Assembly: GCF_006345805.1 (NCBI RefSeq)
Contig: NC_042997.1
Location: 35,402,001-35,466,000, forward strand
Reading direction: 5' to 3'
Length of the DNA: 64,000 nucleotides
Source: Octopus sinensis
Taxonomy: Eukaryota
The notes beneath the pieces are model-generated. The model worked only from the letters and a program-made list of their open reading frames with translations. It was not told where the DNA came from and searched no databases. A program made the translations under genes and the position numbers. This document shows positions 1 to 64,000 of this stretch, piece by piece; the first letter of the stretch is position 1, and each line of letters begins with the position of its first letter.

Positions 1-469
1 TTGCCATATACTTGTAATCAATGGGGACATTACTACTACTTGCTCTCTTAAATAATCTTTACAAAATTAATCAACCACAATAAAATGTAACACATCATAC
101 CCTATGTCGAATAGTAATTGATTAAGCGATGAAAATTGAATGTTCACCAATATTTCAAAACAAAATTTTCATTTACTTGCATACCATATGGACACACCGA
201 GTCAGGCATACACATATACAAACATTGATATACAAAACATATAGATATATTCACACGCAATGTGGTGAGAAAATTTATGAATGGATGTTCTTTGTAAATT
301 CTCGAACTTTTTTTATGTATCCAGTATTTCTTAATTTGATTTTATAGTGGCATACTTTCATTTCTGATTTTTATGACATACAGTCACTCCATCCGCATTG
401 ATATAAGTACAACTCTTTCTGTCTGTTTGTTTGTCTGTCTGTCTCTCTCTTTCTCTCTCTCACTATAAT

Positions 470-473
470 GTAT

Positions 474-545
<72 letters not shown>
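470..545. repeat. (TA)n microsatellite preceded by (CTGT)/(CT)n; representative of dozens of TA/CA/TATG tracts in the window
   Basis: Direct sequence inspection. Confidence 0.95.
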
Positions 546-547
<2 letters not shown>

Positions 548-2343
548 CATACACACACTTTTATGCAATAGTGCATTAGGTTTTACAGCATTTAGTAATT
601 GTATTTAAATTTTTAACCAGGGCCATTCACGGTTGAAACTTTAAAATTTTCGATTTTTTTCCTAATGAACGACTGTACTGCGATTTTATTGGAATCAGCT
701 ATCGCTTTAATGTGCTATGGTAGAGCCGTAAACTAGTTTTCACTATTAGAACAGCAATAAAGAAATTTACTTATTGAAGTAGTTGCTTACTTTTTACTCT
801 GATTTTTACTTCATTACTGTATTAGGCCGTCTCCTCATTTTTCCAAAAAATTACACCAGCAAACTCTAGACTTTGCCAAAATATATCAATACAAAATAAA
901 TATATAAGCAGCCTCGCATACGCGGAACTCAGACACCGGATAAATACAAACTGATTGACCGACTGACTGACTGACCACTACTACTATTGTCGCCGCTATT
1001 ACTAAGACTATCACATCCTGTATTATAATTGATCCTAACTTTGGTATTAAATCAGTAAGTTGGTGATAGGTGTTAGTCGAAACAGGATTGCAGTACTTGG
1101 CTGGTACTTTATCTTTCTATCCTTAAATGTAATCGAGTTACTCACTCGCCCGGAATTGCTGGTCTTGTGCCAAAATTTGAAATCAAACGTTTAGTTGCAA
1201 ATTTGAACTCTGTAGTATTTCAACTCTGTATGTTTACACAATTCAACGATTATCGATTTAGTATTAAGCTGAAAAGTGTGCATAACTCACCACAGTCTCC
1301 AGAGTAATAGAACCTATACATTTATTCAATTCACTTGAAGGATGACCGATATTCTCGAATTTGGTAAGAGATAGATAATCGAGCCTAGAATTAGAGGCTA
1401 TATTTGTTCTGTTGTCATATCAATACTTATTTTTGCACAGGCACATCAGAAAAAAAAAAAACTTGTATTAACTTGCTGTCATTTTAGATTCCGAGTTCAC
1501 GTCCGACTGGTGTCGAATTTTCTCTTCTTATTGAAAGATTGACAAAAAAGCCACTGTGATACACAACGCTTCTCATGAAACTTACACTGCAGTAATGCTA
1601 AAAATGTATTATTTAGATAATTGTTGTTGCTAGAATGAGAAATACATTTTGTTGTGTCATTCCATTCCACTCTGAGATCTACCTATGACATTTCTGCCAC
1701 TTTTCTCGACCTCTAAGGTTTCAACGACCACCAGAAACTCACCGACTGCTCCACTATTATCAACAAAACAACCACCCCTTATATAGCTGATGAGTATTCT
1801 AAATTGTACAAGAAATAGTCATTATAGATAAACACTTGACTGAATCAATGGTGTGTAAAGGAAAAGTGAAGTACACGGACAACTCTCTTTGTTTAAATGA
1901 TTTCGTCTAGTAGTTAAGTTTATTTGCTAAATAATACGCCAATGATCACAATATTGATATTGTTTGATCTGACTCCAAAGAGTAGTTAAACGAAGGGTGT
2001 ATATCGTAAAATTGACTTAACGATATTACAATACTTTCGTAAAACCCGGTGGGAAGAAATAGAAAATACACTCAGGTTTTAAATTCAATTTCGTTGTGGA
2101 GAGAAGAAATTGTCTTCATTGCAGTGTCAATTTCCCTTATTATATTATCAGCCTTTTAACACCTTGCCTCCCAACGATGTCAACAATATTTGCCCGGGGT
2201 TTTCTCTTAGTATGTCGCAAAACGGACTTGCAAAATCTTAAGTCATAAGATCTCTATGTCACTAAGACTATAACAAATATTAATATTACTAACATCACAA
2301 CCTTAATTCACCTAAGTATCAACTGATTCCTCATTCGCGGCAA

Positions 2344-2382
<39 letters not shown>

Positions 2383-2645
2383 CGGCAGGGGATGGTGGTG
2401 ATCCCTGCTGTACTCTTTCACCACAACTTTCTCTCACTCTTACTTCCTGTTTCTGTTGTACCTGTATTTCAAAGGACCGGCCTTGTCACTCTCTGTGTCA
2501 CGCTGAATATCCCCGAGAACTACGTTAAGGGTATACGTGTCCGTGGAGTGCTCAGCCACTTACACGTTAATTTCTCGAACAGGCTGTTCCGTTGATTCGG
2601 ATCAACCGGAACCCTCGTTGTCGTAACCGACGGAGTGCTTCCACC
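2383..2645 (+). mobile_element. 5'-truncated SINE-like repeat sharing a central block with the SINE at 10547-10850
   Basis: GGCAGGGG..TGGTGATCCCTGCTGTACTCTTTCACCAC..CTTTCTCTCACTCTT matches the reverse complement of ~10670-10725; the 3' part differs. Confidence 0.6.
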
Positions 2646-2991
2646 AATATATAAGCATAAGATCCAAGGATCGTACAAAAAATTAAAAACAACTTTCAGG
2701 GACAATAGCGGTTTACTGAAACGTAAGGTTGTGGATGTTTCATATCGAAGTATCTTAAACTGAAAGAAGTTGTTTTTATACTACTCGGTAGGCGACCAGG
2801 TTTGCTGGGTATGTGAATGAGAATACAAGTTAAGGGAAGGTGAATATGAGATCCGGACTACATCGGTTTCATAATGAGCAGAACCTCAGAAGTGTTAAAT
2901 ATCCATTCCTTAATACTTATATATATATATATATATATATATACAGGCATATATATCTATATCTATTTATCTATAAATCTATAAATCTATG

Positions 2992-3024
<33 letters not shown>

Positions 3025-3188
3025 TATAATTATATCGTGTTGCATATTTGCCATTTGAATATGGCTAACCCATAAGGGTGGATGCTACTGTAGTTTGTAG
3101 CCCCAGGAAGATATCTCCTCCAGTTGGCTATAGACACACTATCTGTGTCCTGTCAGTATCTGTGAAGGGGAGTCGTCCTCCCCGTCTT

Positions 3189-3258
3189 CAACACATGATA
3201 CACACGTACCCGAGTTTCAAGGTGTTTACCTTTCATCAGCGTGTGACAATCATGGTTG
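3189..3258 (-). ncRNA. Type I hammerhead ribozyme, intact core (unit 1)
   Basis: Minus strand: CACACG-CTGATGA(3239-3233)-AAGGT/AAAC/ACCTT-GAAA-C/TCGG/G-TA^-CGTGTG. Stem I is 6 bp, extended by CATGAT/ATCATG; stem II is 5 bp; GUA cleavage predicted between 3207 and 3206. Confidence 0.85.
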
Positions 3259-3541
3259 TCGACGAGAAGTCAGATCCCTTCACAAATACATATACTTTTT
3301 CCAGTGTCGATTTCACACTGATAATGTAAAAGTGAAATCAAACAATGATAAATCTCAGAGCGAGTTATAAACAGTAGCGGTAACACTTCCTGTTGCATAT
3401 TTGCCATTTGAATATGGCTAACCCATAAGGGTGGATGCTACTGTAGTTTGTAGCCCCAGGAAGATATCTCCTCCAGTTGGCTATAGACACACTATCTGTG
3501 TCCTGTCAGTATCTGTGAAGGGGAGTCATCCTCCCCGTCTT

Positions 3542-3611
3542 CAACACATGATACACACGTACCCGAGTTTCAAGGTGTTTACCTTTCATCAGCGTGTGAC
3601 AATCATGGTTG
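3542..3611 (-). ncRNA. Type I hammerhead ribozyme, intact core (unit 2)
   Basis: Identical to the unit-1 ribozyme at +353; cleavage predicted between 3560 and 3559. Confidence 0.85.
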
Positions 3612-3690
3612 TCGACGAGAAGTCAGATCCCTTCACAAATACATACGACACTGGAAAAAGTATATGTATTTGTGAAGGGATCTGACTTCA

Positions 3691-3760
3691 CAACCATGAT
3701 TGTCACACGCTGATTAAAGGTAAACACCTTGAAACTCGGGTACGTGTGTATCATGTGTTG
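3691..3760 (+). ncRNA. Type I hammerhead ribozyme with G8U core mutation (probably inactive)
   Basis: Same helices, but the core reads CTGATTA (3710-3716; T at 3715); GTA triplet at 3740-3742. Confidence 0.75.
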
Positions 3761-4037
3761 AAGACGGGGAGGATGACTCCCCTTCACATATACTGACAGG
3801 ACACAGATAGTGTGTCTATAGCCAACTGGAGGAGATATCTTCCTGGGGCTACAAACTACAGTAGCATCCACCCTTATGGGTTAGCCATATTCAAATGGCA
3901 AATATGCAACACGAAGTGTTACCGCTACTGTTTATAACTCGCTCTGAGATTTATCATTGTTATATATATATATATACACACATATATATATATATACATA
4001 CACATATACATATATACATACATATATACTTACAAAA

Positions 4038-4226
4038 TGTGACCGTGTGTGTACCGTTGGCGATATTTTTTCCTCCATCTTCTCCTATGTTTCTGACAAA
4101 GATCTCCGCTCGAAACGTTAAACCCTCCTTCTTTCCTTCGTTGCTGAGCGTTCAATAATACTATATTTGTTCCACGTCCTCGCGTTGTTGTGTTTTTTTT
4201 GTGCTTTCATGTTTGGATTAACTTTA
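4038..4226 (+). mobile_element. Penelope-like terminal repeat fragment with a degenerate minimal hammerhead (4087-4123)
   Basis: GTTT-CTGACAA-AGATCTCCGCTC-GAAACGTT-AAAC. Homologous copies at 24030-24233 and 54011-54090. PLE assignment rests on the HHR-like motif (inference). Confidence 0.55.
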
Positions 4227-4649
4227 TATATATATATACATGCATACATACATACATACATACATACATACATACATACATACATACATACATACATACA
4301 TACACACACACATATATATATATATATGTATGTGTATGTGTATGTATGTATATAATACAAAAATGGGACAAGAACGCAAAACATCCATACAGTTAAGTGA
4401 TACAAAAAGGACAAAATACATACAGACAAACGATACACGGAAGACAACGATGGGTCATTCGGAGTTTTCTATCCTCAATTGTGTTTCAGATTATATTTGC
4501 AATTTCGGCTGATTATAATCGAGATTGCTCTAATGTGGCCAGCTCCAAGGAACAAATAAGCTAAGAGCATTAGATTCGTTACAAGAAAGTAGCGAATTTA
4601 TACGGAAGGACGGAAATACAAAACAAAAACCCAGTGAAATGTTATACAA

Positions 4650-5400
4650 ATGTGTGGTCGAGCATTGTCCTGATGAAGCATAACTCTTTTTCGATTCACT
4701 GAAGCGGTTTATTTTCGTTAAAGCTAGGTTCAAACGTTCTAATTGCTGACAGTAGACTTGAGCATTGATTGTTGCATTAGGTGGTAATAATTCAAAGTGA
4801 ATTACACCTTTGCAATCCCACCAGATACAGAGAAGATCATTTTTGCCATGAAGTTTCCTTCTCGGTTGTGGTTGAGTTTTTTTTCCCTTTTACCAAGCCA
4901 CTCTTTACATTTAACATTTCCATAGAAGATCTATTTTTCGTCACCAGTCACATGTCTATCCAAAAAGGGTGAAATTATTTCGCGAAAATGGAGAGAAGAG
5001 CAGATGTCAAATTGGGATTTCTGGTTGCTTTCGGACAATTCATGAGGCACCCATTTTCCAAGCTTAGGAACCTTTCCAAGTTGTTGAAGATGACAATGAA
5101 CAGTTGTAAGGTTTGAACTAAGCTTTATTGCCAATTCTTCAACTGATAAAGCAGGATTTTCTTCAAGTAATGCCTCAGAGAACTTATCATCAAATCTTCA
5201 TTTTCAAGGCTGAAATTTGGCAAAACATATTCTGCAAATTCTTTCAATCAAGCATTCTTTCCCTTCAACTGAGCGTATGTTTCAATTCGCTTCGGCTGCA
5301 GCATTATATGCCTTAAATGATCTCCGGATAGTTCAATTTTAGCAAGTGTTTAGTCAAGCAAATGTTAATTATATTGTTCTGTAAAATAATATTTGATTAG
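4650..5400 (-). pseudogene. Mariner transposase relic (N-terminal to second catalytic Asp)
   Basis: WVPHEL and VTGDEK in ORF 4931-5134; LHQDNARPH at ~4655-4680; stops and frameshifts. Confidence 0.85.
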
Positions 5401-5454
5401 CTTAAAAGTATACAAATACATAAGAAGATCGAAGAGCTTGGTTAGGAAAAAAAA

Positions 5455-5629
5455 TTCCTCATCAACCTTATTCTCCCGACCTTGATCCTTCAGACAACCA
5501 TTTGTTTCGTAGTTTACAGAATCATTTGTGTGACATAACTTTCGCAAGTAGACTTTCTAAAATACTATTAACAATTATTCAATTTTAAAAACAGGTAAAA
5601 TCGGACAGAACTTATGGGATAACCAGATA
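5455..5629 (+). mobile_element. Mariner 3' fragment with terminal inverted repeat
   Basis: YSPDL-PSDNHLF-coding segment; CGGACAGAACTTATGGGATAACCAGA-TA matches the end at 8820-8847. Confidence 0.7.
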
Positions 5630-5973
5630 TATACGTCTCTAAAGTGACTAAGGGCACTAATCATCACCAGTGTTGTTAGAATAAGAGTCAAAGAAACTCA
5701 GTAGCCACACAAAGCCCTATATTAATGGCTGACAAGGGAAGCAAGCTCCCTGCGACAGAAGATGTAGCCACGTATCTTAATGTTCACGGGTGGATCTCAC
5801 CGCGTCTAGCGTTAAACTCAGCTCAACTTCGAAGTCTATAAAATTTCCGTTGACACTTATGTCTCTCAATACTGCTTCTAGGTTGTAAAATTGCGAATTG
5901 GCCACCATTATTATTTACAAACACACACACAAATGTATATTTACATAGACATATGTATATTTGATATATATAT

Positions 5974-6100
5974 AAGGTACAAGAGTAACTGTGTGGTTAG
6001 AAGCTTGCTTCCCAACAGCATGGTTCAGTTTCATTGCATGGGACCGATGTTGGTGTGCTTACGTCCCCATAACTTAGTGGTTCGGCAAAACAAACCCATA
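5974..6100 (+). mobile_element. Internally deleted SINE family A copy
   Basis: Head (TGTGTGGTTAGAAGCTTGCTTCCCAAC..) joined to CGATGTTGGTGTG..GTCCCC..GGTTCGGCAAAA; matches 38686-39125. Confidence 0.55.
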
Positions 6101-6435
6101 TAATTTATTTTAGCTTGTCTAGCTATAATATACAAGGGCGGAAGAATTCCGAAGATCCACGTCATTGTGAATTATAATTCCTAAAGAAAAGGTTTCCCGA
6201 AAGATTTTCCTAATACCGGGCATATAATACTTTGTGTGGTAGAAACAATATATCAATGTCGTACGTAGAATACACTTATAACTCTGTCATTGGGAATTCA
6301 TGCCTGGTTATACATAATGTGTGTACGTTCTACACAAAAGTAGAATCGAATTGTGAGATAGACATTTGAATTTAGAGTTTAGGCTGACGAGCAGTTATGA
6401 GTGAGAAATCTTATTTGCATACTGTTTTAATCTTT

Positions 6436-6650
6436 TATTCTTTTACGTGTTTCAGTCATTTGACTGCGGCCATGCTGGAGCACCGCTTTTAGTCGAGCAA
6501 ATCGACCCCAGGACTTATTCTTTGGAAGCCTAGTACTTATTCTATAGGTCTCTTTCGCCGAACCGCTAAGTCACGGGGACGTAAACACACCGCCATCGGT
6601 TGTCAAGCGACGTTGGGGGGACAAACACAGAAACACAAACACACACATAC
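6436..6650 (-). mobile_element. SINE family A, 3' half
   Basis: Reverse complement of ~38920-39120. Confidence 0.8.
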
Positions 6651-7459
6651 AATACAGCTAAAATTAAGTTTGTTCATGCAGGACTAATGTTCACAGGTCT
6701 TTAATATTGGGTAGGGAACTAAAATTGTATATCTCGATTACCCGTTTTATAATAAATACAGTTAATCTATCACGTATGAGTATTATTTTTGCTGTAAGAT
6801 CAGCTGCATCTACGTTGCTTCAAAGGAATATATTATGATTGCATATACGATGAAAATAGCTGCGTGGCTTTCAACGCGGTCCTCTAACATATACAAGAAC
6901 AAAGTAAATAGATATAGATATTAAGGAGATGAGATATACATAACGTTGGAATGATACATTTCTATAAATCTAATTGTCAAACATGGAAGAATGTGGCTGC
7001 ATTCTTTATAGATGCTTTCATCATGTGAACGAATATATGACGAAATATATATAATGTTATTATTATATCACTTATACACGCAGAACTAGATTTATCTCTT
7101 CTCCATCGTGCATTGTATTGGTATTAAATGTATTTCGTTACAGACAAGCTGCTTTAAGATATGTCAGAATATTTTGTCTGATATATATTACTCAGAAGCA
7201 TACTTATATTACCATATCAGTAACATTACTAATAACTACAATTCAAGTTTATCTCGCGGGCACCGACCCCAACAGATAAATTGTTCTTCTTTTCTCCCTG
7301 TACAGATTATTACAAGGTCAGTCTGTTGCATCTGGGGAAGAAAACGTAGCTGGAAGCTAGTTCTCTGCCGTTATTCTTCGTCAATTAGCCAATCCCTACT
7401 GCTTATGTAGTATGTATTTATATAGTTACATATATTCATTTATTTAGACACACACACAT

Positions 7460-7504
<45 letters not shown>

Positions 7505-7665
7505 TACTCACACACACATACATGTGTGAGTATGTGTATGTGAGTATTCATATATAAATGCATACACATGCATTCTTTATTCTTCTATGTGCTACAGTCG
7601 TTATACTGCGTCCATACACGAGTTCACTTTGAAGGCTTTAGTAGATGAAATGGAACCCGCTGCTA

Positions 7666-7669
7666 TTAT

Positions 7670-7725
<56 letters not shown>

Positions 7726-7761
7726 GTAATAATAATAATAATGATGATAATGATGATGATG

Positions 7762-7823
<62 letters not shown>
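7666..7823. repeat. Compound (CTA)n/(TAA)n/(TGA)n microsatellite
   Basis: Direct inspection; source of the poly-T/N/L/I ORFs. Confidence 0.95.
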
Positions 7824-7824
<1 letters not shown>

Positions 7825-8015
7825 GATTAAAAAATATTCAGACAAATACATAACAAAAAAACCAGGACTTACAAACACATATAACATACAGAAAATTGCT
7901 CTACTAGGCACTGCACACATCCTACGCAGAACACTTTCCATACAATAACCATCACAACAAATCACAGCACATACCCAAGGCACACAGAGCACGCTATAAA
8001 AATAAAACTACTGAA
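7822..8015 (+). mobile_element. R4/Dong-like LINE extreme 3' end embedded in (TAA)n
   Basis: Encodes ..YNIQKIALLGTAHILRRTLSIQ*; same family as 51575-51930; TAA repeats on both sides. Confidence 0.7.
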
Positions 8016-8017
8016 TG

Positions 8018-8067
<50 letters not shown>

Positions 8068-8246
8068 GTTCTGGTTGTTGTTTTTGTCATTGTTATTGTT
8101 GTAAATAAACACAAACACCTATTGCCCAAGCAGAAGTGATACTACAAACATAAAGACGCGCGCACACTGATACATTCATGCATGCATATATTCCTACATA
8201 TATGCACATATACATAACTGCATAAATACATATGGACATGCATACA

Positions 8247-8303
<57 letters not shown>

Positions 8304-8554
8304 ACATATATATATATATATATACATCGCCCATCCTTAGTTCTTTTATCCCTCTGCCTTTACCTCTCTCTCTTCTCTCCCCACTTGACCAGTGTTCGAC
8401 CAGGCCTGACTTTTCTTTCATGGCTCGACTACCATCCGTGCAACATCTATATCCCTCCCTGTGGCTATTAAAAACAATGTCACTGCCGTAAGGCTTTACC
8501 TCCTCATACGCCAGCATTAATTTAATTCGTCCTTAGTAGAAAGACACTTGTTGT

Positions 8555-8847
8555 TATGTCCTGTTAATTATTCTCCCGACCTTGCTCCTTCAGACAACCA
8601 TTTGTTTTGTAGTTTACACAATCATTTGTGGGACATAACTTTCGCAAGCCATGAGGAGGACGAAACTGACATTTCAGAGTTCTTCGCTTTGAAACCAAAT
8701 GATGGGATTAAAAACCTTGTAAATATATGGACAGAAGTCAGATAATTAAGGAAAGTACATTGATGATTAAATTTCAATTAAATATAACATTCGATCACTT
8801 GTTTTCTTTATTCAAAATTCGGACAGAACTTATGGGATGACCTGATA
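8555..8847 (+). mobile_element. Mariner 3' fragment with TIR and TA
   Basis: YSPDLAPSDNHLF in ORF 8548-8745; terminal CGGACAGAACTTATGGGATGACCTGA-TA. Confidence 0.8.
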
Positions 8848-8889
8848 TATATACATATTTATATGAAGATATTCAGTATTTCTCATACT

Positions 8890-9700
8890 GAATGGGTAAG
8901 GGCCAATTTTTACTCCAAGCCATCAAGGACAAGAGGAAAGACATGCCTTAGAACCTCTTGAAAAAACCCAAGCATACCCTCCAACCGAACAGCTTTGGTT
9001 TTTCTCAGATGAGAAAAAAATTTGCCTGGATCAAATGGTGAACACACAGAACAACCAATCGCATACTGAGTCCCCAAAACATGTACCGACAGTGATAAAA
9101 ATCAAACATCCAGTCAACATCATGGTATTTGGAGTGGTCACTACTGATTGTGACGTTATGCTTCCATTCATCCTCCCACACGGTCTCAGACTCAACATGG
9201 AGGTCTACATCAAGTGCCGACAGGAGATAGTACTGATCTAGGCCAAGAGGGTGGCTGCTGTAGGACCCTATGTCTAGCAACAACATTCTGCACCATGCCA
9301 CACAAGGAAATGAACCTAGTATTGGTTGTCAGACAATTTCTGCGACAACTTCACACCTAACCTCTGGTCACCTAAATCCTCATCCTGCAACACCATTGAT
9401 TATTATGCGTGGGACACAGTTCAGCGAGAGCCCAACAAAACTCCTTGTAAAATCAAAGATGAACTGAAGGCAAGTATTATGGCAGCATTCACTATCTTTA
9501 AAAAGGAGAGCGTCCAGAAGAGGTGGAGGAGATTCTGAAGTTGTCTGGAAGCCGTGGTTGAATCCAATGGGGATTTTATTGAACAAATTTACTCTTTAGT
9601 ATTGCAATGTATTATGTTATTTTGGTAAATATATCTGTTAAAATGAGATGTTAATGTTTTATTTATTTCTGCGTAATTTAGACGACCGCAACTTGCATAT
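8890..9700 (+). pseudogene. maT/DD37D-type Tc1-mariner transposase relic
   Basis: SDEKKF, KHPVNIMVFGVV, QQ(H)SAPCH..SCNTIDYY; 37 codons between the second and third acidic positions; several stops. Confidence 0.8.
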
Positions 9701-10499
9701 ATATTTATTGATGTATGTATATGGAATCGTATTTCTGCTTGTATGTATACTCAGAAAAGACAGAGATAGTGGGGAAAGAGAGATAATGAAAATGTGTGAT
9801 AGAGATGTAAAGGAAGTGGATGTGATACGGATAGGTAACGGCTTGTGTTAGCGAAAAAATTGCGCAAAATATTGAGTGTGAATATTTTATTCATGAATCA
9901 AATTATTCTCTTTTGCGATTCAGATTGTTCGAATGATTAAAGAGGGGCAAGTTATTTGACAATATCAGAACAAATATAAAGACAAACATAAGAATATATG
10001 ATTAATTGAAACTTTGGTGATATGGTGATGAACACAGAACATGCGTTTTTCACATACACATGAAAACATCACTTGCCACTAGAGATGGTAGAGAATGTAT
10101 GAAAATGAAAGCCGTACCCTATTTCTCGTCATCGCATAGGAATTTCATGCAGCTTTTAGTTATCTTACGTATTTTAAAATTATCCACGTACCTTGTCACA
10201 ACACGATCGTCCATGAAGTTTTAAAGTAAAGAATGAGTGAATGTATGTACTAACAGTTATTAAGCTTCATCTACCAATAACACAGAACATTGCTTTTCTA
10301 TGCGTCCTTGTGCGTGTATGTATATACATTTGTTCGTAACATGCATACATACATATATTCATATATATGCGGGTGAGTGTGTTAAATTGTAAGGCACTAA
10401 AAGAGAATTACTCTCCCCAGACGCAAAAGAATATGTTTAAAGAATTTTACAAACCGAATCCCAAAATGAAATATATGCATTATATATATATATATCACA

Positions 10500-10546
<47 letters not shown>

Positions 10547-10553
<7 letters not shown>

Positions 10554-10850
10554 ATCACGTGACCGACCAGAGCATCAGATGTTGCTACACATCGCTGGTC
10601 ACAATGCGTTCGCATTGTTTTAGCCTTCGAATGACGCCACCCCTCTGGCTAAGCGAGCAGGCCAACAGAAGAAAGAGTGAGAGAAAGAGTGGTGAAAGAG
10701 TACAGCAGGGATCACCACCCCTGCCGGAGCCTCGTGGAGCTTTTAGTTGTTTTCGCTCAATAAACACTCACAACGCCCGGTCTAGGAATCGAAACCGCGA
10801 TCCTGTGACCGCGAGTCCGCTGCCCTAACCACTAGGCTATTGCGCCTCCA
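10547..10850 (-). mobile_element. Full-length tRNA-derived SINE (family C)
   Basis: Minus-strand head GGAGGCGCAATAGCCTAGTGGTTAGGGCAGCGGAC..GGTTTCGATTCC with A- and B-box-like motifs; ends in (TA)n. Confidence 0.8.
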
Positions 10851-11111
10851 CACACACACACACACACACAATATATATATATATATATATATTTATTTAT
10901 ATATATATATATTTATGTATGTATGTATATATATATAAGTATGTATATAATGTATATATATATGTATGTATATATGTATGTAACTATATCTATTTATACA
11001 TATACCAAATTACACACGCACACTTACACACAAATTTTTCGACACTGTTAAATATTCTTCAATATAATCTATTTTCGAAGTATGTGACGCCTCTGTTTTC
11101 CCTTCTTACAG

Positions 11112-11172
11112 ATGAAGTTACTTTTCACGAAACACTTTCAAGAAGTTCTTCTGAAGTACATCAAATCACTAA
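11112..11172 (+). other. Candidate isolated 61-nt exon
   Basis: Acceptor TGTTTTCCCTTCTTACAG, donor AA|GTAAGA; two open frames; no partner exons identified. Confidence 0.25.
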
Positions 11173-14100
11173 GTAAGAATCTATACGCTACCGTAATATA
11201 TAGATTTGTTCTTAGTGACATGATGCATTTTTATTTCTGTATTGCTTTATTGTTTTGGAGGATTAGGTTCTTACGTATTCCTTAAAGTAACTAAAGAATT
11301 TTTTTTTACGAAAAATCTGTTCAGAAGACCTTTGATATCTCATCAAGAAACAAAGGACTTTAAAATGAGAGTTAACTGTATCGCCATTGAAAACTCTCAA
11401 GAATAGAATAAGTCATTATCCTATTCTTGGAAGTTGTCAAGGGTGATACTTCTAACTTTCATTTCAAATTCTTTATAATTTCTTCTGACTCCTTTATTAT
11501 TACTTCAAATTCTCTCAACAACATTTTCACCCAGATGTCACTGGTCATTTTATGTGTAAACTATAACATCAAATGCAAGATCTTTCACTTCTGCAGATAT
11601 AGCACTGTACGCCCATATCTGCAGCTGAACTATGATATTTCCAAATATAAGTGTTTGTGTGTTCGTGCATATGTAGTTTATGTGCGTGTGTGGCGGAATG
11701 CACATGTACCTCTATGCACATGTGTGCATCCAAGTATTTCTATGCACATTTTCGTTGTTGTACCATAGATATAAATATATAACGTTATTTGTGTATTTAA
11801 CCCTACATCCATGCTAGTCGATTTGGGGGCTTTCTTTTGTTTTGGTCTCTCTTTTTCCTGTTAGGTTTCTCTTTGTGCCAGGAGAAAGATTGGTTCATTC
11901 AAATAACGAAGTATTGCGAGAAATTTATGCTGCTTAGCTCTTATTACATATTTCAAATCGTTAACCTTATCATTCCAACAACACCCTGACATATGCAAAT
12001 ATACGCATACATTGGACAAAAATGTATTTCATAACTAATGTTAACCTTTATAATTTACTTACCTGTAACTAATTTACATTCCTTTAGGGAATGCACCTAT
12101 TATTTTCCTGATGCTACTACAGCATATATTACATTGTATATGGAAAGAATTTTCCGAATTCAAATGGTATTTGCATGCACAACGTCATGATTGGCATTAA
12201 AGCACAACTGATTCACCTTCAGGAAGCATTGCTTTAGATAAAAAAAGATTGGAAGAAATCACATGACAGGCAACGGAGAAACAGGAATCAGAAAATGAAG
12301 TATATGAAGGCGTAAAATATGTGTAGCCAAATATGTTATTTTACACATATACCAATCTACAATTAAAATACGATGACAAAGTAATAGGGAAACGAATATA
12401 ACCAAAATACAGTTACGTGTGAAAACGATATATAGTCCTTTCTGATAAAGGAAATATATCTTACACAAAAACTGGCTTTCTCTAATAGCAATACTTTGGT
12501 AATTTCAGATTAGATTTATTAGTAATCATATATACGAATATGCAGATCCACTATATTGGAGCAGTGTTCCTTCACATGAGTAAAACAAATTGGATGTAAA
12601 TATTCAATACTATTCAAAGTAAAATTATATGAGAAAAAAAATTTAACTGAAAATATGCATATTCAAGACAAATAATTCTCTACAACAGACACGGTTGCCG
12701 AAGTGAAGTGGCAAAAGTGTATGAAAAGATTAGAATATATAATGAACTTGTTAGAAAATATATAATCAAAACAAAATCTAGAGACACGCACTAAAAATTG
12801 TCCACCAACATATATATCACTTCTGTCATTAGATAATATTATAAATTAATGAAGACTTCATTTTATATTTAAAAGTAAATAGTTACTTATAATATATGAT
12901 AATGACAAATGGAATTGCAAAAAAATTACTTATTACAATAGTAATTTCCAAGAAAATCAATTATCTCTCGTGACAATAATCTAACTTGCTATACTTCTTT
13001 CTTTAATTTTCTCGTAATGCTGTATCAACGTCCAAAGGTAGATGCTAAAGTTTTCAACATATATGATTTCTGAATCATTATACTTATATGATTGTATTAC
13101 TTTAAAGAATTATTTTACTTGTTCTTCTTAGAATTCTTTACAGCATTAATAATTTAAATTTTAAATTAACTTTCCTTGTTAAATGATGGCGTATAATCTA
13201 AAGTTCTACCCAACTCATGAAAAATGTTGAAGTAAAATATTCATACTTCGACTTACATAAAAGAAAAAAAAAACATAACACTTACATCTATAACATAAAC
13301 AATAGAAAAAGACACGTTAAATTATATCAATAAATGTCCTATGGGAAACATGCCAAAGCATAGCCTACTACCGTATCACGCGAACTAAAGTGGAAATGTA
13401 ACCATTAATAATAATCTAACCTCCACGCCGTCAAGAAAAATTAAACTGTAGTTCGAATACATATTTATGTAAACAAATTCATTATAGCTTCATAAATATT
13501 TAAATGTGTAGAATGAACATTTAACTAGAAATATTCATCAATTCGTTTCAAAAATGTCCACTAGGGGGAATGCACAGAAACACATAAGCACTCTTTTGTA
13601 TGAAGTTACAAGCTTTGAGACATCTCTTTCGCTTAAAAATGATAAAATACACAAACTTATAAGGAGAATGTACAGAAATTAATGCAAAAGTGGGTATCAC
13701 GATTTTTCATTCACTGAATTCTCATTGCAGGTAATTGTAGCGATTCACACTCACACACACACACACATGCGAACTCACGCAGGCACACGCACACACACAC
13801 ACATACAAACACACCACACACATAAACGTATTGTAATACCTCCTTTATGGTAACGTTTGATCTTCGTAACAGGCAAACAAAATTCTGGGCATCGGAAAGT
13901 GAGGGAAAAGCGAAAAGCTCGACAGCTGACTCACAAATTCAGCGGAAACTGTTCCAATTTATAAAAGTCATTTGAAGGCAATGAAGACATTTTTTTTCTG
14001 ATCTGTTATCAATGCATAAAATGCGGGCGTATTTCTAGGATGCGAAATGAAGGCCCTCATTTCATATAATGAAGTACCATCTTTTTTCATAAGGCATAGT

Positions 14101-15865
14101 AATTTCGCTACCCAGCTACACATTGTGGCTATTTTAAGGATTCGCCTTCATTGGTTGGAATGTGGCTGCACCGAGCAACAAGTTGTAAATTGTGACACTC
14201 TAAAACAAAGTTCAAAAGCAATTAAGTGGGACATAACGCAGGCAATCGGAAAAGCAACCTATCCAAAGAACAGCTTACATCAAACATTTTCATTTAATTT
14301 TCGGCGATCCCAAATAACTATTTCAATTGTCTGTTAGAGGTAATCCAATGGCATCCGATAAAGTTAATAAGATTTTGATTAACATAAATCCTTTAACTTG
14401 ATCATTTGATTTGCCATAACGGTACAAATATTCTGGATGCCCATCTCTGCACCTTAGTTGAGATATATTTCCGATGAGCTGATGCATTATGTCTGATTTT
14501 CAAGGAAATTATTTAAAAGGATTTCTTACGACATAAGTGTTTCTCGACAACAGATCTGGATGCCACGTTGAGGGTGATAAATTCATACTTAAGTGTTTCT
14601 GCTTTTGCTATTTCTATTTATTTTTGATTTTTTGTAGCGGGAAACGTGTATTTATTTACTAGTTGTATATAAGAATTATCAGGAGGTTGTATATAAAAGT
14701 GTTTATTACCTTACGTACGTTTGTGCATATATGTATGTATGTATATATATATATGTAATTATAGAGGGACATGTAGTTGTAAGTGAATATGGTGTATTAA
14801 ATACTCTAAAGATAAATGCCACGTCAAAATTTTGATATAAATATTGAAGAGCCTCTCTCTAAACATTGAATTATGCAACATGAAATTTAAGTTCCAGTCG
14901 TTAGATACAAGAATCACTATTTGTTGATTAAGTCAAATGAAACTACCACAACCTCTCCACTCAATAACGCACACCCAGACAAACATACATACGGAAACAC
15001 AAACACATATAAAAATGATTTTTTATTTATACTTCCTTCTTGACAGTTGCATTCCGATAAAGAAATATAGGATTGGAGATTTTCCAATTCTAACTATGTC
15101 TAGCTTGATATCTTTTGGAAGAGAAGTACAGAATTCACAAAGAAAAGAAGCTGAAAAATGTACATAGTAAGTAGTATATTAATTCGAATATTTGGTAATA
15201 ATAAAAGAATTATTATAGTTGAGTTTGTTGCAATAAATTGTTGATCAACAGATATGGCAAACAAATTATTCTCATTTGGAATAACATTAAAGAAAAACTG
15301 ATATCACAAATGCGCTTCTAATATTTGTATATTATTTTATTCAATATAAAATCTGAGCAATATTCTAAATTTTTAAAAGACGACATTCACAAACACACCC
15401 GCATACATAATATGTGTGCCTGTTTCTACGTGGGAATATATGTGTCACTGCGCAAATGAACACTAAAAGCAGTAAACACTGAAATCATATATATATATAT
15501 ATGTGTGTGTGAGTGTGAGTGAGTACATAAAATATACATGTTTATATATGGATGTATATATGTAGGCTACATAGCAGATATATACACAGTGAAAAATGTA
15601 ATTATTTCTCCGTATACTGAGTGTAAGATGAATAGTCTTTAACGGTTTACGAACGATTTTGGGGTCACATCAGAGGGTTTACAACCATTTGAGCAATGGC
15701 GTAGAATATACAAACATACGATGTATGAAACTATGTATGTATATATGTATGTATGCATGTATGTATATATGTATGTGTTTATGTATGTAGTTATATATGC
15801 ACGTATGTATGTGTTTATGTATGTAATTATGTATATATTCATTTATATATACCCAGTACAACCTG

Positions 15866-16230
15866 TTGCATGATCTGGTCGTCGGCGACTAAACCATCAA
15901 GGAGGGTGTTTATTGGACACCCTGCGGGATGAAAAACAAACCCCGTCAAGGGGCGGAGGAACTCTTGAGAGTCAACGGTCATCCAATAAATGTCTTAAGG
16001 ATGTATCATGCGAGGGGACATAGAAATAATCGGACTGAATACCCGATCGCGCGGTTAAACCATTGGGAATGAAGGACTCCTAGCATTTGTTAGGGCATCC
16101 TTCTAGGAGAAGGCAACTCAGGTAATTGGGATAACTCCGACATAAAACCTGCGGCTCAGTGGTTACCGATGATGTTGACTTGTTCTTCTTTTCGGATTAT
16201 GGCTGCTGTTGCTAAGTGAGTGGGATTGAC
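15866..16230 (+). mobile_element. Structured GC-richer repeat resembling an RTE-type LINE 5' UTR
   Basis: GGGCATCCTTCTAGGAGAAGGCAACTC..AAACC motif recalled from RTE 5' regions; hairpins AGGGTGT/ACACCCT and CCTTCT/AGAAGG. Confidence 0.4.
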
Positions 16231-18065
16231 TCATTTAAAAAAATATTTTTGCACAGGCATTGCACGATAACAACATTGATTAAGCTTCATGCAATGGCGA
16301 TACTCGATAACGAGGGGGCAGCCATCATGCATTTATATACGTATATGTGTGTATGTATGTATTTATGTATGTATGTATGTATATAGACATATACAAAGGA
16401 TGAAGATACGAGCTACTAATAGTTTCTAACTTTGGAGACGTAGGTTTAAACCGGAGTTTTAACCTGAAGTAATCTTCAGGTTGATGGTCTATTCAATTTC
16501 GCCAGTTCAGAGCGCTGCTACAAGAGAAATCACGGGGGGAAAAAAAAACAAGAAATAGATAAATGCAAAAAAGTTGGTGGGTGAATAAACAGGTAAAAAG
16601 TAAGGACTGAAAGGAAAAGAAAAGAAAGAATATGAGGATTATGTTCCCTTTGACCCTACAGTTTTAATTATGCTGGCTGTTCTAGAATAATTCAACGGTG
16701 AGCGATCATAAGCCTGCGAGACATCTGTGCAGACCGAAAAGACCAGTAAGCAAAAATTTATATGCAGGTCAACAACTCAGGATCTAACACTCACATGCAC
16801 AAACACACACACGCACAAACACGTGTGTGTGTGTGTGTGTGTGTGTTTATGTATGTATAAAAATTCTTAAGGTGGTTATTAGCAATTTAAAATCTGTGAC
16901 GGAGTAATGGGTGTCTAATAAAGATTAATCAAATCTGAAATCAGTATTGATATGACTCACTTGCTGAAAACCACAGATTTTCACTTATACACATTAATGG
17001 AAACCGGGGGAATAAGCAGAAATTCTAAGCCCCGGTACCAATAACGAAGAAAATCGTAAATTGAAAATAGATTGAGAGATAGATAGATACATAGATAGAT
17101 AGATAGATAGGAATTTATAGGCTAATATAACTGCACATATAACTGTATCCTTTTTAATTAAAAAAATTTTCCAGACACAGAAGTAGTGTGGTCAAGTTTT
17201 GAGAATTTAGCATAAAAATCCTGGTATATCCGATTCTCAAGTTTTGGTAAAATTGAATATGTTTAGGAAAGAACGAAATTTGTGTAGCTGGCAACAACAT
17301 GGGAGTTCGTCACGTAAATCATAAATGTAATTCAAAGATCTAATTTTATGCCCGCTTCTATCTGATTCCTTTCGCTGATTACTTTAGGCTTGCTCCTCTC
17401 TTGCGAATACGCAACCACTTTATAAGTTTTATCAATAAGGTAATAACTGAAATAGCAGAACAATTAAAATCTCATGACTGGAAATTGTGGATGAGATCCA
17501 TTAATTATGCATGATTTTAAGTAAAACCCCAAGATGGAAGGATGTTCCGTCATAAAAAATTCGGCGCTTAAAGCCTCTGGCAATTTAAATTTAGTTATGT
17601 TTGCTGCTAGTTGAACGACTTCAAGCATGTAATTGTAGTACGGGGTTAATACAAAGTCTGATGAGTTTATACGTTGTTGGACAATTTGGTTTCTGGCCTG
17701 AATCTCTATTGGTTAAGACGATCAACGATCCTTCGACCAACAAAGTGCCGCTCGTAACAGACACGAGATACCTGAACGTCAATCCAGCGTTACATAGTAC
17801 GGTGTAAATGTACGCCTTTCATTTATATGTCCAACTCATATATACGAGCTCAATGGATAGGAGCATTATACAATGAATTTTCATGCTCAAAGGTCGCTGG
17901 TAAACAAGCTCACGACTTTACGATCATGAACCGAGTAATATAAATATTAAAAAACGGGCCTTCTGCGTAATGCTAGATTACAAATTTCTGGGACGCAATA
18001 TGAAGGTGGGCAGTTAGTGGCACTGGCTGGTATATATACATACATATATATATATATATATATAT

Positions 18066-18469
18066 GTAGGTCCCGGGTTGATTCGGGGTTAACCACAGTA
18101 AATAGGGTACTCAATACATAGCAGAGTAAAATTAATTTATTATATAGAAGGAGCTTCTACAGGACTAGAACTGTTTCATTCAAGAGAAATCTTCAGGAAG
18201 CTAGTTAACAAGAATTGTATTGGCATTTATACATTTAGGCAGGTTTAAAGGGGTGTTGGTGGGGGACTTTTTTGGGGGTAGGCATAGCGCAAAAAATCAT
18301 ACTTGGGGGAGTGGTCAAGGGGTCAGTGTTAAATTAGATAGGAGAATAAATAAAAAATAAAAAATAAATAAAAAATAAAAAATAAAATAAAAAATAAAAA
18401 ATAAAAAATAAAAAATAAAAAATAAAAAATAAAAATATAAAAAAAATAAAAATAAAAATAAAAAATATA

Positions 18470-18527
<58 letters not shown>

Positions 18528-18540
18528 GGGGGAATAGAGT
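18066..18540 (-). mobile_element. PLE-like terminal repeat with hammerhead; inverted partner at 21565-21962
   Basis: 18135-18540 is the reverse complement of 21565-21962, including the (TAAAAA)n and (TA)n tracts. Confidence 0.55.
18152..18202 (-). ncRNA. Type I hammerhead ribozyme (second family)
   Basis: AGCTTC-CTGAAGA-T.TTC/TCTT/GAA.T-GAAA-CAG/TTCTAGTC/CTG-TA^-GAAGCT; stem II is weak (3 bp plus U.U). Confidence 0.6.
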
Positions 18541-19395
18541 TTTAGGTAAATAAGGAGATTCTCACTTATACCTCTACACATACACACATATATACACTCA
18601 CACATACATGTACATATCTACACATACACATATATATGTGTGTATTACATACAATACTCACTTGCATACACGTATACACACATGTATATATACACACACG
18701 ACCACACATACATATACACACAGAAAAATATATATATACACATACACACACATATGCTCACATACACGCATACACACACAAATCCATACACACACATGCA
18801 CACACAGCACACTAGTCCCTATATACACATATATACACATACACACATATATATACACCCACACATACACATACATACATATATATACATACATACATAC
18901 ACATACATATAATATATATATACACACATATATATATATATAACACATATATATACATATGTGTACCCATGCATACCTACACATACACACATATATATAT
19001 CATATACAAATACAGACCCATTCCCTAATTTTAATTTTATTATCTTCGTTTATTACTTTTGTTATCTTTGGCCGCTTGGTCACAAACATCTTGGCTATGA
19101 CAGCCAGACCATTATCCGTCTACTGGAAAACAATTACTCATTCACTCACGCCACACTCTCTAGCACGTACACTCACTCATTCGTACACTCATACGCATAC
19201 ACGCACGCTCGCGTTATATTCTACATACATACATCTACATACATTCACGTATATACACATACGTACGCGTACCTACAGATTCATGTCTACACTCTTAGAA
19301 GGCTAGTCTATACATATAACCAATAAATATAAATACACACACATACATGTACACCTACATACAAATACATACATGTACATATATATATATATATA

Positions 19396-20595
19396 TCCTT
19401 AAAAATCCTTAAAAATGTTTTAGCCCGAAGGCCGCGGCCATGCTGGGGCAACACCGCTGAAGAGCCACACTAGTTTGTGAATCCACCTCTGATACGTGGC
19501 ACTTGATCAACAAGGGAGTTCGATGCTGCTGCCCGCATCCGCGTCTCTGTCGTGGAGGTAGGTTCATCTGGGACTTCCAACAAGAAGAGATCCAGTTTAG
19601 TTTTAAAGAAACCCACATCCACCCATGTAAGTCTCTCAGGCATTTAGGGAGGATGTTGAAAAGCTGTGGTCCTCTGAACCCAAGCTGTTGCAGTATCTGA
19701 CCTGTATTTTGATGGTGATGTTGGAATCCTTGGCACCACGCAGCGGCGCCCCGTTCTGCGGTTGGAGTAACTTTGAATGCCAAAGTTTGGTATAAGACCC
19801 TCCAGGATTTCCAGATTATATATTACTGCATATCCTCCGCCTCCGCTCCAGGGAGAAGAGGTTTAATAACCTTCAGTCTTTCCAGTAGCTGACATTTTGC
19901 ATTGAGACGATTTTCTTTGTGTAGCTTTCTGAGTTGCTTCGAGTTCTGCTGTTTGTTTATATTGTGTGGTGACAAAGTGGGAGCAGCAGTAGTAAGCGAC
20001 TGAGGACAAATGTTTTCCATAGGACCATCAGTGTCTCCTTCTCTCTTGTTCTGAAAGTTCGGAGAATCCATCCAGCTAGCCGTCTGCATTTTATCACCAG
20101 ATTAGCAATATGCATTTGAAAGATGCATCATTGCTATGTCAATGCCCAGGTCACGCACTGATTTTGACAGGGGGATTGCAATTCTTCCTGGGCCAGTGTA
20201 TCCAGTCTTCACGTCATTTACCTTTGTGTGCCAGTAGCGCAGGGCTGGAACTTACCTGCATTAAAATGCATGTTGTTGTCCTCAGCCCACCTGTATATTG
20301 TGTCCAGCTCATGTTGCAGATGCGCAATATTTTCAGGGTTCTGTATTGCGTGGGAGACCTTTGTGTCATCTGCATAGCTAGCAGGGTGGTCATCGTAGCA
20401 ACTGAAGGCATGTCTGAAAGGGCCACTATGAACATCAGTGGCCCCAAGACAGTGCCCTGTGGACACCGCTTGTTATTTGCGTTTCCCTGGAGGTGGCTCC
20501 ATTGCTCACAACTGCCTGTTTTCTGTCTTTTAGGAAGTTGTGCAGCCACTCTCCAAGTTTTCCGCCTATGCCGAGACCACGCAGTTTATGACAGA
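19396..20595 (-). mobile_element. 5'-truncated CR1-clade LINE (RT C-terminal half and 3' UTR), degenerate
   Basis: PQGTVLGPLMF, SYADDTKV..HLQHELDTIYRWAEDNNMHFNAGKF, GPQLFNILPKCLR; tail ends in tandem TTTTTAAGGA. Confidence 0.85.
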
Positions 20596-20753
20596 TATAT
20601 ATATATATATATATATATATACGCGTACCTACAGATTCATGTCTACACTCTTAGAAGGCTAGTCTATACATATACACCAATAAATATAAATACACACACA
20701 TACATGTACACCTACATACAAATACATACATGTACATATAATAACATACATAC

Positions 20754-20784
<31 letters not shown>

Positions 20785-21047
20785 CATACATATACACTAT
20801 ACATATTCATACTAACATGCATACTCAAAAAATAAGTAAATAGTAAATATATTACGCGCAGTTATTCATACATGCATACTCAAAAATAAATATTAAGTAT
20901 ATGTACGTGCAGTTACCTATTATATAGACGGATACATACATAATAAACTTACACACATAGATATAATATATATATATATACATATATATACATACATATA
21001 TATATAAACATATACATACACACATACACCTACATATACACATACAC

Positions 21048-21094
<47 letters not shown>

Positions 21095-21564
21095 TACACA
21101 TACATATACATATACATACACATACATACATATATATACATACTTACACATGTACATATAAATACACACATAGATAACTCTACGTACCTACACATACATA
21201 AACACACGAGCGTACGCGCATATGTACATATACATATACCCATGCACACGCATATATATACATACATACATACACATACACACATGTGTATACACACACA
21301 CTCACATACACATATATATACATACACATACATATACATATACACATATATATATATATTGTATACATATATAGAATATATATATATACACACACATATA
21401 CATAACACACACATACACACACATATATATATATATATTACATGTGTGCAACATACATACATCTCATACAAGCACACACACTTACATTTACATATATACA
21501 CACACTTACACACATATATATACATACACACATACATATACACATACATAGCATACACACAAAT

Positions 21565-21586
21565 ATACATATACACTCTATTCCCC

Positions 21587-21646
<60 letters not shown>

Positions 21647-21962
21647 TTTTTATTTTTATTTTTATTTTTTTTATATTTTTTATTTTTTATTTTTTATTTT
21701 TTATTTTTTATTTTTTATTTTTATTTTTGATTTATTTTTTATTTTTTATTTCTTCTCCTATCTAATTAACACTGACCCCTGACCCCTCCCCCAAGTATGA
21801 TTTTTTGCGCATGCCTACCCCCAAAAAAGTCCCCCACCAACACCCCTTTAAACCTGCCTAAAGGTATAAATGCCAATACAATTCTGTGTTAACTAGCTTC
21901 CTGAAGATTTCTCTTGAATGAAACAGTTCTAGTCCTGTAGAAGCGCCTTCTATATCATAAAT
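21565..21962 (+). mobile_element. Inverted copy of the PLE-like repeat at 18135-18540
   Basis: Reverse-complement match with scattered 1-nt indels. Confidence 0.6.
21895..21944 (+). ncRNA. Type I hammerhead ribozyme (second family)
   Basis: GCTTC-CTGAAGA(21901-21907)-TTTCTCTTGAAT-GAAA-CAG..CTG-TA^(21939)-GAAGC. Confidence 0.6.
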
Positions 21963-21991
21963 ATAATATTATATATATATATATATATATA

Positions 21992-22031
<40 letters not shown>

Positions 22032-22055
22032 TACCTATATATATATTTTTTTTTC

Positions 22056-22456
22056 ACTCTTTTACTCTTTACTTGTTTCAGTCATTTACTGGAGCACCGC
22101 CATGCTGGAGCACCACCTTTAATCGAGCAACTCGACCCCAGGACTTATTCTTTGTAAGCCCAGTACTTATTCTATCTGTGTTTCTTGCTGAACCGTTAAG
22201 TAACGGGACATAAACACACCAGCATCGGTTGTCATGCAATGCTATAGGGGGACAAACACAGAACACAAAACACACACCACGCATTATATATATATATACA
22301 TATATACGACGGGCTTCTTTCAGTTTCCGTCTACAATGCTTTGATCAGCCCAATGCTATAGTAGAAGACACTTGCCCAAGGTACCACGCAGTGGGACTGA
22401 ACCCGGAACCATGTGGTTGGTAAACAGCTACTTACCACACAGCCACGCCTGCACCT
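22056..22456 (-). mobile_element. SINE family A, near full length
   Basis: Reverse complement of 38686-39125. Confidence 0.85.
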
Positions 22457-22481
22457 ATCTATATCTATATATATATATATA

Positions 22482-22514
<33 letters not shown>

Positions 22515-22555
22515 ATATATATATATATTATATATATGTGTGTGTGTGTGTGTGT

Positions 22556-22609
<54 letters not shown>

Positions 22610-23823
22610 GTGTGTGTGTATGTGTGTTTGTCTGTATGTATGTATATATGTGTGTAAGCACGCATATATGGAATTAATAAAATCATAAAGCAGTAAACAG
22701 TCATATGTTAGCTCTTCTAGCATCTAAAGGGCAACTCTTACGAAGACTGCTTCAACAAGCAGATGGATATGAGTGGATTTCGTTTATAACTCTGTACCTT
22801 TAAAATAAGTCTATGTAAATATGCATAAAGATAGGTATTTATCTACAGTTCCATCGATATGTTTGCATTTTTATTTTCCTCAATCCGTGAGTTAGTGTGT
22901 GTTTACATGTATATGAAATACACGAAAGAATCAGCAAAGCTCGGAGTAAACTCTGAAGTGGAAGACTGTCAATTTTTTGCTTTAGTAAACATATTCATCC
23001 GAACCACATAACGCATTGAATTTTATGCCATGAAATGTTTGCATTGCGTTAAATAAATTGTAATTCATTTTCAAATCCTTGAATTACCTACCTACCTACC
23101 TACCTACCTACCTACCTACGTGCATGCCTAGCTGCCTGCATGCCTCCTGCCTACCTTCCTACCTACTTATATCTACCTACCAGCATACATACATACATAC
23201 ATGTATGTATGTATGTATGTATGTATGTATGTATGATGTATGTATATATATATATATGTATATATATATGTATACAGATATATACATACATGCAGAAGCA
23301 TACACATACACACTCTCACACACACATACACACACACATATATATATACATATATATACCTATATATGTTTATGTGAGTGTCTATCCTTACTTTATCATA
23401 ATTACATTACCCCATAATTCCTCCCTGACAGTAGTCTTCGAAATAAACAAATACAAGACTGGATATTTTCCAATTCTAGCCTTGTGCAGATGGTATCTTT
23501 TGAAAGTGAAGCACGCACGAACGCTCACCGCACTCACACATACTTACATACACACATACATACATACATACATACATACATACACACATACATACATACA
23601 TACGTACGTACGTACATACATACATACTTATATATATATATATATATAATATATTATATATATATAATATATTATATATATATATACAAGCCGAGTGTAT
23701 TAATTCGAAACATTCGTTAATAATTACAAATTTGTCTTATGCAGTCTTGCAAGAGATTTTTCATCACATTCTTTAATTCTTTTTCTGACATAATTCACAT
23801 AGGTAAAAAATAATGTTCGAAAC

Positions 23824-23911
<88 letters not shown>

Positions 23912-24029
23912 GTATGTATATATGTGTGTAAGTACGCATATATCGAAATAATAAAATCGTAAAGCAGTAAAACACTCGTATGTTAGCTCTTCTAGCATCT
24001 ATGAGTGGATTTAGTTTATAAATTTGTAC

Positions 24030-24233
24030 GTGACCTCGTGTGTACTGTTGGCGATTTTTTTCCTCTGTCTTCCCTTCTCTGGATCATTCCTTCTCTTATG
24101 TTTTCGACGAAGAGCTCCGCTCGAAACGTTGGACATCCTTCTTTCCTTTTTTCCTGAGCGTCCAATGATACTATATTTGTTCCACGTCCTCGCGTTGTTG
24201 TGTTTTTTGGGCTTTCTTGTTTGGATTAACTAT
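24030..24233 (+). mobile_element. PLE-like terminal repeat with a degenerate minimal hammerhead (24098-24136)
   Basis: ATGTTT-TCGACGA-A-GAGC/TCC/GCTC-GAAACGTT-GGACAT; homologous to 4038-4226. Confidence 0.55.
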
Positions 24234-24285
24234 ATATTTATATATGTATGTATGTATTTGTGTATTTTATATATATATATATATA

Positions 24286-24331
<46 letters not shown>

Positions 24332-24404
24332 TAATTAAATTAATATTCAATTTATCTCCCGCATTATTTAAATGTTATATATATATATACGCATATTCTT
24401 TTAT

Positions 24405-24560
24405 TCTTCTGTTTTTTTCAGTGATTTGACCGCGGCCATGCTGCAGCAACACCTTTAGTCAAACGTATCAACCCCAAGACTTATTCTTTTTAAGCCTAGC
24501 TATTATTCTATCAGTTTTGCCGAACCGCTAATTTACGAGGACTTAAACACACCAACATGA
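24405..24560 (-). mobile_element. SINE family A, 3' fragment
   Basis: Diverged match to 6436-6650. Confidence 0.7.
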
Positions 24561-24829
24561 GACAGATATTTACTTTTAGCAGTGGTTAGTCCATATTTTC
24601 TAATAATGCCCCTTCCTGATATCAACAGCGATATGTATCCAAATACATCCAATCGCATGCATCGCCTTCAGTTAGGTGTTTGTGTACTAGTTGATTTGAA
24701 GTTAGTGATACCTTTGGTAGGCTTCACTAGCGTCTCTTGTCTCGCCATGGCATATTTACCCAAATTAAAGTTAAGGTTTATAACAAATGTGTTCTGCCAT
24801 CATTGTTCTATGCAAGTCAGACACGAGTA

Positions 24830-25340
24830 ATTTATCGTAAAAGTCTGAAGCATTTTGAACGATTCCATCAACAGTAATCGGAAAATTCTTCGAATAAAAC
24901 CTGAGAATGGAGATTATTGATGTTGAAGTACTTGAGACATCGATCGTTCTTCAAAGTCGTTTGCGGTGGGGGGTGGACATGTGGTGAGAATGAATGGTGA
25001 AAATCTTCCAAAGCAAATTTTGAATGGTGAGCTGACAGATTGTAAAAGGCCAGCAGATAAACCTAAAATGAGTTACAAAGACTGTCTTAAAACTGCGTTC
25101 ACACAAACACTTATTTCAGATATTTGTTTGGGAGAGTGGAGCACAGCACCAAAATAAGTGGAGGAAAATGTTGCGCAACAGTTGCTGGAAATTTGCCAGA
25201 GAGAATGAAGCATAGATGATTAGGATAAAGCTTAGAAAAAATGAACCAGCAGAAAATGAAGGAGTATTGATTTTTACGTGTGTAATCTGCAGAAGGCTAT
25301 GCTTGAATGTGCAGGATTGGTCAGCCATCAAACTAGCCAC
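24830..25340 (+). mobile_element. RTE-clade LINE C-terminal relic
   Basis: GHVVRMNGENLPKQILNGEL..KR..PK..YKDCLK followed by a decayed C2H2-like motif. Confidence 0.7.
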
Positions 25341-26172
25341 AGGAATATACACTTTGTAAATTATGATACAGCTATCGTTGACAACAGAACATATACAACC
25401 TGTAGAAAGGTGTGGCATTAAGGTGGAGGATAAGAGAAACAGGTCAAAAGACTTCATACTGTGGCACCGGTTCCTTCTGATAGCCAGCATAACTATGTGT
25501 TATGCAATGAAATGTGCAAGTCTTTGACGGAGCGCAAGAATTATAAAGGGGCCTCACAGTCCTTTATCTATAACTCTTAGATGTACGAGTATACACCGGT
25601 ATACATATATATATATATATATATAGATATACACACAAACGCGTGCACACATACGCACACACACACACACACGAACACACACAAACACAAACACACACAG
25701 ACATATACATAATTTAACGTACAGGATAATAAATACCGCAATATAGATTTCAGTAATAGTACATGCTTGGTGTAATAAATTTTGTGAAGAAAAGTTCACC
25801 TCATGTTAGTTGCATCGGGTGAAACGACATAAATATTCACTGGGGTTGGAATCGTGTATATCATAAATATATCAACAAAATACATTTGTGCCTGGCTATC
25901 ACAGCGACGTGCAGTAAACCGTGCAGAAACAAATGTATACACAACCGCAACAGCTCTTATATAAATGCACAATTTAATAGCTCTGCATCTTTATATTATT
26001 TCACTTCGTAGTAGTAGTAGTAGTATAGTAGTAGTAGTAGTAGTAGTAGTAACAGTAGTAGTAGTTAGTGTTGTCCCTATATTCGTTCAGAAACATTTAT
26101 GGCAATGTCGTATTTTTAGTCAATCCTTGACATTTTCCCCTCATATATATAAAAACGTGTACGCGCGTGTGG

Positions 26173-26245
<73 letters not shown>

Positions 26246-26719
26246 TATTTGAATGTTTTGCGTTCTTGTCCCATTTTGTATTTTTATATATATTTTTTAT
26301 ACATATATAGTATATATATATCTTTTTCTCTATGTCTTTCGCACCTCCTGCGCACACATGCACAGGCAAACGAATAACAAAAGTTTTCTCAGTATATAAG
26401 TTGATAAAATATGTAAGTGAAACAATCAGGTTTTATTTCAATCTGCATCTGCATTTTCTTGATCGTAACACCGGGTTTCATAAAACTGTGCATTGAAACA
26501 TATATATTAGAGGGATCACTGTACCAATAACCAAGCAAGCATGTTCGAGAATCAACCATTCTCCTCATTATTGCCTTGACACATTACAATACACTGGCAT
26601 TGAATATAGAATACGTTTTATACAGTATTGTAAGATTATACTAAAAATAAATACACACAATTATACAGAACATTGACTGTTCTTAATACTCTACTATTCA
26701 TTTATTAGTATGACTATGT

Positions 26720-27025
26720 ATCTCTTTGGGGAAGTGCTTTCTGCTATAGGCCCGTGCCAGTCAAAATCATTTCAATGGATTTGGTAGGCTCAAACTGAAA
26801 GAATTTCTAGTGTGCGTGTTAGTGTGTGGGTGTGTGTCCGGCCGTCCACTGCTTGACAACCGCTGTTTGTTTACATCCTCGTAACATAGTAGGTCGTCAT
26901 GAAAGACGGTCAGAATAATTACCAGACGTTAAGAAATAAGAACTGAGAGCGATTTGTTCGACTAAAACACTTTCAGACTGTGCCTTAGCATGGTTGCATT
27001 CCAATGACTGCAACAAGCAAAAGGA
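26720..27025 (+). mobile_element. SINE family A, old diverged copy
   Basis: CTGCTATAGGCCCG, TGCTTGACAACCG, GATTTGTTCGACTAAA, AGCATGG..TGACTG blocks in the expected order. Confidence 0.6.
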
Positions 27026-28193
27026 AACATTAGTTCTCATTGGCAATATTAACTGCTAACTTGTTGAAATTATGATACCAAGGCCGTGTACTTTAAATAC
27101 GTATGGCATTCAGGTGACCTATTGCTTCAGCAAATATTTAACGCCTTCCATAAACAGTAAGTACCAGAGAAAGCTTCCTATAATAAGCAAGAAAATCTCT
27201 TATGTTGTATTAAATTTTAAATTCAACAGTGTTTCATATTTTCCATTTCAACAGTATATTCTTATCTGACACCTTGGCAGGTGGTAATAGTTGTATATTT
27301 CCGTTGTCTTACGGATGAAACTTTGCTTAATATCATCACAATTACATCCATAATTTGGGATAAACTGCAAGACAATTTATACGTACACAATACGAAATTG
27401 TAAGTTTAAAGAATGATAATATTATAAAATAAATTGAATCAGTTGTTTGCCTACATTCACAGGTCTTGATTTCCTATTTCGAAAGGCACATGCATATTTC
27501 TCACCTGCGGTTGAATAAAAAACGGAATGTTTAGTTTGACCTAAAATGAACGTTTGTGAAATTGCTACAAATATTTTCATTCAGGCATTACAAACAAAAG
27601 GCTCTTTCTTTAGACGAGTTCAAATGAGGAAGATAAATGCATGCTTGTATCTATGAAGTTCTTAGCCAGAATGCTAGAACACTGTTAACATTTTTGGAAT
27701 TATTCATTCACCACTACATCTGTTTCATTTGCTGATAAGAGTTACAAAATCGTACATGTAGGAAAAACAGGTAAGATATTTCCTATTATGAATTCTTCAG
27801 AGAATCAAATAATATTGTGTCAACTTACGCTTTGAAAACATTTGATTATAACCCTACATACAACATATGTATATATATATAAAAAGGCAAGAAATATTAA
27901 GCGATTATCTCCCTTACACCGGAAGAAATCACTTATTACCTCCCCTTACCTGTAACTCTTCTTTACACTTCTCAACGAAAAGATAACGATGTAAGAAATG
28001 TGAAAAGCTGAACGCGAAACCGGTCATTTCTTCAAAAACTATGTTACTGTATGAAAAAAAATGATAACATTCTTCTGACATAATGACTCAAATATATATT
28101 TTTTAACCTTTTAAAACAAGCCTTCTGTAGTCTTTTCACTTTTTACTATTTTCTATATAGTCAACCACGTGCTTTCACACACCAACTTTCTCA

Positions 28194-28245
<52 letters not shown>

Positions 28246-29922
28246 CACGTAGACATACGCTAAAACACACACATACAGATACACGCTTACATTCACACAA
28301 ACACATACACGCACATGCATTCACACACATAAATATGCATTCACGTATCTCTGTTTATTTCTTTGCATTTCACTTGCATATAATATCGAAAGATTTAAAT
28401 GGAAGCGAGGGAAACGATAAACCGCTACTGTTGACACAAAAATACATCTTTGTTCAGTTGTCTCCGACTTCCAGAAAAATTACAATATCGCATACCATAC
28501 AGTAATGCATAGAGTCATGACTCGCGGACGGATACATATAACTAATAACGATACAGTACATAATATGCGATATAATAAATAATGGCATCGACCACACATA
28601 CGTATATATATATTTCAGACAGTTACTATATATATATATAATATATATATATATATTATATATATATATATATAAATTCGTATATATATATTCGTATACA
28701 TACATACAAACATACATAATATATATATATATATATATATATACACGCATACGGTATATATGTTGGCGTTTGCTTGTCAGTATTTTAATTTCAATAGTGA
28801 ATGTATAAATTGCATACTAAATTTTTTTTCCTTTATTTGTTAATATTATCTCGAAAACTCATTTTCACTAAAATTCTGTGCACATGTAGATAACTCTCTT
28901 AAAAAAATTGTTAATTGGTCTTTTATATTGAATAGCTTCCTTGTTTTTTGTTATCGAAATTAATATATAAAAATATCAATCACACTTGGTTAATATCAGC
29001 ATTTGCAACGATCAGTATGTAATCATTGAAAGAACTTTATAAACATATGTAAAGAACTAAGAATACTTATTTAAGTATAATCCTTTGTTCATTCTTATCG
29101 TACTAAATTTTAAGGGAACCATCTGTTTCATATGACAAATATACGAAAGAAAATCATCGATTATTTCAACAATAATAACAATGATGAATAAACATAAACG
29201 CGAACAACACATACGCTTGTTCCGTTGACTTCAAACGAAATATTTTAAAAGAGGATAATATAGAAGCGAATATATATTTACACACAAAAATATATACTTG
29301 AGAATGAATGTATACGTGTGTGTGTGTGTATGTGTGCGTTTGTGTTAGGAGAGGAGGGCGTTAGCATCTGTGTGCCTGTATTATTCCTGTGTGTATGCGT
29401 GTGCATACACAATATGTAGATTATATAAATATATGTGTGTATGCGCGTGTATATACCTACATACACACACACACATATATATATATATATGTGCGTATAT
29501 ATTATATGTGTGTTTATGTGAGTGTGTGTATGTATGTATATATATATATCATTTGGATATACTTAGACATAATAGAAATATTCGCTTCTGTCTATAAACA
29601 GACACATATGTATATTATAACCTAAATATATACAAGGAATTTCCGATTTAGGTAAAACGCCAGCATTTTAATTTGTTCGACCTTTGTGGTACGATATTGT
29701 ACGGGTCTGAGAGGGATAAAAGTTACAGTTGACTTACGATTCGATATTTAACTCGCCACTGAAGCAACCCCCCCAAAAAAAATTATAAATAAACAACGGA
29801 ATACCGCAAAGCATTTTCCTACGCTCTAAGGATTCAAAAGTTTCCCTCACTACCTCTCGCTATCTCTCGCAGAAACTACGCGATGACATACCAGGATAGG
29901 TACGTATATATATGTACACCTC

Positions 29923-29963
<41 letters not shown>

Positions 29964-30039
29964 CTATCTATGTTATCTATCTATCTATCTACTTATCTAT
30001 CTATGTGTTATCTAACTATCCATATCCATATGTGTCTCA

Positions 30040-30345
30040 AGAAAGGAATACGAAAAGCTTTCCCAGTCTAAAGATCTGCAAATTGAAATCACCAAAAAGT
30101 GGAAGCTTACTACTGTGACAATACCAGTAGTAATTGGTGCGTTGGGAATGATAAAGAAGGGAGCTGAGAAGTGTATTAAGCAACTCCCTCGTAATTCCAA
30201 TCTCCGTTATCAACGAAAGATAACCTTGATGGGTTCATCCTATATATTACTAGGGAAAGCACTCTCCATCTAAAATAGAACAAATTTTAACATGCATAGC
30301 AAAACAAAAGCCTCCGAGCGATGCCCTGTACTAAGTTATAATGAA
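30040..30345 (+). mobile_element. R4/Dong-like LINE 3' fragment (RLE C-terminus)
   Basis: KDLQIEITKKWKLTTVTIPVVIGALGMIKKG; followed by (TAA)n. Confidence 0.7.
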
Positions 30346-30363
30346 AGGTAACTATAAATAATA

Positions 30364-30417
<54 letters not shown>

Positions 30418-30430
30418 TAATAATAATAAT

Positions 30431-31085
30431 AAGTATAAATTAAGACATGACAGAGTTGGCCAATATCTCCACTGGCTAATAAGTCGGCATTACAATATCA
30501 AAACTGCCGAGAAGTGGTATAATCACCACCCTGAGGCTGTAACTGAAGGAGAAAATGTGACCATTCTGTGGGACTTTCCAGTACATACAGACCGAACCAT
30601 CAAGGCCAATAAACCAGATATTGTTGTGAAAGACCAAAACAATAAAGTTTGCTTATTGATCGACATGAGCATCCCCTGTGATCATAATATCTCAGCGAAA
30701 GAGTTTGACAAGCTCAGAAAATATAAAGACCTACTCATTGAAATTGAGAAAATGTGGCATCTCAAGGCGGTTACAATACCAGTGATCGTAGGAGCACTAG
30801 GAATGATCAAGAAGGGAACCGAAAATTATATGAGAATGATCCCTGGCTTACCATCCCTGCAAGAAGTGCAAGAGATTGTCTTAACTGGTACATCACACGT
30901 ATTGAGAAGAGCATTGTCGATGTGAGAACTGTTGCTGCTCATGTATTTTAATTTAACTAAAGAAAAAAAAAATTAACGAACTATTGAGTTTGGTTTAATG
31001 GCCTACCAATGTATACTATGAGTTTCTTTGCCCTAGGGGTCGGGAAGACACTCGGCAAGAAATGGAAGCAAATTTGAAAGAAGAA
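30431..31085 (+). mobile_element. 5'-truncated R4/Dong-like LINE with open restriction-like endonuclease (RLE) domain
   Basis: Open frame 30431-30925: RHDRVGQYLHW..TILWDFPVHTDRTIKANKPDIVVKD..LIDMSIP..KEFDKLRKYKDL..IPVIVGALG; (TAA)n on both sides. Confidence 0.85.
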
Positions 31086-31109
31086 AAAAAAGAAATAATA
31101 ATAATAATA

Positions 31110-31530
31110 ATAATAATTTCTACTCTAAGCACAAGGCCCGAAATTTTGGGCGAGGGTGCCAGTCGATTAGATCGACACCAGTACGCAACTGGTACTTAAA
31201 TTATCGATCCTGAAAATATGAAAGGCAATGTGAATCTCGGCGGAATTTAAGTTCAGAACGTAGAGACAAGCGAAATACCTTTAAGTACTACTGTCTGCTT
31301 TCTAACGATTCGGCCAGCAAGGCCTGAAATCTTTTAGTTTTTTTGCGGGGTGGGGGCATTCGATTAGATCAACCAAATATGCAACTGGTACTTAATTTAT
31401 TGACCCCCGAAAGGATGAAAGGCAAAGTCGACGTCGGCAGAATTTGAACTCAGAACATAAAGACAAGACAGACGAAATATTGCTTAGCAGTTCGCCCGGC
31501 GTGCTAACGATTCTGACAGCTCGCCACCTT
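31110..31530 (-). mobile_element. Two adjacent copies of SINE family B
   Basis: Both contain CTGGTACTTAA..ATCGA..GAAAGGCAA..CGGCGGAATTT..CAGAAC; reverse complement of 56652-56890. Confidence 0.8.
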
Positions 31531-33954
31531 TAAAAGTAACATAAATGCCAACACGACAGTCGTGTACATACACAGAAAATAAAAAAAAGCACGTGGTACA
31601 AAAACAAAACGACTTCCTATGTGTGTAATGCGCATACACGAGCTAAAACATTCATATTTATCAGTAGAAAAAAGGAAACAGTTAGCGCAGGCCGCCATAT
31701 TTTTGTCTGTCAATTACAAATTGATGTAATGCATCGGTTCATGTGACTAAAAATCCAGAGTTTAGCTTGTAGAGTTTAACTTCCTATTCTCTAACTAGTA
31801 ACACAGTTTGTCGAAACCTTTTGTGTATTCTGTTAGGGCTTGTGTTTCTGTTTATTAATGTTTTGTATCGAAATATCTTACAAAAATAACATCCTGCAAA
31901 ATCACCTGATATGATATTTTCAGCGAGTAGTGAAGATTGCTCACTAGTGATAACAACGTTATATATATAACCTTGTGAGGATTACAGATCTACATTTCCC
32001 TCATCCGAAACAACTCTGTCTCAAAAATATACCAATAACTTGCTGAATGTGAAGCAATGGTAATTTTTATTTCTAACTTTCGATAAATATAGAATTAGCA
32101 AAAGACACGCAAAAATTGCATATATCCCACGTTGATACTAGATATCTAAAATTTACATTCACAACGGTAAACAAACGAAATAGAAATTCTTAAACAAAAG
32201 AAAACGAAAGAAGCGATGTGAGTGATATTGTGTAGTTGCAATGAGGTGAGCAACATGCAGGAAAAGTAGGAAGTTAGTAAATATATTTATAAACTAGCTA
32301 TAGACACAAGCAAAAATACAAATAAGAGTCTAATCACCGGAGAAAGACAGGATAAATCTACCAAGAAATGTAAAAATATATATGAAAAAAAAATTGTCAA
32401 AAAGAGGAGAGAAAGCAATAACAATACAAGTTTTCTGTAATCTCTCAGAATACTAGAAACAAAAGCCAATTCTCAGGCAAACCTCAATAATATTCTATAA
32501 ACAGATGCGCATATGCAACAACATTGATCTAGTTATGTCTCAAAAGATCTGACCGTTACTGCTAGAACATCTCGGGTCAATTATGCATTAGACCATAGTA
32601 GATATGTTGGAGAATGATAACATATGATCAACAGCAAGGGAATGGATGCCTGTGCTATTAACAAAACCACCATTGCCCCTCTCCTTCGACTACCGATAAC
32701 AATAACAGCAATAATAAATTGTAAAATAGTTGGAACAATATTGTTGTAGTTGGAACAATATATTCAAAAAGCAGTTCTACTCTATTGAAGCAGCCACAGC
32801 TGGTGTCCAAGTTACATGTAGAACTTGGACACTAGCGGTAGCCGCTTAAATGTTAGATTTTGTTTGTTAATGAAACTAATGCGAAATTATTACTGCGATT
32901 TTCAACTTCACTAAAAGATATAACGGATGTAGAGAATAAAGACAAAAACATAAGGTGAGGTACATTTCGAAGTTTCTTCTCTGGTACGTCAGCAAATTCG
33001 TTTGGAAGCATCAGATATATTTAGACATTTACTTTTCTTTATTAAACAAAAATATCGGAAGTTGACACAAGATCGCACATCGAAAACAATATTTATTTCT
33101 GAGACAGACACGAGGATACCAAGATTGAGAGATCTTTCAAAAGACTTTAGCCGATCGAATCGACTCATTATGAGATTGATTTCAATTCAGGAATTAAAAC
33201 GCTGGGAGAAATGGTACAAAATTTGTATCTGATGCTTCTACAATTGTGCTTATTGAGCTCCCTTATTTGCATACATACACAAACATATTCAGAATTACTT
33301 TAGACGCCACACAAATACATGAACATTCGCACACACATATTAACACACAGACTCATGAACATGCACGTACACACATACACACACATACACACACACATAT
33401 ATATATATTCATACATACATACATCTATAAATATATACCAAATTCTAATATAGATATAGTGCAATAACAAATTAGGTCATTCTGTGACTATGAATAGAAA
33501 TTTTGTATACTTCAAAACATAGGTCACTTCTGCGGTCACATAAAAATAATTTTGTGGATCTCATTAAATTTCTGTAGTGATGCGAGTCGGAAATTTTCAA
33601 GTATATTCTTTCTTCAACAGACTCATTAGCGGGAAATAATTTCTTCTGAGGTTAAGCTGGGATACGAGAAAACAAACGTTTTGGTAAAATGTAGGAATTT
33701 CTTTTCATTTCGAAAGAAAGCAGTCAGTGGGCATCGCAGACTTGGGCTTTAGGGGATAAAAAAGATGATTACATTGCAGAAATAGCACAAAATATTTCAT
33801 AAACAGAATAGATGAAATCTAAGCAACCTATTGCCAAATATTACTGCCCTCTCCTTCTCTTCTGTGAACACGTGCTTACAGTATATACACAATATGTGTA
33901 CATATGTATGTGTCTACATGTATATGTGTGTGTGAGTGTGTATGTTTAAGAATA

Positions 33955-34010
<56 letters not shown>

Positions 34011-37000
34011 AAAACTGGCATACACACATATGTGCATACCAACTTGCATGAAACATTTATTAGAATATATAGAGAATATATAGAGTTATTTTCACCAGTT
34101 TTTAAAACTAAATATTCACAAATGCTCATTTACACAAGCTTATAAATATACACAAATACTCTTTTTGCAAGTGGTTAAGTGAAATATATTATAGGAGCAT
34201 ATAGGTCACAAATGTTATATAGAAAGCGAGGTTTCACATTAAACTTTATTGTGAAGAATTTAAAGGGTTCTCACAAACGCCCACTATACCAAATTACTCT
34301 TAATATTTCTTTTCAACCGAGTTGCTAAAGCTTTCATAAATATATTAGAAAATGTATTTTTTATTTTTTGTGGTTGAGTGTATGTTTTAAAATCTTGTAT
34401 ATTATGTGTATAAATTACAACTCCCTAATGAAACACATTAAATTCACTATAAATACTTAAATATAACGAAGTGTATAAAACTCATGCTGCTTCTCAAATT
34501 CTATATTTCAATTAAAGACTGATAAATTGATGTTATCAGTTAAAATGTTATATATATATACATATATATATATATGTGTGTGTGTGTGTTGTGTGTGTGT
34601 GTATGTGTGTGTGTATGTGTGTGTATTATCATGCGTGTGAACTAATAACTTAAACTATGGACGCATGTAACAATTTCATTTAAAATTTAGTTTTTTCCAA
34701 TCAAAATTGTAAGTCACTGTGTCAAAAATATTGAGCAGCGTAAATTTTTTTTATTGATAACCCTTTAACCTAAAAGATAATCTGGGCTGTGTCATGCTAT
34801 AAACGCTAGGGAATTGTAGAGAATGGCTCCTTGGATCGTGTTATCCACCAAATTTGTCTCCCATTGATCAAACTTCGAGAAAAACTATGTAATAAATTCA
34901 AGTTCCATCGATTCAAACCTACTAGCGCGGATTTCTCTCTATTTGTTTTTAATCTAAGGAGCAAATGATAAGTATGTCATACACCTATGAAGATTTCTTT
35001 TCTATCATATTTGTTTCTTATGGAATATAACTATTGGAATATTGCATTATCATAACAAAGCAACATGGAGTGAAACCCTATATGTATCAAGATTATATCA
35101 TAATATATACTATTGTCCTAGTTCGATCATAATCTAACGGCATTTCATCAAGATAGTGATATTAGTTTCTTATAGGTTACGTTTCATAACAATTCATTGC
35201 ATATATTCTACGAAGTTCATATGTAAACCAATGTCCAATGCCTTAAAAAAATAAAATGAATTATTGGTTGAGTGCATAGAAAAGTCGAGTACCAAGGGGG
35301 ATATTAATGCTTCTAAAAAGAGATTTTTCTACATAAGAGTGGAATAGTCATTCATATAGATATTAAAATAATCGGTCCTTGTAATTCTGACAATGATAAG
35401 GGAATATTGGTAGATTTGCACACTAAATGTGCGTCTTCATATTATTTCATGTATTGTCGGTTAATAAGAATTTACATAGGTTAGAGGGACTGTATAATAA
35501 GAAGCTCAAGGTTTTGACCAGTTGCAATAATTCTGTCCTTACTCTCCTTACTATCATTATGCATGTTATAATTTTTATTTATATCTTTGTTTAAAGATCA
35601 TTATCATGAAATTTCATTTTTTCTTATTTTAGATTTTTTTTAAAGAAAATAGCGTTATAAATTCCGTTAAATTTTATCCAGAATTCATTTTGGTGAATAG
35701 ATTTGGAGTCGTAACCTTATCATATCTGTCCATTAAAATTATTACGTTATCCGTTCAATCGTACTATAACAATGCCCTCAGATTTAAATAGATAACATAT
35801 ACTTTTAATAGTTTCATTTCGTTTATCTCAAAATTCATATCGTGCTCTAAATATCAAAATACCTCATTATTCCTGCTATATGGTAGCTCATGATTTCTCC
35901 TACGTGATAAAATCGAAACATTTTCCTTCATTTTCCTTCATCTACAATTGCATATAGTTAAGTTACATTGTATCACGAAAAAATAGAATAAGAGACGAAA
36001 CCATGAAATAATCTGGCAAACCACTTTTTGGAATTACTGAATATATATATATATTTCAAATAAAGAATCTCAATCTGATGTTAATACTTAACTTATTGAA
36101 TCATTTATATTTTAATTCTGTGCATACATCTAACATTTTAATCTAGAAATCCATATAATAATACCCTCATGCTTAACATTTCATTTCAATAATTTATTGC
36201 ATTTTCACATATTTTCCAAATGTGACTTATGTAACTTTTCTTCTACTGTTTATAGTATGAGATAAAAAAAAAAGTTGGCTGTGGAAGTTTAAATGCCAAC
36301 TATTATTCGTCAGCGTTTACTGATTCAATAACCATTACATTGGTCATAAAATATATTTATTTGACTTCAGTTCCGCTTTCAAATAATGTTTGATGGAATT
36401 ATACTGAAGGTTTCGATATGTCTCAGATAGATAATATCAATATGTTTCTTTTCTAATTCAAAGTGCAATTTGAAAGATGTTTGGATAGAGAACGTAGATA
36501 TATATTTATTTGTATGATATTCGAAGAAATTTAGCGTGTTATTGATTTTTAAAGCCAATATATTATCTTTGAGTATTCGATCTCACGAAGTAATTTCCAA
36601 ATCTAAACGCTTCCAATTATATATTATTGCATTTAATGTTTAAAAATAAAAACAAACAATGAATGAAAATACGAAGAATAAACTTATTATTATTCAATAT
36701 TTAGCATCGGTGGAGGGAGGGAACAAAACTAATATAATTCTCATATTTCTGAGGAAATTAATTCTGCATAATCAATATAAATATATCATCAATGTATACC
36801 AGAAATAAATATATACGTTTTAGTATACATATGAATGTGTGCGCGTGTGTGTGTTTGTGCGCGTGTTGAGTACATTGCATAACTAACAATCCTTTGTGAA
36901 AACATTGATCTTTACGTAAAACTACTTAATACCGACGTGAAGTTAAACCAGCTAAAGAGATTATTACCGTTTCGTTTTCTCTGTAACTGACTTCAACTAA

Positions 37001-37289
37001 CTTGTCTGCGAGTAAACGAATGTTACGCTATTAAATATCAATTCATGAGTGTGGGCCTGTATAAATATACGATTTTCAAAGCATACTTTAAAACGGATAC
37101 TTGTTTTGATTTCATTAACATTATATTTTGTGATGTCTCTACGTGTATAAAGCAGATTTCCATTTCTGTCATATCTGTCCTCAATAAATCGCTTTTAGTA
37201 ATGCGTTATTATTCATGCTACATAGAAATCCATCTTCATATAATATCCATTCTGAATGTATAACATATATGTGTATATATATATATATA

Positions 37290-37335
<46 letters not shown>

Positions 37336-38685
37336 TGTATAAAGGAAACAGAAAATGGAGAAATATTGATGAACAAAAATTGACTTACATCAATTATTAT
37401 TTATTAATTCAATACAAATAGACTGCACCCCATCAAACAACTGTTTCTGCTTCCAATGTTGTATGGTATTGCCATTGATATGCTAAAAACATTTATCATA
37501 TAAGGTAATATTACTGATCTGGAACATGGAGCGTCATCAGAGAGAATAAATAAATAAATAAAAAGGTAGAGCTTACAGAAGAAAAAGGAAGAGTTAAATA
37601 TGCCTGCAATCATACCATTTTGCTTGTGTATCTCTTTGAGACGTTAAGTAAATGACTACACTTAAAATAGAATTTGGTGGATGAATCCTTCGTACGGGGG
37701 GGGGGTTGGATGGATAAATTAAAAAATAAAAACGCTAGTAGTGGGATACGCCAATAAGTATCATTCGGGGAAGGGGTGGAGATATAATAACGTTTTAGAT
37801 TAATCATAATAATTTATAATAATTATGTTTATAGTACTAATTAATAGTATTTATCATAATACAGAGCTAATGGATTAAATTTAATTTGCTTATATTTATT
37901 TACTAGAGGTGGTTAAGCCCTTCCACCAGCTGTCCGAAGTTAGATAGGCCAAGGACCAACCTTCGATATAACTGGTCAATTGAAATGTTAAAACAAAGAC
38001 CAGCTATTGAGACGGTTATGCGAGGGAAAATTAGTAAATAAATGAATGGGAAAATGGTTTATTTTGTAAGGGGTCCTCACACGATTAGGACAGTATATAC
38101 TAGATTTAAAAAATAGATTTTATGGAAGAAATATTAAAAGCGAAACCTATTCGGACATTTTGGAAGTAAGACTGTTAGTGGTGAAAATGTTTTTTTTTAA
38201 GAGTAAGGTGAAATTAGTAACAATGAAAGGAATTTATTTCGTAGGAAGATTTGGGGAATAGTTATGGTTAAGGGGAGGTAATAACTAGGGCAAGTGGCCT
38301 AAATAAAAGACTGCTGCTCTGCCATCCTGCGCACCTTGTCAGTGAGCTGACTATCCTAACAGACAGCTAATTTCACAGCTAATTGGCCAAACAATCTATA
38401 AATCAGTCTGCCTAGTGGCCAATTAAATAAGTAAAGGTAAATATCCCTAATTAAATTGTGAATATAATTTATAATTAAGAATTAAATCTTGAAATACTTG
38501 GGTGTTAATTTTATAGATACAGGCCCTTACAACAATTTGCTCATGCTTTCATTCACACACAAAAAGAAATCATCACAAGATAAATATGGCTATGAATCAA
38601 CGGTTTTTATTGACCAAAATTAGCATGATTCTTCTGTTCTATTATCATGGAATGTGAAGAAGACATTTGGATAGGATTGAAATAT

Positions 38686-38851
38686 AGGCGCAGGAGTGGC
38701 TGTGTGGTAAGTAGCTTGCCAACCAACCACATGGTTCCGGGTTCAGTCCCACTGCGTGGCACCTTGGGCAGGTGTATTCCGCTATAGCCCCGGGCCGACC
38801 AATGCCTTGTGAGTGGATTTGGTAGACGGAAACTGAAAGAAGCCTGTCGTA

Positions 38852-38920
<69 letters not shown>

Positions 38921-39125
38921 TTGTATGTCTGTGTTTGTCCCCCTAGCATTGCTTGACAACCGATGCTGGTGCGTTTACGTCCCCGTCACTTAGCGGTTCG
39001 GCAAAAGAGACCGATAGAATAAGTACGGGCTCACAAAGAATAAGTCCCTGGGTTGATTTGCTCGACTAAAGGCGGTGCTCCAGCATGGCCGCAGTCAAAA
39101 TGACTGAAACAAGTAAAAGAAAGAA
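38686..39125 (+). mobile_element. Full-length tRNA-derived SINE family A with internal (TA)n
   Basis: Head AGGCGCAGGAGTGGCTGTGTGG..GGTTCAGTCCC; at least 7 copies in the window; A-rich tail. Confidence 0.9.
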
Positions 39126-41222
39126 AAAAATACGTAATCATGTGCGACGTTTACACTAAGGTACATTCCCCGTTGTCAGCCAAAGCGAGAAAAGTATTCA
39201 TCTGAAGTTTTGTTGGTTTACTCTGTCTTAATCAATCGTCCTTGTAAGGTTAAACCAGATATACTTGTGAATAAGAATTAACAAGTGAAATACATCCAAA
39301 GTTTGGAAAGTATTTTCATTGAATATTTTTCTATCTCCAACTGCAACTGGTAAAGTATCTCGAAAGAAGAAATATTAACTACATGTATGTATGTGGTTTT
39401 ATTTGTGAGTGTGCATGTGCATGTGTTAATAAAAAACTGGATGTGCAAATTGTGTGTATGTAATTACTGGAGCGATGTCCCTCTGTGGTTTTGACTAATT
39501 TTCAGATCAGCGCTGATTATTCATGTGTAAGCATGATAACTTCGCTTTTCTTTTTCTGTTCTACACTTTTGCGCCCTGCATCTGTTTGCTTGAAATTTAA
39601 CTCTATGCAAATTGCGGGGAATTTTTGCATAATAGAATATTTGACTGAAAAACAAACGGAAAATAATAAACAGATGTGTACGAGGCCCAATTCAGAATTA
39701 TTTGATAGGCTGTGAATTAATTATCGCAATGTTTTGCTTTTATTTCTGTTTATCATACAATAATTACTGTTGGGAATTACTATTTAATGGCCTTTGCATA
39801 ATGAGTTTATTACACATCACCTCCAATTGATGGTGTACTGAAGCTTACCTAACCGATGTTGCAAGTGAGACTGAACCTTAATTTTATTTCGTGACATCTG
39901 TTTAGCTCGTCAAGTCACAAATAATACATAAGCAAATTTCCAAGCAAATTTCACACGACCTACCTGGTAGCTAGTAGCCTAAATTCTTTTTTATTAGATT
40001 ATTATAAAACTGACGTTTTTGGTGATTATAATTTTCCACAAGTATGTTTATAGAATGTAATTTCCAAGTGTCAACTGAATTACGATAAATAATAATATTT
40101 TGAAAATGTTTGAACCAGTTTCCAATTCTATTTTACTTTTGTTATTCTGATCAAAATACATTGTCAATAACAGAAGATCAACGTCTTGCATATCTGATCA
40201 TGTCCACTCTCTAGAAATCATAGTTCGGTTAAGGTAATCTTTTTTTTTATAGAGTGGAGATTATTTCCAGAGCAATTTATGATTATTTTTCAATAACATA
40301 ATTCATTTATATTTGCAAGAAATAGAGTTAAATCTGGCACGGATTCAGTTCTTACTTTATGCGCTTTAAGCTATTCATTTTTCGGAAATCTCACAGGACA
40401 CCAGAAAAGCTACCGTTCTCTACGTAATTTTGCTACCACAAGTAATTTCCTGAAGTTTGTGTGCATTACTACGTGATTACATTTCTTAACACTACACTGT
40501 CATCATTGTACCAGCTTAATGCAGGTTGTTTGTCTTTTTCGATAAAAATTTATAATAGCTTCCTAATACACAATTGTTAAACATTGCTAGAGTATTAGTA
40601 CTTGGGCATATATAAGATTCATCTGCATATAATTTTTGATAAACGGAAGGAGACTACATGCAGGAGTACAATATATATATGGATACATTTCAACTATAAT
40701 ATATTTTGTGGCATATATCACAATAATTACTGCTGGTTTCAATTTTCGCATTAATTATGGAAATGGATAGTTGTGTTTGTATGAGGTAAGGCCAATACAG
40801 AGGCTGTGTGTACACGGAATAGAGAAGGGCTATGGAGCCACATACATATTTTAACAAGGAAATACTACTTAAATTTAATTATAAATTTTGATCGGGTGTT
40901 GAAATATACGGGATATCACATGTTTGTAAAGACCCATACTTAAGGAAGAATTTTTAAAGGAAAAAATGAAAGTATGAATTTGGTGTTTATGAATACTGCA
41001 ATAACTTTCACAGCATAATAAAAAAAAACATTTCAAAGAATGTTACCCGTTACAAGTTCAATATTCGTACTTTTATTGAATCCAACGTGATTTCGAACCT
41101 TTCTTTGAATGATATTCTCTTTAAGATAATTGGTAACAATGACGTTCCGCCGTTCCACTAAAGTTGTGTAGTACTGAATAAAATCTTGTTTCAATATTCA
41201 AATATTAATTCCTCTACGTCAT

Positions 41223-41420
41223 AAATGAAGGGCGGCTGAAAAGTTTATAGGCTTTCTTAGACACTCTCGAGGAATGTGACCAAATAAAGCCTATTTTTCA
41301 ACACCATCCCCTTGCCCTACACATATTTACTTCAATGCAGTGCTTGGTTCAACTGGTTAATACGCTTTCATCCTGTCGGTCAAAAACATCATGAAAGCTG
41401 TATGAAAACATCTATGAATT
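41223..41420 (+). mobile_element. Possible mariner-type terminal remnant
   Basis: GAAGGGCGGCTGAAAAGTT resembles mariner TIR starts; no second TIR found. Confidence 0.3.
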
Positions 41421-41981
41421 TAATTTTAGAAAAACTTAGAGGATATGGTAATTTTGAGGTCTAAATAATGCTAAATCTATCTACTGTGTGTATATCACAG
41501 TCGTAGTATATGTCCAAACCACCGTCACGGTCAACTATGTAAATCTGGCTCTTATGTTTATCTTTTAAATTAACAAACCAAAGTACGACAATGTAGCTAA
41601 TTACCCAGTGTTGCAGTAGTATCTGTAATTCTGAACTATACTGACGTATCAGCAACTTAACTTCGTTTAGCGATGAATCTAACCTAATTTTTAATATTAT
41701 TGCATATATACCTATGTCAGCTTCGTTACATTTAGCAGAACTGGTGTCGTGCAAAATTTGATCATATAAATTATTACTGACTTTATACATATTTTTAGTT
41801 TCATTACAGAATACGAATTAGTATTTAGAGCCTTTAAAATTTATAACGTCAAATTTCACTTACGCTTGAAAATTGTTATAGTACATAAAGGAATATTATA
41901 TTAGTTACCAAATCAAGGAGGTCTGCTTTAAGATAGGCTAGATCCGTAAATTCTCTCACTTTCTCTCTCTGTCTGTCCCTG

Positions 41982-42081
<100 letters not shown>

Positions 42082-42892
42082 ATATATTATATATATAATA
42101 TATATATAAATGGAGACAAACGTTCAATCTGCTACTTAGATCATTTACGGTGATATAAATAATTTCAGTAAAGCCTTAAGCTTTTGTCTCTATTTTCAAT
42201 TATCCTTCTGTTCTCCAAACCTCGTCTCGCTTCTCTCGGGAATTAACTCCCATGCAAATGTGCTCAGTAATTCCTAGGACGCTTATGTGACATTTGGGTA
42301 CCTTGTAATTGTTCATCTGGGTCTTGATCTTTCCTATAAATTGAACATTCATATATATATATATATATATATAAGCCTGAATGACAGCATTTCGAATATT
42401 GATCAATTCTCTAAATATAAGATTGTTACTATTGTATCCTTCTTGTTGCAGTCTTAATAAGGATTCATCATATGGTGGAACTGAGCGTCAACGGAAGTCC
42501 AAGAGAAAGAACAACGATTGGGAAGCTGAAATATACAATGCACAATGTACAAAGATATGCTCAAACGTAAATTGAAGTGTTAAAGATATCAGCAGAAACA
42601 TTTAAAGAAATCCGTATTGAATTGTAACTTGAGAGGCTAAGATGCTACAAAGCCATAAAGCACTATGCATTTGGACTTCTGAATCATCTTCAAATCTAAG
42701 ACAAAAGCAAATTAACAAACCAGCCGCTTTGTATCAGTATCCTCTTTGTTGTCCAGCTTGTTTTCTTCTTTGTAAATCGTTGTCTGGTTTAGAGTGCCAT
42801 AAGAGACGTAAGCAAGGGAACTTAGAAAAGAAGTATTCTTACTTATCCATACGTCGGGATCGACTAGATAATCCATTAATATGAGTGGTTTG

Positions 42893-42987
<95 letters not shown>

Positions 42988-43929
42988 TAAATAAGAAAGA
43001 AGAAGAAATGGAGAAATTTTCCTTCGCTGTCAATGAATTCATTGACTCATCATTTGGGAGCCCAAACATAAGCTGCCTTTCTGAACGTGCGTACGTTTAA
43101 AACGATTCATATTCCAACCTACTGTATTTTAAAACTCATCCGTGAAAGCGATGTTTATGGCATGAAAGTAAGTTTCTTTTTATGAGATTTTAAAATTCTC
43201 AATTTAAATAATAAAAGAATATTTAGTGTAACGTAAAGCATGAAGGAAACCCAAGCACATTAATTCTTTCCTCAGCTGAGCAACGAATGGCTGTGAAAGT
43301 TAAAATAGCAGTTACACATTTTTGCTATAGATCATATCTATATTTATCTTGTTTAAAAGAAATAAAACTGAATCAAAATTATATGAAAAAGAAGTATTAA
43401 AAATATAGTATTTTCTTAACAGAGTGACCAGAATCTGTGTGACAGGAAGAAAAATCGCACAGAGGAATGTTTCCAACGATGCTCGGGTATAAGGAATACA
43501 TGGCATATTCGATTAATACCTTTTATATTGCTTTCTTTCTTTTACACATTAAATTAAGAGAAGAATAACAGGCAAAGAAAGGGAAAAAGAAGCAAAAAAT
43601 AAATAAACAAAGCGTGTGAAGTAATGTTTTGTCATGAAATCTCAGGTGAGGCTTAATCAGTTTACTGCGAGAAATATCTTTGAATGTTCATATATATTGC
43701 TTATAAAGGCATCAGATATTAATCAATAAACGATACAAGAATTAGATTGAGCAGGAGAGTGGAAAGATAATGTACAAAATCGTAAAGAATTTATCTTTAA
43801 AAACACTACAAAAAATATATATATAGTATTTATTTTATAAAAAGTAAAGTATTTAGGGAACTGTTTCAAGAAATGAAGACATACATAGAAATATTGAAAG
43901 CGGGAAATAAGAAATGGGAAGAGAATAGT

Positions 43930-43954
43930 GTGTATATATATATATATAATATAT

Positions 43955-44011
<57 letters not shown>

Positions 44012-44019
44012 TGTATATA

Positions 44020-44062
<43 letters not shown>

Positions 44063-44088
44063 ATATATCTGTGTGTGTATGCATGTAT

Positions 44089-44131
<43 letters not shown>

Positions 44132-44190
44132 ATATTATATATATATATATATACATATATACATACATACATATATACATACATATATAT
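43930..44190. repeat. Long interrupted (TA)n tract
   Basis: Direct inspection. Confidence 0.95.
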
Positions 44191-45354
44191 ATACATAGAT
44201 AAATATATTTAGGAGTGTGTGTTTTTATATGAATAACTGCACATATATGTATGAACGTATTGTGAATACGTGGGTATATATGTATGTATGTGTGAGTGAG
44301 TTTTGCTAGTGGGTAGGGACATTTCTAAGTGCTTGTGAAAGAGGAATGAGAAAGGAATGCTCACAAACATATATAGGTAAATAGGCACTAATTTAGGGAA
44401 ATAGGAAAAATAATCAATGTGCAAATGAAATATACATTAGAATAAAACAAAGTAAAATCTAAATTGAATATTCGCTAAAGGTGAAATATCTTTCATGCAG
44501 TGGGTAGAATATGCTAAGCTATTCCTATCCTACGGAAAGAAATCAAATAAAAAGCAAAAGTATGCTCTTTCCGAATTAACGTGTTTAAATAATGAACGCT
44601 TTACAATTGATATATCCCTTTGGGATATGGATTCTCAACTGAGAATAGCTGTAGGATGGGGATATGATCTGAAACCTGCATCAACGAATGACAGCCTACC
44701 TGAATGAATGGTTCAGCCATCTTTTCCTCTCTTGAGCGTGTTTTTTTTTGACATTTTCCCCACTCCTTTCTATTTCGTTCTCACTTGATTCAGGCCATTC
44801 TTCTCGGAAGTGCTGAAGAGCATATTTTGTGATCTTGACATTTTTGTGAGCATTAGGAATTCAGAATTTATATTTTTATTATCAATCCTGGGAATCTTAG
44901 AAAAACTTGCATATACAATAGAGTAGAAAAGTATTTGCTGCTTGATGAAGTTTGAACATGTGTTTCGGATCCATTAAGAGATGCAAAATATATTGTTGAT
45001 CTTTCTGTTTCTGAAACCAAAATGCTTCCCAAATAAAATGATTCAGTATCTGAGCTGGTTCATTATTCCAACAGAGTTTATAGCAAGACAATCCTCCTTC
45101 ACTCTGCTATAACAGGTAGCAGCCGCAAGTCTCCAGGTTTCTCATTTAATACAAAAAACTGTTATATGATTCATTACTACAGCATTAACATTTGCGGGTT
45201 TACTCTTGCCCTCCGCAGATTTTCATACAGATAAAATCGATCATATTATGGCTATACTCGAATAGCTGTAATGTGCCATCGTTGGGTGGGAAAATTAATC
45301 GTTCACCCATTTAAGCCAGTGTTTCTCTATGTTGTGACTATGCGTGTGTGCATA

Positions 45355-45753
45355 TCTTTATATATAAAAGAGAGGTTGTGTGTCTGTCTCCTACGATTTA
45401 GATTCCTAACTACTCCCACATTTTGCGGTGCAGTTTAACCAAAACCGGGTATCTTATAATCGTGATTCATATCGAGCCCTTCTGGGTATTAGCGCGCGTC
45501 TACGACGAGTCTACGATTTCAGAAAAAATTACCATAATTTTTTTTCCATTTTAATGCCTTTTTTCGCTATTATATAAGGGAAGTAACTCTATTATAAAAA
45601 TGTCTACGATGAGTCAACGATTTAAAAAAAAATTACAATCATTTTTTTCCATTTTTAATGCATCTTTTTGCTATTTTTTGGCTATAACTCTCTAAAAAGG
45701 CTTATATAGTTATTTCCCTTACAAACCCGAGTAACGCCGGGCGATACTGCTAG
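45355..45753 (+). mobile_element. Non-autonomous Helitron
   Basis: A|TC start, subterminal hairpin CCCG..CGGG (45726-45741), CTAG|T end, no TSD; second copy at 54183. Confidence 0.85.
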
Positions 45754-45884
45754 TTTATTCTAAAATCTTCAACAACTGAATTTTGCACGCTATTATAACA
45801 ATGATACTAAAATAAACGCTGCACTTGTTCTATTAGTTGACTTACGTACCGTGAAATATTACATATTTCGTACATAGTAATTTT

Positions 45885-46052
45885 TCTTCTTTAGGCACAC
45901 AACCCGAATTTTCTTTTAAGTGTGGGTGTCAAGTCGATTAGATCGACGCCAGTACGCAACTGGTGCTTAATTTTTCGACCTCGAAAAGATGAAAGCAACG
46001 TCGACCTCGGTGGAATTTAAACTCAGAACGTAAAGAGAGACGAAATACCGGT
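45885..46052 (-). mobile_element. SINE family B fragment
   Basis: Match to 31125-31280. Confidence 0.75.
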
Positions 46053-46125
46053 AATATATATGCATGTATATTTGTATTTGTGTACTGTTTTGTGTGTATT
46101 CCACTGATGAGGCGAAGCATTTCTT

Positions 46126-46452
46126 GTGGAAAGCCAGAAATGTGGTCGACCTAACTGTAGTACAAGCCCCCACCTTTTGGAGGGTTCAGAGTTCTTTTTT
46201 ATACAAGCTGAAATATTTAAGATTAAATCAAATTTCACCTGTGCCACGGGAAATCTAATCTATGCCATTATATGTTTAGGGTGTGTTAATTATATTGGCC
46301 AGACAGGAATATCACTCTGTCGAAGAACCACTCACAACAAAGAACAATCCCGCCACTCACAATACAGACAGATACAGATCAGTGAAGACATCGAAAAATG
46401 CGCTAGGAATATTAATCCTAATTTCCTAGTTTTCCCCTTCTATCACTGTTAA
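46126..46452 (+). pseudogene. Penelope-like element GIY-YIG endonuclease fragment
   Basis: KCGRPNC linker, FTCATGNLIYAIICLGC.NYIGQTG..L.RR...H; no RT upstream because the SINE abuts it. Confidence 0.8.
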
Positions 46453-46941
46453 CTGGACACATCAGTACAACAAAGAATAAATCAAGTGGCAACTTTCATC
46501 AATAAAAATCTTCCACAACTCAATATGAACACATAGCATATTACAGGACACTACTAACCTTTCAATTAATACACTAACCCCCATACATCCCATATACCAT
46601 TCACGTTACAGATCTGTATCTACTCTAATTGCAGTAAATCCAGAACTACTTTTACTCATAATCGTTTTACTCAGGGACTAGTAGACCTGACACCGTTCAG
46701 TAATCGGTGTAGATTCAAAGCAAACATTAATAGGTTTACGAAACCGGTATGCTTATAAATCTATTTAACAATTAACAATAATGGCATTTATTACTTTTAT
46801 TCCTACCTCACTTCATCTAATTGTATATATCTTTCATTACTTTTCATAAAATCCCTTTATATTTTTGATTTCCAATGTGCATTTTCACTTATGTTTATTC
46901 TTACTTTCCCCCATCTATCTATCTATCTATCTATCTATCTC

Positions 46942-46979
<38 letters not shown>

Positions 46980-47011
46980 AATCTATCTATATACCTATCT
47001 ATATAAATATA

Positions 47012-47076
<65 letters not shown>

Positions 47077-47112
47077 TGTGTGTATCCATCTCCGTCTCCA
47101 TCTCTCTCACTC

Positions 47113-47157
<45 letters not shown>

Positions 47158-48203
47158 GCATACATATATATATATACATATATATATGTATATATATATA
47201 TATATATACAGAGTGAGAGAGAGGGAGACGGAGATGGATAAATAGACAGAGATTGATAAGTATATCGATAAACAGACAGGTAAATTACTGTATATAAGAA
47301 TAGAAAGGTGTATATAGAATGAAATATTTATTGCGTTAAAGATAACAAAATTATATATATGAGCTATTTATATGTGTCTGCATGTGTGTATGCATAAACA
47401 GGTTGCCATCAAGAAGAAAAAGAAGACGGAGAAGAGAGAGAGAGAGAAAGGCGCGGGTGAGAGAGACAGAAATTTATGAATTTGTATTCAAATGCAAAAA
47501 TGATGCCATTTTCGCATGATCTCCACACCTACATTTATTAGTTCTTACTACGTAAATGACAAGTTCCTATAATAAATTACAATGGTCCAACAACTGCAGC
47601 TGTAACAGCATTCTCAAGCTGGTAATGTATACGCTAATTTGCGTTGTTGAATTTCAATTATAATTTGGTTATAGTGAAAATCTCTCCGAGAGGCCTGTCG
47701 GTTTCTGAGATAAGTAAAACAACCACGTAATTTACATGCGGTGTCACAAGATCAGGTATGATGATTTAAGCACATATAGATGTATGAAACTGAAACTACA
47801 GCTGATTTCAAAATCATGTGTATGTATATAGGCATATGCATTTACATATATGTATATATATATACATATATATATGTTTAAATATATATATATGCATATA
47901 TATATATATGTATATATATATATACATATATATGTATATATATATATATATATGTACATATATATATATATAATATATATATATTTATATATATATATAT
48001 ATATATTTGTTGAAATAGAAAGATGAATTTTCTTGTTACAGATTATTCAAAAGTTTAACCGATACCTGGGTAGCCAAAATCACAGCAGAAAATACACGGT
48101 TGGAGATAAGACCATTTGGTGTTGCAACCGTGCGTTGGTGCGGATAATTGAAGTTTAATATTATTATTGAATGGAAGAAATGGAGTTAAACGAAGATTGT
48201 ACA

Positions 48204-48313
48204 GAATTCCTTTTATTACATTCTACACATGTTTCAAAGGCCACAAATTTCCAAATTCTGATGAAATAAGGGTACCATATTGTGGCTTTCTCATCAGGAA
48301 AAAACAGGAATTC
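48204..48313 (-). ncRNA. Type I hammerhead ribozyme (third family), intact core
   Basis: Mirror of 48398-48507; CTGATGA at 48297-48291; GUA site ends at 48224. Confidence 0.7.
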
Positions 48314-48397
48314 CGTTGACAGAACAAAACGAGGAGGCTCTTTAAGAGCCTCCTCGTTCGAATTGCTGCGCCTCTGTTCTGTTTTGTTCTGTCAACG

Positions 48398-48507
48398 GAA
48401 TTCCTGTTTTTTCCTGATGAGAAAGCCACAATATGGTACCCTTATTTAATCAGAATTTGGAAATTTGTGGCCTTTGAAACATGTGTAGAATGTAATAAAA
48501 GGAATTC
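48398..48507 (+). ncRNA. Type I hammerhead ribozyme (third family), intact core
   Basis: GAATTCC..TTC-CTGATGA(48414-48420)-G-AAAGCCACAA..TTGTGGCCTTT-GAAA(48476-48479)-CA/TG/TG-TA^(48487)-GAA..GGAATTC; palindromic ACATGT in stem III. Confidence 0.7.
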
Positions 48508-48553
48508 TGTACAATATTCGTTCACTCCATTTCTTCCATTCAATAATAATAAT

Positions 48554-48612
<59 letters not shown>

Positions 48613-48617
<5 letters not shown>

Positions 48618-48820
48618 GGAAAGTTTACGAAAATAAACAAAAGATGTAGGCAGGTGGAGTACAACAAACAAATGTATTAGTATAGCTATCAGGAATAGAA
48701 TAGTCTTTTACGTTTCGAGCCTACGCTCTTCGACAAAAAGATACACAGAAAAAAAAACTAGGAGAGAAACAAGGAGAGAAAAAAATGCGTGTAGTAGCTA
48801 ACGATCTATCATGGCGTCCC
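48613..48820 (-). mobile_element. PLE-like terminal repeat with a variant minimal hammerhead (48704-48741)
   Basis: TCTTT-TTGTCGA-A-GAGC/GTAG/GCTC-GAAACGTA-AAAGA. Confidence 0.5.
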
Positions 48821-48822
48821 TG

Positions 48823-48857
<35 letters not shown>

Positions 48858-48889
48858 ATATATATACTAGACAAATACACTAAACCAAT

Positions 48890-48937
48890 AAGCTTTCGAC
48901 AAGGCATCTGTTTTGTGTATCATAAAGAGATAATATA

Positions 48938-49015
<78 letters not shown>

Positions 49016-49072
49016 CTATATATATATATATATCTGTTTATGGCACCAAAACAGATGCCTTGTGGAAAGCTT
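48890..49072. repeat. ~43-bp imperfect inverted repeats enclosing a (TA)n tract
   Basis: AAGCTTTCGACAAGGCATCTGTTTTG.. at 48890 versus ..CAAAACAGATGCCTTGTGGAAAGCTT ending at 49072. Confidence 0.8.
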
Positions 49073-50676
49073 GCTAAACTAAGGTATTCGTCTGGACAAA
49101 GTCTTCTAATATCGTCCCATCCTGTTCAAAGAAAATAACAATTGTATCATCAGCATTTGAAAATAATGCAGAAACGTTGGTGTCATTAGGGAATATGTAA
49201 CTATGCTTCGTTGACGTTTGCCAGTAGCACGGCATGCAAACAAAATTGGGCCCCCCCCCCCACTGCTATAGTTTAGCTGTGAATAAATAATCAATGACAC
49301 CGCATTCAGCCGGCAGTTTATTATCACCGACTGAAAGAGTATTTCTTCAAAATAGCTGTGTATCATACCTAAACCACATATGGTGATGGACGTCTGTTAC
49401 ACATGTAGGCTAACAATCTTTCATAGTCGTGTAGAATCGAAAAGTAACTTCTTTTATTGATGTGTAATCACTGAGTCATTATCCACTATGCAGGGCTAGA
49501 ATCAACGTCATTGTCATTGTACCCATAATCATCTTATCTGGTTTATCAGGAACGTGCATTTACGACAATATAATTCAAAGTGTTCATGTTATGTGGGAAA
49601 CTTTTCTTCTTATTATTAACAAATAGAATAAGTCAGAGATTTTAATATTAAAAAGTATGCTTGTATAATGTTATGATATATGAAACTTTAATATTGTGCT
49701 GATTTGTTAAACGCATTAAAAGAAACTGCGCTTTAAGTGTTATTTTAAATATATGGTATCTAAATGTATCTCAAATAGAAAATATGCATCTGCATACTGC
49801 TGTATATGCATTACTTTTGGACAATATACGTGATGGAAATAACATTTAATCGTGTCAAAAGAACCAAGTAATGTAAATGATACTTATACAGTTACAAAAA
49901 TAGGTAGCAGACACTTAATAAAATCTAAGCATTCAACTTTTAGTTTATATGCCCACAAACGGTATTCTCAATTCGATTGAACTTAATGTATATTCAGTTT
50001 TATACAAAGCATACAAAGTTTCCAAGATGCGGATTGTAACGAAAGTTATAAAAACATTAAATATAAGATCAAAGCGACAATTATATCAAATATATGCAAG
50101 AAAGCTACAAATATACCAACCGTTTTTGATACTAATACAAACAATAATTCTAAGAATTTCAATATGTCACATCTGTTCGCTTTTATGTGGAGATGCTTAG
50201 AAGATATTTCTATCTGTGTTTCATTGTATGGAAATAGTTTTGTATAATTAATTTCACTGCATTGGAAATTTCTCCGAAGGTGGAAACAAGATGTTGTGAC
50301 GCTTAGACTTATCTCAAACATACTGGAAATATAATTGAATTGTTACATGAAGCGGTAACCTAAACTATGTCCTTAGTTACAATGCTATATAAATATATCA
50401 TAATGATGAAAATATGAAAGATGAATATAACAATGACATGGCTAAAATAGCGACGATATTAATGATGATGATGACAAACTGACTGAAATTCCTAATAATG
50501 GTGGTGATAGGCTTGGTTGTAGTAGCGGTGAGATATATATAATGGTAGTGCACAAGTGATGGTATTGGGCGATAGCTGGAATGATGTAGTTAGGCGAAAT
50601 AAATTTTAAAGGCTTATACACGCACAAATCACAAACATATATAAATATATATATACTATATCTCTCTTTATATACT

Positions 50677-51072
50677 CATTTACTCTTTTACTTGCTTCAG
50701 TCACTTGACTGTAGCCATGCTGGAGCACCGCCTTTAGTCGAGCGAACAAATCGACCCCAGGACTCATTCTTTGTAAGCCTAGTACTTATTCTATCGGTTG
50801 TTTTGCCGCACTGCTATGTTACGGGGACGTGAACACACCAGCGTTGGTTGTCAAACGATGTTGGGGGGGACAAACATATACGCACAGATATACACACACT
50901 CACACACATATATACGACGGGCTTCTTTCAGTTTCCGTCTACCAAATCCACTCACAAGGCTTTGGTCGGCCCGAGGCTGTAGTAGAAGACACTTGCCCAA
51001 GGTGCCACGCACTGGGACTGAACCCGGACATGTGGTTCTTAAGCAAGCTACTTACTACATTGCCACACCTAT
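50677..51072 (-). mobile_element. SINE family A, full length
   Basis: Reverse complement of 38686-39125. Confidence 0.85.
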
Positions 51073-51352
51073 ACGAATATTTTATCTTTTCCCTGTTCCA
51101 TTTAAGAGCTGATCCTTCATTTCCTGCCTCCCTTTTCGGCACCTTTTCTGTTCAATGGGCAGTAGGCCACTTATTAACTACTATCTGTGCAGTTCATCGG
51201 CCAAAGCACCTGACATTAGTTCCCACATTAGAGGAAGGCATGCTATTGGTCGAAAGTTGGACGAAACATGTCCTTTTTCGGGGTCCTTAGCACATAACAA
51301 TACCTTTCCCAATTGTCATCAAGCTGGGTACTGCATTCATTATTATTATTAT

Positions 51353-51495
51353 TGAGTGAGAGAGAAGCACATACCATCAAATAGACACTGGGCTAAAATA
51401 TACTACGCCCGATATACCCATCATGACAAGCCATCTAGTAAAGGTACACTACACATGCATCACAAGCATGTGTGCGCGATAATGTCATCTCACGC
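51353..51495 (-). mobile_element. Diverged 3' fragment of the repeat at 52723-53280
   Basis: Reverse-complement similarity to ~53135-53280, with an (ATT)n tail at 51339-51352. Confidence 0.6.
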
Positions 51496-51574
51496 GTGAT
51501 CTTGCTGTGGGTCCTAGTTAGAATTTCGAGTTCAGTAGTCCATCCCGCTTAACGTTCCAGTTTATTATCATTAT

Positions 51575-51928
51575 TATTCAGTAGTTTTATTTTTATAACG
51601 TGCTTTCACTTCACTACCGAGCGCAGCTCTGTGTGTCTTGGGTATGTGCTGTGGTTTGTTGTGATGCTCTCATGGTTACTGTATTGAGTGTGTTTTGCGT
51701 AGGATGTGTGCGGTGCCTAGTAGTGCAATTTTCTGTATGTTATATATAATTGTAAGTCCTGGTGTTTTTGTTATGTAATTGTCTGAATATTTCTTATCGT
51801 ACCTAATGCGCCTACTATGATAGGAATTGTTTCTGTTTTTAGATTCCACATTCGAGTTACCTCTATTTCCAGGTCTTTGTGTTTTGGAATTTTCTCCATT
51901 TCTTTTAGAGAAAAGTTGTCATCTGCTG

Positions 51929-51930
<2 letters not shown>
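51575..51930 (-). mobile_element. R4/Dong-like LINE 3' fragment
   Basis: KEMEKIPKHKDLEIEVTRMWNLKTETIPIIVGALG in ORF 51771-52004; abuts (ATT)n. Confidence 0.8.
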
Positions 51931-51988
<58 letters not shown>

Positions 51989-52074
51989 GCACACACATAT
52001 ACAATGTATTGGGAGCTTTGTGGAAATCACGGTCTACAAGGAGGAAAGACGTTGTAAGTCACGGAGAATGAAAA

Positions 52075-52530
52075 TAGCTAAATCCTGTGAGATACAATAA
52101 TTCATTGTCATAACCTGATCAGACATCGGAAACCGAACATTGTGGTGGTGGAAAAAATGAAAGAACATCCATAATAGTCGAGAAAGCATATGTCGGCGTC
52201 AACAGGATCAAAGAGAATAAAGAAAAACTGAACAACTATGACGACTTAAAGTGAGAAATACGAAATTTGCGGTCAATGGGGAAAGTAAACTGGTACCAGT
52301 AGTTATTGCGGCACTTGGATGTATCAGCACCCAACTTCCATCATGGTTTAAAAGACTTGCACAAATGCAAATGTACGACACCTACAAAAACCCAACATTG
52401 TTAGGAACTGCAAGAATTCTTCTCAGGGTTCTTGAAGTATGACCAGTAAATGTGTGTCACTATTGTCTGCTTGCTGTGGGCAGCTGGCACTTTCCATCTT
52501 ACCCAGCAAAACAAGCTGTGAGTATGCATC
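52075..52530 (+). mobile_element. R4/Dong-like LINE 3' fragment (different subfamily)
   Basis: RKPNIVVVEK, LVPVVIAALG, LLGTARILLRVLEV*; followed by (CAA)(TAA)n. Confidence 0.75.
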
Positions 52531-52544
52531 AAACAACAACAACA

Positions 52545-52721
<177 letters not shown>

Positions 52722-52722
52722 A

Positions 52723-53280
52723 ATGCCCTGATGCAGTACCAGGCAATGGCTCTCATGGCTGTTGATCTTAACTGATTGGAAGTGTTATCATGTACATTGT
52801 TTTGTCTTGGTATAAAAGATGGGCTACAGCAAATATTCTGCTCAATACCACAGATTCGCTTGTCAGTTGTTTGACCTTAACCAGTTGACCATGTCCCTTA
52901 GTGGCTGACGATATGTGCATCTCTGATCACGAGCATAAGTAGTGGGGGAGCATCATAACCATGTGTTGAGAGGGATTCTTTGGGGTTTGAATAATTCACC
53001 TCTGGAAACATGGGTGGTTCTTTCAACATCCTTAAACAACCCTTATTCAGGGACCGCTTGAGCGGGATGGGCTACTCAACCTGAAGAAAATTCTAACTGG
53101 ACCCCACCTGCAAGGTCATGAGCTATTTATCTTGATATGAGATCACAATGTGGCGCACATATGGTTGTGATGCATGTGCCTGGTGTGCCCTTATCAGACG
53201 GGGTAGTCATGATGGGTATATTGGGCTTCGTATATTTTACCCCAGTGTCACTTTGATGGCATGAACTGCTCTCTCACTCA
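52723..53280 (+). mobile_element. Unclassified ~560-bp non-coding repeat flanked by (TAA)n on both sides
   Basis: No ORF; TAA arrays at both ends; diverged relative at 51353-51495. Confidence 0.55.
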
Positions 53281-53297
53281 ATAATAATAATATAATA

Positions 53298-53344
<47 letters not shown>

Positions 53345-53395
53345 TCAACAACGATATGTCTGTATATACTTGTGCGTGCATGTGTGTGTGTATGT

Positions 53396-53463
<68 letters not shown>

Positions 53464-54010
53464 AGGTGTTATAAATTTAACTTATTTTGGCATTACTTCA
53501 AGTTCCTTAGAAGCAGAGCACGAGACAACTCAGATTTTACGGTTCAGAATAATGAGACGTATAAAGCACTTCTGTGTGAGATAATTTTAGGGCCTTCTCG
53601 TTTCATTCTTAGATCACGTGCGGAAATTAGTTACATAACTTTAAGAGATACTCCTCGTTGCGATTCCACGTCATGCAATACTTAAGGTCTTATAGTTTGT
53701 GATTATTAGGTTACTTAGCGATGTCGTTTAGAAATGGAATTAATAATTGGCATTCCGAATAATGTGGATAGTATACTTTAGGTGTCACTCTACTTATCAA
53801 TATGATAACAACATGTCATGGTCACATGATAATTCTTAATCTGGTTATTGTAAGGTTGATGCATTTCTGCTCCATATCATCATTGGTAGCGAGTACTTGT
53901 AGTTAGAAGTGGAATAATCACATTATGTGTTCATTATACTGAAATTGTGCATAGATATTATCAAGTTCATAAAGAGTTTTTTGTTTTCTTTCTGTTATAT
54001 ATATATATAT

Positions 54011-54090
54011 GAGCGTCCAATAATACTATATTTGTTCCACGTCCTCGCGTTGTTGTGCTTTTTTGTGCTTTCTTGTTTGGATTAACTTTA
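54011..54090 (+). mobile_element. 3' fragment of the PLE-like repeat family at 4038 and 24030
   Basis: GAGCGTCCAATAATACTATATTTGTTCCACGTCCTCGCGTTGTTGTG..TTTGGATTAAC. Confidence 0.65.
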
Positions 54091-54101
54091 ATTAACTATA
54101 T

Positions 54102-54182
<81 letters not shown>

Positions 54183-54185
<3 letters not shown>

Positions 54186-54577
54186 TTATATATAAAAGTA
54201 AGGTTGTGTGATGTCTGTCTCCTACGATTTAGATTCCTAACTACTCCCACATTTTGCGGTGCAGTTTAACCAAAACCGGGTATCTTATAGTCGTGATTCA
54301 TATCGAGCCTTTCTGGGTATTAGCGCGCGTCTACGATGAGTCTACGATTTAAAAAAAAATTACCATCAATTTTTCCGATTTTTAATGTATTTTTGGCATA
54401 TATAAAGGACGTAACTCTCTAAAAATTTATTATTAAATCTAAGAACGTAAAAAGCTACAGTAACACCCCCCCTTTGTGGTTAGCCATATTGAGATGGCTA
54501 TTAAACTTTACATCTCTAAAAATGCTTATATAGTTATTTCCCTTACCACCCCGAGCAACGCCGGGCGATACTGCTAG
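54183..54577 (+). mobile_element. Non-autonomous Helitron (second copy)
   Basis: A|TC start, CCCGAGCAACGCCGGG hairpin, CTAG|T end; first ~170 bp nearly identical to the copy at 45355. Confidence 0.85.
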
Positions 54578-55163
54578 TATACTTATAATATGATATAGGA
54601 ATTCTCCTTTAGTTTGCTATTGCAGACATGTGGAAGTATAGTTTTCTTGGAAGTTAGCAGAGCAAAGGAAAATAGAAAGTCTCCCTCGTTGGTTCTCTTC
54701 ATTAGTTATATATTTTTGACACGCACCAATTCAAAGCTTTAACAGGTTTAATTAAAGGGACAAAGGCATTTCAGGTGTGATCATCTTCCAGGTTTACTTG
54801 CATATTTGCACCTACGTGAAAATATATGCAGTGCAAATATATGCTTGTGAATATAATACATACATTCATACGTGTTTGTATGCGTGTGTGTGTGTGTCTG
54901 TGCGCATGTGTATATGCCTATGTACCATGACACTATTATACTCTAATTAAGCATGCAGGTCATTTTAAAGTGGATTTTAAGCAGATCCAGGACACTAAGC
55001 CTATACGTTGTTTACTGTACTTTGCTATAGAAAGACTGTCAACTCAGATTTGAATTTTTTATGTCTTCAAAAATGTTGGTTTCTATAGTTATTTCAAGTC
55101 TCAGAATCGAAGTTTATAAACTTAAAATATATTACACAACTTCAAATGTAACGCCAATAGTGT

Positions 55164-55204
<41 letters not shown>

Positions 55205-55343
55205 ATAATAATAATAATAATAATAATATAATAATAATAATAATAATAATAATTATTATTATTATTGTTATTATTATTATTATATTATTATTATTATTAT
55301 TATTATTATTAGTAGTAGTAGTAGTAGTAGTATTTTTATTATT

Positions 55344-55660
55344 ATGAAAGAAAGAGAAAATGTTTATAAATATAGCGACCTCAGAACTGAGATCGCTAAG
55401 ATGTGGCAGCTACGAGGGTCGAACGTAAAGGTTATCCCTATTGTCATCGGAGCATTCGGTTCAGTCCCACCAAATCTGAAAAAAAAACGTTTGAATAACT
55501 TAGAGATACCCTACAATCTATATGTATTGCGAACGTCGACATTACTTGGAATTACACGCATATTGCGTAAAGTACTGCCTGTCTGAGTTCCCTGTGATGA
55601 CTTGACAAACAGGACAAACTTCCAGTAAACACACCATCTTCAATGAACAACCTCATGATA
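55344..55660 (+). mobile_element. R4/Dong-like LINE 3' fragment
   Basis: KYSDLRTEIAKMW..VIPIVIGAFG..LLGITRILRKVL; preceded by (TAA)/(ATT)n. Confidence 0.75.
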
Positions 55661-55679
55661 TCGTATATTGTCCAGGTCG

Positions 55680-57810
55680 CCTTAATATTACTACTCCTAC
55701 CCTTGGGTGGAGTCCTTCATTTATATTGAATTCCTTCCTAGATCTTGTCTAGCTTTGCTAATACAGTTTTTGTCCAATCAACAAATGTTGCTGAGTATGT
55801 AAATAATGATACTGCCTAACTATTTACAGCCTTCACTAGATTCACACAATTTAGCTTTAACTTCATTAGCTTCCTCACTTTTCTGATGTACACCTCTATT
55901 TTCGTTTTCATTCTGTAGTTAATACTCTGTCATATTCTAATACTACTAAATATTTATAACTCTCTCCAACTTTCAATGATTTAAATGTTTGGTCATCTGG
56001 TAACTGGATGCCTTTGCTGTTGACTAACTGCCCTCTTCTAATGACTAATATTGCACACTTATTTATGCTAAATTCCATGCCAATATCTTTGCTGGAGAGT
56101 CCTCCAGTCTGTATTAAGGAATCTGTCTCTTTTTCATTTTTACAAGTGCTTCAAATCATCCATGTAGAGCAAATGCTTGTTTTTACCATTAGAAACTCTG
56201 AACTGCTACCCTGCCTTTGATTCCCTTAATACTAAACTGATGAGGATCAAATACAAGACAAATATTAAAGGGGACGGCGAGTCCCTCTGGAAAATTCCTC
56301 TTTTGATATTATCTTTCCCTAAGAGAGTGTCACGTGAGTATAGATCTACTTCCCCTTTCTTCATGCTGAACCTAATTAATTCTCTTATGTTTTCTGCTAT
56401 ACTGAATAAACACAAACATTCACTTATCGATGAGTGTGGGAGCATGTCATATAATCTATACATGTTATTGTTAGATTCCTCTTTCTAGCTTTTACGTCAT
56501 TTAGAACTGCTTTGACTATTTATAATGGATCATGTATTCCTCTAGCCTTCTTCTTGCAACCTTTCTGGAAGTAAATTCAGGTTGTCAAGGTGTTCATAAA
56601 TGCTTTCTGAACGCATTCCTGCTAACAGCTTCCACACTAATGCTAAGTAAGTGGTTGGTCTATACCTGCTCAGACACGTTAGCGCGCCGGGCGGAATGCT
56701 TAACGGTATTTCGTATGTCGTTACGTTCTGAGTTCAAATTCCGCCGAGGTCGACTTTACCTTTCATCCTTTCGGGGTCGATAAATAAAAGTACCAGTTTC
56801 GCACTGTGGTCGATGTAATTGACTCAATCCGTTTGTCTGTCCTTGTTTGCCCTCTCTATGTTTAGTCCCTTGTGGGCAATAAAGAAATATATATTACTTT
56901 TGCTCTTATCCATCGTAATGCGTATTGTTCTCCCTCTAATCTTCCAATCTCGTATTATTCCTCCATTAGGACAATCCTAATGTTGTTCCGTCAAGTCCCA
57001 TGTACACTACTGAATTTCTTTACCCAGTACCCTTGAACTGAATCTGGTATTGGGCCCTCCAGTTCGGAATTTTTCCTAATACCTTACTCATTAATACACC
57101 AGTTAATCTAAGATCTGGCTGCTTTTCATTCACTACTTCTTACCTCACTTCCTTTAACCATACTACATCTTCATTATGTTTGACTGGTTTGTCCCAAATA
57201 TTACTCCAGAACTTTCTAGGTTCCTCTGCTTTAGGTTACTCAAATTGAGTACTTCATTCTCCACTATTTATTTGGTTAAAACATCCCTTCTGATCTATTC
57301 TTTTCTGGAGAGCTTGCCTGGTTCTGTTATGATACGCTGTTTAAACCTTCTCTTATTGGCCCAAATCCTTTCCTTTTTATTATCGTTCCCCGAGGCAAGA
57401 TTTGCATCTTGAGTTTCCTAACTTGCTTGTTTTCCAGACTTCTATTCAACTCAGCTCTTCACTTTCTTTAGTAGTCTCCTTTTCCACATTTTCTCTTTTG
57501 TAACCTCTCCCTGTGAGATATCTAATCTTCTGGTAACTACTGCCCCTCCTGCATACATCAATAAGTTAGTCTTCTATATCTTTAGCATCTATCCTACTGA
57601 TAACAGAATCTACTTTGCTATTCATTTCTTGTATCTTCCTTGTGTTGGTACATTTTAATGCTGACAGTATATTTCTTACTTCTTTACTCATTACTTCCTG
57701 CAACTCATATAAAATCTTCTGATCTTCCTCACTTAAATCACTTAAGACGTTGGTGCCAGATGTCCTTCCTTACTGGTAGTTCCATTATATTTTTTTCCCT
57801 TAGGTTCATC
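55680..57810 (-). mobile_element. Degenerate R4/Dong-like LINE RT region, interrupted by a SINE
   Basis: YDMLPHS..RGIFQRDSPSPL (ORF 56206-56463), LLYMDDLK near 56150-56175, KIPNW near 57070; many stops. Confidence 0.8.
56652..56890 (+). mobile_element. SINE family B inserted in the LINE
   Basis: GTTAGCGCGCCGGGCGGAATGC..GAGTTCAAATTCCGCCGAGGTCGACTTT..GGGGTCGATAAA. Confidence 0.8.
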
Positions 57811-57824
57811 TTTCGTCTATTACA

Positions 57825-57880
57825 ATTATTATTATTATTGTTATTATTATTATTAAAATCATTATCATTATTATTATTAA

Positions 57881-57955
<75 letters not shown>

Positions 57956-57958
57956 TAA

Positions 57959-58045
<87 letters not shown>

Positions 58046-58181
58046 AATTATCATTATTAATATTAATATCATTATCATCATCATCATCATCATTATTATT
58101 ATCATTATTTATATCATTATCATCATTATTATCATCATTCTTCTTCTTCTTCTTCTTCTTCTTATTATTATTATTATTATT
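57825..58181. repeat. Complex (ATT)n/(ATC)n/(TTC)n microsatellite with a higher-order AATATCATTATC-(ATT)n unit
   Basis: Direct inspection. Confidence 0.9.
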
Positions 58182-60612
58182 ATCTGGCTGTATAACAAAC
58201 CTAGAGTATGTGTGACGTTGAAACGACAGAAACCGGTGCTTTCCGACTGGGAACATTCCCTTATACTGTAATTTATACACCCATATATTTATACATATTA
58301 TATTTGTTAACTGTTCGTGCTTGTGTCTGTGTGCATGTGTGTGTGTTTGTGTGTGTGTATGTGTGTGTGTATGTCTGTGTATGTGTGTGTGTGTATGTGT
58401 GTACATTTTCAAAATTTTCTTGATTAGAATTACTACAATTGATATAACACTTATATTGTGATTTTTACCAGGACATAGCAGACAAAATTCCGAGTACGTG
58501 ACTATTGTTAATGCTAATATTTTGCCTCAAAGAATGTAAAACTCTCAATATCCTGATTCTCTAATAAGAATTTCTGTTAAAGACTATTTCAGTAACAAAT
58601 GTGTTATAAAAAAAAGCGTATTCTAACATCTCACTCTCTTTAAAACATGACATGTGAGTCTTTAACATATGTGAACCTCGTCCCACAAAAATATAAAAAA
58701 GAAAGAAGCAGAAAGTGGAGAGTTTAGAATCACATGTCAATATTAACACATGCCCTGACCTTGTCTTACATAAATAATCCCTGCCTTTCTTCCTAAATGT
58801 GTATCTCAAACACCCAGCAGTCCAGAAAGCAATTGAATTTACTTTATTCAAATACGAGTAGGAAATAGTATGCATTTCAATTCCGAGTAAAGAGTGGTTG
58901 CTCTTCATAATCAAATAAATTCAATTCAATAATGTATCAGCTGAAATTGAAAGGGCAACTTTAATGAACGGGATAGTGGGTGATGTATAACGTCTTACGC
59001 ATAAATTGATAGCAATCGCTTCAGTAGGCAATCAAGTTTGCCAGTTTGCATCTCTGTGCAGGAGAACACATTCATACGCATACCATACATACACATACAC
59101 GCGCGCAAACACATATACACTATTCTATACGCACACATGCATATGAACACACACATACACATGCGGGTGAGCTGACTTTATTTCGTTATTTCAGGGTTAA
59201 CTAAACGCTTCCTCTCATCTAGAGGTGCGTGTCTGGATGGCTGCCATATCACTGAATCTTCACGAGTTTTGCAGAAATTTCGCAACATTACTATTTCCTC
59301 TATGTATAGATAAGGATTTTAATAGCAATATAAGTAAATACTGATGTATCAGTAGGCCAGCTTGTATGACCAACATCATTAACATTGAAATGGTTAAGTA
59401 GATCAAAGCATAGATTAGTGTTAGACAGTAAGGAAGTTTATGACTACGTTTTATGAGCTTATTTTATTAAATTATAGTATCGACACATGTGACGAATTTT
59501 TATCTAATCGTTTTATCGGAATAGTTATCAAACAGTTTTATCAGAATATTCATAAAACTATTTTAAATAAATTACGCTCACATTTTCTTTAAATTATTCC
59601 AGCGAATATTACGACGTCGCATTAACAACCTAATTTATGAAATTAATTTAGACAATTAAATTAATTCTTTCATGAATGTTGATGATCAATCTCCCCAACA
59701 CGGTAAAGCTGTCGAATTTTAGTGGTGTCAGTTTGAAATAGGATACATCACTAAATCACCAAAGCTATAACCACGCTCAGGAGAAGCGGTTAGCACCGTT
59801 TCTATGTAAGATCGAACTGGAGTCTCCGCTTATAATAACGTAAATATCTTTATAGAAATATCTTTAGGAAAAATTCATGTATTTCAGATTTATTAATACT
59901 CTGACTGTGAACTTGAAGCCGACACCTCTCATAATTAAATTTACGTTCACTCACTCACTAATCTTTAGAATATTATAAACTTTACAGACCAAACAATATT
60001 ATACAGAGATGCATGACCAGGGTGAAGAGTATGACCAGGGTGAGGAATGTACGATAGTGTATTAATTTCTCTATGTAAATGTACTAGACAACCGTTAATT
60101 CCACGACGAGGTTTTGGAATTTCCCATCATATATTTCACATCATATAAAAAAGTAAGATAATTATATGTGTGACTACATGCATATATAAATCAGTCCATC
60201 CATCAATACATCCGTACACACACACACACACACACATTGACACACACCACACAAACACACACAGACAGACACAAACTCACACATACACACATACATATGT
60301 ATATACACCCACAACCACGCTAATAGATTACAAGTGAAATTTACTATTTCTTGGTTTTCTGTGAATCGATTTTGATAAAGCTTTTCCCATCTGGTTTTGC
60401 ACACTATGTCAACACTATTGTTGTGTTTTCATTATTCTGTGTAACGGCCTTTCTTTTCTATTTCAGATCCTTCAGGTTTAGGGTGAAACATTGTAATAGC
60501 TTTTGAATGAAAATAGCCCATCTGGATATTTTTTTAATGAAAGTAAATGGCAATGATACATATAAATTATACTTTAAATATATATTTAACAGAAAACCAT
60601 AATATGTATGTA

Positions 60613-60649
<37 letters not shown>

Positions 60650-60653
<4 letters not shown>

Positions 60654-60915
60654 CATCTCTTGTGAAAGGTAGGAGAGTCCAGTTTGCTGGACATTGTTGT
60701 AGAGCTGAAAAAGAAGTAATTTCTACTCTTCTCCTCTGGAAGCCATCTACTCGCAATGCCAGAGGGCGCACACTCTCTTACACTGATGTAATCTCTAGGG
60801 ATACAGGCATCCAGCAACAGGACCTCCGTAATGCCATGATGGACCGTGAAGTCTGGCGTAGCATGGTAAATTCCATTGTCTCGACCACGGTCGAATAATG
60901 ATGATGATGATGATG

Positions 60916-60917
<2 letters not shown>
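60650..60917 (+). mobile_element. Short 5'-truncated RTE-clade LINE 3' end
   Basis: RRVQFAGHCCR..GR.LSY.DVI.RDTG..AMMDREVWR; (TGA)n tail. Confidence 0.8.
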
Positions 60918-60961
<44 letters not shown>

Positions 60962-61339
60962 GAAGGTTTGGAAATGATGTACAGGTATTATATATTAGAA
61001 AAAATGAGGTAATCAGATCAGATGGTTCATATTTGTAGATATTTATTTATATATTACATTTTTTACATATATATCATATCATATCATTCGGATTAGCGCT
61101 TGCTCCCATTCTAGTGGGCTTTTCAAATCTATATATATATATATGTAACAGAGAAACAATATTTATATATCATCTGAGGAAACGCAAGCAGATCCTATAA
61201 CGATGGGAAACGGTTACATAAATAAATACTTGCAAAACTGAAGAACTATGAAGCCTGGAAACAATTGTAGTGATTAGAAATATATGATCCTGTGTACTCG
61301 TTTTTGCCTACAACTTATTGAGTTACATTCATGCATACA

Positions 61340-61630
61340 TGGCTCAGATTTTTGGGTGTTGCACTCATGACTGCGAGATCGTTGGTTCGATTTCCAGACT
61401 GGGAGCTGCGTTGAGTTCTTAAGCAATGCACTTTATTTAATATTGCTCTGCTAACATTTCGTCACATGACATTTGGTATACGGTACAACTCTATAAGTAA
61501 TGCCGAGTTGATGGTGGGAATGAGCTTACGTGTACACAAATTTTGATCTGAGTGATTTTTCGGCAGGAAATGGCCGAATCCTCATACGTCGTCTTACGAC
61601 AGGAATGTCCGTGGTTCACTCGGACACACA
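61340..61630 (+). mobile_element. Old tRNA-derived SINE, degenerate
   Basis: TGGCTCAG.. and GGTTCGATTTCC box-like head, followed by a SINE-like body. Confidence 0.4.
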
Positions 61631-62006
61631 CACACACACCCACAAACACACACACACGCACACACACGCGCGCACACACAATCACGCACATATTCACACA
61701 TTTAGTAGAATAATAAATAGAAAGTTATTGGTGCAGTATTATATATATTTGAAAGAATGGTTAGAGATGGCATTTCTGAGGGCAAATTTTTTATTTTGTA
61801 AACATTATTAAAATTTTAAAAAATTATTCCCTCAAAAAAACCATCTCTACTCATTCTCTTGAATACACCGCCGCATATACACACATACACAAACACACAC
61901 GTGCATATATATATATATATGTAATATATATGTAATATATACTTATTTATCTATCTATATACATACATGCATACATACACACATATAAACATACATATAT
62001 ACATAT

Positions 62007-62043
<37 letters not shown>

Positions 62044-62182
62044 ATGTATGTATGTATGTATGTATGTATGTATGTATGTATACATATGCATATGTATATA
62101 TATATTTTTTATTTTGGGAAAGTGGAAATTTTACCGGTGAATGTGTTAAATTATAAGAGAAAGACTCTCCCCAGACACAACA

Positions 62183-62271
<89 letters not shown>

Positions 62272-63447
62272 CAGAGAGAATGGGACAGAGGGACAGCTTC
62301 AGTTAGATGGTTAGACAGATAGTTAAATAGATCATGTATGTTCTTGTTGCACGAGGCATATATGTGCTCTTGGATGTTGAAATGTATTGCTAACCGTTTC
62401 CCTGAAAAAGAGCACATCTGCCTAAATATATATTATAACCATTGTCACTTGAAATGCGTGAATCACGCCTTACAGCAGCAGCTCCATTTCGTTGCAGCTC
62501 AGTTTCACTTGACAGTCAAGGAGTTTATATTAAGAGAGTGCATACTGGATAACATATATCTGTGTATGTGTAAATTTAGGATGAACTGTGCAAATATTCC
62601 CGAAACATAATTGTAATCTCAGAGCAAAAAAATATTCTGAAGATGTCAACCAAAGTTCAGAAGCTGATATTGATGTATTCTTTTGCATGTGATTTAGTTT
62701 CTCTAGTCACACCAACGCCGCCAAATCCTTTTTTTCATCTGTTGTTAGGTAAATTATGCAAGTTTCTGGACACTGATAAACGATGTGATGCTATCAACAA
62801 CAGAAGTAATGTTATCTACAGTCTGATGAACGACGTTTGTGAATGAAGGAAAATACCGAGCATTGCTTTGAATGGATAGTATATTATGTTAATATACAAT
62901 ATACTTAAAAGATGATATGAGTGGCACTTAGGTTTACTAGAAATACTGAATATGGATTTCATGTATTATGACATAGATGTCAAAATATCGTAGCACATGA
63001 TGACTTGTCATTCAGTAAGTCTTATGAACAGATAAACCTGTGACTTGTTTACAGTTAGTTTTCTCAGCATTATTTTGTAAGGAATGAAGAATTTTGCATA
63101 TGATTTCGCATATAAATCCGGTGCATTATAATGGTAGCATGTGCATAAGCTCACAGCTGTAATATAGCTTTATTTTTGATAAGAACATTTATTGTCAGTT
63201 GAAATAAAAGAGACCCACGTTTCTTCCGCTGATGAAACATATATCAGGTGATTGTTCACACTTTTATACGAACAGGTTACAGTTTATTGACACTATATTT
63301 TCACTGCCACTCTCAGCATTATATGTGATTTCCTATGCGTACGTACTAAAAACATATATTAATATTACTGTGTGTACATATATTATGTACATATATACAT
63401 AAATATGTTTTGAGTACACATACACATATACTATGTATGTATCTCTC

Positions 63448-63519
<72 letters not shown>

Positions 63520-64000
63520 AATACACCGTCACTTAAAAGTGACCAAAAGTGCAGCGAGCACCAGGATTGCGAGAAATAACAGTCGGAGATTTTTTAACCA
63601 CAGAAAGCACATGTTCTACTCGGCTAACATGGGAGATATCATCCCTACCGCAAGCGAGGTACATTAAGTTAGCATGCTTATTTGTATAGACATTAATGCT
63701 CATCAGTAATGCTTACTCAATAGCGGGTGGTGAAGCTGAACTCAAGGCTGTCAATACTTATAGATTTTACCAAAGGAATCAGCGGCTGATTCCGCAAAAT
63801 GGCTAGATGCAATTTAAAACAAAAAAGAAACAATTCATTGTCACTACAAAGCGAATAAGTTTAGAGGGATTACCGGCGTTGCTAGAAATAAGTGTCAGAA
63901 ACGTCTAAGCCACAGTCAGCACGTGTATTTAACTGTCTGTTTGCCGACCGGCGACGTCGTATGAGGTCGTACTGCCATGTGGTGGTCTTTTGTACGCTGA

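What the first reader, a model, noticed from the sequence alone, without database searches (positions are those of the whole stretch)
3035..3645. Candidate non-LTR retrozyme: 353-bp tandem units each carrying an intact type I hammerhead
Seen: a 353-bp unit repeated head-to-tail (2 mismatches in ~258 bp of overlap). Each unit has, on the minus strand, all canonical HHR core nucleotides (CUGAUGA, GAAA, GUA), a 6-bp stem I extended past a bulge, a 5-bp stem II, and a 2-bp stem III with a near-palindromic C-UCGG-G cap. Established: animal non-LTR retrozymes are tandem repeats of a few hundred bp with one type I HHR per unit and yield self-cleaved monomers and circRNAs. Inference: a minus-strand transcript cut at 3560/3559 and 3207/3206 releases an exact 353-nt monomer (3559->3207) that could circularise and be retro-copied by another element's RT. 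The unit has further hairpins (GCCAT/ATGGC at 3050-3065, GCTAC/GTAGC, GGGAG/CTCCC). I do not know whether this family has been described in cephalopods.
Basis: partly seen in the sequence, partly recalled or inferred. Interest (0 to 1): 0.9.

Follow-up and report, generated by a model that had tools for sequence, protein, structure and literature searches.

The report
Hammerhead-ribozyme retroelement insertion in a (TA)n microsatellite
This is a real but ordinary piece of selfish DNA: one 927-bp insertion of a small non-coding "retrozyme"-type repeat carrying self-cleaving hammerhead ribozyme motifs, whose tandem-plus-inverted layout inside a (TA)n tract looks like the footprint of a Penelope-like retrotransposon's integration machinery.

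Summary
Window 3035-3292 and 3388-3645 repeat at a 353-bp period with 2 mismatches. Each copy carries, on the minus strand, a complete type I hammerhead (HHR) core with helices of 6+6, 5 and 2 bp. Cleavage would fall at 3560/3559 and 3207/3206.

It is inverted (3646-3961, 99%) and its ribozyme is dead (G8->U).

No Rfam hammerhead model matches, and TRF does not call the 1.73-copy repeat. However, a covariance model built only from four published, experimentally tested retrozyme HHRs ranks the two sites first in the window (23.9 bits). The 353-nt monomer folds with z = -7.9.

The layout is a 5'-truncated copy, a full copy, and a head-to-head inverted 5'-truncated copy whose 3' end lies 47 nt further on, all in AT-rich target DNA. 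This matches published insertion signatures of Penelope-like elements (PLEs).

Best reading: one PLE-type integration of a non-LTR-retrozyme-class element. It is a new member of a known kind. Copy number, expression and cleavage could not be tested. Interest is modest (0.33, not 0.9).

The parts
2918..3034 (.). Left (TA)n-rich microsatellite. It is the target DNA abutting the 3' end of the minus-strand (sense) arm.
   Evidence: TRF period 2, 2918-3028; junction ...aattata|TCGTGTTGC read directly
3035..3645 (-). Left arm, 611 nt, with the sense strand on the minus strand. Reading 5'->3' it is a 5'-truncated copy (258 nt) followed by a full 353-nt copy that ends ...GCAACACGA-3'.
   Evidence: Direct repeat of 258 nt, 99%, period 353; BLAST map of the unit; three-way alignment
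3547..3607 (-). Upstream intact type I hammerhead, including the extended helix I. Its core spans 3598->3554. Predicted cleavage is between 3560 and 3559.
   Evidence: Descriptor hit; model R1 23.9 bits, E about 1.5e-4, all pairs standard
3194..3254 (-). Downstream intact type I hammerhead. Its core spans 3245->3201. Predicted cleavage is between 3207 and 3206.
   Evidence: Descriptor hit; model R1 23.9 bits
3207..3559 (-). Predicted 353-nt monomer RNA released by double self-cleavage (5'-CGUGUG...GGGUA-3').
   Evidence: MFE -128.4 kcal/mol, z = -7.86 vs 100 shuffles. The circular fold is -123.4 kcal/mol with 66% of bases paired, and the ends pair as helix I. GC content is 42%.
3646..3961 (+). 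Right arm, 316 nt: an inverted copy whose sense strand is the plus strand. It is 5'-truncated and joined head-to-head to the left arm at 3645/3646.
   Evidence: Inverted repeat arms 3341-3612 / 3690-3961, 272 nt, 99%; plus 3266-3309 / 3646-3689, 100%; alignment
3704..3748 (+). Inactivated hammerhead in the inverted copy. It reads CUGAUUA (G8->U at 3715). A 6-nt deletion (tcgtcg) lies just upstream, between 3689 and 3690.
   Evidence: Alignment; model R1 score drops to 18.4 bits
3646..3662 (+). 17-nt stretch at the centre (cgacactggaaaaagta). It is present only in the right arm and forms the loop of the ~300-bp inverted repeat.
   Evidence: Read directly
3915..3961 (+). 47-nt 3' extension of the right arm beyond the point where the left arm ends. 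It is a candidate PLE-type 'tail', meaning a second reverse-transcription start site.
   Evidence: The left-arm end point maps to offset 269 of 316 in the right arm. End point A lies in the loop of the hairpin AACAC-GAA-GUGUU.
3962..4028 (.). Right (TA)n-rich microsatellite. It is the target DNA abutting the 3' end of the plus-strand arm.
   Evidence: TRF 3961-4028; junction ...ATCATTGTT|atatatat

Best explanation
Window 3035-3961 is one insertion of a short, non-coding, hammerhead-bearing retroelement with a 353-nt unit. It belongs to the animal 'non-LTR retrozyme' class, which current literature regards as non-autonomous dependants or derivatives of Penelope-like elements (PLEs).

Shown:
- Two sense copies lie on the minus strand, a 258-nt 5'-truncated copy followed by a full 353-nt copy.
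- One inverted 5'-truncated copy lies on the plus strand, joined head-to-head.
- Both 3' ends abut (TA)n, and the two 3' ends sit at unit positions 47 nt apart.
- There are two intact canonical-architecture type I hammerheads and one dead one.
- The monomer is compact and self-paired.

Inferred:
- A PLE endonuclease and reverse transcriptase acting in trans cut both strands of an AT-rich (TA)n target.
- Both 3'-OH ends primed cDNA synthesis on a multimeric or circular element RNA, starting at two neighbouring internal sites. This produced the outward-facing arms, the >1-unit tandem and the 47-nt 'tail'.
- A minus-strand transcript that starts inside the left arm could pair its two ribozymes as a double hammerhead (8-bp intermolecular helix III). 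[quoted passage not shown] A host tRNA ligase could then circularise it.
- A transcript that reads through from the inverted copy would instead form a ~300-bp dsRNA hairpin that buries the upstream ribozyme. Such a hairpin is more likely a substrate for RNAi or editing.
For: Repeat anatomy.

Hammerhead:
- All invariant core positions and a type I topology are present. Helix sizes are I = 6 bp plus a loop plus 6 bp, II = 4-5 bp, III = 2 bp plus a near-palindromic tetraloop. These equal the published 'canonical metazoan HHR' description (PMC4209133; sequence).
- The descriptor finds only these sites in the window and about 1 hit per 30 Mb in random sequence.
- Model R1 was built only from the coral Amil224, mussel Mg353 and axolotl Ax353/Ax330 ribozymes (supplement of PMC7229834). 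It ranks the two sites first of 128 kb searched, at 23.9 bits. Decoys carrying the same sequence boxes reach at most 17.4 bits.
- The validated Ax353 ribozyme also cleaves at GUA and has a non-G-C 10.1/11.1 position.

Retrozyme-like RNA:
- Monomer z = -7.86, with the ends paired as helix I.
- GC content is 42%.
- There is no coding capacity or protein homologue.
- The double-hammerhead helix III is 8 bp, -10.9 kcal/mol.

PLE-type integration:
- Craig et al. 2021 describe partial tandems, an inverted 5'-truncated copy adjacent at the 5' end, a 30-40-bp tail at one end, and (TA)n as the preferred target of several PLE clades. They also report non-autonomous PLEs that make head-to-tail multicopy insertions (PMC8557442).
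- Frangieh et al. 2024 show that a purified PLE protein cleaves and extends both DNA strands, prefers AT-rich DNA, and starts reverse transcription at two adjacent internal sites in an AC-rich stem-loop. The tail is the stretch between those sites (PMC11167929).
- Here end point A lies in the loop of AACAC-GAA-GUGUU and end point B lies 47 nt downstream.
- Only about 4% of the window is in perfect (TA)>=6 tracts.
- The flanks beyond the (TA)n are unique, so the inversion is confined to the element.
Against: - No Rfam hammerhead family matches, even at E<=10 on an 86-nt slice.
- The 10.1-11.1 pair is A-U, whereas G-C is 'highly conserved' (PMC4209133).
- The isolated motif's minimum-free-energy fold pairs the CUGA box with the UCGG loop. 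That fold is -21.2 kcal/mol against -14.2 for the hammerhead secondary structure.
- The three copies are almost identical, so there is no covariation evidence.
- This is the only locus of the family in 64 kb.
- No other copy could be retrieved from any collection, so multicopy status and mobility are not shown.
- No PLE ORF lies in the window.
- The 'tail' is 47 nt, against the published 30-40 bp.
- (TA)n is self-complementary, so target-site duplications cannot be read.
- The source organism is not proven. The nearest named TE protein is from Octopus sinensis at 72%.
Confidence: 0.66

Rival explanations
1. The unit is the pseudo-LTR of an autonomous Penelope-like element. On this reading the locus is an ORF-less (internally deleted or heavily 5'-truncated) PLE insertion, not a member of an independent non-autonomous retrozyme family.
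For: The tandem/inverted/tail/(TA)n architecture is that of PLEs themselves (PMC8557442). Most PLE insertions are 5'-truncated and keep only terminal sequence. Retrozyme consensus sequences match PLE pLTRs in Xenopus.
Against: The full repeat period is only 353 nt and has no ORF remnant. The ribozyme is the 'canonical' type, with a 6-bp helix I, a 4-5-bp helix II and a helix III with a tetraloop. Cervera and de la Pena assign that type to retrozymes. They describe metazoan PLE pLTRs as carrying minimal variants with a long helix II and little or no helix III. No PLE RT or GIY-YIG relic lies in the window.
Confidence: 0.17
2. The layout arose at the DNA level. A pre-existing single copy, or a satellite monomer, was duplicated and inverted locally by replication slippage, fold-back repair or unequal exchange promoted by the flanking (TA)n. 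No retrotransposition event created it.
For: (TA)n tracts are fragile and recombinogenic, and the window is full of them. The copies differ by only 3 substitutions and 1 indel. Satellite expansion by unequal crossover is the accepted route for long retrozyme arrays.
Against: The inversion breakpoints coincide with the element's ends, and the unique flanks are not inverted. The two arms end at different unit positions, one of them in the loop of an AC-rich hairpin. A second, unrelated hammerhead-like repeat in the same window shows the same outward-facing pair ending in (TA)n. That points to a shared insertion mechanism.
Confidence: 0.1
3. The hammerhead is a chance look-alike or a dead relic with no catalytic activity. 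On this reading the locus is just an inverted/tandem repeat whose main output, if transcribed, is a long hairpin RNA feeding small-RNA or A-to-I editing pathways.
For: There is no Rfam hit. The 10.1-11.1 pair is A-U. An alternative fold is favoured for the single motif. The whole 927-nt transcript folds as a hairpin of about -695 kcal/mol, and Rfam miRNA-precursor models score on it for that reason alone. A Gb-sized genome would hold tens of chance descriptor hits.
Against: The probability that a given 353-bp unit carries a full descriptor match by chance is about 1e-5. The model from validated ribozymes scores 6.5 bits above box-only decoys. Helix dimensions, the helix I internal loop and the self-complementary helix III follow the published family rules. 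Two of the three copies keep the motif perfectly intact.
Confidence: 0.07

Closest known systems
Animal non-LTR retrozymes (Cervera & de la Pena 2020, PMC7229834), especially mussel Mg353 and axolotl Ax353
   Same: - Type I hammerhead with a 6-bp helix I, a 4-5-bp helix II and a 2-bp helix III capped by a (near-)palindromic tetraloop.
- GUA cleavage triplet, as in Ax353.
- Unit size in the 170-400 nt range (353 nt).
- Low GC content, no ORF, LTR, PBS or PPT.
- Monomer predicted to be highly self-paired.
- Two same-strand ribozymes delimit the monomer.
   Different: - Only 1.73 units plus an inverted copy, rather than dimer-to-multimer arrays.
- A10.1-U11.1 base pair.
- No sequence similarity to published units outside the core.
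- Expression, circularity and copy number are unknown.
- I found no report of the class in cephalopods, the probable host lineage.
Penelope-like element insertions (pLTR / inverted copy / tail; Craig et al. 2021 PMC8557442; Frangieh et al. 2024 PMC11167929)
   Same: - A full copy is preceded by a 5'-truncated copy.
- An inverted 5'-truncated copy abuts the 5' end.
- One end carries an extra short extension.
- The target is a (TA)n / AT-rich tract.
- The hammerhead lies in the repeated part.
- The architecture is explicable by extension of both cleaved DNA strands from two internal RNA start sites.
   Different: - No RT/GIY-YIG ORF.
- The unit is 353 nt, not 2-4 kb.
- The ribozyme is the canonical type, not the minimal PLE type.
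- The extension is 47 nt rather than 30-40 bp.
Hammerhead-bearing satellite/SINE-like repeats: newt satellite 2 and Schistosoma Sm-alpha
   Same: These are short non-coding repeats with one type I hammerhead per unit and a weak helix III. They are thought to work as double hammerheads in multimeric transcripts (Forster et al. 1988, as cited in PMC4209133; Sm-alpha as a non-autonomous retrotransposon, PMC6155905).
   Different: Those families occur as very abundant arrays or dispersed copies with demonstrated transcripts and cleavage. Here a single locus is seen and nothing functional has been tested.
Twin priming inversions of LINE-1 (Ostertag & Kazazian 2001; from my own knowledge, not checked here)
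   Same: There are head-to-head arms with both 3' ends facing outward. This is explained by both target-site 3'-OH ends priming cDNA synthesis on the element RNA.
   Different: In L1 the two arms are different, non-overlapping parts of one linear RNA. Here both arms contain the same unit, which implies a multimeric or circular template or two RNA molecules. The likely enzyme is a PLE, not L1.

Membership tests
Hammerhead ribozyme, type I (canonical metazoan form) | Conserved core: C3-U4-G5-A6-N7-G8-A9, G12-A13-A14, A15.1-U16.1, H17, and a paired 1.1-2.1 | tested here: met
   CUGAUGA / GAAA / A..U / A17 / C1.1-G2.1 are present in both minus-strand copies. The inverted copy has G8->U.
Hammerhead ribozyme, type I (canonical metazoan form) | Three helices in type I topology. 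Helix I is ~6 bp followed by loop 1, helix II is ~4 bp plus loop 2, and helix III is 1-2 bp with a small palindromic loop (PMC4209133). | tested here: met
   Helix I is 6 bp, then a 3/1 internal loop, then 6 bp. Helix II is 5 bp with an AAAC loop (or 4 bp with a 6-nt loop). Helix III is A-U and C-G with a UCGG loop. ACUCGGGU is fully self-complementary when G-U pairs are allowed.
Hammerhead ribozyme, type I (canonical metazoan form) | G10.1-C11.1 base pair ('highly conserved') | tested here: not met
   The pair is A10.1-U11.1, so pairing is kept. The validated axolotl Ax353 ribozyme also departs here, with U.U, so this is a deviation and not an exclusion.
Hammerhead ribozyme, type I (canonical metazoan form) | Match to the curated Rfam hammerhead covariance models | tested here: not met
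   There was no hammerhead family at the gathering score on the window. There was none at E<=10 on 2900-4050 or on 3185-3270.
Hammerhead ribozyme, type I (canonical metazoan form) | Match to a structure-plus-sequence model of experimentally validated animal retrozyme hammerheads | tested here: met
   Model R1 was built from 4 published ribozymes with the candidate excluded. It gives 23.9 bits, E about 1.5e-4, ranks 1 and 2 in the window, full length, all pairs standard. Box-only decoys reach at most 17.4 bits. The model is small and its E-values are rough.
Hammerhead ribozyme, type I (canonical metazoan form) | Compensatory base changes supporting the helices | tested here: inconclusive
   The three copies are identical in the motif except for G8->U. 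No other family members could be retrieved.
Hammerhead ribozyme, type I (canonical metazoan form) | Mg2+-dependent self-cleavage 3' of H17 | not testable with these tools
   This needs in vitro transcription of monomeric and dimeric constructs.
Non-LTR retrozyme (animal) | At least two complete same-strand type I hammerheads in consecutive units a few hundred nt apart | tested here: met
   The cleavage sites are 353 nt apart on the minus strand.
Non-LTR retrozyme (animal) | Lies in a tandem repeat as called by TRF (operational first filter of Li et al. 2026) | tested here: not met
   The 1.73 copies are not reported by TRF with the default settings or with the paper's parameters. The repeat itself is unambiguous.
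Non-LTR retrozyme (animal) | Non-coding, no LTR/PBS/PPT, low GC (<45-50%), unit 170-400 nt | tested here: met
   The longest open frame is 86 codons and has no homologue. GC content is 42% and the unit is 353 nt.
Non-LTR retrozyme (animal) | Monomer RNA highly self-paired | tested here: met
   MFE is -128.4 kcal/mol with z = -7.86. The circular fold has 66% of bases paired.
Non-LTR retrozyme (animal) | Multicopy family dispersed in the genome; co-resident autonomous PLEs | not testable with these tools
There is one locus in the window. Literature reports Penelope elements in Octopus vulgaris (PMC13282606), but the organism of the window is only inferred.
Non-LTR retrozyme (animal) | Expressed as linear and circular monomer RNAs | not testable with these tools
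   This needs RNA-seq, northern blots or divergent-primer RT-PCR.
Penelope-like element (autonomous) | ORF with a telomerase-like RT and a GIY-YIG endonuclease | tested here: not met
   There is no such ORF in or near the insertion or anywhere in the window. The only RT relic is LINE-like (YADD, weak RVT_1) at 19.4-20.6 kb.
Penelope-like element (insertion signature only) | Partial tandem, plus an inverted 5'-truncated copy at the 5' end, plus an extension at one end, in a (TA)n / AT-rich target | tested here: met
   See for the anatomy, and for the published signature. The extension is 47 nt against the published 30-40 bp.

The most novel reading that the evidence does not exclude
This locus is a nearly undecayed fossil of a single two-strand, two-start-site target-primed reverse transcription event. 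In it, a (TA)n-targeting Penelope-like element copied a multimeric or circular retrozyme RNA. That would make it insertion-site-level evidence, from an invertebrate (probably an octopod, a lineage with no reported retrozymes), that non-LTR retrozymes are integrated by PLE machinery. It would also show that an A10.1-U11.1 hammerhead variant is a working ribozyme.
Probability: 0.35. Interest if true: 0.5.

Novelty: new member of a known kind. Interest (0 to 1): 0.33.

Why it matters
If the family proves multicopy and expressed, it would add cephalopods to the animals that make small ribozyme-processed circular RNAs.

Its compound insertion structure would also give concrete, sequence-level support to a proposal that so far rests mainly on co-occurrence and phylogeny in vertebrates. 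That proposal is that non-LTR retrozymes ride on Penelope-like element machinery. The relevant features here are outward-facing arms, two 3' end points 47 nt apart, and a (TA)n target.

There is also a practical lesson. Neither Rfam's hammerhead models nor a TRF-first pipeline detects this locus, so surveys built on them will undercount such elements.

None of this changes the known picture of what retrozymes are.

Tried and rejected
- Rfam at the gathering score and at E<=10 on three slices gave no hammerhead family. The only hits were miRNA-precursor models, which score because of the long inverted repeat and the (TA)n tracts. I rejected these as artefacts.
- TRF, with default settings and with the published survey's parameters, does not report the 353-bp period.
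- A hammerhead-anchored pattern scan found 17 loci in JGI metagenome contigs and 1 in IMG/VR. All lack helices I and II and come from unrelated GC-rich contigs, so they are chance matches. I reused them as decoys.
- An exact 45-mer scan of 185,579 prokaryotic genomes found nothing.
- I used the open frames that cross the unit as handles to reach public assemblies, one of 83 aa (antisense) and one of 45 aa (sense). Neither had any homologue.
- A TE ORF from the window (30428-30922) has many relatives on ENA contigs. The contigs I fetched (L019, L020) are from other genomes and hold no copy of the unit.
- A literature search for the ribozyme sequence string found nothing.
- I considered an assembly or palindromic-read artefact and rejected it. 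The arms differ by substitutions and an indel, end at different unit positions, and continue into different unique flanks.
- I considered a protein-coding reading of the 86-codon frame and rejected it, because it has no homologues and lies antisense to the ribozyme.
Full report
**What is in the sequence**

Window 3035-3292 and 3388-3645 are 258 nt long, 99% identical and 353 bp apart. The two mismatches are at 3037/3390 and 3176/3529.

On the minus strand each copy reads CACACG-CUGAUGA-AAGGU-AAAC-ACCUU-GAAA-C-UCGG-G-UA|CGUGUG.
- Every invariant hammerhead position is present.
- Helix I is 6 bp, then a 3/1-nt internal loop, then six more pairs (CAUGAU/AUCAUG).
- Helix II is 5 bp and helix III is 2 bp with a UCGG loop.
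- Cleavage after A17 falls between 3560/3559 and 3207/3206, so the intervening RNA (3559->3207) is exactly 353 nt.

Window 3646-3961 is an inverted copy of the same unit. Its arms, 3341-3612 and 3690-3961, are 272 nt long and 99% complementary, and 3266-3309 pairs with 3646-3689 at 100%. The inverted copy carries CUGAUUA (G8->U at 3715) and a 6-nt deletion beside helix I. The whole 927-bp block lies between two (TA)n tracts, 2918-3034 and 3962-4028.

**Anatomy in the ribozyme's sense orientation**
- The left arm is window 3645->3035 on the minus strand, 611 nt. It consists of a 258-nt 5'-truncated copy followed by a full 353-nt copy ending ...GCAACACGA-3', then (TA)n.
- The right arm is 3646->3961 on the plus strand, 316 nt. 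It is a 5'-truncated copy that starts 17 nt further upstream than the left arm. It runs 47 nt further at its 3' end (...ATCATTGTT-3'), then meets (TA)n.
- The two arms meet head-to-head at 3645/3646 and point outward.
- The unique flanks beyond the (TA)n are not inverted copies of each other.
- Among the three copies there are only three substitutions and one indel, so the structure is young or was made in one event.

**Is the hammerhead more than chance?**
- A descriptor requiring the core plus helices I >= 5, II >= 4 and III >= 2 pairs finds exactly these two sites in the window. It found 2 hits in 59.5 Mb of first-order-Markov sequence scanned on both strands. That is about one per 30 Mb, or roughly 1e-5 for any particular 353-bp unit. 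A Gb-sized genome would still contain tens of chance hits.
- Rfam gave no hammerhead match at the gathering score or at E <= 10, even on an 86-nt slice. I report that as a failed test.
- For an independent test I took the four experimentally validated retrozyme ribozymes printed in the supplement of Cervera & de la Pena 2020: coral Amil224, mussel Mg353, and axolotl Ax353 and Ax330. I aligned them without the candidate, annotated the canonical type I structure and built a covariance model.
- Searched with filters off, that model ranks the two sites first and second in the window at 23.9 bits, E about 1.5e-4. The alignment is full-length and every pair is standard. The mutated inverted copy comes third at 18.4 bits.
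- As a control I used seventeen unrelated metagenome loci that had been selected to carry the same sequence boxes (CTGATGA...GAAACTCGGGTAC) but no helices. They reach at most 17.4 bits. The helices therefore contribute about 6.5 bits.
- The helix dimensions match the published description of canonical metazoan type I hammerheads: helix I 6 bp, helix II 4 bp, and helix III 1-2 bp with a small palindromic loop (PMC4209133).
- The mussel ribozyme has the same C-tetraloop-G helix III, and Ax353 has the same GUA triplet.
- The one real deviation is A10.1-U11.1 in place of the 'highly conserved' G-C pair. The active Ax353 ribozyme has a U.U mismatch there, so this position tolerates change.

**RNA properties**
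- The 353-nt monomer folds to -128.4 kcal/mol, against -89 +/- 5 for shuffles (z = -7.86). Its two ends pair as helix I and the helix II hairpin is kept. As a circle it reaches -123.4 kcal/mol with 66% of bases paired. GC content is 42%.
- The isolated motif prefers a fold in which the CUGA box pairs with the UCGG loop. That fold is -21.2 kcal/mol, against -14.2 for the hammerhead secondary structure.
- Two copies can form an 8-bp intermolecular helix III of -10.9 kcal/mol. This is the classical double-hammerhead situation described for newt, axolotl and PLE ribozymes.
- A transcript that reads through the whole insertion would instead fold into a ~300-bp hairpin of about -695 kcal/mol that buries the upstream ribozyme. 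This hairpin also explains the spurious miRNA-precursor matches in Rfam.

**How the locus was most likely made**

The layout matches what Craig et al. 2021 describe for Penelope-like element insertions (PMC8557442):
- partial tandems in which a full copy is preceded by a truncated one;
- a 30-40-bp 'tail' at one end;
- (TA)n as a preferred target for the clades with the linker Zn-finger;
- non-autonomous derivatives that make head-to-tail multicopy insertions.

Frangieh et al. 2024 supply a mechanism (PMC11167929). A purified PLE protein cleaves and extends both DNA strands and prefers AT-rich DNA. It starts reverse transcription at two adjacent internal RNA sites in an AC-rich stem-loop, and the tail is the stretch between the two start sites.

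In this locus the two arms end at two unit positions 47 nt apart. The upstream end point lies in the loop of the hairpin AACAC-GAA-GUGUU. About 4% of the window is in perfect (TA)>=6 tracts, so landing in one is not the default.

I therefore infer a single PLE-type integration of a multimeric or circular RNA of this 353-nt element. This step is inference from architecture. No PLE ORF is present in the window.

**Classification**

The locus meets these sequence-level criteria of Cervera & de la Pena's animal non-LTR retrozymes (PMC7229834):
- two same-strand canonical type I hammerheads a few hundred nt apart;
- a non-coding, low-GC unit of 170-400 nt;
- a self-paired monomer.

It fails the TRF-first filter of the 2026 survey because it has only 1.73 copies. 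Multicopy status, expression, circularity and cleavage could not be tested.

[quoted passage not shown] The idea is therefore not new. What this locus adds is an insertion-site picture consistent with it.

**Organism and novelty**
- The window is 33% GC and extremely microsatellite-rich.
- Among named proteins, the one nearest to a TE ORF of the window is from Octopus sinensis (72%). The next named one, a cnidarian protein, is at 59%.
- In the searchable literature I found no report of retrozymes or hammerheads in cephalopods and no printed copy of this ribozyme sequence.
- Octopus genomes are reported to contain Penelope elements (PMC13282606).

**What could not be done**

No other copy of the unit could be retrieved. 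Pattern scans of metagenome, viral and prokaryotic collections gave only chance hits or nothing. Two protein-handle searches using frames across the unit found nothing. ENA contigs reached through a TE protein belong to other genomes.

The rival reading that the unit is simply the pseudo-LTR of an autonomous PLE therefore cannot be excluded. The canonical, rather than minimal, ribozyme type and the 353-nt ORF-less period argue against it.

**Verdict**

This is a genuine hammerhead-bearing retroelement insertion of the retrozyme/PLE-dependent kind. It is probably a new family member in an unreported host lineage, with an instructive insertion architecture. It is not a new kind of system, and no function has been demonstrated.

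Noticed in passing
window 18127-18350 (-) and 21749-21971 (+); motif at 18202->18152 and 21896-21944: A second, unrelated hammerhead-like motif: AGCUUC-CUGAAGA-UUUC.UCUU.GAAU-GAAA-CAG..CUG-UA|GAAGCU. Helix I is 6 bp, helix II is U.U plus 3 bp, and helix III is 4 bp. It sits in a 225-bp inverted repeat (95-96%). The two copies point away from each other and run into (TA)n at 18031-18065 and 21951-22046. This is the same outward-facing layout as the main locus, but the copies are separated by 3.4 kb of microsatellites and a LINE relic. Model R1 gives 18.1 and 16.1 bits, which is within the range of box-only decoys, and Rfam finds nothing. It is only a candidate.
   Followed up: partly
window 54200-54590 and 45373-45766: A repeat family (79% between the two copies) shares a 47-nt module (81%) with the 353-nt unit. 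The module includes the conserved hairpin TAGCCAT...ATGGC. The 54.2-kb copy begins directly after a (TA)n tract (54118-54194). This may be a shared module between non-autonomous elements, or a coincidence of a mobile hairpin.
   Followed up: partly
window 30365-30922 (+), 30016-30270 (+), 55227-55583 (+), 51679-52058 (-): Several copies of the C-terminal region of a retrotransposon protein (motifs KPDIV...D, IPVVIGALG) each lie next to an (AAT)n/(ATT)n microsatellite (TRF 30357-30432, 55252-55345, 51931-51986). There is no Pfam hit. There are 190 homologues, the nearest named one from Octopus sinensis. This looks like a microsatellite-targeting LINE. Dong/R4-like is my guess and was not tested.
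   Followed up: partly
window 4533-5197 (-): A mariner-type transposase relic (Pfam Transposase_1, E = 3e-19) lies about 600 bp to the right of the insertion.
   Followed up: partly
window 4039-4229, 24030-24237, 54010-54090: The sequence immediately to the right of the insertion's (TA)n tract belongs to another repeat family (79-95% between copies). Each copy is followed by a microsatellite. The neighbourhood is a mosaic of microsatellite-associated repeats.
   Followed up: no
window 19412-20585 (-): This is a decayed LINE-type reverse transcriptase (..GPLMF.., SYADDTKV; weak RVT_1 hits below the Pfam cut-off). It is not Penelope-like.
   Followed up: partly
window 3554-3746 and 3618-3690 (Rfam hits): Rfam miRNA-precursor models (MIR9481, mir-3149, MIR2600 and others) score 35-43 bits here, far below their gathering scores. 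They do so only because the head-to-head copies form a long perfect hairpin. mir-297 hits fall on the (TA)n/(CA)n tracts. All of these are artefacts.
   Followed up: yes
whole window: Microsatellite density is extreme: 119 TRF rows and 101 perfect (TA)>=6 tracts in 64 kb, with a GC content of 33%. This provides abundant targets for microsatellite-specific retroelements.
   Followed up: no
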